64,000 nt of DNA from Selaginella moellendorffii (lineage: Eukaryota; Plantae; Lycopodiophyta), in NCBI RefSeq assembly GCF_000143415.4, contig NW_003314330.1:372001-436000 (forward strand). The letters run 5' to 3'. Under the pieces are notes generated by a model. The model worked only from the letters and a program-made list of their open reading frames with translations. It ran no database searches and had not been told where the DNA came from. Below, piece after piece: positions 1-64,000 of the stretch. How positions within the stretch are numbered: the first letter of the stretch is position 1; each line of letters opens with the position of its first letter. Both the position numbers and the translations under genes were made by a program.

Positions 1-857
1 CCAGACGCAAGGTTGACGAAGGTGGTGGCGTCGGCTTTGATCCCTTCGAGCATCATCGCGTGAAACATTGCCAGAGGATGGAGACGATCGAGCTGAGAGT
101 GCGCAGAGATCATCACGTTCCAGCTCACGACGTTCTTGCTTTGGATCCTTGCGAAGGCCAGGCGAGCTCGATCGAGATCCCGGCAGCGAGCATACATGTT
201 TACGATCGAGTTCCCGACCGCCACCGTACTCGCGTCCATCGCGCTCTCCATGGCCAGAGAATGGACCGCCCTCGCGTCTGTGGAGCTCTCCTGGAAGATC
301 GAGAGCACCGCGACGAGCGTGATGGCGTTTGGATGGATCCCGTCCAGCTGCATCCTCCGGAAGAGATCCAGCGCGTCGTGGGATCGGTTGGAGTGAGAGG
401 TGGCTGTGATGATCGCGTTCCAGGCGATGAGATCCTTGCGAGCGATGGCCGTGAAGGCGGCCTTTGCGCGATCAAGGCTGCCGCATCTGGCGAAAGTGGT
501 GAGGAGCGCGGTGCCAAGGACGGAGTCTCGGTGAAGGCCCAGATCGATGATCCACTGGTGGATGCGATCGCCCAGGTGGATGGAGTGGAGAGCTGTGCAG
601 GCTGAGAGGATCTCGACGAGGGTGATGCGATTGGGAGGGATTCCATCGGCTTGCATTTGCCGCAAGAGGGTGAATGCTGCAAGGGGGTCGTTGCTGCGAG
701 CGTAGGCTCCGATGAGGGCCGTGTACATTGCAACTGTGCTGGATGAGGGCAAGGGATCTGCGGCGTGGCGAGTGAGGAGGATGTGGCGGGCCTGAGAGAG
801 GTGGCCGCAGCGAAGGTGGGATTCGAATGTGAATGCCGGCCATGGCAGCTTGGGCAT
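1..857 (-). CDS. PLS-class pentatricopeptide repeat protein (5' part; runs off window start)
   Basis: Manual translation of the minus strand from ATG 857 gives MPKLPWPAF...MYTALIGAYARSND...DGIPPNRITLVEILSAC...KDLIAWNAII...KNVVSWNVMISAH...EGIKADATTFVNL, i.e. P-L-S repeats. It is absent from the ORF track because there is no stop in the window. Confidence 0.9.
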   Translation of the reverse strand, partial: MPKLPWPAFTFESHLRCGHLSQARHILLTRHAADPLPSSSTVAMYTALIGAYARSNDPLAAFTLLRQMQADGIPPNRITLVEILSACTALHSIHLGDRIHQWIIDLGLHRDSVLGTALLTTFARCGSLDRAKAAFTAIARKDLIAWNAIITATSHSNRSHDALDLFRRMQLDGIHPNAITLVAVLSIFQESSTDARAVHSLAMESAMDASTVAVGNSIVNMYARCRDLDRARLAFARIQSKNVVSWNVMISAHSQLDRLHPLAMFHAMMLEGIKADATTFVNLAS

Positions 858-2130
858 TTTGTTGTCGCTGCTTTCATCTTTTCAAGTCATCCATCTGATA
901 AAGCCCAACCTTAAGAAAAGGAAACACTTCAATTAGTCCTATCTATCTATTTATCTGTAATGCTGTTTTCATTGAGGCGAGCCATTTGTTACAAGTGGAT
1001 GTTAAAGTGATTTGTTAGTTTTCTATTCTTTCTATATTTACACTAAAAATATAAACTGTAGTTTCCATAAAATCTGTTAAAATTATAAAGCAAGTAACTA
1101 TCACTATTACACATATATTAAAAACTTACAATTACATATTTACTACCGTGATAAAGATGGTTGGTGAATGTAAATTAATATACTTTAAATGCAAAATATT
1201 AGATATTATAATATACTTCAAAGTTTATTTATGAATATTATATAAATTATATCCACTAAAAATCGGATATCAATTACTTTGTAAAAAGATTTATTTTTAT
1301 TTTGGTTTTTGCTTTTCTTAGTTATCACTGATGATTTGAACTTGAATTTGGGCTTTTGATAAGACCGTGCAAGCGAGGAGGACTGATTCTATAGCAATGA
1401 AAAAGGAGGAGCAAAGAATTCGAATCACTGTTTCCTACTGACGGCAGGACGATCCTTGTCTCTCCCAAATGTGTACAAAGAATATTTACAGTAGAAAGGG
1501 AGAAGACACTGTTTTTCTGTTTCTCAAAAGACCATTGCCGCTCATTTGCTTTCTTCAAATTGCTGTAATTGGCGTACCTTGTCTGATGTTGTGATATAAA
1601 GCTGAGTAAGCATTACGGCCATTAAGATGGCAACGAGCTCGTGCTCGACTATCGCTCAGCGTTCGCCTGTAAAAATTTTGAACTGGCCTCTCCAGGCCAT
1701 GATCCAAGAACATAAGCGTCCAAGCCGACTGCACTAGAGACATGTTTAGTCAGTTGTTATGAGGCATACAAAAAAAAACAGTGGAAGCTGACCAAAAACT
1801 TACGAAAGATGAAGCACAAGCAAGCAGAGCAAGGAAGCATTCAGGCTCTCCAACAAAAAAGAAAGGCGACCATGGAAACAAACTTTAGAAACGAAAGCAA
1901 ACAAAGAAGAGAAAGCTTACGGCGAATAGCAGCGAGCGCGAGGGAGTCCAGTCCCGAAAGCAGAGTGAGAACCGGAAGTAGGAACACATCCTTCATCGTC
2001 GAATTCTCCCACTACCATCCCCATCGTCACCACAACCCCTTCCACGTCTTCTCGCAAGTTCCCATCCGCATTGATAATATCCACCGCCCAGGGACTCTAT
2101 CTCACTTGTAAGTTCGTCTTTACTCTCTTC

Positions 2131-7717
<5,587 letters not shown>

Positions 7718-7720
7718 CGC

Positions 7721-7754
7721 TAAACCCTAATCTCTCTGTTTCTATAAACCCTAA
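7721..7754. promoter_or_regulatory. Telo-box motifs (AAACCCTA) adjacent to the NRPC1 start
   Basis: AAACCCTAA at ~7722 and ~7747; similar motifs lie near the starts of UBC (~25476), LYRM7 (~21192) and the membrane protein/Rab pair (~55455). Confidence 0.5.
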
Positions 7755-8129
7755 AAATCCACAAATTTAATTTCCAAATGCAATACTTTTGTCCTTCAAA
7801 TTAAACACAAGGTTATTACGGCTATTTAAGCTCGGAGTGAAGCAAAGTTTAACTCCATCGGGCCGGAAGTTGGCGAGGCCGAGAAGTTCGTAAAGACAAT
7901 GCCCGTTCGGCTAGGCGCTTGCATATTTTCTGGAACTTACATAACACAGTCAACTGGCGTTTTTTTTATGAAACGAAGCGCTATTGGAGTGAGCTAGATA
8001 AAAAGTTCCATACCTCTTCTCGTCAAAAATATTGATCGGCCTTGTGTGAGCTACTTGTACAAAACTTACGAAGCAATCCCTCTTGCTCGCTTATTCTTCG
8101 GGTTGTGCAACAATTTGAAAGGCGGATGG

Positions 8130-9772
<1,643 letters not shown>

Positions 9773-10353
9773 TTTGAGACCGTCCAGCGTCACGCACTGC
9801 AAGGCACTAGCTACTGCACCTGATCCCGAGTAAGAAATCCGTCACGACGAGCGCGAAATTTTACCTCTGCTCCCACAAACATCCCTGGATTACGCGATCG
9901 CGCAGAGAAGCAGCTCAAGATTTTCCCAGCGATCGAGAAATCTCCCAAGAACAGCGCCAGCGCCTCGCTACGACCTCCTCCCCATGGCCGTTCTTCCCAA
10001 ACCCTACTGGCGAGAGCATATTCGCTTGGCCTAAAGCAATTTTGGCCGTTACAGGCATCCACGTGGCGTCCACGTCACTAACCTAGAAATTAAGCTAGTT
10101 CCAAAGGTATCGTGGCACACTTTAAAGTTCCATCCATGTGGACACTCTGGCAAACGTTGTACTGGACGAATTTTTTTCTTTGGTCATTTTCATTTCTTTC
10201 GCCACACACTTGGGCAATCAAAAACTCTTGCAAACGAACCAACGATCAAAAGAAGAGAGAAGGAAAAAGAAGAGAAAGAATCGATCAATTCCAATCGTGC
10301 TATGGTACAATGCTGCCGCCGCCGCGATGCCCCTGGTTCTTCTTGCGAGATTT

Positions 10354-10706
10354 CTAGAAAAGATTGTAAGGGAAGGCGTCGAGCGGATGAATCAGGTATG
10401 TGAGGACGAGCGCTGCGAACATGAGCACGTACGCGATTCCTTGATCGATCGAGACCCCTGGAGAGAATAGCCCGTTAGATCGAATCTACATTGCCCAGAA
10501 CCGCAAAGATCTAGCAAGAAAGAGCGAGAAAGAGGGCCGGGGAGAGGAAATCTTGCAAAAACGCCTAGGTTTTCGCGATTTCGCGATTTCTTACCGTCGC
10601 TCTGTGGCGCTGGCGCCGGCGCTGGAGATTCTTGAGCTATGGCGACCGATCCGAGCAGTAGTAGCATCGCCGTGGCCAAGGCGGCGAGAAACCTCGACGC
10701 CTCCAT
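10354..10706 (-). CDS. Arabinogalactan peptide (AGP16/20/22/41-like, GPI-anchored), 2 exons
   Basis: Signal peptide, then QESPAPAPAPQSDG spliced to VSIDQGIAYVLMFAALVLTYLIHPLDAFPYNLF*, the conserved AG-peptide C-terminus. Confidence 0.9.
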
Positions 10707-10874
10707 CGCTACACCAAAAGAATGAACGTTCTCTAAATTATCCCTGGTCTTTAGTATGAATGACGGCTAAATGTACAAAGGTTAAAATTACCTCGCTGTT
10801 GTGGCCGTTGGATCCGGATCACACCCAAATGATTTCTGGCCGTTGGATGAAGAACAGCATTTTACAGGTTTTAT

Positions 10875-13800
10875 TTACAAAAGTTTTGACGATGTCAGTA
10901 GCAATTCTTGGAGCTTCTTCGCGTTTAGTGGCTTGCTGATGTAGCCATCCATCCCAGCAGCGATGCAGCGATCGCCATCGCCAAACATTGCGTGAGCGGT
11001 CATGGCGACGATGGGAGTGGAAGACATCCCTTTGTTCTTCTCCATCTCCCGGATCTTGGTGGTCGCTTGGAATCCATCGCAGATTGGCATTTGCACCTAG
11101 AGAGGTAGAAGATTAGAAGCTCGCCCTTGAAAGATCACGAGCAAAAGTTCTTACGTCCATCAGGATGAGATCAAACGTTTCTTGCGATGCTTTCTCGATT
11201 GCCTCGGCTCCATTGCACGCGATCACGGCCGAGTGACCCCACTTTCGAAGCAGTGATACGGCCACCCTTTGGTTGACGATGTTGTCCTCGGCTACTAAGA
11301 TCTTGAGGCTTTTGTGTTCCTCCGGAGAAGCCTCTAGCTTAGCCTGGCCGAGAGAAGCACGATCGAACGTAAAAGGAGAGTGGAAGAAAATCGAGAAACG
11401 TACTTGTTGCGAGTGCTCTATCCTTAGAGCGTCATTCTTGTGAATTCCAATAGCAGCTTGTAGTGTACGAATCAGCAAAGCACGCTTGATCGGCTTTGAT
11501 GTGTAGAGTTCCACGCCTAGATTCCGACACCTTCCATACGAGAAGAGTTTTTAGCTATTATTCCAGAAAATGGAAGTAAAAAACACTTACCTCTCACTGT
11601 CCGTGTGGTCGATCGAAGTAAGCATGATAATGGAAGGAACTTCTGTTGAGTCGACAAGCCGCGGCAGCTCCGAGGAGCCATTTTTCTCGAAGGCCTGCCT
11701 ATCGGTGTGGTGAGTTCCCGCTGGAAACTCCGGGTCGACTTCTTCGACTAGCATTTGGATTGTAGAAGAGCAGTTCCCAACGCTACCACCGCTTGACAAA
11801 TGCCTTTTGATCTCTTTGATCCGGCTTTTTCCTATCAGGCCGGGCCGCTCTTGCACGTAGTGAACTAGCTCTGCTGCTTTGCTTCCAGGCAGCCATAAAT
11901 CCACCAGTAGGACTTGAAATGGTTTCGAGTGGGAAGCAAGTTGCAAGGCATGTTTTGCATCTTCAACGGTGAGACTTGTTTCGACGATCATTCCCCAAGC
12001 CTGGAGACATGTAAGCATCGTAAATACACTTCGTAAACAAATTATCTAATTTACCTTGAGCATAGACACGAGGATTCCAAGGCTCGTGATGTGATCATCC
12101 ACCACCAAAGCCTTGATACCTTTCAAGCCATCGATCTTTGGAGACAAAGGAAGATCGCAAGAGGGTGGAATGTCAAAAGCAGCTGTGAAGTAAAATATGC
12201 TTCCTTTTCCTTCACTTTCCACCCACATTTTTCCTGCCATTGCCGCAGCAAGTTTGGAAGAGATAACTAAACCAAGTCCAGTCCCACCGTATAGCCTGCA
12301 GATAAAAAAAAAAGAAAAGAAATAAAACTGAAAATATCAGTTTTACTACGGCAAAAACCACCTTGTTGTGGACGAGTCCACTTGTGAAAAAGCTTGAAAC
12401 AACAACGATTGCTTTGCCTTTGGAATGCCAACACCTATGGAGCAAGCAGTACATGAATGTAAAACTCGTACTCTTGAAACAATAGAGGCTCACCAGTGTC
12501 TTTCACAGCGAAAATAAGTTCAACTCTATCAAGATAGATGTTGTGCACTTGAGCTGAAACCACAACTTCGCCTTTTTCAGTGAATTTGATACTATTACCT
12601 GTATAGAACGAGAAAAACATCTTTTGTAAAATAAAGAAAATGAAAAAAATAATAATTTACCTATCAAGTTCACAAATATTTGGAACAACCTCCCAGGATC
12701 TCCAATAAGTTGATCTGGAACGTCCAGGGCGGCCCTCCAAGCAATCTCAAGGCCTTTCTTATGTGCTCGAGCGGCCAGCACAGACACCGCATGCTCGAGC
12801 TGATCGTACAAAGAGAATTGTATCTCCTCCATCTCCAGCTTTCCAGCTTCGATCTTGCTGAAGTCGAGAATATCAGTGATGATTCTCAACAAATGCTTTG
12901 CCGAAAATCTAACCTGTTAGAATCTCAAAAGGTTAGTAAGCAGCAAGCGAAAGGTATAAGAACATACGAGATCCAAATACTCCTGTTGCTCCAGAGAAGT
13001 CCGTGTGTCTAAACAAAGCTCTGTGCAGTTGATGATACCGTTGAGAGGCGTTCGGATCTCATGAGACATGTTCGCCAGGAACTCGGACTTGGCCTTGTCC
13101 GCAGCAACGGCTGCATCTTTTGCCATTTGAAGCTCCACCTCAATTCGCTTGCGTTCGTCGATTTCCGAGGCAAGCTCGTCGTTTGCCCGTGCCAATGCTC
13201 TAGTTCTCTCGAACACCTGGAAACAGAAAGTCCATGTATCAGAGAGAGAGAGAGCGAGAGAGAGAGAGAGAGAGAAGTCAATGGTACCTTTTGTTCGAGT
13301 GTGGCATGGTGATTCGATATTTGGTCAGCCATGCTATTAAATATCACTTGTAGTTCATGGATCTCGTCACGAAACCAGACGCATCCAATGTTTACTCTCG
13401 CCCCCATGTCGCCTTCACCTAGAGCTGCCGCGACGCGTCCAAGCTCGATAATAGGAGAAGTAAATATCTTCAGCAATTGACAAACACGAATATTAACAAG
13501 GACTCTAGAGGAGAAAAACAAAAAGATACCTTTGCAACGCATAGAGAAGCTATAATCCCAAGTATTAGCGTTATGACGATCATAATGCTTATCACAATCT
13601 TTATATTGTCAACGGGAGCGTAAGCTTCTCGCGTGTCTACTTTCGCAAGTAGCACTGTAAAACAAAACAGAGTATAAAAACGAGGTGGTGGAACAAGGAA
13701 AAACAAACTTGTACACTGACCCCAATTTGAGTATCCCATTGGAGTATAGGCACATATCACCTTCACTCCTCTGTAGTCACGTTGGTGGAGCACTCCGGAT

Positions 13801-14926
13801 CGCTTTTGCATCACAGCGTCTAACGCTGTTTTCCAAGGCAAGCTTGTGACGTGCGGATTCATGCGTGGAGGCAGCACCAAATGAAAAGTTTTGTTGTTCA
13901 TTGGAACCCCGACGAGCAGTTCTCCAGACTTTTGCAGCCCGATCCTTTCATAAATGAGATCCGCAAGAGTTGTCGCATTGATCCTTGCAATCAGCATGCC
14001 AATCCGAGTGTCATTCTACACAAAGCCAAGCTGCAATCAAATGACAAATCACATTAAAAAACAAACTAGAGCACTCAAGAAACATGGAGCTCAAAAAGAA
14101 AAGTAAATGTGAGGGACGGGGTGAGAGACAAGTTCATAAAAGAAAACCACAGACAGGCGAGAAATCTAGGAAAAAGACGAAAGCTTACCATGTAAATCCC
14201 TTTGGAAATATTATAACTCCAGGTGTTGCCTTCAAGTATGGGAAGCTCGATGTGCACCGGACTTTTCATCTCGGGATTCTTAAACTGTAGTTTCTCCTCA
14301 AAAGTATCTTCAGTGGCGATCCGCAACTTTCCGCTCGCATCGAAGATGGCAGCACTCTTAAATTCGGAAATCGCCGAGATAGCCGACCGAAGATCATACT
14401 CCGCAGTGGCTTTGGAAACCTCTGACCGGTTTGCCAAATAATTGATAATCTGTATCCTCGAAGAAATCAAGACCATCTTGTCGATTTCACCGATGAAGTA
14501 GTCATCAACTTCCCCCCTTCTCAGAATCGATACGGCCACAAGACGCCTTTCAATCTCTTTCGAGAGCTGCTCTCGAGTCTTGAGCCATAAAACAGCAGCT
14601 AAAACTCCAGACGACAAAACAACCTGCGAAAAAACACCAAAGACTTTAGTCCAGAAGAGGAAAGAAAAAACGACCTCCTCTCAACAAGAGAAGCAACAGT
14701 GAAGTGATTGAAAGCTACTTACCAGAGTTCCAATGAAGACAGTGAGCTTAACCCAAATCGAAGACTTGAGACTCCTCCGTGGATAAGGATTCCGAGCCGA
14801 GCTCCTGGGATTGATTGAGTCGAGCTCCATCTCAGTAGCAACCGCCGACATGAATCTCTTCCCTTTAGATCCCGTCCATAGGAACTTTCGGAAATTCCTC
14901 CTCAGCGTTAACAAGCAAAAAGCCAT
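10875..14926 (-). CDS. Membrane hybrid histidine kinase (TM-dCache-like-TM-HAMP-HisKA-HATPase-REC-REC), multi-exon
   Basis: H-box [17 protein letters not shown]-box NLIGNSIKFT, G1 DTGVGI, G2 GGTGLGL, and two receivers ([17 protein letters not shown]; [18 protein letters not shown]). HAMP: [16 protein letters not shown]...[17 protein letters not shown]. Start codon uncertain (14926 or 14851). Confidence 0.92.
13241..13275 (+). repeat. (GA)n microsatellite within a histidine kinase intron
   Basis: agagagagagagagcgagagagagagagagagaga seen directly. Confidence 0.9.
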
Positions 14927-15538
14927 TTTTGCCCTGCCAGAGTATCTCTCAGCATCCGGCAAGCACCATAGGAGCTGCTCGTTAAAGAGCTCGAAACCTC
15001 GTTCTTCTCCATCACAAGGCCGGAAGATCGATGAAAAAAAAAACTCCGGAAAACTCCCACTTGCCAATTATCAAAGTATTAGATTGAACTCTTCCCAGCT
15101 ACATGAGCTCCACAGTTTGATAGCCGAGAACTGTGCCACCGACAACGACACCCTCGTTAGTTTCTCGCTTAGACCATTCTTTTGGTGAGAACGAAAGGAA
15201 AAAAACGATTAAAATGATATTTCTTTAGCATAGCGTGCTCCAATTATTGGAACTATGAACTTACCCGGTCGATCAGAGTGTGATCGTCGCTAGACAGCTA
15301 TAGCGAGAGTGTAACTTTTCACAAGATCAAAGAGATCAAAGAGCCCTAGAAAACAAATGTTAAACCAGGATCGAGGCCGGGCTACCAGAGATGGGTGCTC
15401 TCTAGCTAGAACTGGAAACTAAAGCCCTAACCACGTGGCAAATTCTAATTTCGCGCCAAAAGTCAAAATTATCCCTTGTCGCTGTCCAATGGGTGTTAGT
15501 CTAACACAGATTTTCTTAGGGGGTTTTTAGGGTTCTTG

Positions 15539-17834
15539 ATGGCCGCGTGTGGCGCATTCGAGTTCCAGGCCATCGTGGATCTCCCAAGGCGCCGGATTCA
15601 CAGGTGAGAAGCCGATTCCCAATGTAGATCGATCTCTGCGGCTAAAATGCGCGCCCAGGCCGCTCCAGCTGACCAAGTGGCGATCCGGGAGCGTGGCTCG
15701 GGCTTCTTCCCCAGGTATGATCGCAATCTCAATCTCTCAATCTTGAATCGGGCTCTTCAGCGCAAGCGCAGTTCCATGAGGCATGCAAAAGGGGGAACCT
15801 GGTACCTCTGTTCCAGCGGATATTTTCGGATCACCTGACTCCTGTGCTGGCTTATCGATGCCTGGTCAAGGAAGATGACAGGGAAGCGCCTAGCTTCTTG
15901 TTTGAATCCGTGGAGCATACAAACGGCGTCAGCAACGTCGTAAGTTTGGATTCTGGTGTCGGTATCGGTTCTAAAGCCTGGATTTTTTATTTTTTTTACC
16001 AGGGTCGCTACAGCATGGTAGGGGCGCAGCCTGCCATGGAAATTGTAGCTAAGGAAAATATGCTGACTATTATCAGCCACGAGGATGGATACGAAAACGA
16101 AAGGATAGTCAACGATCCAATGAAAGAACCGGAAGAGATCACCTCAGACTGGAGCCCAGTGCCAGTCGATGGTCTTCCAAATGTTTTCTGTGGTAAAGTT
16201 GCTAGCTATGTTTTGTGGAAGTCGGATTGACAGCGTTTTTCCAGGTGGCTGGGTCGGTTATTTCTCGTATGACACGGTGAGGTATTCCGAGAAGAAGAAG
16301 ATTCCGTTTGCTAGTGCACCCTTGGACGACAGGGGATTACCTGATATGCACTTGGGCCTCTACAAAGACGTCATCGTATTCGATCATGTTACAAAGGTGA
16401 GCTTTGTTGCAATCTTCCACTTTAATTGCTTTTCTTTTCAGATTGCGTATGCAGTTCACTGGGTCGACATCCGGAGATACGAGGATCCGAATACAGCTTT
16501 TCAGGACGGAAAGAAGCGATTGCAAGAACTTATCGATCGTGTTCAGAACACTGAAGTGTAAATATCCATCGTGTTAAGTGGTCGATGATCTCATCTTGAT
16601 GTGTTAAAGGTTCTGATGCTGCTTTTCTAGGCCGAGGCTTTCCCACGGAAATGTGAACCTGTCGGTTGGGCATTATGGGAATCGTGTCAACAAGTCTAAT
16701 ATGTCACTTGATCAGTTCAAGGGGGCCGTCTTAGCTGCTAAGGAGCACATACTTGCCGGTGACATATTCCAGATAGTATTGAGCCAGAGATTTGAGAGGA
16801 GAACCGCCGCGGATCCTTTTGACGTTTATCGAGCGTTGCGAATTGTCAATCCAAGCCCCTACATGATTTATCTGCAGGTTCGTGTCCAACTTTACGTCAA
16901 TTCAACGTGTTAACGTTCCGTGCAGGCAAGAGGCTCAATCCTGGTCGCATCAAGTCCCGAAATTCTCACACGCATCAAGCATGTAAGTCGTGGACGCTTT
17001 TTTCTGGTGGTTTGTTCTTATTTGAAGACTTTGCAGGGCAAGGTCATCAACCGACCTCTTGCGGGAACTCGAAGGAGAGGAGTTTCGGACGAGGAGGATA
17101 AGAAACTGGAGGAAAGCTTGCTAAAGGATGAGAAGGAATGTGCCGAGCATGTGATGCTGGTCGACCTTGGACGAAACGATGTCGGCAAGGTTCATATACT
17201 TCGCGTTGTTTTGTTTTCCTCCTGTTCTGATTTTGATTTTTAAGTGCGCAGGTTTCCAAGGCAGGATCCGTGCAGGTTGAAAAGTTTATGGAAGTCGAGC
17301 GCTACTCACATGTGATGCACATCAGCTCTACGGTATGGTCTCATCCTCGCTCTTTTTATATTTTCCACTTTCTGAATGCTCAGGTGACCGGAGAGTTACA
17401 AGAGGGACTCTCATCGTGGGACGCTCTTCGCGCAGCGCTACCGGTTGGAACAGTTAGCGGTGCTCCGAAGGTACTTATACAGGCAAATTGTGCTCTAATG
17501 GGCGCTTTGTTTTCACCATCAGGTGAGAGCCATGCAACTGATAGACGAGCTGGAAGTTGCTCGACGCGGGCCGTATAGTGGTGGCATCGGCTCAATATCT
17601 TTCAATGGAGACATGGACGTAGCACTTGCTCTTCGTACGATGGTGTTTCCCACAAGTTCCCAGGACAAGAATGGTTCTTGGTTAGCTCATCTTCAAGCGG
17701 GGGCCGGCGTTGTCGCTGATAGCATTCCGGACGAGGAGTACAACGAGACGGTAAACAAAGCAGCGGGTTTGGGACGAGCAATCGACCTTGCGGAGACAGC
17801 GTTTCCGGCCGAGAAGCTCATGGAGGTCTCATAA
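15539..17834 (+). CDS. ASA1: Anthranilate synthase alpha subunit (plastid), multi-exon
   Basis: [100 protein letters not shown]. The first exons (transit peptide) are inferred from a 15604-15658 intron. Confidence 0.95.
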
Positions 17835-18406
17835 AGCTATGTTCTCTCTCTCCTTTTTCTAACTTCCAGTGCGATAATACGACAATGTCCTGGAGAAAAA
17901 ATCAAACTTGGGGGTAAGCTTTTCCTTCGTCGTTTGTTCCTTTCACTTTTGGACTTTGTAGAGTGGAAGTCGAAAGCCATGGGATTACTTTTGGAAGGTT
18001 CCTTCTTAAAACGCATCAAGCAAGCGGCGCCGGAGAGAAACAAGCAAAAAAAAAACGCGAGAATCTCTTGTTTGAGGTGGACTGCACTAAGAACAATCGC
18101 GTGATCATTGATCCGGACTTGTGGGATTTTAAAAAGGCGTGGCCTTCATTGGAAATGCTTTTCTATGTTTTGTGCGTGGATCGATATCGTTGTGTTGTAG
18201 CAGTCGGGTTCACACTAGCCCAGTGCACACGGGGATATTCTCGGAGAACAGCTTTAAATCTGTAGGATATTCCCTCCAGACCTCACAGAGATTCGCTACC
18301 CAGTTATTCTTCCCGGATTTGATGAGAAAAATATTTGTTGTTTGTCATGATTTGGGGCGCTCGTACGGCGAGGCCGTTTCGACACCGAAACATCCGTGGG
18401 GCTGTC

Positions 18407-18618
18407 TGACACGTGTCACCATCCTGGCGGTTTACAGGCCTGGAATGCCCAGCGCCTTGGTATTATGCCGCGCACGCGTTTGGGCGCGCAGACTCCCGTT
18501 AACTGGTCGACACGTGGCAGGTCCCATGCCGTTGGATCTGCCGGATTTTAAATATCTCCGTCAGCTGACCTTGGCACCGTATGTGGCACTGGTAAGACCG
18601 TTCGATCCTGACACGTGG
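18407..18618 (+). promoter_or_regulatory. Cluster of three GACACGTG G-box/ABRE motifs upstream of the TIFY gene
   Basis: CACGTG at 18410, 18511 and 18612, each preceded by GA. Confidence 0.5.
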
Positions 18619-19341
18619 ACAGGCTTGTGTCTGATGATGCTCAAGGCTATGGCTTGCGCGAGCGGATTGTCCCTCCCATCCCTCGTTCTTGCGGGATTGG
18701 AGCTAGGGTTATTGTCTCGCCGCTAGGGCCTGCTAAGGGCGACGACGATCTCCAGCGCGGCCGGCGCGCCACAGGTGGCTCGATTCTTCGCGTCTTGTTC
18801 TCTCCGGCGGCTGGCTTGTGAGCTCGAAGCTCCTCTTCGTGATTCCAGGGCCGTGCTACGGTAGGTCTGTAGAAATCTCATGGATGGAGAGGGCTTAGAG
18901 TACAGTGGGCTGCTGGAATGGAATTCCAGTCGAGTGTGAATGATCTCGCGGCCCAGGAGGATGAGTGGGAATGCTTGCCGGTTTAAAGCCGCATTATGGT
19001 GAGCTCCATAGATAGATGATAGATCTCGTCCGGCAAGGTGAGCGGGATTTCGTGGTACATCCACACAGCTGGTCGCTATTTAAGAAATTTGGCCTGGGCT
19101 CCTCCTGGATTGCCACTGCTGCCATCAATTCCTCTTTTTGAGAGTCAAGCGATTTCTCCAAGTCCAGGTTAGCGGCTTCATTTATTTCTTCCCTTCCAGT
19201 TTTTTTGTTTCTTCCTCTTCCTCGTTTTTCTTTTTTCTTTTTACTGGAGCTAACGAACAGTGATCGCTGACGATGCTCCAGGCACCCAAGGGTGATGCAC
19301 ACATATTTTGTACCATTCGGCTGACTTGAAGTGGCGATGAG

Positions 19342-20973
19342 ATGAGCTTAGTGGTTATGGAGGAGCAAAGTCAACCTGTCTTTCGGGATTTTTTGGGCTC
19401 GTCAGCGGCCCCCAATCCAGAGACAAAGCAGCCGGAGCTGTCGGCGACGGACTCGGTCAGGGTTTCGCAAAACAGTGGCTTCATGGAGCAAGAGGATGGA
19501 GAGGCGTCTGTAAGAGGGGGATCCACATTCTCGGCGCCATGTCCATCGTCGGCCCCAGGTCCCAGCTTCCCGGCCTCATCCGACCCAGGAACGGGTAAAG
19601 TTTTTCTCCGTCACGGCTACGGAGCTATGAAGCTGACAGTCTCTTGTCTTTTCACAGAGCTCTGGCGCCATGGCAAAGCTCCTGCTGGTATGCCATTTAG
19701 TCATGCCATCAAGGCTGCTAATTGCGTGAATGATGACGTTACGAGGAAACGGGAGGAGCTTGCAAACAGGGCTGCTTTCAGGGAGAATGATATGATGGAG
19801 GGCTCGCGTCCTAGCAAGGTATGGTTGCTCCAATCTCGCTTACAGAAATATCTCACCCTCTCTTTCTTTTCTTGTTTCAAGGCTTCCCGGTTTAAGCAAA
19901 GAGAAAACGAGACCCTTCCAAGTACAGGTGATTTCGGCCTCACGATGCAGCCTCCTCGAACCTCGCAAGCTGGAGGTAACTTGTGGCTCCAAACTTCGGT
20001 TTTTAATCCGTCCACGGGTACGTCGAAGCGGATAGAATCTTCCAGGCCGACTTCGGGCGTGCCTATGCTAGCTCGTCCTATGCAAGCCACCTCGGGTGCT
20101 ACCGCAGGTGCTACTGCTGGCGGGGTGTTTTCGCGCAACCCTGCGAGCAGCATTCTGCCTCCTCCAGCGGACGAGGGATCTAGAACAGGTTTGCAAGGTG
20201 GTGGCATCGCAGCACTCATCAACAGCGCTAATGCCAAGCTGCCGTCGGCAAGACCGCTCGCTGAGCCTCCGGCGCTCGAGCGCACTGCTAGTCTGGACAG
20301 ACCGAAGCCTCCTCTCCAAAATGGAGGCTCAGATTCTTTACTGCCCTCGTAAGCTAACTCTACATCTTCGAGTCACTGCGAAACAAAGCTAATGTTTTTC
20401 CTTGCCGCAGACACAAGACTTCGACAACGTCAGCTACTCGGCAGCTGACAATATTCTACGGGGGACATGCTCATGTGTTTGACGATGTATCTCCGGAAAA
20501 GGTGAGAAGAAACTCCCAAGTCAATTTTATTTTTTTATTCTTTTTTCCTTTCTCATGCTTTGGCTTTGATCGTGGCATTCCAGGCAGACGCGATCATGCA
20601 AATGGCTGGCTCCAACGGGAGATCGTGGTCCACGACGTATGCTCATCGATCCTCGCGGTCCGAGGGCTCTCTGGCCGATCTCCGACGAGAGAAAGCCGCG
20701 ATTGGCGCGACCTCACTGACGGTTCCATCGGAGAACCAAAACGCTCCTTCGAATCTCCAGCGCAAGCACAGGATTCCCCCCGACCACCACACTGTCAAAG
20801 TCGGGATTCCTGGAGACGTGCCAGTTCCTTCAGGTACTTCCAAACAGCTCCAAAGTTGTTCTAAAGCGTTCTTTTCCTTAACTTCGCAGGCATTCCAATT
20901 GGAGATGGAAATCGATTCGCAATGGCCAACGGCCGAGCCCCTGCTGGACTTCACGGCTCCTTCTACAACATGA
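19342..20973 (+). CDS. TIFY8: TIFY-domain protein, TIFY8-like (no Jas motif seen), multi-exon
   Basis: N-terminal PVFRDFLG, PPPADEGSRTG, and spliced RQLTIFYGGHAHVFDDVSPEK-ADAIMQMAGSNGRSWST match the TIFY8 subfamily. The 3' end is uncertain (20864 or 20973). Confidence 0.85.
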
Positions 20974-21204
20974 AAGAGGTAAAAAAAAACCTCTTTTTTG
21001 GTGGATTTATGCTGAAAGATTGGATTTCTTTGCATTGCAGACCGCTAGCAATGGCCAGCACTGGCTATAGACAGGTTTGGCACTAGGTAGTGTAAATTAT
21101 GACAACATCGAGCTTTTACAATTTTCTCGCCTTCCATTGGCTGCGTGGCACTGTGACGTGGAGCTGATGTGTACTAGGGCTTCGCAATTTCTAGGGTTTG
21201 TGCG

Positions 21205-21559
21205 ATGGCTGAGGCGCGCTCGGTAATGCGGGCGCTGCTGCGCGCCCGGAAGGTCGCATTCAAGGGCGACAGGCCGATGATCGACGCGGCCGCGAAGCAC
21301 GTACGATCGATCTTCGAGGAGCGGCGGCGGGTGAGCGATCCGGTGGAGCTTGAGAAGAATCTCCAGGAGGGGCGGGAGGCGGCGCAATACCTGGTGGAGA
21401 ATGTAATCCAAGCCAAGAGGAATTCGCAAGGCCACTACGGTAAGCAGATTCTCTAGTCCCTCTTGTGATTATTGAACCATAGCGATGGTATGGTTTTCTC
21501 TAGCAATGGGCTTAAAGAAGGAACACATGGGAATGGAATTTGAGGGAGCGTCTCGATAA
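21205..21559 (+). CDS. Mitochondrial LYR-motif protein, Mzm1/LYRM7-like (complex III Rieske chaperone), 2 exons
   Basis: MRALLRARKVAFKGD...VRSIFEE...EAAQYLVENVIQAK; exon 2 AMGLKKEHMG...*. Confidence 0.8.
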
Positions 21560-21957
21560 GCTCGTTGGTATAGATTCTACTTTTTGCTACTTCCTACTGA
21601 TTGCTGGAATCCTGGATGCTTTCAATAACCTTTTGACATTTTTGTCATTTTTTTTTTTTTGAGATATGCAATACTTTTTGGCTGAAAACCTTTATACCTT
21701 CTTCGTTGTTATTTGACAAATGCAAATAAACCATTGTATGTTAAAAGAATAAACCTAAACCTCTAAACACTATTAGGCATTAAGGACAGGTTTGTAACCT
21801 CAGCATCGCTTTTCCGAAGGATTTGAGAGGCCTCAAAGGGAGTTGGAGAGTATGGAGTGTCTATCAATTAATCATCCAGAATGCCGATCCAAGGTAGTAG
21901 TGCATGTGAAACTCTCTTGTAAAATTTGAATTGAATATGAAGTTTATGAACCTTTCG

Positions 21958-23642
21958 TTATGTAGCTTGCAGCTTTATTCTCTTGTAGCCTTCTCTTTGC
22001 TTGGAAAGCATCATATCAGCGGATATGCTGTTGGCCAGCGTGCATACCTTTCGAGGTCTTGGCCCATTTCTTGGTAGTGTGAGCTCGTGTCCGGGCAAGC
22101 TGGATTCCAGCGTCATCCGCTGCGCTTCTGGTGGTGGCACCGGTTTGAACTTGAGCAGCTTCCCATACTCTCGGAGCAGCTGAAGCATGTACTGGTACAC
22201 GAAGTCCATGCTGAGATCTTTGTCTAGAAATGACTTTGCACATTCCCCAATTGCAGCGGCCTGGAGCACGAGAGGGTTTACGGACTATTGTTGACTAAGG
22301 CGAGATCCAAAGTCTTACCTCCTTCGGGTGAGCATTTCCCCAGTCGACAGCAAACTTAGTCGAGTTGCAAATGTTGTCTCTATCCACAGGCCAAAAATGA
22401 ACGAAAGGAATCAGTGACCGGGCGAAGAACTCCTGAAACATCGGCTCGATTTGTAGGACTGTTGAACCGCATGCCAATATGTACTTGAAACTGACAGACC
22501 ATCCTCCTCCTTGGACATAAATCTTATACCTGAAACAGAGTCACCCTCAGCAAGCAATCAACCAAATGAAACACCTGTGTTGGCACTGTTTTGACAAGTC
22601 TGAATTGTTAAAATTGCGTTCCCTTTCAGCAAACCAGTCCTGCACAGGTCATTGTAACATTTTCAAGCCTTTTGACAGAATTCACTCACCTGGTGGTATG
22701 TTACGAGGTTGTAGTTGTGCGTGTTGTTGGCGGTGCATTTGACCAAGTCCGCTCTAGCCGGACCCATGTCGTAGTTCCCCTTCCAGAATGCTATCGGCTG
22801 CCTGTGTGACCAATCTAGTTTCTTGGCTCCAGAAAAGATTTTTCCCTTTTCTAAACTCCAGGGAAGGATATTAACTTCTGGCCTGTACACCAGAGTGCAT
22901 GCTCAGTTCCGAAACGACCAAAAACACTCAGACTCACCATCCCCAATAGGACCAATCTGGAAACACAATGTCGTAGTGGTCACCTCTGCTGGTGCAATAA
23001 AGGAACAGTGGCGGAGGAGGCCAGGATCCATTCTTCTCAGGCTGGTGCTCCGCTCTGAACACGAGTGGCCAATCTCCGCAGTTGAACATGAGGTCAACGT
23101 CAGGAACCATCCCTGGATACTCTTTCAGCAGCATTAGCAAACCCCACAGCGTGAAATCATCCCGGGTTTCGAAGCACTTATTGTATCGCTCCATGTAGAG
23201 AGTCCCGTTAACTATTACTACACGGAAATCTGCTTTGGATCGAGCATCTTGGAGGTTTTGTTGGGAAATCCCTGTTTCTTTCCAAGGTGCGAGATCATTC
23301 TCAATCCAGGCGAAGTACGAAGGGCATTGATTTTCCGAATTTGGGGATAGACATCTCTGGAGCTCCCGCAGATCGCTCTTCTGCAGCCTGAAGAAAGAGC
23401 CTGGAGAATCTGAAGCAGAAGCGGACTCCTGACTGCTCAAGGTCCAGGTCCAATCCCAGTTCCAGTTCCAATTCACAGCCTTCAATTCAAAATCCAAGCA
23501 GCCAATTAACGCGAATTTCTCTTGAGAAGCTCACCTGAAGATGCTCCGTAACGAAGACGAATAAGATCAGCGTAACAATGATAACAATCCCGGGCTTGCT
23601 GAGCTTCCTCCAAAGAGGCGAAATCGCAGTGAACTCCACCAT
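21958..23642 (-). CDS. Glycosyltransferase family 90 (CAP10/POGLUT-like) type II membrane protein
   Basis: N-terminal TM, CPSYFAWIENDLAPW, VPDVDLMFNCGDWP, DIVFPDWSYWGW, YKIYVQGGGWSVSFKYILAC, VYQYMLQLLREYGKL. Confidence 0.9.
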
Positions 23643-24637
23643 AACTTCAGAGCGAGACTGTTGACAAAACAGTCATAAGAAAATCGAGTGGTTGACTTCC
23701 AAGCACGAAAAGATTAAGTTTACATTTCCATGCATGCCAGAAATTAAGGCATGAATGATACTTAGTTCAACATCAGCCATTACTGTTTGTTAGGTATAAA
23801 ACCACTTGGGATCATTGTTCCACTTTCTTGTGCTTGAGCCGCCCGAATCTCCTCCGTTCTACGCAGGTATTCAGACCTTTCAGCTGGCGTAAACTGCTGC
23901 ATTTCCTCGGCTTCTCTCTGGGCATTCCGAGAGAGCGATCGAGCTGTTCGAGCAAATGCCTGAGAATGATTCGATCTCCCACTCGTGATCAGCAACGACC
24001 TGGAAGGAGCCTTGGAGAGAGCCTTTGCTTACTCGATGTCTATAAAAAAATTAAGAACTTGGAAGCAGAGAAGGCAAGTTGATTCTTCTAAACATTGGAG
24101 CCACTGGAGCTCACAACAACCCAAGAGGCGCACACACACATAAAGGAGGCGCAAGAAGGAATCAATGGGAGAAGAAAAACTATCAAAAGGAAGTAACTTT
24201 CCACTGAAAGATCCCTTGTAAAGTAGGCTGGAATATTGAAGATTGAGTTAACGCAAAGATTTCTTCTGTTTGCAACACAAAATAGTGGTAAATTGCAGCC
24301 AAGTTCCTTCCTCACTATCTTCTCTCTTTTGTTAGTTTCTTGCACCAATTTGTGGTTCTAAAACCATTCTCGCACCAACTCGTGATTTTGAAACCCTTTG
24401 ATCTTCCTAGATGGATTAGAGTGATAATTCGTTCTTTGAAAATGTTCGCACTTGAGAGGCTGTGTTTTGGGCCATATCTGTCCAGCACGGCCTTAGTAGT
24501 CCTCTTGAATCGTGATCCCTTTGACATCTCGATCCTGTGCTAGATGGATACGTTGGAGCTACTTACATTTGGCAATCAAGACGATGTTATGTACAATCTG
24601 GCTATTTACAAATCAGACGTTTTCTCGTCTTCTTTCC

Positions 24638-25468
24638 TCACGGGTCTGCTTGCCAGCCCATGGTGTCGTCTTCGCTCGACGTGTAGCCATCGTCACTGAT
24701 CTCCTCGTCACTGCTCTCTTCCACAGCGGTTTGCGCATCTTTGGGCTTGGCATATCTCTCGCAGTACTCTATAATCCAAAGCACACCACAGAACTTCAAA
24801 GCTAAACTAGAGGATTTCTTACCTTTCACCTTTTGCTCGTACTTTTCTTTGTCCCTCATCATCAGCGACCCGGCCTCGCCATTCAAAGGGTCACTTGGAT
24901 TTGGATACAGCAGCAGCTGCGGAAGGAATGACTCGAAAACATTGACGAGGTCTGCCAAAACCAATACAAGCTCGAACCCAAAAGAAGAACAAAGACTGAA
25001 GAAACAAAAACTTTACCAAACATGGGGCTCCAAGTGTGATTGATCACATCCAGGCAAACAGATCCCGAGCTGAAAAGCACCGTCAGTCGCAGAGACAATG
25101 AGTCGAGAAAGAAAATTTACGACTCGTCGACATTCGGATGGAAGATCTTGTTCACGAATCCAATGGAGGGCGATTTGTAGGGATAAGAGTCGGGAAGCTC
25201 AACGCGGACCTTCCACACTCCACTCTCATAAGGACCTGGCAATAGAATTCCTGGAATGATCTATCCCAAATTGAATGAAGAGAGTTCTTACTGTCTGCTG
25301 GACCCTGAAAATCCACAATGAACTCGTTCATGCCATCGTTGAGCATTTCCACCTTGTAATCGCTCATCATGCTGCCATAGCGCGATCGATTAGAGAATGG
25401 AAGCCTCGATGGCAACAAACTCACAGCTTCATCACATCCATCTCCCGGCGCCGGCTTGGAGACGACAT
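24638..25468 (-). CDS. UBC4: Ubiquitin-conjugating enzyme E2, UBC4/5/6 (UBE2H) group, multi-exon
   Basis: [59 protein letters not shown], acidic tail. Confidence 0.93.
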
Positions 25469-25566
25469 TGCCCAAAAACCCTAAACAAATGAGCGTGTTC
25501 TATACATATACCAGCGTAGAATATTCTAGTGGATTTGGGGCATTTGGGGCATTTGGGATGGGATGA

Positions 25567-28266
25567 ATGCTTGCCAAGAGAGAAAGAAGGGAGGTCTACA
25601 ACCAATGCATCCAGCGTCTCCAGGAATGCGCCAATGCGCGGGCGCTGGGCGATGGCAAGCGCGCTCACGAGCTCATCCAGGAATCGGGCTGGATCCACGA
25701 CAGGCTGCTGGGAAATCTCCTCATCCGGATGTATGGCATCTGCGGCTGCCTGGCCGACGCCATCGCCGCCTTCGATGCGATCCGGGAGCGCAACGTCTAC
25801 TCCTGGAATCTCATCGTTGCGGCGAATGCCCAGAACGGGCAGCTCCATCACGCGGCGGCGCTCTTCGATCGCATGCCACAGCGGGATTTGTTCGCGTGGA
25901 ACGCGATGATAGGGATTTTCTGCCAGGCCTCGCATCTGGAGGAGGCCAAGAGCGTCTTTGATCGGATGCCGGAGAGGGAGGCGCTGTCTTGGAACTCGAT
26001 TCTTGCGGCCTTCTCTCAAAACAGCCATGCTCACCACGCTCTCGAAATATTTCGCAGGATGCCGGCGCGCGATCTCTCCTCCTGGAATTCGATGATACAG
26101 ATCCACGCGCAGCTGGATCAGACCGACGCCCTGCCGGGATTGTTCGACGCAATGCCAGAACGAGACGTGATTTCCTGGACGACGATCGTCGCGGCATTCG
26201 CAAGAAAAGGGCAAATGGAGAGGGCGGGGGAGATCTTCCGCCTGATGCCACAGACCAACACTCGCGGCTGGAATGTGATCCTCGTCGGCTCCTCCCGCGG
26301 TGCCAGATCCATCTTCGACACCATGCCGGAGAGAGATCTCGTCTCGTGGAACGAATTCATCGCCGCCAGTGCCAAGATCGGCGATCTCGACGCCGCCTCG
26401 ACGATCTTCCAGCTGATGCCGCGGCGCGACGTGATTTCCTGGACGACGATGCTCCACGGCGTGATGAGCTATGGGCGCCTGGAGCACGCCAAGGAGCTCT
26501 TCGACGAGATTCCGGCGCGGAATGTCGTGACGTGGACGGTGGCGATTACGTCCTACGGCGACGGTGGCGATGTGGATTCCGCGCGGGAGGCCTTCGCGCG
26601 AATGCCCCAGCACAATCTCTTCACCTGGAACGCGATGATGAGTGCTCTCTCTGATCAAGGTAACGCGATCCATCTCCAGGATGCCAGGGATATCTTTGAT
26701 GCTCTGCCTTACAGGGACACGATCTCTTGGAACACTCTCATCTCCGGCTATGCCCAGCAGGGGCAAATCTGTGATGCGTTTGATCTCTTCGCCCATATGC
26801 CCGGCCGCGACAATGTCTCCTGGAACGCAATCCTCCTGGCCTACACCGAGGGATCGCTGCTCCAAAACGCGATCGCGCTCTTCGATCGAATGCCCTGCCG
26901 GGATCTCATCGCGTGGAACACGATGATCCGGGCGTATGCCCTGGACGGGCATATCGACGAGGCACGGCAGGCGTTTGACGGCGCGGATGAGAAAGACGGG
27001 GTGGCGTGGACGGCCATGATCCGCGGGTACAACCACAATGGCTGCTCCGGCGAGGCCATTCGTCTCTTCATGGCGATGGACCTGGAAGGGATCAAGCCTT
27101 CCGGCGGGCTGTGCTTTGTGGCGGCGCTCAATTCGTGCTCGGCACCGCGGTTTCTCGAGCAGGGCAGGCGATTGTGTGAGAGGATCCTGGCGCTGGGTCT
27201 CGAGAGCGATCAGCTGGTAGCGGCGGGGCTGATCTACATGCTGGGAAAATGCGGGGATCTCCAGAAGGCTGCGCGATTCTACCGCGAGGAGCTCTCGGAG
27301 GATCGGCGAATTGCCGTGGCGGGAGCGATGATCTCGGCCCTCGCAGCGAATTCCCAGGTGGGCGCTGCACGGGAGCTCTTCGATCGTCTCCCAGAGCCCA
27401 CGAAGGACTGGAATGCGATGATCCAAGCTCACGTCGCGGCCGGGGAGATCGACAGAGCGGAGGAGCTCTTCCAGGAGATCCCAGCTCCAGACATCGTGAC
27501 CTGGTCGACGATGATCGCTGGCTACGCGCGATCCGGGCGAGGCGAGGAGGCGCTGCAGAGATTCCGGTCCATGGATCTGGAGGGCGTGCGCGCCGACGCC
27601 AGATCGTTCGTGGCGGCGGTGGAGGCGAGCGCGATCACTGCCGATTCATCGCAGCTGGAGACGATCCACGCGCTCGCGGTGGAATGCGACCTGGATTCAC
27701 ACACGATCGTGGGTACGAGCATCGTGGACGCGCTGTGCAAGCGCGGCAGCCTCGCCCACGCCTGGATCGCCTTCGCCAAGATCTCCAGCCGGCCCAGGAT
27801 CCCATGGAGCGCCATGGTCGGGGGTCTCGCACGGAACGGATATTCCCGCGAGTCTGTGGCGCTGTTCCGGGAGATGCTCGCGTACGGCGCCGCCCCCGAC
27901 GCCGTCACCTTCGTGTCCGTGCTGGCGGCGTGCAGCCACGGTGGGATGCTGCGCGATGGCGTCGGCTACTTCGTGGCGATGCCGTTGGATTTTGGAGTGT
28001 CGCCCACCGTGGATCACTACCGGTGTGTGGTGGATTTGCTTGGACGAGCCGGGCTGCTGGGAGAGGCCGAGGAGTTTTTGGAGGAGGCGATGCCGGTTTT
28101 GGGGAGGGAGGATAGCGTGGCGTGGACGTCGCTGCTGGGATCGTGTTGGAGCCATGGAGAAGTGGAGCGTGGGAAGCGACTGGGAGAGTTGGCGGTGGGG
28201 TTTAATTGGGAGGAGCAATCCTCGTCCCCCTTTGTGCTGCTCTCCCACTTATCATGCTCGGACTAG
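25567..28266 (+). CDS. Intronless PLS-class PPR protein with long short-repeat array and truncated E domain
   Basis: 899-aa ORF with repeated FDRMPERDxxSWN motifs, DAVTFVSVLAACSHGG, HYRCVVDLLGRAG; ends at PFVLLSHL with no DYW. Confidence 0.93.
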   Translation: MLAKRERREVYNQCIQRLQECANARALGDGKRAHELIQESGWIHDRLLGNLLIRMYGICGCLADAIAAFDAIRERNVYSWNLIVAANAQNGQLHHAAALFDRMPQRDLFAWNAMIGIFCQASHLEEAKSVFDRMPEREALSWNSILAAFSQNSHAHHALEIFRRMPARDLSSWNSMIQIHAQLDQTDALPGLFDAMPERDVISWTTIVAAFARKGQMERAGEIFRLMPQTNTRGWNVILVGSSRGARSIFDTMPERDLVSWNEFIAASAKIGDLDAASTIFQLMPRRDVISWTTMLHGVMSYGRLEHAKELFDEIPARNVVTWTVAITSYGDGGDVDSAREAFARMPQHNLFTWNAMMSALSDQGNAIHLQDARDIFDALPYRDTISWNTLISGYAQQGQICDAFDLFAHMPGRDNVSWNAILLAYTEGSLLQNAIALFDRMPCRDLIAWNTMIRAYALDGHIDEARQAFDGADEKDGVAWTAMIRGYNHNGCSGEAIRLFMAMDLEGIKPSGGLCFVAALNSCSAPRFLEQGRRLCERILALGLESDQLVAAGLIYMLGKCGDLQKAARFYREELSEDRRIAVAGAMISALAANSQVGAARELFDRLPEPTKDWNAMIQAHVAAGEIDRAEELFQEIPAPDIVTWSTMIAGYARSGRGEEALQRFRSMDLEGVRADARSFVAAVEASAITADSSQLETIHALAVECDLDSHTIVGTSIVDALCKRGSLAHAWIAFAKISSRPRIPWSAMVGGLARNGYSRESVALFREMLAYGAAPDAVTFVSVLAACSHGGMLRDGVGYFVAMPLDFGVSPTVDHYRCVVDLLGRAGLLGEAEEFLEEAMPVLGREDSVAWTSLLGSCWSHGEVERGKRLGELAVGFNWEEQSSSPFVLLSHLSCSD

Positions 28267-28490
28267 GCAGAATCGGCTTCCTTCTGCAAAATTTATTATT
28301 TTTGTTAGATTCTAGACATCCATCCTTTGTGAGGTTGAAACAAAGCACACTAACAGGAAGAGGATTAATTAACAAGACATTAATGTTTGCTCTACTATAA
28401 AAAGTTGAAAATTGATCACAGGAAAAGAATAAAATATGTCAACGAATCTCGGTGAGATCCGCCAAAACGATGCCGCCAAAAAAAACGCTT

Positions 28491-28930
28491 TCACTACTTG
28501 CCGATTACATCCTGGATCAAATCGGCAGCGTCTTGCACGGTGACAATCTTCTCGGTTCGCTCCTCGCCCAGGCTGATCTTGCAGTTCTCCTCGAGTTGCA
28601 TCATCACCTCAACCTTTGGAGACGAATCAAAGTATCCTCGAGCGAGTCGGCTCCAAGATCGGTGAACTTGGCGGCCGGAGTGACGCTGGACTGATCGATT
28701 GAGAGCTGGGTGGCGATGATCTTCTGGACTGAAGCAAGCTTTGCCTGTGGAAAAAGAAGATCAAAGACTCGCAATCCCCTAGAGAAAAATCCGAGCACTA
28801 GAAGAAAGGCATATAGAAGCATACCGTGAGGGAGCAACCTCGCTTGCTGGGGATGCTTGTCAAGACAATGGCGTTGGCCCTGAATCCGACCACCGGGGAA
28901 GCTCTCACAAGGGATCCGACGCTTGCAGCA
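28491..28930 (-). pseudogene. Degenerate duplicate of the plastid acyl carrier protein gene
   Basis: Near-identical to 32438-32930 but lacks the start region, has a 9-nt deletion (KPETL to KL), and a deletion removing DT and the intron donor after GADSL. Confidence 0.8.
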
Positions 28931-29035
28931 GGCTGATGAGAGAAGCAAAGCCTCACGGCCTAGTGCTCTATAGAGAATGAGAACACTCCCAGCGGGAAAG
29001 AAAACTAAGAAAGCCCTAAACTGAAGGAATGCGAG

Positions 29036-29750
29036 TGGTATCGGAGCAATAGGTTAGATTCTTTTTGGCACGAACAGTGCCATAGACGCTAGGACAGGAT
29101 GGCATCGTCTTCTTCCTCCAGAGACATGGAGCAGTTCGATGGGATGAATTTCTTTGCCTGGAAAGAATGTGCACAGTTTTGGTTTATGAGGTGGGGACTT
29201 TTGGTATGTGGTATCTGGATTGAGAAAATGCCCATCCAAGGACGATGATGACACAGTGAGTGGAAAGACTTGGATGCTAGGGCAAATGGAGCATTAAGAG
29301 GAGGATTTAACCCTCTCTACAATGTTCACGTGAATGTGGAGAAGAGTTCTATTGAGAATTGGAAGTTAATTTGTGAAATTATGGAAGTGGACCTGCAAGA
29401 AGATGTGGATGTGATTTTTTGTCGCAGTGAGCTATACAGGCTCAAGCAGCAACCACACGAACACGTGCAAAATTACATCACTAGGCTTCAGCGTAAAGTG
29501 GTGGAGATTAGACTGCTAAATCTAGAAGCTGCTGTGATAGATTAAGAGTTTAATGCAGTTTTATTTAAGGGGCTTGCAACTCGTGCTATAAAGTCTTATT
29601 TTCATTATATCAAGAAGATTCCTAACATTACACAGCAGCTCATCAAACATGAGAAAACCGTTATACGTGAAGGCAATGTTGCTGAGTGGGACAGAATTGC
29701 CATGGTGATTTGTGGTAATCAGCACACATAAGCAGGGTGCTCCTCTATCT
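29036..29750 (+). mobile_element. Ty1/copia retrotransposon remnant: PBS-like site plus degenerate gag
   Basis: TGGTATCGGAGC (one mismatch to the tRNA-Met PBS) at 29036, then from ATG 29099 MASSSSSRDMEQFDGMNFFAWKE...GL, and later ELYRLKQQPHEHVQNYITRLQ (gag/UBN2-like), with frameshifts and stops. Confidence 0.7.
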
Positions 29751-30412
29751 GGAGTGCTTATTTCCAAGTCGATTAAAGATAGAGGAGCACCCTGCTTATG
29801 TGTGCTGATTACCACAAGTCACCATGGCAATTCTGTCCCACTCAGCAACATTGCCTTCACCTATAACGGTTTTCTCATGTTCGATGAGCTTAGTAAAAAT
29901 CTGCCACTATGTAATGTTGGGAATCTTTTTGATATAATGAAGATGAGACTTCATAGCACGAATTGCAAGCCCTTTAAACAGAATTGCATTAAACTCTTGA
30001 TCTGTCATAACAACTTCTGGATCTAGCAATCGAATTTCCACCACTTTGCACTGAAACTTGGTGATGTAATTTTGCATGTGCTCATATGGCTGTTGTTCTA
30101 GGCTATATAGCTCATTGCGATGAAGAATTATATCCACATCTTCTTGTAAATCCATTCCCATAATTTCACAAATTGACTTCCAACTCCTAATAGAAGTCTC
30201 CTTCACATTCATGTGGATACTATAGAGAGGCTTAAGTCTTCCTCCTAATGCTCTATTTGCCCTAGCATCCAGGTCTTTTCACTGTATGGATTATCATTCT
30301 TGGATGGGCATTTTTTCAATCCAAATACTATAGGCCAAAGTCCCCACCTCATAAACCAAAACTATGCACATTCTTTCCAAACAAGGAAATTTGTCCTATC
30401 AAACTGTTTGTC
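29127..30412. repeat. Long inverted repeat (arms ~29127-29750 and ~29777-30412, 26-nt loop)
   Basis: The arms are reverse complements, and mirrored ORFs (29561..29815- vs 29712..30026+) translate nearly identically. Confidence 0.95.
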
Positions 30413-31227
30413 CCATTATATTATAAATGTTTTTTTTTATCATCTAGAATTTCAATTTACTTCCCTTTATTCAAATTTAGCAATACACTCCAAAAATTTG
30501 TATTTTTTATCTTAGATAAACAAATTTTAGTGCTATTTATCCCCATTGTTTTACAAAATTCTTCATTAAGCAGTGGAGAAATTTAACCTACCTATATAAC
30601 CTCATCTATTATTAATAGTATTTAGATAATATATTTTATATTTATTTAAATATATTACATTATCATTTTTCTTAAATTTTGTTTGACTTCATTTTTAACA
30701 TATTCAACTTTTAAAAAAAATATGGTTTATAAATATTAAATTTTTAATAAATTTATCTAAAAGTAATTATAACATGAAATTCTAATCTTGAATTTAAAAA
30801 ATCTATTGATGCAAAATATCTAATTTCTCTAAAGTAGAAGAGAAAATGAAAAAAATATTAATATTAGTTATAAAACTTTTTGGATGAATTTAAATTGTAA
30901 ATTTAGAAATTCAAAACTCAATCAAAAAATATTCAATTAAAAGTTCTTTTTTAATGAGTCTCAAAAAATTAAATTTTTTATAAATACAATTGATATATAT
31001 ATAAATGAATGGTGCAAATGAAGACATTAATATTCTTTTGCATAAACATACATTTGAGAACAATGTTAGTGAGATGAATTTAATTAGAATATGAAAAAAT
31101 TAAAGGAGTTACAAACACCAAAATGAAAATAGAGTTATTAATTAATTTAATAGCACTAAGAATGGTGTATTACAATAAATCAACTATGCACAGTTCCCAA
31201 AAATATTAAAGATCGTTTATATATGCA

Positions 31228-31544
31228 TAGATAAAATATAAATTTAATGTATGTGAACCAAAAATATGAAATTTTCCATAACCAATAATGCATCACACTC
31301 TTACGTCATATCTAGAAAAAAAAAAAGTCAATATAAAAACTTTAAAAAACAATACAAACTTTTAATAAAGATACTCAAGCTCCCTTAGATAAAATATAAA
31401 TTTAATGTATGTGAACCAAAAATATGAAATTTTCCATAACCAATAATGTATCACACTCTTACGTCATATCTAGAAAAAAAAAAAAGTCAATATAAAAACT
31501 TTAAAAAACAATACAAACTTTTAATAAAGATACTCAAGCTCCCT
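31228..31544 (+). repeat. Direct tandem duplication of a ~158-bp AT-rich unit
   Basis: tagataaaatataaatttaatg...gatactcaagctccct occurs at 31228-31385 and 31386-31544 almost identically. Confidence 0.92.
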
Positions 31545-32437
31545 TTGTGCTAGGAATTAGATCGAACACTGACTCCAATTTCAACCAATGGCCACACAAT
31601 AGGCAATAAAAAAAAACAAGTAGGTACTATTGACTATTGAATGATATATGTGACTATTGAGTATAGAATTAAATATTTATCAGTGCCCTTTCCACTTTAT
31701 CCAGAAAATCCTAATCTCCTTCAGAGACTGATTGCTAGTCGACTGTAAACAATCTTATTGCGATTGCAACTTAATCCTAGCCTTCTTCTCCATTCTGTCT
31801 ATGTTGCTGCCACCAAACTTCCCTCCTACTGCTCTAGACGTGGCAGCAAAGTAATGTGCCAAAGTTGGGAAACAACAAAACAAGTAATTTGGAGATGAAA
31901 GGGCAACTAAGTTAGATGGCAGTCGCATAAAAAGATGAGATGGTTGGAGGACGGGCATTCGCAATTGGGGATTAGAAGAATGGCAGATAATTTAAATGAG
32001 CTGTTGAACAAACGCCTTGACATGGAGTCGTCATGTTTGCATGCGGAGACACGGCACCTGGGCTATTAAGACTTGTTGTGCGCCTCTTTGCTGTGAGGAT
32101 TCTTAGTGTTCTTTTAGCCGGCTGAGGAAACTAAGTGGCCCCATGCTCAACCGAGCTGGATTGGCATTGTTAGTATCCTGTACTCGCTGGATCTCTAGGC
32201 AGAGCTTCTGCAGGTCCTGCTTACACCTTGGTGGCTCTTGTCCCTCTTGATGACACTTCCACAATTCTGGCACACGTTCAATCTCTAATTGAAAAATGGT
32301 TTCCTACGATCACTGAGAAAGAAAGGAAAGAATAAGAAAGAATAAAAATGCAGTCAACGGATCTGTAATGAAAATGAATTATTAAACTACAAAAACGATG
32401 CCATTGATCCGCCGCAAGAATGCGTTGCCTGCTTTCT

Positions 32438-32976
32438 TCACTGCTTGGCGATCACATCCTCGATCAAATCGGCAGCGTCTTGCACGGTGACAATCTTCTC
32501 GGCTCCCTCCTCGCCCAGGCTGATCTTGAAGTTCTCCTCGAGTTGCATCATCACCTCAACCTTTGGAGACGAATCAAAGCACGAATCAAAGCATCCAGTC
32601 AGAAAACAAAAAGAAGGAGCGAAAGATCCATTACCGTGTCGAGCGAGTCGGCTCCAAGATCGGCGAACTTGGCGGCCGGAGTGACGCTGGACTGATCGAT
32701 CGAGAGCTGGGTGGCGATGATCTTCTGGACTGAAGCAAGAGTCTCTGGCTTTGCCTGTGAAAGCAGAAGATCACACTCCCCTGGAGAAAAATCCGAGCAC
32801 TAGAAGAAAGGCATATAGAAGCATACCGCGCATGAAATGAGGGAGCGACCCCGCTTGCTTGTCAAGACAGTGGCGCTGGGCCTGAATCCGACCACGGGGG
32901 AAGCTCTCGCAAGGGATCCGACGCTAGCAAAGGACACGGCGGGCACCATGGAGCACGATCCAGCGGCAGCGGCCAT
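32438..32976 (-). CDS. ACP: Plastid acyl carrier protein, 3 coding exons
   Basis: Transit peptide MAAAAGSCSMV..., mature AKPETLASVQKII...KFADLGADSLDT-VEVMMQLEENF...VQDAADLIE with the phosphopantetheine DSL motif. Confidence 0.92.
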
Positions 32977-33356
32977 TGCTAGAGCACCAAAAGCAGATCT
33001 TAGAGCGATCGATTGGAGAGACAATCTTACCAGAGCGAGACGAGGTTACTCCGAAATGAGGAAGGAAATGCTCGCGAATGCCGCCTGGATCACGAGGAAC
33101 TGAGAGAGAGAGAGAGAGCGCCTAAAACCCTGGCTGAAAGCCCGGGTTATATGGAGGGACAAAGCTCTTGACGGACCATCCAATCCAAAGAGCATGCAAA
33201 AACCAACTCATGAAAAAGGTTTTACCACAAAATTATTTGCTTTTATCCAACTTGCTCTTCTGTAGGAATTGCAAAATGCCCCTCGAATTTGGCTACATTA
33301 TCGTGAGGGTGACGGACATCTTTCTCAAGAGCCCTAGAAAAAATTTGGAAGTTATG

Positions 33357-34130
33357 TTATTGCTCTACCTCGGGGTTGGGCACACCCAGGTTAGTGGCGT
33401 CGTAGTTCGTGAAGAACACGTACTGGTAGACAAGGTGTGGAATGCACGGCTGGAACACCTGCGGTTTCACATCCAGCATTCGCTCCAGGAGCTGCGAGTT
33501 CTCCATGATCGTGCTCAGCAGAATTTTTCCTGTGACAATGTCGGAGCTTAGCTGCCGCGAGTAGAGATTATTTCTTTTCTCTCACCGTTTTCTGCTAGGA
33601 GCAATCGAGCAGCCTCTGCGTACTTGGTCCACACCTCCGACGTGATGAAGGGAGGATCAATCACCACGAAATCGAAGCTATGGTGGAAAGCCTCTGGGAT
33701 TTCCTTGGGCTTGTTGAAATCCCATTTCACGTAGTTTGGCGATCGAGACCACTGCGCGTCCACCTGTGGAAGGGAAGATTTGCAATGCAACCAAGAGAAA
33801 AGAGACGATCCTTACATCGAAAACGAAGCTACATTTCCTCAGTTGCAAATCCTTGAGCGAGAAGTAGACGCTGGGAGTGGAGAGAAACGCGGCCTTGGTA
33901 GCGCGCTCTTCGACTTCCTGGGAGACACCAATATTTCATGAAGAAACTGTGCTGTGCGCGAGGGAGATCTGATCGAGATCCGGATCAAACACACCCTAGA
34001 AATCCATGACGATCTAGATCACCTTGACAATGGCGGCGATGGTGGCGGCCGAGTACCAGTACTGATTGAGCTCCCACTTCTCGGGCGTCCTCTGGACGAA
34101 TGCGCGCCCTAGCGCCTCGCCGTCCACCAT
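33357..34130 (-). CDS. EEF1A lysine methyltransferase 1 (N6AMT2/Efm5)-like, multi-exon
   Basis: EKWELNQYWYS, AFLSTPSVY, YVKWDFNKP, FDFVVIDPPFI, YQYVFFTNY are motifs of the N6-adenineMlase/EEF1AKMT1 family. Confidence 0.8.
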
Positions 34131-34260
34131 AGCCGCGGCGCGCCACAGCCTAGAATATTTACTCCGTACTACCAAGAAACCAAAAATCTGGCCAACTGTA
34201 GAGAAGCAAATCTTGGCCGCTGGAACGCCGCCACGTGTCATCGACAAAGATCGCGCTCTT

Positions 34261-36225
34261 TTAGAATGCGTTGGAGATCAAGATGTACGGCGCCGATGCC
34301 TCGGGCTCGACCTCCAGGAGCTCTCCGTACGCCCTAGCCCCGTGCTCTTGGTTCTTGTGGAGGCGGCACGCGCTCAAGAACGTCGTCCACGCCACTGGAT
34401 CCGGCAGATAGGGCATGCTGTGGATCAGCTCCTCCGCGTCGCGCAGCCGCTTCGATCGCCCCAGCAGATCGATCATGCAGGTGAAGTGCTCCAGCTTGGG
34501 ATCCATCGCGTAGAGCTCCTGGATCGCCAGGAATTGGGCGCGCGCGCCCTCGAGCATCCCGCAGTGGCTGCATCCCGTGAGGATCATCGAGAATGTGGTG
34601 TCGTTTGGCCGGATTCCATCGAGATCCAAGCAGCGAGCCAGCCACAAGCCCTCGCTCCAGGGGCCGTGCTCCGCGTAAGCCCCGATCATACAGTTCCACA
34701 CCACCAAGTTCTTATCCTCCATTCCATCGAATAGTCTCCGTGCTTTGAGCATATGCCCACAGTGGGCATATGCCGCCACCATTGTGTTCCTGGCGATTAC
34801 GTCTTGGAACGGCATAGTTTGGAAGATTTGCTCGGCCTCGAGAATATGCCGCTTGTGGGCATATGCCTGGACCATGACACTGTACGTGACAATGTCCCAG
34901 CAGGGCATCTTCGTAAACACCGATTTAGATTCCTCGACGCGACCGTTTGTGGAGTACGCTGAAATCATAGCCGTCCATGAAATGAGATCTTTAAATATCA
35001 AGCCAGCAAAGAGTTTCTCGGATTCTAGAATATGCCCACACTGGGCATATGCCGTGAGCATCGAAACGGAAGAGACAATGTCATAGAACGGCATCTTAAC
35101 AAATATCTTATTTGCAGAGTCAAACTCCTCGTTTTCTATGTAGGCCATGAGTATCCCATTCCAAGATACCGAGCCTCGAACAGGCATATTCTCAAACATG
35201 GCGCTGGCCTCTTGTAGATACCCTTGCTGGGCATATGCTTGCATCACAGCCGTCCAGCACACGGTATCCCTCAAAGGCATCCACTGGAACGCGTCCAACG
35301 CCTTGGAAAGATTCCTGTTCTGGGTATATGCCACTATGAGACACGTCCACGTCACGACGTCCCAAGCTGGCATCGAATAAAACAAGGTCTCGGCCTCACA
35401 AAGATGCCCTGTGTTGGTATATGCTTGGAGCATGCAATTCCATGAGATAATATTCCTCTTTGGCATGGAATCAAAAGCCTCCCTAGCTCTAGACAAAATC
35501 CCAGCCTCGGCATAAGTCTTTAACAGTGCTGTCCAAGATACCACATCTTTCTCTGGCATCTCACCAAACAGCTTAGATGCTTTTCGAATATGCCCAGACA
35601 GGGCATATGCTTGCATCAGGCAGCTTTGGGCCACTTCATTGTGCTGGGGCATACGTCCGTACACATACTCCACATCCTCTGCTAGGCCACACTCCACATT
35701 TACCTGGAGGACCGTACACCATGACACAATATTTCTAGTGGCCATGTCGTTGTACATTTGCTTAGCCTCGTCAAAATGCCGGTTTTTGGCAAGTGCTTGG
35801 AGCATGATGTTCTGGCTCATCACGTCAGGTAAATCCATGGTCTCGTACAAATTACATGCGTGCTGGATAAAACCATGGTCGCCCAGTGCCATGACCATGG
35901 TTGTGATGCTCACGTTGTTTGGATGGGGAATCCGCTGGAAGAAAAGCTCCGTCTTGCGGATATTCCCGGACCGGGCATATGCCGAGAGCATAATGTTCCA
36001 CGAATATTCGTTCTTGTGGGAGATGCTGTGGAACGCAGCCTCGGCATCCTCGAGGCTGCCACACTTGTTGTACATGTCGACGACGAGATTCGCAAGGAAG
36101 GTGTTTGATCTACAGTCGCTAGTGCCAAGAATTTCACGGTGGATTTTCTTGGCCACGGGTAGATCCCTGGCAGCTATGCACGATTTGATGGCATTGACGA
36201 AGAAATCCTTGTCATTCCATCTCAT
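34261..36225 (-). CDS. Intronless PLS-class PPR protein with short-repeat array and truncated E domain
   Basis: 654-aa ORF with FxxMPxxDVVSWTA repeats, GCSHCG, HFTCMIDLLGRS, AWTTFLSACRLH; ends PYILISNAF*. Confidence 0.93.
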   Translation of the reverse strand: MRWNDKDFFVNAIKSCIAARDLPVAKKIHREILGTSDCRSNTFLANLVVDMYNKCGSLEDAEAAFHSISHKNEYSWNIMLSAYARSGNIRKTELFFQRIPHPNNVSITTMVMALGDHGFIQHACNLYETMDLPDVMSQNIMLQALAKNRHFDEAKQMYNDMATRNIVSWCTVLQVNVECGLAEDVEYVYGRMPQHNEVAQSCLMQAYALSGHIRKASKLFGEMPEKDVVSWTALLKTYAEAGILSRAREAFDSMPKRNIISWNCMLQAYTNTGHLCEAETLFYSMPAWDVVTWTCLIVAYTQNRNLSKALDAFQWMPLRDTVCWTAVMQAYAQQGYLQEASAMFENMPVRGSVSWNGILMAYIENEEFDSANKIFVKMPFYDIVSSVSMLTAYAQCGHILESEKLFAGLIFKDLISWTAMISAYSTNGRVEESKSVFTKMPCWDIVTYSVMVQAYAHKRHILEAEQIFQTMPFQDVIARNTMVAAYAHCGHMLKARRLFDGMEDKNLVVWNCMIGAYAEHGPWSEGLWLARCLDLDGIRPNDTTFSMILTGCSHCGMLEGARAQFLAIQELYAMDPKLEHFTCMIDLLGRSKRLRDAEELIHSMPYLPDPVAWTTFLSACRLHKNQEHGARAYGELLEVEPEASAPYILISNAF

Positions 36226-36366
36226 TTGCCTTGCCCACGAATATTTACCCCTCGTTGACTTTTGAATTTGGCGCGTGGAATATTTAGCCGTTGACGCGGG
36301 TATATTCGATGTATGAGTGGAATATCGTTCGTATAGCTAGGTTTTCGCGATTTTGGGAATGGTGTC

Positions 36367-37844
36367 ATGACAATGATCTTGAGGAAGCTGTCGCGATCCG
36401 TGACTTGCCTCAAGCCCGCCGTGCTGGAGGATGGAGCACCGATCAAGGCGCAGCGCCACTCGGATAATCGCGGTTTCAGCGACAGCTCCAATTCTTTCTC
36501 CCACGGCGGCTTCTCGCGCCAGGCGCCGGATCAGAGCATTGCCTATCGATTCGACATGGCGGAGCTGCTGAGAATTACGGGAAATTTCTCGGCCGATCGG
36601 CTCGTCGGGCAGGGAGGGTTTGGGACGGTCTACAAGGGCCGCCTGCGCGACGGCACGGTCGTGGCAGTCAAGCGCGCAAAAAAGGTAAGAGGAGAAATTT
36701 TCTTTGTTTTTTTGCGCGATTCCTGTCGCGGCTTGTAACCAAGATTGGCGGTTTCACAGAACAATCTCGAGTCGAGAATCACGCAGGAGTTTAGGAGCGA
36801 GATCCAAATGCTGGGCAATGTGGAGCATTTGAATCTCGTGAAGCTCCTGGGGTACTTGGAGCAGGATCGCGAGAGGATCATCGTCGCGGAGTTCGTCCCA
36901 AATGGAAATCTTCGCCAACACCTAGATGGTATGTAAGAACTTTTCTTCTCTAGCTCAATCCTCTAAAGACCTTGGCTAAACCAGGACAAAATGGAAGTGT
37001 GCTCCACTTGGCCACCAGACTGGACATCGCGATCGATGTAGCGCACGCATTGACTTATCTCCACCTCTACGCTGGTAAGCACGATTTTTTTTAAAGATTT
37101 CTCCACCAGACCGCTACAACGCTGCCGCCGCCCAGACTTATTCTCGCGAGACCACTGTTGTTCTTGGCAGATCGTCCCATCATCCACCGCGATATCAAGT
37201 CCACCAACATCCTTCTCACGGACACCTTCCGCGCCAAGGTCAGCGACTTTGGGTTCTCGCGAACCGGTCCTGCGGACCTAGAGTCCACTCACGTCTCCAC
37301 TCAAGTGAAAGGCACCGCCGGGTACGTCGACCCCGAGTATCTCCACACTTACCAGCTCACGGACAAGAGCGATGTCTACTCTTTCGGCATTCTCGTGTGC
37401 GAGATCATCACCGGACGAAGGCCCATCGAGCTCATGCGGCATGGCGACGAGCGAGTGACCATACGATGGGTACGTTCTCCTCTCACTCATAACGTGATTT
37501 TGTTCTTCGGGTTTTACTGTTTTCGTTGATCTCTTCAGACGTATAAGAAGTTCCGGGAAGGCAAGCTTCACGAGGCTCTGGATCCGCGGATGGAGATCAC
37601 GCCGGACACTTACGTGATCATCGAGCAGATGATGGAACTGGCGCTGCACTGTGTGGCACCCAAGCGAACGGACAGGCCCTCGATGAAACGCGTTGCCGAG
37701 GCGCTGTGGAACATTAGAAGAGATCACAGGCCGGAGTTGCAGCGGCTAGCCGAGAGGGAGATTTCGTCGAGCAGGGCTGTGAGCAGAAGTAACTCGAAAC
37801 AAAGCGATAGTCGTGCTTCCGCTGCTGCTCATCCGTGGCTGTAA
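36367..37844 (+). CDS. Receptor-like cytoplasmic kinase, CRCK (RLCK-IV)-like, multi-exon
   Basis: [56 protein letters not shown]; no signal peptide or TM. Confidence 0.88.
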
Positions 37845-38075
37845 ATCACAAGAAAAAAAAATTGTAAAAAAGTGAGAGAAACAAACAAAAAAAAAACAAG
37901 TTTTGTTAGTTCGTATCAACGATAATTCATACCTCTTCTCGTCTCTCTGCGTGATGTGCGTCAAAGCTTCCAAAAAGAAGAAAAAATGGAACTTTTGTCT
38001 GAGTGACCTGTTCTTCCTTGACTTCTTCAGGCTCACGAGCGTTTCTTGGGCTCACGAGCCTTCGGTCCTTCTGGA

Positions 38076-39083
38076 ATGGCTGCTTGCAAATCTAGTGAGC
38101 TGCTAGCACTGAACTACACGGGAGTACCTGGATTGTTCGATGTTCTTCCAGATGGATCCGTTATAAGGTCCGATATCCTCTCTCCTTCCATAGCTGCAAA
38201 CTCGAGTAGCTTCACGCGAGATGTGCTCGTAGACCGCGGCACCGGCCTCCAAGTTAGAATCTTCCTCCCTGCCGCTCACTCGGCCTGTAAGGCTTCAACC
38301 CTCTCGATCATCGTCTACTTCCATGGAGGAGGCTTCTGTATGTGGACCGCCGACACTCTCTACGTCCATAACTTCTGCGCCAAGTTGGCTCGAGCAGCAC
38401 ACGCGCTGGTTGTCTCGGTCAGTTACAGGCTAGCTCCCGAGCACCGGCTTCCAGCGGCTTACGAAGATGGGGCTCGAGTTCTCCAGTGGCTGGCTGGTCA
38501 CAAGGATTCCTCTCACTCGTTTAAGTTGGACGAGCCCCTGGATCCCTGGATCGTGTCCCTGGCAGATTTCTCGCAGTGTTTCCTCATGGGAGAGGGCGCT
38601 GGAGCCAACTTGATCCACCACGTCATGCTGGGCCGGAGAGAAAAGTCGCTGCCCGTGCACGGCCTGATTCTAGTGAATCCGCTTTTCGGTGGCGAGGAAC
38701 GGACTCCCTCGGAGGTGGAGCTCGAGAAGACGGACATGGCTGCACCCGTTGGCATGCTTGACGAGCTCTGGAAGTATTGTCTGCCGCTGGGAGCTGATAG
38801 AAACCACCACTTCTCCAATCCTTTTGGGGACGAGGTGGCCAAGAGTCTGTCCGAGGCCGAGTTTCCACGGGCTCTGCTCGTGGTCCCTGGCCGGGGCTCT
38901 CTCCAGGACAGACAATTCGAGTACTTCAACCTCTTGAAAAGTCTTAACAAAGACGTGCTGCTCTTGTTCCTCAAGAACGCAGCGCATGGCTTCGAGTACA
39001 TGGAAGGACAGGTTGATCAGGCGAAGATCCTGCTCCAGTTTACCGTCCAGTTCATGGCTGAAAAGACATCCAAAGTTTCTTAG
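38076..39083 (+). CDS. Alpha/beta hydrolase of the CXE/GID1 (HSL) family with non-canonical nucleophile elbow
   Basis: IIVYFHGGGF, VSVSYRLAPEHRLPAAYED, CFLMGEGAGANL, PLFGGEERTPSE, HGF; intronless. Confidence 0.9.
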   Translation: MAACKSSELLALNYTGVPGLFDVLPDGSVIRSDILSPSIAANSSSFTRDVLVDRGTGLQVRIFLPAAHSACKASTLSIIVYFHGGGFCMWTADTLYVHNFCAKLARAAHALVVSVSYRLAPEHRLPAAYEDGARVLQWLAGHKDSSHSFKLDEPLDPWIVSLADFSQCFLMGEGAGANLIHHVMLGRREKSLPVHGLILVNPLFGGEERTPSEVELEKTDMAAPVGMLDELWKYCLPLGADRNHHFSNPFGDEVAKSLSEAEFPRALLVVPGRGSLQDRQFEYFNLLKSLNKDVLLLFLKNAAHGFEYMEGQVDQAKILLQFTVQFMAEKTSKVS

Positions 39084-39207
39084 AGCTCTGTGTTTGAGAT
39101 TTACCTCTCAAACGCTCGCTATAAGCGAGTTTTCGTACACAATAAAATGTAAGAACCTGGAGAAATCCATCATCAAGTTTGAGAAAAAGGTTGAAACTTT
39201 CGTTACC

Positions 39208-40038
39208 TCAAAACTTTTTATAATACTGCTGCTTGAGGAGATCCAGCTTCCGTTCAAGGTCTTCGATCTTTGATCCCCACTCGGGCTTTACGACGATCGG
39301 TCTCATGACGCCGTCGATAACGCTCTTAGGGTCCTCGCTCTTGACACTTCCTTCACTGCCGCGACGATTTTTCCTCGTCATGGTCCGTCGTTTGTTTTTT
39401 TGCAGTTGACGCTCGAGCGCCGACTGCTGCAACGCTGCCAAGACTGCCTCTGAAAACGTTGATTGATCGGAAGAAGTTGCAGTAGCAATCGAAGAAGAAG
39501 AAGAAGAAGAAGAAGACGAAATCGAAGATCTCTTCTTTGAAGTTTCTTCTGCATTTAAGCTGGCCACGACACTGTCAACTTTCTTCTTCTTCTTCATGGC
39601 TGTTAAAACTTCGTTTCCTCCTCCGTCTTCGCCTGGGAGATCACCCTTGAAAGCTTTGGTGAAAACATTCTCCACGGCGACTTCCTTGCTCTCCCGCGGA
39701 GATTCTTGATTTTGCCGTGCGTTATTCTTCGGTTGTTCAACCACACGCTGCTGGAGTAGCGCCGCCAATCCCGCAAAGCCCTGATTTCCAAGAATCCTCT
39801 CATTCCTCTCACTCGATTGCGATCTCTTGACGCTGCTGCTACTCCCAGCCCCAAATCTGCGCTTGCCATTGCCCTGCCTGGACCTGGACGAGCCCGCGCC
39901 CTGGCAGTAGCATTCGAGTGCCCTGAATCCACCGATGCGAGCGGCGCGCATGCGAAATTCGCTGGATGACGATGCCGCTGCTAGCGGCAGCATTCGCGCC
40001 TGGCGCAAATCTAGACGCGAAAGGGCTAGAAAACTCAC
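39208..40038 (-). CDS. Uncharacterised, probably plastid-targeted low-complexity protein with a C-terminal helical motif
   Basis: 276-aa ORF with a transit-peptide-like N-terminus and C-terminal RPIVVKPEWGSKIEDLERKLDLLK. Confidence 0.6.
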   Translation of the reverse strand: MSFLALSRLDLRQARMLPLAAASSSSEFRMRAARIGGFRALECYCQGAGSSRSRQGNGKRRFGAGSSSSVKRSQSSERNERILGNQGFAGLAALLQQRVVEQPKNNARQNQESPRESKEVAVENVFTKAFKGDLPGEDGGGNEVLTAMKKKKKVDSVVASLNAEETSKKRSSISSSSSSSSSSIATATSSDQSTFSEAVLAALQQSALERQLQKNKRRTMTRKNRRGSEGSVKSEDPKSVIDGVMRPIVVKPEWGSKIEDLERKLDLLKQQYYKKF

Positions 40039-40347
40039 ATTCGATTCCCTCGCAAGAACTCTTCTGGAAGAACAATGAGAGCGTCACAATATCGAGCGGC
40101 CCAGAGTCCGCCACGTGTCTAAAATCTACAACCCATTAAACTTTGGTAAAGACCTAAAAAGTTCGAGAATATAATATAGTTTTGATCAAACTCTTAAAGG
40201 TTTGAGTAGAACAGAATATCAGGTAAAACCATATAATTTATTATGAATTCGATCTCACCAAAGAGAAATAGAAGAACAAGAGAGCAAAGAGTTTTACAGT
40301 TATTAGTTACGATCACTCCCACAAATTTTACCTGGAGTTCATGGCAA

Positions 40348-40692
40348 TCACTTTGGAGGACTGGCCGGGCAAAGCTTCTGGAGGCAAGCCAGGTTCAGAT
40401 CCAATGACTCGAGCAGCTGGATCACCTCGCAAGAACAATCGAGCAGGATGGGCGGATCCAGCAGCGCCGCGCAGCAATCCGTGACAAATTCTTGCGTTAG
40501 GGAGACGTCGAGGCACTTGGCTGGAACCTCGACATCGCCCACCAGGCACTCGCCCAGCAATGGAATCCCGCCCGTGAGAGGAGCGAGCGCTTCCAGGGGA
40601 ATAGGAGGGAGATCGAGGTCCCCGCGAGCAAATCGATCGAGCATCGCGATCGAGAGAAGAGCTAGAGCTAGAAACTTCATGGTAGAACTCAT
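40348..40692 (-). CDS. Small secreted 8-cysteine-motif protein (nsLTP/prolamin-like)
   Basis: Signal peptide MKFLALALLSIAML, then a C-C-CC-CxC-C-C pattern. Confidence 0.75.
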   Translation of the reverse strand: MSSTMKFLALALLSIAMLDRFARGDLDLPPIPLEALAPLTGGIPLLGECLVGDVEVPAKCLDVSLTQEFVTDCCAALLDPPILLDCSCEVIQLLESLDLNLACLQKLCPASPPK

Positions 40693-40892
40693 CCTCTTCG
40701 TGAATGCTAGAATAAATTCTATCGATTCATCTGTTCTTGGGGGTTTTTATAACGGGGAAAGCGCGCCAAAAGTCCAAGATTCTAGGTCCCGGGTTCGAAT
40801 CCCAGTTTTGAGGGTATTTTTGGAATGTTTTCGGTGAGGAGTTCGATTCTCTTCTCCACTCCAGCAAACTAGGAGCCCTAAGTGGACGAGCT

Positions 40893-43800
40893 ATGGCGGA
40901 GCTGGAGCCGGCGCTCAAGAAGCGGCGGCATGAGGAAGCGGTGAAGAATCCATCTCCTCCCGAAATCTCTCCCAGGTATGATCCATCGGAAGACATGGAG
41001 ATGAGTCCCGAGCCTCCGCCGCCTCCACCTCCGCCGCAGCAGCAAGACGACGAGCTGGAAGAAGGCGAGGCCAGCGCTAACGAAGGAGACGAGGAGCTAG
41101 ACAGGGGGACGATCTCGACCGCGGCCAAAATGGAGGAGGAAGAGGTCGTCAAGAGGCGGCACCGCGGCGAGATTCGCAGCGTTTACAGGGCTTACAGGGC
41201 TTTCAAGTCGTGCCTGGCCAGGCACCCCACCATTGGACGTGAGCTCGACCGCGAACTGGAGAAATCCTATGGGACTCTCTTGAAGCTCGCTAATGGTGCG
41301 CATTCTATCCTCCAGAGAGAGTCTGTGTGAGAGAGAGCGAGCTTGTCAGGTTTGTCTAGAACTTTTCTTTGAGCTTTCCTCGTCTCTAGTTTCTTTTCTT
41401 TTTTCCTTGTTGCGCTTGTTTCCTTGTCTAGATCTAGATGTTTAGTTTTTTTTTTCTTTTGATGGTCTAAAGTTTGTGTTTGGTGTTTTTCCAGGTTGCT
41501 CGAGCGTTCGTCGGATTGCAGCGGAGATAATCCCGCGCTACGCAGTTTACTGCCCGACTGCTCTTGACGCGGCTGCAAGGGTAATTTTGCAGATTTGTGA
41601 CTGGACTAGCTCTATTCTCGTGCATGACAAGGCTCACGATGATGTAATCGCAGAAACAGCACAAGCTTGTTTCTCTGGGCTGGTGCAACTGTCCATAGCA
41701 GCTAACACGGTGGCTGGCTCGTTTCTGGGACTGGGTGACATGTGTGCTGGAGTTTGCCGGAATATTGCGTCATATCTGCTTTGCCAGCTGAATGGGAACG
41801 AGCTTCTCTGCGAAGAAGATGAAGAAAGCTCAAGCTCAAGCGCCGGTGGCAGGAAAATCGGCCAAGTGCTCTCGGAGTCGATGTCAAAGCTTTTCCGGAA
41901 CGACCCGGAGAACGTGATTGCGTCTTGCTTTGAGCTTCTCCGTGCCGATGCTCCAGAGCAACGCAAGCATGCTCTACACTTTCTGGCGCAGATAGCAGTG
42001 GAAGAAATAGACGAGAAGAACACAGACACGGAGAAGAAACCATCGCCTGCGACGTCCGGCCTCGTATCGAAGGTAGATACTTTCGCTTGAGTCACTGTTT
42101 TTTCTCACTGTTTCTCTTTCCACTCAGGTCATTCACCCGAGGCCAGCTTTGGAGAAGTGGATTGTTTCTACGGTCCGAATGTTCCGAAAGATCGAAAAGG
42201 CTGACATTGTGGGGGAATGTCTCCCTAAGCTACTGGCACTGGTCAAGTCACTGCGGACTTTTACACCGTCAGACTTGGAACTCGACGAAGAGCCAGTGGA
42301 GGAGAGGTTGCTAAGCAGATCAAGAAGCCGTCTCGTCGTCACTAATCTATCCGACGAAGGTGACAGTTGCTCACGTTCCGTGCGTGCTGTGGACAGAACA
42401 GGCAGAGGATATAGTCCAGACGCAGATGGATGGTACAGGGAACAGGAATCACGTCCAAGAAGATCAGTACGAAGTGTCACCATTGAAAGGCCGTCCGATC
42501 GGATGGAAGATACTACCTGGAGTCGTCGGGATTCTAAATATTCTGACAGCGAAGCTTCACAGCTGAGGTCTTCTCCGGGTGCTATGGACGTCTTTACAGC
42601 CTCGGAAAGTCTCTGGGTTTCTCTGCCAAGTTCCGGGGTGACGGAGTCGATGCTGCAAGCGCAGTTCAGTATATTTGGGGACCTGGACAGCGTTACTACA
42701 GTTAGAGACCAAGGCTATGGGATAGTAGCGTACAAGAACATCAGAGACGCAGTTGACGCACGGGAAGAAATGCAAGGTTCTACAGTGTGGGGGAAGGCGC
42801 TTCGAGTGAGATTTGCAGACAGTGATACAAGGTCAACTTCAAGTTGCCATGTCTGGGTGGGAAGAATCTCCAGTCAGGCTGTCAAGGAAGAGCTGCTCAA
42901 CGAGTTAACAAGTGCCGGGATGAAGCCTCCTGCTTCTGTAGTTACACTGATATCATCCAGCGCTTTGCTGCTCCAGTACGATTCTCCAGAAGATGCAAAC
43001 GCGGTCATGGTGTACGTAAGGCAACGGCGTAGAGAGTCTTATAGATCTTCCTATGGCACTGAAGCTGGCAGTCGACACCTTTGCATTGCTCGCATTGATC
43101 CTCTAGTTTCTGAAGACGACATTCTCTCGGCAGTTTCGCAGTACGGTGAGATCACCGGATTGAAGTTCTCACGTCAAAGCGGGTACTGCGTGATAGACTT
43201 TCGATCCTCAGAAACTGCGGCTACTGCCAGGGCTCGACTCAACGCAGCGAGATTTGGTAACCAAGCCATGGTGATGGACTACAGGAATAAAATGCCGGCT
43301 GAGTCTGTGCTATCGCCTACATATAGCTTGTACTCCCCGCCAGCAAGAACAGCGTCCGGGACATCGGTGGCGGCAACTTTGGAGAACTTATGTAGCAAGT
43401 TCTCGTTGGGAAGTCCGGCTCCAGCAGGAAAAACAAGGCGGAGCAAATTCGATATCATCGAAAATGTTCCGACGAATACACTCTGGATTGGCTTGCCAGA
43501 AAGCGTTCCCCAGGAGTACATGAGTGAGAACGAGCTGCGGGTTATTTTCAATATTGCCTGCGATGGTACTGGAGCCGTGACCAAAGTGCGAAGTGCTCGA
43601 AATTCCAGAGGGCCTTGTCGCTTTGTCGAGTTTGATGGGATTGACGCAGCATCTACAGCGCTCCAGAACATCACCGGGCATTTTGACCCCAGCATTCACA
43701 TCGAGTTCAGGTAAGAGCAGCTCTTATTTTTCATGAGTTTTGGACTAACAGTTATTTCTTTTTTCTTTTTTCTTTTTTTTTTTCTGTAGTAACTCCGTGT

Positions 43801-45031
43801 TGTCTCATGCAAACGATCACCACTATCGCGACCATCCACGAAGACAGGACAAAGCAGCGTCTCGTGCCTGGGATGAGTGCTACCGATCGCCATCGGCTGA
43901 GTTTGAGGAGTGTCGAACGAGGCCAAGGCCGCATGCGTGGGAAGGAAGCGCTTATGACGAAACCTTTCAGTACAACAGGAAGCAGGCATCCCCGGGCGTT
44001 GCTAGCACAATAGGCAGTCCAGTACCGGGAAAGCTTCACTCGCAGCCACCTCCGCTAGCGCCACTACCGGTAAAAAATCTTCCCGGGTATGGACAGCTAG
44101 ACCGAGCAGCGACTTGGCAAGGCTCGTCTCCGCTACATCCAATCTCTCCGGCCGCGCTAACTCCTCGGCGAAGGAGCTGCTCCGTAACCATCGGTGGTAT
44201 ACCAACTTCGCTGTCTTCTCTACAATCACCCGTGACTCCGGCGATGAGAAACGCTTCAGTGAGTGGCAACCGTGATCAGGCAATGCTACCAGCGTCTCCG
44301 GTTCCTCCCTTGCCGCCCGAAGCACCGCCGCCGCCGCTGCCTCCATTGTCACCACCTCCACCGCCGCCACCACCCAGTCCCCCGCCGCCGCTACCATCCT
44401 CGCCACCTCCAAGAGCGCCCAGCGACAGACAGGCTAAGTCGTTCTGGCGCGGGCCACTCTGCAAGAGCGGGCTCCAGTACTGCGAAGTGATGCTTTGCAG
44501 AGAGGATTTTTCAAGCGGTCCACTTCGCGGGTAAGCTTCTCGTATATTTTTCTGGAGCTCAAAGCTAGTTTGTTTCCATGCAGGTGGCCAGACAAACTAG
44601 ATGTCACTAAACGAGCGGACTGGAGGTCTTTGAAACAAACTTTCAACACCTCTCCTTCGAACGAGGCAAGTGTTGCTAAAGACTAGAGAGCTTCTCGCTC
44701 ACTTTTCCATTTGATTTCTGTGTGTTCCAGCGCGAGGTATGCAGGTTGCACGCTTCTCCCGCGTCTGGAGAAAACTATAATGGGGTAAGATCGTAGTCCT
44801 TTTGCTCATTTCTTTCCTCACTACTTTCTTCTTGCACAGTTTCTCCATTTCAAGGAGTACTTAAAGCAGCGAGACCGGGCTGGAGTGGTGAAACTTCCCG
44901 GTGCAAAAGGGCTGTGGCCCCGAATGCTGTATATCTTACCCTGGACAGCGGAAGCCTCTGCCATGCTCGCGGTTTCTGCTGAACCCTCTGATTCCCTCAT
45001 CTGTGTTGTTCTTCCTTGTCCTCATCAATAG
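40893..45031 (+). CDS. RRM- and SPOC-domain nucleic-acid-binding protein, multi-exon
   Basis: N-terminal EPALKKRR..RRHRGEIRSVY, several RRM-like units (LWVSLP..FSIFGDLDSV..YGIVAY), a Pro-rich linker, and SPOC-like WRGPLCKSG..WPDKLDVTKRAD..YLKQRDRAGVVKL. Confidence 0.82.
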
Positions 45032-45107
45032 CTTAACTTAACATCCTTTCAGCTGCAAGCGGCTTGGAATCGAACCTCGGTGAGAGCCGATGAGAGAGAG
45101 ATAGCCG

Positions 45108-45932
45108 ATGGCTGGACACAGGTTGTGGCTGCTCCAGCACAGCTCGCCGGCTTCGTTCCAGATTTGCAAGCCACGCAACAGTGGTTTCTCGTTGAGCAGG
45201 AGTTTTTGCAAGGTGTACAGCAGTGGTGGTGGTGGTGGTGAAGATGGAGGGGATAAGAATGCACAGGATGCTCTGGTGGAAATAGTGAGGCTCCAGAAGG
45301 GACAGATTGAGGTGGACGAGTTTGTCAAGGAGAAGGCCGAGCTGCTCAAGAACATCGCGGATGGAGCCAATGACGAGTACCAGAGGATTGCCGACGATGT
45401 CAACAAAGGCCTGGAGGAGATTGGCTCCAAGGTGAAAACGTTTTGATTCTTCTCGATAGTTATCATGTTCTCTCTCTCTCTATCTCAGGTGATTGAGAGC
45501 ATGGAAGCCGATGTTGGCGAGCTCGAGCAAGAGATGGCGCAAAGCAGAGCACAGATTGAAGCCGACGAGCGTGAATTCGCTGAGTTTGAGAAGAAGCTCG
45601 TCCAGGACAGGAGCGAGGGCCTTTTTTTCAAGTCGCTCTATCAGCCGCTCAAGAAATCGAGGAAGCCACCGGCGGCCAATCGTCAATTGATGGAGGAGCA
45701 GACGAAGAAAGTCGAGAAGGTGACCAAGCGAGCTGCGAAATCGTCGTCGAGGATCACGGTGTATGCCGCTCTTGCTATACTGCTGACGCTGACGATCGTG
45801 GAAGCCATTGCGACTGGCGAGGAGCTGTACAAGGTTGGTATTTACTCGGCGCTCCTGCTGAGCTTGGTGTTGCAATTTGGATACGAGAGGTTCTTTGCCA
45901 ACCAGAGCGAGGTGGACAAGCCAAAGGATTGA
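45108..45932 (+). CDS. Uncharacterised plastid-targeted coiled-coil protein with two C-terminal TM helices, 2 exons
   Basis: Transit-like N-terminus, acidic coiled coil, DRSEGLFFKSL, two hydrophobic segments; GT-AG intron 45432-45488. Confidence 0.7.
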
Positions 45933-47122
45933 ATGTCCACACCTCGAGCCGCGTTAAGTTGACAGTCATGCTGTTAGAGCCTCTTCCTCCTTTTGTTTCC
46001 TTGCTTTTCTTTTGATTACCTTCACTGGATGTGACTGCAAGGAAAGAAATGTTGAAAAAAGAGAAAGAAACTATAAAGTTATGACCTCTTCTTGAGAGTC
46101 CGGCTCTGCCGCTACCAGAGAAATGTTCTCGTTGTTACTGTTTACATAAGGGGCTGCTTTGTCTCCCTTTCTCTGGCCACAGAAGAAGTTCATCAAGTCT
46201 GTCAAAATGTTTGGAGAGCGTACCTTATATGATCTCTTTGGTGGCTTGCAAGCATCGTCTTTTTGCTTAGCAGTAGTGACTTCTCCCACAACCTGCAAAC
46301 CGGGTGAATTAGAACGAAACTCGTATCAAGTTCTTGAGAAGTGCTACGTTGTTGTCAGAAATTGGCATTTGAGTTTCCAAGCTCTTTCCAGCCTTGGTCC
46401 TGGGTTTTCTCTTTACAACCACAAAAACACTGTGAGAAACATCTTTGATTATAGATTCAATTTCACTCACCTTGGATGTGTTAGGATGCCCACCAGAATC
46501 CACGTTCAGTTGGCATTCTGCTGCACTAGACGGCTGCAAGAAATCACCTTCCATTAGACCTCGAATGTCTTTGCTCTCCTGTACTTGAATTTCGTTTGGA
46601 AATTCCAATGTAGTCGCATTAACTTCGGGAACTGCACGCGTTTTCTTCTACGTAGAAAGAAATCCGTGTAAGCTCAACTTGTTTCGCTTCAACTGACCTT
46701 AGATTGTCTCTTTGGTTTTGGTGCTGCGACCACGACTTCTGAAACCTTTACAAAAGCCATCGTCGTTATCCACATGGATTATCCAAAGAATTTACCTTGT
46801 TCTTGTTCTGGATACTTCCATGAATGTTCACGGCCTTCACTAATTCTATCGTCGCCTCTAGTTCTTGGCCCTGGCAAACAGGACCCAAGCGGCATAGTTC
46901 GTCTTGTACCTCATCCTAGCAATAACATCAGTCTCCAACAATGTACTGCTTTAATGCTACCTTAATCGTTCGACACTCCTTAAGATTGATGTCGGTCATT
47001 CTATGTACCTAGAAATCAACAGAGCATGAAAACGAGCTGAGGGATAGAAAAAGAACGGTTTCGTACATTTGAGCTCTCGCCTGATGCGCGTGTGGACGAG
47101 CGCCTCTGCGTAGAAAAAAGAA

Positions 47123-50100
47123 TTACAAACGTTTGAAGCGAAAGTAAACAATAAGTACCTTGTATGTAGATCCTTGGTCCACTTTTATTGATCTCTCCAG
47201 CAAGTCCAGAACCTTATTGGCAAGATCATCAGCCGGTGTTTGTGCTTTAGCTCCAGCATCTCCAGTATAACACTGGAACAGCTTGAGCACTTTATCCGTG
47301 TCAATGGACTGTTCAGGCGGTTTTCTCTCGTTCACCGCAGAGAAATAATTTCCTTCTACTGGCAAGGACGTGGTTTCACTGGCCGCCAACTTCTCGCGGC
47401 CGGATGAATCTACATCGTCTTGTTCGATAGTGTCTATGCCGATCGTGCAAGGTGCCTGCTCGTAGTTCACGGATAGTTGCTGCAGATTAAGTCCCCGCTC
47501 TTGATGTTCGTCCGTTACTGCGCGTTGCGTGTCCGTTTCAGCCTCGGTATCGTTCGTACTGAATTCGGTACCACGGCTGGAGTTGTCAGGGAAAACTTCT
47601 TCTTGCCTGTCCAGAGCAGCATAGTCCTCGGTGCCACAGCTGGGAATGTCCTCGTTGGCTGACAGAACTTCTTCCCCCTGCTCGATCAGAATTGTCACTT
47701 CGTCTTCTACAAGACGCTCCTCGCTATAAGCGTAGACTGATGTTACATGCATCCCTTGGTCCGCGACTGTTTGCTGCTCGGATAATTCCGGTGTCTCTAC
47801 TATGATTTCCTGAGAGGTTCCCGAGACAGATAATTCCAGTGTCTCTGCTGTGATTTCCTGAGAGGTTCCCAAGAAATCTGCCACCTCCTGCTGTTTCGCC
47901 AGTACTTCCGAGCGTGTAAGTCCGAAGGTTTTGGAAGCCAGCTTGCGAGTAGGACGCTTGACACGCTTACGCGATCTGCGACCAAGCTTTTCCTGAGAAC
48001 GAGAGGCTTCCAAATCTGTTTGTTCCTGTTGTGCGGGGATACTCTCTACGTTGTCACACCCTTTCTCGATGCACAGTGTCTCAGCTTTATCCCTTGGCGA
48101 CAACCACCTTCGGCATATGTTTCTGAAGAAACCGGAAACTGATGCTGATAGCCAAGAGTAAAGTGTCGTCGTCTGCTCTTCTACCGCTACTAGAGCATAA
48201 TCTTTCTTTGTTTCCTCCACGAAGGGCTCGGAAGAAACACTTTCGTGCTTCTCAGTTGCGTCAGCTTTGCCTTGCAGAGGGATTCCCTCTTTAGCAGCTT
48301 CAGCATTTTTGGATACCTTCGCGACGGCGTCTTCTGTGCCTTGCAAAGAAGCTTCTTGCTTATTTTCATCAGCTTCACCAGTCTTGCCTTCTAGCTTCGA
48401 AGCCGATATCACAACCCCTCTCTTAACTGGGAGATGCTTCCTGTAAACTGTTCTTGAAAGTTCTAGCTTCGCACTCCCCTCTTCATTCCATACGAAAATA
48501 TAGCTCCACCGGTCGCTGATATATCTTCGTTCGATCTTCACCATCTCTGGCAGGCTTAGCAGGAAAGGGACGATCTTCGCATGTCCATAAAAGTTGGGCT
48601 CCAAACGTATGTTTCTCGCCACTAGTTGGGCATGGAGCTCGGCCAGCCATATTCCCTTTGGATACTGACGAAAGAGGTCATTCAGCTGACTTAAAACCTC
48701 CATCGGATACTCGGCTCTCTTGCTGCTCTTCATATCCGACGCTGGAGCCGTCGACGGGAAGAACACGTACGACCACGTCTTGTTGTCCTTCATAAGCTGC
48801 CTCTCCACCCTCACAAGGCGCGGTAAAGTTAGAAGATATGGAACCAGTTTCTTGTGACCATAGAAATCGCTGTCAAACTGGATCTTCCGGGAGAGCATTT
48901 GTGCCTGAAGATCTCCCAGCCATAAACCTTTTGGGTGAGCCTTCAAAAGCGTGTCTAAGTGACCAAGCACGTCCGAAATACTCTCAGTTTTGCTGGCCTT
49001 CTCAGCACGCCTCGTGTCGGGAGCAGGGTTCACTGACTTTCCGGGAACTGAGTTTGCCTTGAACGATATAGTTTCTGCGGACTTAGTTGTGAAAGCTTGC
49101 GCTGCTGCTGACTGCGGCTTGGTTGTGGAAACCTGCCCTGCTGCTGGCTGCGACTTAATCATAAGAACTTGCCCTACTGGTGGCTGCGACGGCGAAGGAA
49201 CAGATGGTGAGAGTGGCGCCGAAGACACGGAAGGAAAATTCGGTGAAGAGACAGAGTATGGCGATATATTAGGAGCTGTTTCGGACAGAGGCAAAGGTGG
49301 AAGCACGGATGGAACAGTACCGAAGGACGAAGAAGACGATGACGATGAGCACGAGAATGGTGGAGGAACCGGAGGACACGAAAATGGCGGCGTTGAGAAG
49401 TAAGGAATTTTGTGTTGCTGGCTGGACTTGGATCCGCTATCAACCTGACTGCTACCTCCGGGAGATGGAGAGGGTGGTGGTGATGTTTTCAAAAGTGGTG
49501 GCAGAATCGGCCTCGGAGCTGGACCGTCAATGCTCCACGACGTCGCAGCAACCAGCGCCTCGCCCCTCACAAGGCTGTTCCAGTACCACACGCGGCTAGC
49601 AGCTCCCAGGAGCGATGGAGATATGTAAGCTCCCGCCGGACACGCTAGTAGGACGTTGTAGTTCCTCATACGGAGCTTGTGGAGAGCTGTGGAGAAGTCC
49701 CGATCTCCAGATATGAGAAACAAATGCGCTGGAGGAGGATTTTCGATCGTCCACAGTATAAGATCCATGAGCAATGCTCTGTCACTCGATTCCGACTCCT
49801 TCCCACCTGGAGTTACAAAGAAGAAAAACGTAAGCAAAGAAAAGAGAGAATTTTTGGACCTGATGGTACGTGATGGAGACGAATTCCAGTGGCCGAGAGG
49901 CTCTCCTGGACACTTCGCGAGAGCTGGAGCATGTCGCCATAGCCGGAGATGCTCACGGGACCTTTGAATCCGCTGGATCGCAAGCCCGAGACAATGTTGA
50001 GCCCCACGCGATGCGCATCGATCCCATACGGCACATTGCAATTCTCGAAATCCCACCACACCCCGATCTTCACTGCCGCGCCACCCGCATCCCATCCGGC

Positions 50101-50300
50101 GCCATAGACCGCGGCATTCCGATCATCGGCGGCATCCACGGCCAGAGCCTGGCATTCCGGAGTGGAAAATATCGAGCGGGAGGGAAGCGATCGATGCTGC
50201 GATGAATCAATCCCCTGAGAATCGCAGGCGAGGAGGAAAATCAAACTACCTGGATGCTGCGGAGGAGGAATGCGGGCTTGATCTTGGCGAGGCGCGTCAT
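47123..50300 (-). CDS. NYN-domain ribonuclease with two OST-HTH/LOTUS domains (MARF1/limkain-b1/MNU-like) and a long acidic tail
   Basis: VWWDFENC, ISGYGD, GGKESESSDRALLMDL, FLISGDRDFS, LRMRNYNVLLA; two repeats of PKG(L/I)WLxxL..FYGHxK(L/I)VP(Y/F)LL. May continue through small exons to ~46071. Confidence 0.85.
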
Positions 50301-50538
50301 GCTCCTCTCCCCGCCATGCCCAAAACCCTGAACCCTAGACCTAGAGATAAACGTGGCTTATGTTTAAAGGCCTTTAAACACGATTGGACATTCTTGTGTA
50401 AAGAATGGACAAAAATTTTAGTGGAATGTTTTTTACTACTTGTCACTGCCCACTGAACCACGTGGACCAACTATTTTTAAAAATATAAACCAGAGCCTTT
50501 TTTTCTCTAGGGCTCTTGGATAGGTCTAGCATCGCTGA

Positions 50539-53264
50539 ATGGAAAGCCAAGGCCTGGCGCTGGTGGATGTAGAGCGCGGCGATGGCAACGGTACCGATTT
50601 CAAGGAGCCGCTGCTGCCGCGCAAGAAACCTCACTTCCCAGTCTTCGCTACGGGCAGTGAGAGTTTCTCCTTCACCGGGATCATCAAATCGGATGTGTCG
50701 AGCCTCGAGAGCTTGGATTACGAGTAAGATCACTTGTCTAGTTCCTCTCTTTCGATCCGATCTGGAATTTTTGGATCCTGGCTGCTAGGATCGTGGAGAA
50801 TGATGTGTTCAAGCAGGATTGGAGAGCTCGCACGAACTACGAAGTGCTCCAGTACGTTATTATGAAATGGACGTTTGCGTGCCTCATTGGAGTACTCACT
50901 GGCCTCGTGGCATTGCTGATCAACTTGGCGGTGGAGAACATCGCTGGAGCTAAGCTCCTTATCACACTCAAGCTCCTTCAATCGAATAGGTAGGAACCTT
51001 TTGTTTTCACTCTTCCTTTTCTTTTCCATGTCGGTGTTCTTATTTATTACAATGAGATCTACAGATATGTGCTTGCAGGACTGCTGCTTACTGGGATCAA
51101 TCTAGTTCTTGTGTTATTTTCCTCGGTTCTGTGCGTCTACTTTGGTCCTGCTGCTGCCGGTTCCGGGATTCCTGAAGTAAAGGCTTATCTCAATGGTATC
51201 GACGCTCCAGAGATCTTGGCACCCAACACCTTGGTGGTGAAAGTAAGTAAGCTTTTCCACACGTAGACTTAAACTCATGTAACGGAGATAATTTGCAGAT
51301 CCTGGGTAGCATAGGGGCCGTGTCCGCTGGATTATGTGTTGGAAAAGAAGGGCCTCTAGTGCATATCGGTGCTTGTATAGCTTCTTTGCTGGGACAAGGT
51401 GGATCAAAGCGATACCACCTCAGATGGAAATGGCTGCAAGTTTTTAAAAAGGATAAAGACCGTCGTGACTTGGTGACTTGTGGTGCTGCAGCTGGAGTTG
51501 CAGGAGCATTCAAGGCTCCTGTTGGTGGAGTACTGTTTGCCCTTGAAGAGGCATCGTCATGGTACCTGATTTCTTTTTCCTTTTTCCTCCTGCGTATTCA
51601 CTCGCGTTTTCTTCACAGGTGGCGCAGCTCTCTCTTGTGGAGAACATTCTTCACCTCGGCTGTGGTTGCCGTAGTACTCAGGATCGGCAGCATGCTGTGC
51701 AAGGAAGGAAAGTGTGGGCTCTTTGGAGCTGGTGGCCTGATTCTCTTTGACGTTAGCGATGTGGTCGTTGGTTTCTCACTTCTGGACTTTCTTCCGGTGG
51801 TGGTCTTGGGTGTAAGCGGCGGTATCATCGGCAGTATCTTCAACAAGCTGAGTTCCAGGACTTGTGTGTTCTATTCGCATTATCTGCACAAGTAAGTCTG
51901 TCACAGCTATCATTGAGCTATCTCCTAATGATTTTGATACACCAGGAAAGGTTCGCTCGCTAAGGTGATGCTGGCATGCTTTGTCGCCCTCGTCACCTCG
52001 ATTTTCTGCTTGTGCCTCCCTGCGCTGGGGCATTGCAGACCGTGCCCGCATGAGGCTCTTATGGCAAACGAGTGTCCCAGCTACGGGCGAACAGGAAACT
52101 TCAAGAAGTTCAACTGCGAAGCTGGCCATTACAACGACCTGGCGAGCTTGTTATTCACAACAAACGACGACGCCATTCGGAACCTGTTCAGCACCAACAC
52201 TCCGCAAGAGTACCATTACGCGTCGGTGCTCATTTTCCTCGTCGAGACGTTCCTGCTTACGCTGATGACTTACGGGATCGCGGTGCCGTCGGGTTTATTC
52301 ATTCCAGTCATCCTCAACGGGGCTTCCTTTGGCCGACTGGTGGGCATACTCATGTCCGCGTCACACAACTTGAAGCTGGACGAAGGCCTGTACGCGGTGC
52401 TCGGTGCGGCGGCTTTCCTCGGTGGCTCGATGAGGATGACCGTGTCACTCTGCGTCATCCTTTTGGAGCTGACCAACAACTTATCGATGCTGCCGCTCGT
52501 CATGCTCGTCCTCCTCATCTCCAAGACAGTGGGAGATATATTCAACAAGGGACTCTACGACATCCACGTCCGTCTCAAGGGGTTTCCTCTGCTCGAATCG
52601 CACTCGGAGCCATTCATGCACCAGCTGACGGCCGCGGACGCGCTGAAGAACCCGCTGGTGAAGATGGCCCGGGTGGAGAAGGTCGGGGTCATCATGGACA
52701 TTCTCAGGAACACGAGGCACAACGCTTTCCCGGTCATCGATTTCTCCTCGCCACCTGGGAAGCCTGTCTTCTGCGGACTGGTGCTGCGCTCCCATCTCCT
52801 GGTGCTGCTCAAGCACAAGGCCTTTCAGCCCAGGAGGGATTCTTCGCTGGACATCCTCAAGCTCTTCTCCGGCTTCGATTTCGCAAAGCCCGGCTCCGGG
52901 AAAGGCATGGTCATTGACAACATAGAAGTGAGCAGCGAGGAAGACGGCATGTACATCGACATGTATCCCATTACGAACGCGTCACCGTATACTGTATTGG
53001 AGACGATGTCATTGGCGAAAGCGTACACATTGTTCCGCCAACTTGGCCTACGGCATCTTTGCGTCATGCCCAAGACCCCACAGGTAAGTTTTGAATAGTT
53101 CTATGTTTCATTGTCAATTAACTCACGCTCTATACACACAGGACGAGCCGATCTTAGGAATTTTAACGCGCCACGATTTTGTGCCGGAAAACCTGTTGAC
53201 GCTGTATCCGTACCTCAAGCACAAGGCTACCAAGGTTCCCAGGCTTTCCAGCTTCCTGGCTTGA
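50539..53264 (+). CDS. CLC: CLC anion/H+ antiporter (CLC-c/g-like) with CBS domains, multi-exon
   Basis: ESLDYE, GSGIPE (Ser selectivity filter), GKEGP gating Glu, GGVLFALEE, GLFIP, FRQLGLRHL, ILTRHDF. Confidence 0.95.
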
Positions 53265-53403
53265 TTCATTATCTACTGTGATTTGTTATTATCCTTCATT
53301 GCAGTGCGATGTTCTTCATGTGTACAGAGGTCGAAACATAATGGTATCAGCGGGATTTTTCTTCCAGTTTTTTAGAACTTTTTAAACTATAAATCTATTG
53401 GCT

Positions 53404-54447
53404 TCAAAACATGTAATAATAATGAAAGATATGGTCACACCCATGTCCATTGATTATGAGACAAAACATGAGCACTATAAATATGAAAAACAAGACAATG
53501 GGCTCCTCAATCGCTCCATAAACAAACAGTATAACAAGTAAAACCACCTCTAAGGAAAGGGCTATGGACGCCCCCTGTTTCATGTCTTCTTCTTGTTCCA
53601 AGCTCGTGAGATCGGCTGGCAGGCTGTTACCGGTGGCATCGGCAAAGTCTTTGAGAATCTTCTTGGCGACTCTTTGCTGGGGATCGAAGTGCTTGAGATA
53701 GCTCCTTGGAGAATCCAGCATCAAAGGCGAGATGTTGACAACGTAGACGAAGGCGAGGCAGGCGTTGAAGAGGTATACGTGCCGCCATGTTGGTAACAGC
53801 GGGATGGCGATCACGGGAAGGAGCACGGCGAACTGGATGCAAACGATTGTCCATGCCGCATTTGAGAGGCTGTGCTTGCCGTGACACCACCGATCCTCGT
53901 CGAAGACGTGGAAGATCCCCATCTGGATGTTGGAGACGTAGCAGAAGAACTTGACGATTTCAAGGGGGAAGGCGTTGGGAGAGATTGTGAGCCAGATCTC
54001 ACATAGGGCTCCAATGAAGAATGTGCAGCTTATGATCCATTTCTTGCTGTGCACGACGTGGGCAAGCAAGCCTGCGTGGGAGAAAAGGTGGCGGAAATCA
54101 AATATTGCGAAGACCAAGGCTTGGAGAATTAAGGACTTACCCATTAAAAGGATCTCCAAGACGATCGAGAAGCCCAGGAATGGCTGTAGAGGAGCATCCT
54201 GATCGCCTCCAGTGATGCTCACTAGCTTAAACGCTAGCGAGTGGTGGAATGTATGTTTTGATCCCCAGAAAACGTATGCCAAGTGAAAGAAACTGACCAC
54301 GCAGCTTAGGGAATAGAAGATACTTTGTCGTTGAAACAGCCACTCATGCTTCGCCCATCCGTGCTCAATCTCTTCCAGTGAATACTGACCATTGCGATTA
54401 GCACGACTAATTCCTCGTAGCAGCCCTTCTTCAAGTCGACTCTCCAT
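53404..54447 (-). CDS. Divergent polytopic membrane protein, weakly OCT/MFS-like (paralog 1)
   Basis: 347-aa hydrophobic ORF; WRHVYL...LMLDSPRSYL...KKILKDFA resembles the MFS/SLC22 WR..ESPRWL region. Confidence 0.6.
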   Translation of the reverse strand: MESRLEEGLLRGISRANRNGQYSLEEIEHGWAKHEWLFQRQSIFYSLSCVVSFFHLAYVFWGSKHTFHHSLAFKLVSITGGDQDAPLQPFLGFSIVLEILLMGKSLILQALVFAIFDFRHLFSHAGLLAHVVHSKKWIISCTFFIGALCEIWLTISPNAFPLEIVKFFCYVSNIQMGIFHVFDEDRWCHGKHSLSNAAWTIVCIQFAVLLPVIAIPLLPTWRHVYLFNACLAFVYVVNISPLMLDSPRSYLKHFDPQQRVAKKILKDFADATGNSLPADLTSLEQEEDMKQGASIALSLEVVLLVILFVYGAIEEPIVLFFIFIVLMFCLIINGHGCDHIFHYYYMF

Positions 54448-54507
54448 AAAATCGCACAGAACCTAAACTTAAACCTTAAATTAATGAATAAATATTACAA
54501 ATCATTA

Positions 54508-55439
54508 TTATTGTAATGGAAAGCACAAGAATTTTGGAACAAATTTACCACCGCGCTCCAACCAACAATACATCAAAGCAAGTTCCTGCGCAAGTGCAAC
54601 CAGAACCTTTGCTTTGCTCATACTTTGCTCTTTCAGAACTGGGCGATCTTCAGGCAGGATGTTCTCAGTTGCATCTGCAAAATCTTTGACCACGTCGATG
54701 GCGCACTTCTGATCCGAAGAGAAGCCCCTTAAGCACCACAAGTAGTCCACGGGAGAGTCCGTCATGTGTGGCACGATGAAAGCCAAGTACGCAAACGTAA
54801 AGCATGCGTTCCACTCGAGCAAACACTTCCAAGTCGATAAGTGACGGGCAGCAAGAATGGGCCAGAAGATCCCAGCTTGCAAACACAAGAAAACCAGTAC
54901 CGTCGTGGCGGGATCATCGCGCTTCCCATGAAACCAGAAATCTTCCTCAAACCAGTGGCAAATTCCCATGAATACGTTGGAGACGTAGCAAAATGAGATG
55001 ATAACGTCAAGCATGCACAAGACAACCTCATTCGAGCATACCGTGAGCCAAACGCTAGCAATCGCACCGATCAAAAGAGTGTACTTAAGAAAACACCTCT
55101 TGCTACGAACGACCGTCCTGATCAACCCTAGAGAAAGAGAAAGGTGGCGGGTGTTGGCAAGAGAGTTTCCTGTGGAAACTTACCGCTGACTATGATCTCT
55201 CCAAGGAGAACAAAACCCACAAAAGCGTACGTAGCGGGGTGACTTGTTTTGTTGATCACCGATACGAGATTGTGGAAGGCATGGCCCCAAAAGATCCATA
55301 TCAAATGAAACACAGTGACAACGTAACTCAGCCCAAAGAAAAATCCTTGGCGCTGGAAAGCCCAGCCGTGATTCACCCAGCTTCGCTCGATATCTCTCAA
55401 GGAATGTTTGCGAGGATCTAGGAAGCCTTTACTCTCCAT
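54508..55439 (-). CDS. Divergent polytopic membrane protein (paralog 2, tandem duplicate)
   Basis: Shares SLxxIE..W..H.W.FQRQ, FCYVSN..MGI.H.F.ED.W.HGK, DSP..YL and KDFADAT.N.LP.D with the 53404-54447 protein; intron near 55135-55183. Confidence 0.6.
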
Positions 55440-55568
55440 TGCCCAGATAGATATAAACCCTAACTCCAGTTAATCTAAGTTTTTGAGTGCTCTGTTTTTA
55501 GGGTAACATTTTTTTGGTAGGGTAAAGTTCTAGCATTGCGAACAAGGTTTTGGGATAGGAGGGGGAGA

Positions 55569-56554
55569 ATGTCGGACTTCGATGTGAAGATCGACTATGT
55601 GTTCAAGGTAGTACTGATTGGCGACTCCGCGGTGGGCAAATCCCAGCTGCTGTCGAGATTCGCGCGCGACGAGTTCACCCTCGAGTCCAAATCCACAATT
55701 GGCGTCGAGTTCCAGACCCGCACCATTTCGGTCGACGGCAAGACTATCAAGGCGCAGATCTGGGACACGGCCGGCCAGGAGAGGTAAATTCCAATCGATA
55801 TCTCATCTCAGCTAGAGAGCTTCCTTCCGCCCCCGCCCCACTGTTACTAAATAGTTTCTCGTCCATGGAGTAACTTCCCGCAAATCTCTCTATACTTTTA
55901 GATCCTTATGCAGGAAATCTCTGCGCCCCTCTAGAGTCCGATAGATCCCTTCCACATTCATTCTAAGCTTTGAGAGATCTTCCCAGTCCAAGCTGTCTCC
56001 TCGATTTCAATAGATCATGGGAGAACCATAGAAGAGTTTTCTCCAGAGATCTTCCAAGCTGTCTCTTTAGCTTTACAAACTCACGAGGATCTCTCTCTTT
56101 GGCCAGGTACCGGGCGGTGACGAGCGCTTACTACCGCGGCGCGGTGGGCGCCATGCTCGTCTACGACATCACGAGAAAGCAAACCTTCGAGCACGTAGCG
56201 CGGTGGCTGGAAGAACTTCGCAACCACGCGGACAACAACGTGGTGATCATGATGGTGGGAAACAAATCCGACTTGAGCAACAGCCGGACCATGTCCGTGG
56301 AGGAGGGCCGGGAGTTTAGCGAGAAGGAGGGGCTCTACTTCATGGAGACGTCGGCGCTCGACTCCACCAACGTAGAGACGGCCTTCACGACGGTGCTGAC
56401 CGAGATCTACAAGATCGTGAGCAAGAAGAGCCTGGCTGCCGACGATCCAAACGGGGGACTGGCCAATGTGATGCCACCCGTGCCATCGGGCAACAAGATC
56501 CTCCTGGATGACGAGCTCACGGCGGTGAAGAAGAGGGCGTGCTGTAGTACGTAG
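55569..56554 (+). CDS. RABA4: Rab11-family small GTPase, RABA4-like, 2 exons
   Basis: [66 protein letters not shown]-terminal CCST. Confidence 0.93.
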
Positions 56555-57199
56555 CTTGCACTGATCATTGATTCTTCTATATATACATTATTAAGTTTTT
56601 TCTCTTTTATTTTAAAGTTTTGTAATTTTTTTCTGTTAAACATTTGCACTTGAAACATTATAATTTTGGATAGTGAATGAAAAATTTTGAAAATTAAAAT
56701 TATAAGTTTTATAAATTAATCTAAATAATTTTTAAATTTATTATATTTTAGTATTGAGTAAACTAAATGAGTTATCAATTTATAAAATATTTGATTTAAG
56801 TTATATTTATTTAATGTCATGATATGGTTTAGAGGTGAATTTTTTAGGATGAAGTTGTTAAATAGCTTTTAGAATATTAAATTAAACTGAGTAAAGACAT
56901 AACTAAATTTAAGAGGTTTACTTTTAACTTCTATTAATTTTTCCAACAAAATATAAATGATAATATATCATTAAATATAATTAAAAATATGAAGAAAATT
57001 TTAATATAATACAATTTTTTTTAGTTAAAAATTTAACATATATATATATTCAATTAACTTATATACAGGAGCGAGTGGTTCGAATTAAAAATAATTGATG
57101 GTTATCAAAATCCCACTATGCTAATATTAATATATTACATTATAAATATATATTTAGACCTAATATCATCCCCTCTTCTCAGAAAGATGGAATACAATT

Positions 57200-59950
57200 A
57201 AAATCTCTTAATTGATAGGCTGGGATTTTAATGAACATAAGAGGCACTAGTAAATTTGTAAGTGGTGTAATTTTTTCTAATCCTTTTATATAAAATAAGT
57301 TGTCACATATGTAAAATTTCTAGAGGATTGGACAGTTGAATATTATGCCTAACCTCATAAATTTGCAATCCAATTTGCCATAACATCTAATACAGTCCCT
57401 TCCATTAAGCAAGGAGACTCTTAAATAAATTACATAACATAAGATTGAGAAAAGAAAACAGCACTAAATCATATTTTATATTTTGTATGTGGATAATAAT
57501 AAAAGTTGTAGCACAGCTATTATCCCATTTATATGTAGCTCAAATGTTTAATAGACTTTGCTCAAACCACTGGATGTAAAATACTAATCCCAAGACTTAA
57601 CATCAATAACTCATGATAATCGTGAAGGTAAGCTCAACTCCATTGGCAATATTGGGTCATAACTAAATATAAGTTTATATGATGAGGCACAACTAAACTC
57701 TATACCTCTATAACATATGCAATCATCCTAATTGAAATATTAAAAGTTCATATAATTTGCAATTATCCCTTTAAAAGTTTAAATGAGTCAATTCTACCAA
57801 ACCATCCATTTGTGAATGATAAACACTAGTGTAAATATAGCATATCCTTAACTGAGACTATAAAGACATGAAGTGCCTCAACCATAAACGTTGGAACATT
57901 CTCTAAAAGAATATGCTCTAGATATAAATATTGAAATACCACTTAATTGAAGAAGAAATATCCAATAACAGTCACAGATGCCCTAACAAGAGCATCAACT
58001 TCCACCCACTAAATCAAATAGTCAAAAGTAATAATGATATATTTATTGTCAATAATCAACTGTGGAAAAAGTCCTATCAAATCAAATATGTAGTGTATGC
58101 GGTTTTCACCCTTTATTCTATGGTGATTTACTATAGGATAACCATGAAGTAAAACTTAAACCCTATATATGCCACGTGTCATATACCATGTGCCATATGC
58201 TATGTGTCCCAAGGACAACTTGAATTTCCATGCCTTAGGCCACTGAGTGAAGGTATAGAGCAAAATTCCTAAGCATGGAGCCAAGGAGTGATAGAACCGA
58301 AGCATAGAGCAACTCCCAAGCGTATAGCTCAAGGAGCAAAGGGACAGGAGGACAGAGCAACTTGGAATAGTCCTAAAATATCCAGCATCCCAATGCTAGG
58401 ACCAGTACTTAAAACGGAGCTCAATGAAGTTTAGCATTATTTTAGTATACTAATAGCCTAACGCAAGGCTTCACTAACTAGTATGGTGTGGAACTTGGGC
58501 TTAGACCCAAACCAAATGTAGAACAAAGACAAGCATGCAAGCAAGGGCTAGAGTATGCCCTCCCTTTGAGGAATGCATATTTTATACTTTCACCCTTAGT
58601 CAACCTTAGTACCAGGAGTTGGTCTTTATGACTAACTTGAAATTTACTAAATATGAAATAGAACTAGATTGTGAATTTGAACATGGGACGAACACCATTA
58701 TGTTCAAAACAATCTCTACATTCTATAGATATGCCAAATTAACAAATTTAGACACTTTCTATAAATAGCAATTGGGATCAAATAGAACTAACACAAAGTG
58801 CATGATAGCAAGGGTGTTTAACAAACATGGTAAATTATCATTTAGTGATAGTGAGGGACTAGTCTTAATACACGAGGGTATTTATCAAGCCAATGCAAGA
58901 CAAAACAAAAGAGAACTAAGAGCCAAGTTGAGTATGCTTAGTACAAAACACATAGAAGTTCCTATTTTATATTCATTTGGCTAAGTACAAATGTTAAACT
59001 CAATTTATTAACACTTAAACAAAAAGGACTGATAAAGGGTTTAGCTATACCAACCTCCTACCATCGTGGCAGTAAAAAAAGAATATCCAAAAGGACTCGC
59101 CGACAGGTAACTTTCGATACCCGTAGTTATATTCGCAACAAAATACCACCAACTCAGATGGATGGAAAACTACAATTGACTCCAACCATCCTTCCACAAT
59201 ATGATAGGGAGTATTATGAGTTTGACACTAAACACAATTATACATATACTAAATAACATTATGTTGCTTCTTTAGTTAATAGAAAGACTTGTGCAGCTTC
59301 TCAATCACATGAAAATATCTTATATCTCTATCTAAAATAGAAGAGTTATAGTAAGCGTAGAGAAAACGTGGAATAAATATTGAAGACACCACCAACTACA
59401 AATGGTCATTAAAGGATCAGTCCCCACAAAATAAAGAAAGTTGTCCTTAAGATGATATTAAAAATATAAATGCTGAAATGTCAAGTCATCAATAAGTATT
59501 GTATGATTCTTAAACCTATCATGAAGCTTTCAAATTCATAATTTAGCATTTGAGCCTCATAAACCTCATCAAGAGAAAGTAAATCTAAATCTACATCTTA
59601 TAAACACTGAATATCAAATATAGTGAATACTAATGGCATGGAATCCTTATCTAAAACATCCACTAATACTAAAGCAATAAGCTTATCAAGAACATAAGAA
59701 AAAAGTAAAGAAGGGAGAGGAGCTTAAAAAAGGCTATCAATATCAACTGTAGAACTCCTCAAATGATAAATGACCTCAAAAGTTATATATTTGAAACTTT
59801 AAAACAACCAAGTTATACAATTAACTAATTTCTTCTACTTTAATAATGAAGTGACTATACCCTTCAACAATGTCAAAAAACCATGCAAGTATGCATGAGA
59901 TTTCTCAAAACCCCAAACTACTACTAAGCACTCCTTCTCTATTGTGGAGT
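57200..59950 (-). mobile_element. Heavily degenerate retroelement remnant (host of the solo LTR)
   Basis: AT-rich, no intact ORF; fragments resemble decayed antisense gag/pol sequence. Family not resolvable by eye. Confidence 0.35.
58089..59140 (-). mobile_element. Solo LTR (1052 bp) with 5-bp target-site duplication AAATA
   Basis: Bounded by TG...CA with AAATA at 58084-58088 and 59141-59145; reverse-complement homolog of 59998-61142. Confidence 0.85.
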
Positions 59951-59997
59951 GGTTCATTTTTATTAGTTATAATTTATGATTGATAGGATGATATTGA

Positions 59998-61154
59998 TGT
60001 CGCGAATGTGACTTCGGGTATCGAAAGTTACCTATCGGCCAATCCTTACGGACACTCTTTCCTTACTGCCATGACGGCGGAAGGTCAGTATAGCTGGACC
60101 CTTTATCAGTCCCTTCTGGGCTAGTGGAGTTAATTAGGCATTTCGAGTGTATTTGACCGGGACGAGCATAGGGACGGAAATCCTACGTGTTATTAGCTAA
60201 GCATACTTAGCCCCAGTAAAGAGTTTCTTTCTCGTTATGTCTTGCACTGGCTAATGACAAGAACCCTCGCATATTGAGATTAATCCCTCAATATTGCTAG
60301 ATGATAACTTACCGTGTCTAGCTATCATGGCTTTTGTGTTAGTCTTATTTCGGTCCCAAATGCTATTTATGGAAAGTGTCTAGATTTGCTCATTTGGCAT
60401 ATCTACAAAATGTAGAGATTGTCCTAAACACAATGGTGTTCGTCCAGTGTCCAAATTCACAATCTAACACCATTCCATATTTAGTAAGTTTTGACCTTCT
60501 CCCAGAGACTAACTCCTGATACTAAGGGAGGCTTAGGGTGAAAGCCCAAAGTATGTGTTCCTCAAGGGAAGGGGGGTGGGGGGGCGCTGTGGGGGGTTCC
60601 AAATGTATAGTAGGGATAGTGGGTAGGTTGGGCATGGTTGACTAACCTGAGGCATAGTCTAGCTCTTACTTGTGTGCTTGTCCTTATTCTGCATTTGGCT
60701 TGGGTCTAAGCCCAAGTTCTATTCCATGCTAGCTGGTGAAGTACCTATATCCTCACGTTAGACCACTGGTATGCCGAAATAACGCTAAACTCCATTTGGC
60801 TCCGTTTTGTATGTTGGTCTTGGCATTGGGATGTTAGTTGCTTTAGGACTATTCTAAGTTGCTCTGGGCTCTTGTCCCTTCGCTCCTTGGGATATATGCT
60901 CGGGAGTTGCTCCGTGATCTGGTTCCGTCACTCCATGGCTCCATGCTTGGGAGTTTGGCACCGTTCCTTTGTTTAGTGGCCCAAGGCCCTGAACCTCGGG
61001 TTCCGCACCACTGTCCTTTGGACAAGTGGCAGATAAGATGTGGCATATGTCACGTGGCATAAAGAGGGTTTAGGTTCCGCTTCGTGGTGTTATTCTATAG
61101 TAAATCACCATAGGATAAAGGGTAAAAACCACGTGTGCTACATTTAGTATCAGA
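59998..61154 (+). mobile_element. 5' LTR (59998-61142) of the same family followed by a degenerate tRNA-Met PBS
   Basis: Starts TGTCGCGAAT, ends ...GCTACA, followed by TTTAGTATCAGAG (cf. TGGTATCAGAGC). Confidence 0.8.
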
Positions 61155-63354
61155 GAATGAGTTTTGGCGAGTACTATCCAATGAGATTGGGTAACTAGTC
61201 TCGTTGCATATGCAGAGATGAAAACGATGATCCGAGTGGGTACACGTTTGGGTGCAAAGGCTTTGCAATCATTCTTTGGATATGGATTTGGTTACGTTTT
61301 GTACCGTAATAATGTGAGCTTACTCTTGGGCTCATAAGAGGGATTATCAGTGGTTCCATGAGTTGTTCCATGTACCATGGGTGAAAGTGAACCTTCCCTG
61401 GGTTTGCTATGAGTGGCAAATAGGCTGGTCCATAGCTATTTAGCATGGCACTAGTGGATCCTTCTTAGGCATGGTTACAAGTGGATCAATTAAGATTGTA
61501 GGGATTAGTCTATTTGTTCAAGTAATCATTGCCATGCTCTTTCATAAACTTTTCTTGGATTGGATTAAAGGCAATGTGAAAGCAAGCTTGAGGTTTAGTC
61601 AAAGATAAAATTGAAAAGAGAGTCTTCAGGGATGAAGGATCAAACACGTAAATCATTTTCTCTTTTTGAAGAGATGAAGTGCTAACTCATTGCTTATGTT
61701 CACATCATGCAATCAAGAGTCCCTACCTTGATACATGTTGGTAATGATGGTCTTACAAATGATGAGTTGTGGGATGGATAACAATGAAGCGCTATACCAT
61801 TTTATCTAAGCTTGCTATTTGAAGGCTTTGGTTACAATGCTCAATTCTTTTTCGGGGAACCTTGCTATTGCTCCATGAATAACTTGGTGTTGGATTAATT
61901 TTGAGTTTGATCGGAAAAAGAGTGGCATGAGCTTATCCATATTGTGAATAAAAGTTAGTAGTATTGGGTGTTATAAATTTCTATTCGTGAAGTGTGGCAT
62001 TTATGTTACATTTTGTCGAATTAAGTTGGCACTTGATACTAACATAAACCTTTGAATTAGTGACATGGGCATTGCTTGTGGTGTTGCTCAATTGATGATC
62101 AAGTCATTGTGATACTTATATCATATTCATGTGATTGTGAGTAATGTGTTTACGAAGTTGTTTGGTTAAACGATGATCAACCCCAAAGTGGTTGATGGTG
62201 AAGCTAATCTACTTACATATAGTAGCATTGTAGTAGCTTTGACTGGATTCTTGATGGTAGTTTATTATGCTAAGCTTAAATTGGTCTTGTTCGTTGAGAG
62301 TTTGCCCATTGAAGTGTTGTAAAGAGGTTATAGCATTAACTTGTTATGGTTTTGTAAGCGACTAATTTTTCCATTTTACTTTAGTCACTTAACCGCACCT
62401 CCGACCACTTGGAGGAGTCTCACTCACAACCTTCGTAAGTCCTATTTTGGACTTAGGCTTACTAGCCCCGAGAATGGCATCCCCACCACTCATCCTATGC
62501 ACTTGGTCCAAGTGCTCCACGTGTCCGATCCCATGACCGACACCCCAAGGTACCACCAACATATCAGCCTGTTACGCTAAGGCCATGTCTATTCACCTTG
62601 GTCACAACAATGGTCTGACACCACCTGCATCCCAGTCCCGTCACTCAAAGACTGGGCCATCCATCCACGAGTGATCATCCCAGATCCACTCCTTAGCATC
62701 CTTAGGATGCCCACAGACATGGGGATTAGCCTTCCCCAATATCTTTGTTCCAGTCCCCACCAAGTCCCTTTTCGTCCTTAGCCGTGCTCGCCAACACTAC
62801 CACTGGATCAAGGCCCACGGGCCCGACCACTAAGTCCCACTGTCCTCTAGGACTTCCTCCTTGTGTGACCGTGTCCTTGGTCACCACACCAAAGGACTAC
62901 TCCTCTTCCTTTCCACAGTCTGGGACTTCGGGACGACATTTCGGAACACCGTGGCCCTACGCGGGCCTCATGGGTACTCTCCCTGCCTTTCGCCTTTAGG
63001 TGCTCTAGCCATGGGCTTAGAGCGAGGTTCCATTGAGCCACACCAGGTATCCAAGTAGGTAGTGCCACCCACACTTGAACTGGGAGCATCGGCCAAACGA
63101 TCTCCCGGGGGAACTAGAGCCGGCTCTTGAACACTTCACCAAGCTACCCCGCTTGTCGGTCTGTGTTCACTCTAGTCTTGGACTTCCCAGTGGGCAGCTC
63201 ATCACCCAACACTGGGTCCGGCCTTCCTGGGCCAAACTGGCCTTTCCTGGCCAAACTGACTCCACTGCAGTCCTCCCCCTCCTATACTTTTGGAGCTCAC
63301 CAAACCCCCCAGGGTCTGGGAGACGAACGCTTTGGGCTTTCACCCTCTCAGACT

Positions 63355-63913
63355 TGGACTCGGACTCGGACTCGGACTCGGACTCGGACTCGGACTCGAC
63401 CTCGGCCTCGGCCTTGGTCTCGGTCTCGGTCCCGATCTTGGTCCCAGTCCCGGTCTCGGTCCTGGTCTCGACTTCGGACTCCATCTCGGGTCCATCTCGG
63501 GTCCATCTCGGGTCCATCTCGGACTCCATCTCGGGTCCATCTCGGACTCCACCTCGGGTCCATCTCGAACTCCACCTCGGGTCCATCTCGGACTCCATCT
63601 CGGGTCCATCTCGGACTCCACCTAGGGTCCATCTCAGACTCCACCTCGGGTCCATCTCGGACTCCATCTTGGGTCCCTCTCGGGTCCATCTCGGACTCCA
63701 TCTCGGGTCCATCTCGGACTCCATCTCGGGTCCATCTCGGACTCCATCTCGGACTCCATCTCGGACTCCGTCTCGGTCCACCTCGGACTCCATCTCGGAC
63801 TCCATCTCGGACTCCGTCTCGGTCCACCTCGGACTCCATCTCGGACTCCATCTCGGACTCCGTCTCGGTCCACCTCGGACTCCATCTCGGACTCCGTCTC
63901 GGTCCATCTCGGA
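63355..63913 (+). repeat. GC-rich minisatellite: (GGACTC)n grading into mixed 11/12-bp units GGGTCCATCTC / GGACTCCATCTC
   Basis: Tandem units directly visible; probably within another TE/LTR. Confidence 0.92.
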
Positions 63914-64000
63914 CACTTCCACGTGTCATGTGTTGGTCCTTTTTGGGTCCCTTTTTGGAGCCTTGCTTATTGGTTGCCTCGTGCTCGCTCCTCGAGCACT

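Follow-up and report, generated by a model that had tools for sequence, protein, structure and literature searches.

The window studied here, a 64,000-nucleotide stretch of DNA from Selaginella moellendorffii, carries on its minus strand a real, expressed Selaginella gene for a membrane receptor kinase. We put at about 0.8 the probability that the product is a functional receptor in the plasma membrane, of the same type as bacterial double-Cache/HAMP hybrid histidine kinases, encoded by what is now an ordinary nuclear gene, with a mechanism that we infer from its family. A first-pass annotation, made from the sequence without database searches, had attributed the gene to a seed-free plant, which Selaginella is, and had read the spliced product as TM1, sensor, TM2, HAMP, coiled coil, HisKA, HATPase and two receivers. 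Both the splice model and Pfam confirmed this observation, and the interpretation that was built on it is supported, with several of its details amended below.

The coding sequence of 3108 nt translates into 1035 aa. The splice model on the minus strand of the window, and the part of the protein that each exon encodes, are as follows.

10875..14926, minus strand: full hybrid histidine kinase coding sequence, 1035 aa in 14 exons, ATG at 14926 and stop codon at 10877-10875.
14723..14926, minus strand: exon 1, aa 1-68, cytoplasmic N-terminal tail and start of TM1.
14189..14623, minus strand: exon 2, aa 69-213, remainder of TM1, long N-terminal helix and the bulk of the membrane-distal Cache module.
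14016..14030, minus strand: alternative 3' splice site of intron 2.
13721..14015, minus strand: exon 3, aa 214-312, rest of the distal module, then the membrane-proximal Cache module, which carries the conserved TGE and DYRG..AY.P.GY..W motif.
13530..13654, minus strand: exon 4, aa 312-353, last sensor strand and helix (EAYAP) and TM2.
13288..13467, minus strand: exon 5, aa 354-413, HAMP domain.
12968..13216, minus strand: exon 6, aa 414-496, coiled-coil signalling helix and first HisKA helix.
12055..12913, minus strand: exons 7-10 (12913-12661, 12598-12494, 12434-12362, 12295-12055), aa 497-720, second HisKA helix, HATPase_c and start of receiver 1.
11404..12000, minus strand: exons 11-12 (12000-11591, 11530-11404), aa 721-899, receiver 1 and then a linker.
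10875..11343, minus strand: exons 13-14 (11343-11155, 11096-10875), aa 900-1035, receiver 2.

Over a dozen canonical small introns had been proposed, and the transcript-supported model indeed has 13, all with GT..AG borders and lengths of 54-173 nt. In spliced contigs assembled from the transcripts of four studies, 11 of the 13 were removed at exactly the model borders; the remaining two lie at masked simple repeats, and the record arithmetic of the long contigs is consistent with their removal. In three of four runs the alternative acceptor of intron 2 was used (joint 14030/14189), which adds 15 nt that read LGFV-stop on translation and gives a truncated or nonsense isoform. The window product has the same length as the protein of RefSeq gene LOC9658361 of S. 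moellendorffii (P0072) and differs from it at 14 residues (98.6% identity), which indicates that the window copy is the other haplotype. The searches, like the full-length Pfam scan and the structure model, used P0072 in place of the window protein. The locus and scaffold GL377589.1 are collinear at 98%, and in both haplotypes the neighbours are typical plant genes (a chorismate-binding enzyme, a tify/JAZ gene, an AGP peptide, a protein kinase and an RNA polymerase subunit). Comparison of the haplotypes gave a dN/dS of 0.23. The hybrid kinase gene is already annotated in RefSeq, under a name other than histidine kinase 1.

The encoded protein runs from TM1 through an extracellular domain, TM2, HAMP, coiled coil, HisKA and HATPase_c to two receivers. 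Its hydrophobic segments lie at about aa 57-83 and aa 329-352, on either side of the DYRG...NW|[14 protein letters not shown] stretch, and intron 3 interrupts this stretch. An extracellular domain is present between the TMs as claimed, but it is nearer 250 aa than the '~280 aa' first given. The HAMP, HisKA, HATPase_c and two Response_reg domains all passed the Pfam cut-offs. Directly after TM2, HAMP (PF00672; cut-off 25 bits) scored 32.3 bits on exon 5 and 28.6 bits at residues 351-404 of P0072, while HisKA was matched on exon 6 with E=8e-14. The predicted phospho-accepting His465 (SHEIRTP; codon 13063-13061) is nearly invariant in the family, and HATPase_c displays its N (N582), G1 (DTGVGI), F (FQAFSQ) and G2 (GGTGLGL) boxes. 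Receiver 1 has conserved DD at 706-707, Asp754 (codon 11901-11899), Thr848 and Lys869, and contains a variable insertion of roughly 60-90 aa; Pfam splits this domain into two Response_reg stretches. Receiver 2 (Response_reg on aa 914-1027) has E918/D919, the predicted phospho-acceptor Asp962 (codon 11157-11155), Thr995 and Lys1017, and no HPt domain was found after it. Across 25 family members the H, N, G1, F and G2 boxes and the Asp/Thr/Lys sets of both receivers were invariant or nearly so. As far as sequence can tell, the protein is a hybrid histidine kinase, with an H box, N/G1/F/G2 boxes and a fused receiver with the DD-D-T-K set.

The AlphaFold model of the sensor, built on allele P0072, reached a pLDDT of 90.9 and a pTM of 0.86. 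Between the two TM helices it consists of a helix (2-43) followed by two stacked alpha/beta PAS-like modules. The top 50 Foldseek matches in the PDB were all dCache ligand-binding domains (E down to 8e-11), and PctA, Tlp3 and Mlp24 were among the best structural matches. With VIA, 27 tandem-PAS (dCache-type) sensor domains gave Z scores from 18.1 (Tlp1) to 13.8 (KinD), and the CHASE domain of AHK4 (3T4J) followed below them at rank 28 with a Z of 12.9. Matches in the ESM Atlas were all bacterial sensor proteins, most of them with HAMP (TM 0.79-0.87 by query). At the sequence level, dCache_1 (PF02743) was sub-threshold on P0072, with 22.5 bits (27.9 for the excised domain) against a Pfam cut-off of 45; the exon-by-exon scan gave just 13 bits, the Selaginella paralog scored 37.6 bits, and a PDB sequence-profile search returned weak dCache matches (E about 1e-3). 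Among relatives in which the full model was covered, a Sphagnum ortholog passed the cut-off with 50.1 bits and the bacterial protein P0025 scored 66. Since dCache_1 falls below the cut-off here, the fold was assigned from the predicted structure and from the full-length relatives, which make the domain clear. On this basis the extracellular domain is a confidently modelled double-Cache fold and a divergent dCache_1 member in its sequence. The bacterial dCache-HAMP architecture named in the first-pass annotation is borne out by Z scores of 14-18 with bacterial dCache domains, by the Pfam HAMP match and by a collinear bacterial protein described below.

Other sensor types were rejected. For a CHASE sensor there was no PF03924 match at E<=1, a threshold at which Pfam gave nothing besides dCache_1 in the sensor region, and the structure was closer to bacterial dCache (Z 14-18 against 12.9 for AHK4), in keeping with the first-pass reading. 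The CHASE receptors AHK4/CRE1 do resemble the Selaginella protein in having a sensor made of a long helix and two PAS-like modules, and in being hybrid kinases that carry a receiver-like domain ahead of a receiver; they differ from it in that the Selaginella protein has HAMP, lacks a CHASE match and reaches 18.1 with bacterial dCache. A NarX-type four-helix bundle with a P box was ruled out by the alpha/beta fold and by the lack of any helix-bundle sensor family among the Pfam matches. Binding through the dCache_1AA amino-acid motif, defined as Y-x4-R-x-W(Y) ... Y ... D in the distal module (PMC8915833), was also ruled out: a regular-expression scan, which covered the YxxxxRxW part of the motif, found it in 0 of 26 streptophyte sensor domains. 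Within the family, conservation is concentrated in the proximal module and is low in the distal one, where ligands usually bind. Because of this pattern, family members may sense different things, or nothing soluble. The sensor is a putative small-molecule binder.

The nearest relatives outside the family are bacterial. The kinase core is 60-67% identical to that of bacterial hybrid kinases, and a search with it gave 313-330 bits for bacteria versus 191 for the CRE1 cytokinin-receptor core (7P8E). Hundreds of bacterial kinases outscored seed-plant proteins and canonical AHKs, neither of which was among the best hits with the sensor, the kinase core or the family profile. The claim that the kinase stands outside the canonical AHKs is supported to this extent, indirectly and by score ranking only. 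The bacterial protein P0222 aligns collinearly with the plant protein, TM1 through receiver 2, at 39% identity (756 aa; 63% within the core), and has an HPt domain in addition; it is encoded by an uninterrupted ORF on a metagenome-assembled contig, and it is called bacterial because of this ORF and of neighbours that include a DUF1501 gene. The same TM1-to-receiver 2 order recurs in dCache_1-HAMP hybrid kinases from Planctomycetota/Pirellulales metagenome-assembled genomes (P0025, P0230 and P0237). Taken with P0222, these show 35-39% full-length identity to the plant protein, rising to 50-63% across the kinase core, and share with it the proximal-module motif TGE / DYRG..AY.PVGY..WG..AK.D..EAY.P. 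All have a terminal HPt and uninterrupted ORFs, whereas the plant gene is split by 13 introns and its product is without HPt but carries an N-terminal cytoplasmic tail and the receiver 1 insertion. No specific bacterial donor lineage emerged, as the planctomycete proteins of the same architecture did not come out as sister group when kinase cores were compared in a tree.

Family members from Zygnematophyceae, mosses, Selaginella and ferns group in a single clade. This streptophyte clade had an SH-aLRT support of 100 in the kinase tree as well as in the sensor tree and a species-like topology, in trees built by a quick method with SH-aLRT supports only and with AHK1, CKI1 and AHK2-5 left out. 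In the second kinase tree the Spirogloea row came from a wrong segment (branch length 10) and was disregarded; its sensor places normally. Nine introns are identical in column and phase among the two Selaginella paralogs, Ceratodon and Closterium, to which the comparison was confined (P0083, P0079, P0116 and P0075 lay outside it), and two or three further introns lie within 1-3 columns. With at least nine of 13 intron positions common to alga, moss and Selaginella, the gene is an old nuclear resident. A bacterial origin followed by intronisation would fit both the trees and the shared intron positions. Horizontal gain had indeed been proposed earlier, but the event would be ancient, predating the split of Zygnematophyceae and land plants. 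Selaginella has exactly two paralogs of the family, and orthologs are found on chromosome-scale scaffolds of ferns and mosses; Physcomitrium has orthologs, at three loci. Kinase cores of Selaginella and mosses share 80-84% identity. The search hit lists, which are lists and not genomes, contained no seed-plant, liverwort or hornwort member, and no Klebsormidium protein appeared in any search. Apparently, the family was lost in seed plants.

Two readings would assign the gene to a receptor type that has already been described. It might be a divergent osmosensor of the AHK1/HK1/Sln1 type that senses osmotic or turgor stress and not a specific ligand. AHK1, poplar HK1a/b and yeast Sln1, all putative osmosensors, are credited with a dCache_1-type domain of ~250-300 aa between two TMs (PMC10093795, PMC6944256), a point omitted from the first-pass list of known angiosperm kinase classes, so that possession of a Cache sensor does not by itself set a kinase apart from those of angiosperms. 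They are likewise hybrid kinases with a C-terminal receiver feeding HPt proteins, and a poorly conserved distal pocket might be expected of a sensor that binds no ligand. In spite of the similar topology we regard this reading as unlikely. No AHK1-like or seed-plant protein was present among 57 hits with exon 3 (1.84 billion proteins searched), among 34 hits with the sensor, or in the top 120 hits with either the kinase core or the family profile, lists that bacterial proteins fill. Moreover, the published domain scheme of AHK1, with which the comparison is by description and not by sequence, shows no HAMP (PMC10093795); AHK1 is conserved in angiosperms and other seed plants, where the Cache-HAMP family was not found, and the RefSeq name is not histidine kinase 1. 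Less probable still, and in our view very unlikely, is a 'NarX-like nitrate/nitrite sensor' in the sense of Kabbara et al. 2018, with nitrate sensed by a NarX-type periplasmic domain. These authors described two Selaginella kinases (SmoelHK12, SmoelHK15) and one moss kinase with a NarX-like TM-periplasmic-TM-HAMP arrangement and proposed horizontal transfer from bacteria (PMC6324907), and the number of Selaginella paralogs is the same; the likeness is one of description. The present sensor is, however, an alpha/beta tandem-PAS domain of the Cache fold and not a four-helix bundle, no NarX-type Pfam match was obtained at E<=1, and their set includes Klebsormidium (PMC6324907), which none of our searches returned. 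Kabbara et al. may list the Selaginella gene as 'NarX-like' (PMC6324907). If the genes are the same, the NarX domain label would be wrong, while the ligand might still be nitrate.

For a plant gene, the similarity to bacterial kinases is very high (up to 67% in the core, and collinear from end to end) and could raise the suspicion of contamination, recent transfer or an assembly artefact. This suspicion is refuted, and its chance is negligible: thirteen spliceosomal introns are removed in transcripts, both haplotypes were assembled with the same plant neighbours, orthologs sit on chromosome-scale fern and moss scaffolds, and intron positions are common with an alga. The protein could also be a decaying or rewired relic that is transcribed and acts outside phosphorelay, e.g. 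only as a phosphatase or scaffold, comparable to the rewiring of plant ethylene receptors and CSK. One isoform with a premature stop, the long variable insertion in receiver 1 and the loss of the family in several plant lineages speak for this. Against it, every catalytic motif of kinase and receivers is intact across alga, mosses, lycophyte and ferns, and both the dN/dS between haplotypes and the core identity with mosses point the same way, which makes a relic quite improbable.

Under the preferred reading of a working double-Cache/HAMP receptor, a ligand or physical cue would act on the extracellular domain, in the case of a ligand not through the dCache_1AA motif. The change would pass via TM2 to the HAMP four-helix bundle and on to the coiled coil, which would set the autokinase/phosphatase balance of a dimeric HisKA-HATPase core. 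His465 would become phosphorylated, and the phosphoryl group would move to Asp962, possibly via Asp754 or modulated by it. With no HPt of its own, unlike its bacterial look-alikes, the protein would pass the signal on to free plant HPt proteins and response regulators. The ancestor of the gene would be a bacterial hybrid kinase taken up before the lineages of Zygnematophyceae and land plants separated, with introns gained at that time and the HPt domain lost, followed by vertical inheritance, duplications in Selaginella, mosses and ferns, and apparent loss in seed plants. Much more tentatively, the family could be an orphan plant receptor class, a chemoreceptor-type kinase taken from bacteria before plants lived on land, kept for more than half a billion years by algae, mosses, lycophytes and ferns and discarded by seed plants, that feeds an extracellular chemical signal, perhaps a microbial or soil metabolite, into the HPt/response-regulator relay of cytokinin.

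The usual teaching on plant two-component signalling comprises cytokinin, ethylene, AHK1, CKI1, AHK5 and phytochrome. To these the Cache-HAMP family would add one more intact receptor class, whose ectodomain is of a typical ligand-binding kind. In line with the earlier claim that this is not an already characterised class, we found in the literature searched no paper that characterises the family or recognises it as a Cache receptor. It would also represent a clean, datable capture of a bacterial gene by streptophytes, marked by shared introns and by the loss of HPt in favour of free HPts. The identity of the ligand would show what early land plants sensed and seed plants no longer do, and the Physcomitrium orthologs together with the well-modelling ectodomain make this orphan receptor experimentally tractable. 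Two points in the literature would be corrected, the possible 'NarX-like' label and the statement of Gumerov et al. 2022 that all eukaryotic dCache_1 proteins they found have a VWA insertion (PMC8915833). The dCache_1AA sensors (PctA, Tlp3, Mlp24/37 and the eukaryotic alpha2delta/CACHD1) share the double-Cache fold with the Selaginella family, which differs from them in having neither YxxxxRxW nor the VWA insertion.

When the minus strand of positions 10700-15100 was read in three frames and open segments were joined at GT..AG borders, a kinase gene of 14 exons was obtained that runs from an ATG at 14926 to a stop at 10875. Its 3108-nt coding sequence specifies a product of 1035 aa, and its 13 introns measure 54-173 nt, in agreement with the more than a dozen small canonical introns described in the first-pass annotation. 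Contigs from four runs, each of a different study, were placed on positions 10800-15000 (4201 letters). These runs were only guessed to be RNA, but the introns are missing from the contigs, which indicates an RNA origin since DNA would retain them. The contigs support the 14-exon model, with 11 of the 13 introns removed exactly at the model's borders, which read CT..AC on the plus strand. Splice joints of the remaining two were not listed because both stretches are masked as simple repeats, a (GA)n/(CT)n microsatellite in intron 5 (13234-13283) and an A-rich run in intron 9 (12297-12333). A single 2632-nt contig extends from exon 3 into the 3' UTR and is exactly as long as exons 3-14 and the UTR combined; the two masked introns were therefore spliced out too. 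The contigs also revealed a splice variant:

14016-14030 (site at 14030), minus strand, second 3' splice site for intron 2, used in contigs from three runs out of four

This acceptor inserts 15 nt reading LGFV-stop, which means that part of the transcripts is nonsense. As read from the sequence, the isoform would end after ~217 residues, within the sensor domain.

The product has the same length as the Selaginella moellendorffii protein P0072 (RefSeq LOC9658361) and differs from it at 14 positions. L001, the locus around P0072 on scaffold GL377589.1, is collinear with window positions 3098-22822 at 97.9-98.1% identity, with ~50 small indels over 14 kb. On this collinearity, the window would seem to carry the second haplotype of the S. 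moellendorffii assembly already published, or else to come from a very close accession. The codon differences between the two haplotypes are 18 synonymous and 14 non-synonymous (dN/dS = 0.23). The kinase gene is surrounded by ordinary plant genes, which encode a chorismate-binding enzyme, a tify/JAZ protein, an AGP peptide, a protein kinase and the large subunit of an RNA polymerase. A small ORF at 10392-10706 (minus strand), ~170 nt downstream of the kinase, has a signal peptide and an SPAPAPAP motif and corresponds to the AGP (arabinogalactan peptide) gene annotated at the equivalent position of the other haplotype.

Pfam, run on single exons and on P0072, gave the first four features below; the catalytic residues follow them:

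HAMP, aa 351-404, 28.6-32.3 bits (cut-off 25)
HisKA, aa 455-520
HATPase_c, aa 567-678
Response_reg, two stretches, the second at aa 914-1027
Kinase motifs, complete: His465 in SHEIRTP, Asn582, G1, F and G2 boxes
Receiver 1 residues, complete: D706/D707, D754, T848, K869
Receiver 2 residues, complete: E918/D919, D962, T995, K1017

Together with hydrophobic segments at ~aa 57-83 and ~329-352, these bear out the proposed order of TM1, sensor, TM2, HAMP, HisKA, HATPase and two receivers with a full catalytic set. The membrane-flanked loop was likewise as proposed, while its size was ~250 aa rather than ~280 aa. In an alignment of 25 members of the family (the streptophyte double-Cache/HAMP hybrid histidine kinases), the catalytic residues of the kinase and both receivers show little or no variation. 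In receiver 1, a poorly conserved insertion of ~60-90 aa lies between the phospho-accepting Asp754 and Thr848 (aa ~775-840; exon 11591-12000).

The sensor had been proposed to be of the bacterial dCache type. On the P0072 loop, Pfam dCache_1 scored 22.5-27.9 bits, below the cut-off of 45; in relatives the match spans the whole model, and both the Sphagnum ortholog (50.1 bits) and P0025, a same-architecture kinase from a planctomycete MAG (66 bits), exceed the cut-off. CHASE, PilJ, NIT and four-helix bundle had no Pfam match in the loop. The structure predicted for P0072 residues 80-335 from an alignment of 50 sequences (pLDDT 90.9, pTM 0.86) begins with a helix of 42 residues and continues with two alpha/beta modules. 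With this model, the best 50 Foldseek matches in the PDB were all dCache ligand-binding domains, and exhaustive VIA-align gave Tlp1 (Z 18.1), DvhD (18.0) and PctA (17.6), down to KinD (13.8), whereas the CHASE domain of AHK4 ranked only 28th (Z 12.9), below the dCache-type entries. A shape search of the ESM Atlas (TM 0.79-0.87 across all 256 residues) returned solely bacterial sensor proteins, most with HAMP, and a language-model search solely bacterial Cache/HAMP clusters, all of which corroborates the proposed sensor type. YxxxxRxW, the N-terminal half of the dCache_1AA amino-acid motif (PMC8915833), is absent in 26 of 26 streptophyte members. Conservation lies mainly in the membrane-proximal module (TGE; DYRG..V..AY.P.GY..WG..AK.D..EAY.P), whose motifs are the same in bacterial relatives; the family varies in the distal module, where ligands usually bind.

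An exhaustive phmmer search with exon 3 against 1.84 billion representatives gave 57 matches, and three word-index searches used the paralog sensor, the kinase core and a family profile. A sharp score gap (members at least 990 bits, next proteins at most 918) delimits the family, with named members in these groups:

Selaginella, two paralogs sharing 63% identity
Mosses, Physcomitrium, Ceratodon and Sphagnum
Ferns, Adiantum, Ceratopteris and Pteridium
Zygnematophyceae, Closterium, Mesotaenium and Spirogloea

The matches listed in the exon 3, sensor, kinase-core and family-profile searches included no protein from seed plants, liverworts, hornworts or Klebsormidium and none of the canonical AHKs. 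Next in rank, the matches listed were bacterial throughout.

Across the kinase core (aa 440-690), identity to hybrid kinases from Planctomycetota, Candidatus Binatia, Tectomicrobia and unnamed MAGs is 60-67%; those kinases score 313-330 bits on it, whereas the CRE1 cytoplasmic construct (PDB 7P8E; PMC8498639) scores 191. Several bacterial proteins have the same domain order plus a C-terminal HPt. The best same-order protein, P0222, comes from a MAG contig, where its 3147-nt ORF is uninterrupted and has a second hybrid kinase and a DUF1501 gene as neighbours. Its alignment with the plant protein is collinear (39% over 756 aa from TM1 to receiver 1, 42% through receiver 2). P0222 lacks the receiver 1 insertion.

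Quick maximum-likelihood trees (LG+C20, SH-aLRT; canonical AHK1/CKI1/AHK2-5 left out) were built twice for the kinase core and once for the sensor. Each recovered a single streptophyte clade (support 100), nested among bacterial hybrid kinases, with Zygnematophyceae, Selaginella, mosses and ferns as separate subclades (embryophyte sensor clade, support 99). Same-architecture planctomycete proteins are scattered, and no single bacterial sister group emerges. Exact exon structures were rebuilt for P0072, its paralog, one Ceratodon and one Closterium ortholog; nine introns share alignment column and phase in all four genes, two further introns are offset by 1-3 columns, and another falls in a variable linker.

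The first-pass observation is confirmed and its interpretation gains support. From sequence and model, the most fitting reading of the window gene is a functional double-Cache/HAMP hybrid histidine kinase, bacterial in ancestry, whose family would have occupied the streptophyte nucleus from a time before land plants existed. Signal output would pass via free HPt proteins. The gene represents a known receptor type housed in an unusual lineage, and is moderately interesting both as an orphan receptor of plants and as a well-dated gene capture.

Kabbara et al. 2018 (PMC6324907) list plant kinase groups and describe a 'NarX-like' sensing region in two Selaginella, one moss and two Klebsormidium kinases, with horizontal transfer suggested; these kinases may be the genes described here under a different name. 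Moss kinases with architectures unknown in seed plants, none then studied, were noted by Ryo et al. 2018 (PMC6137987). Unlike all eukaryotic dCache_1 proteins found by Gumerov et al. 2022 (PMC8915833), the family has no VWA insertion. Since a dCache_1-type ectodomain has been attributed to AHK1, poplar HK1 and Sln1 (PMC6944256, PMC10093795), having a Cache sensor is in itself nothing new among plant kinases; what distinguishes the family is its HAMP, bacterial-grade kinase core and phyletic pattern, AHK1 being compared by description and match lists only.

Metagenomic sequences added further observations. P0105, on a 2586-nt JGI contig and labelled a bacterial-style histidine kinase, shares 82% identity with the window kinase core and falls within the moss clade; it gives the impression of moss DNA that entered an environmental sample, not of a bacterial relative. 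The bacterial proteins of the P0104 cluster (~1700 aa, JGI metagenomes) combine a related kinase core with HAMP, PAS and amino-acid permease domains (PF13520, PF00324), an arrangement that resembles a fusion of transporter and sensor.
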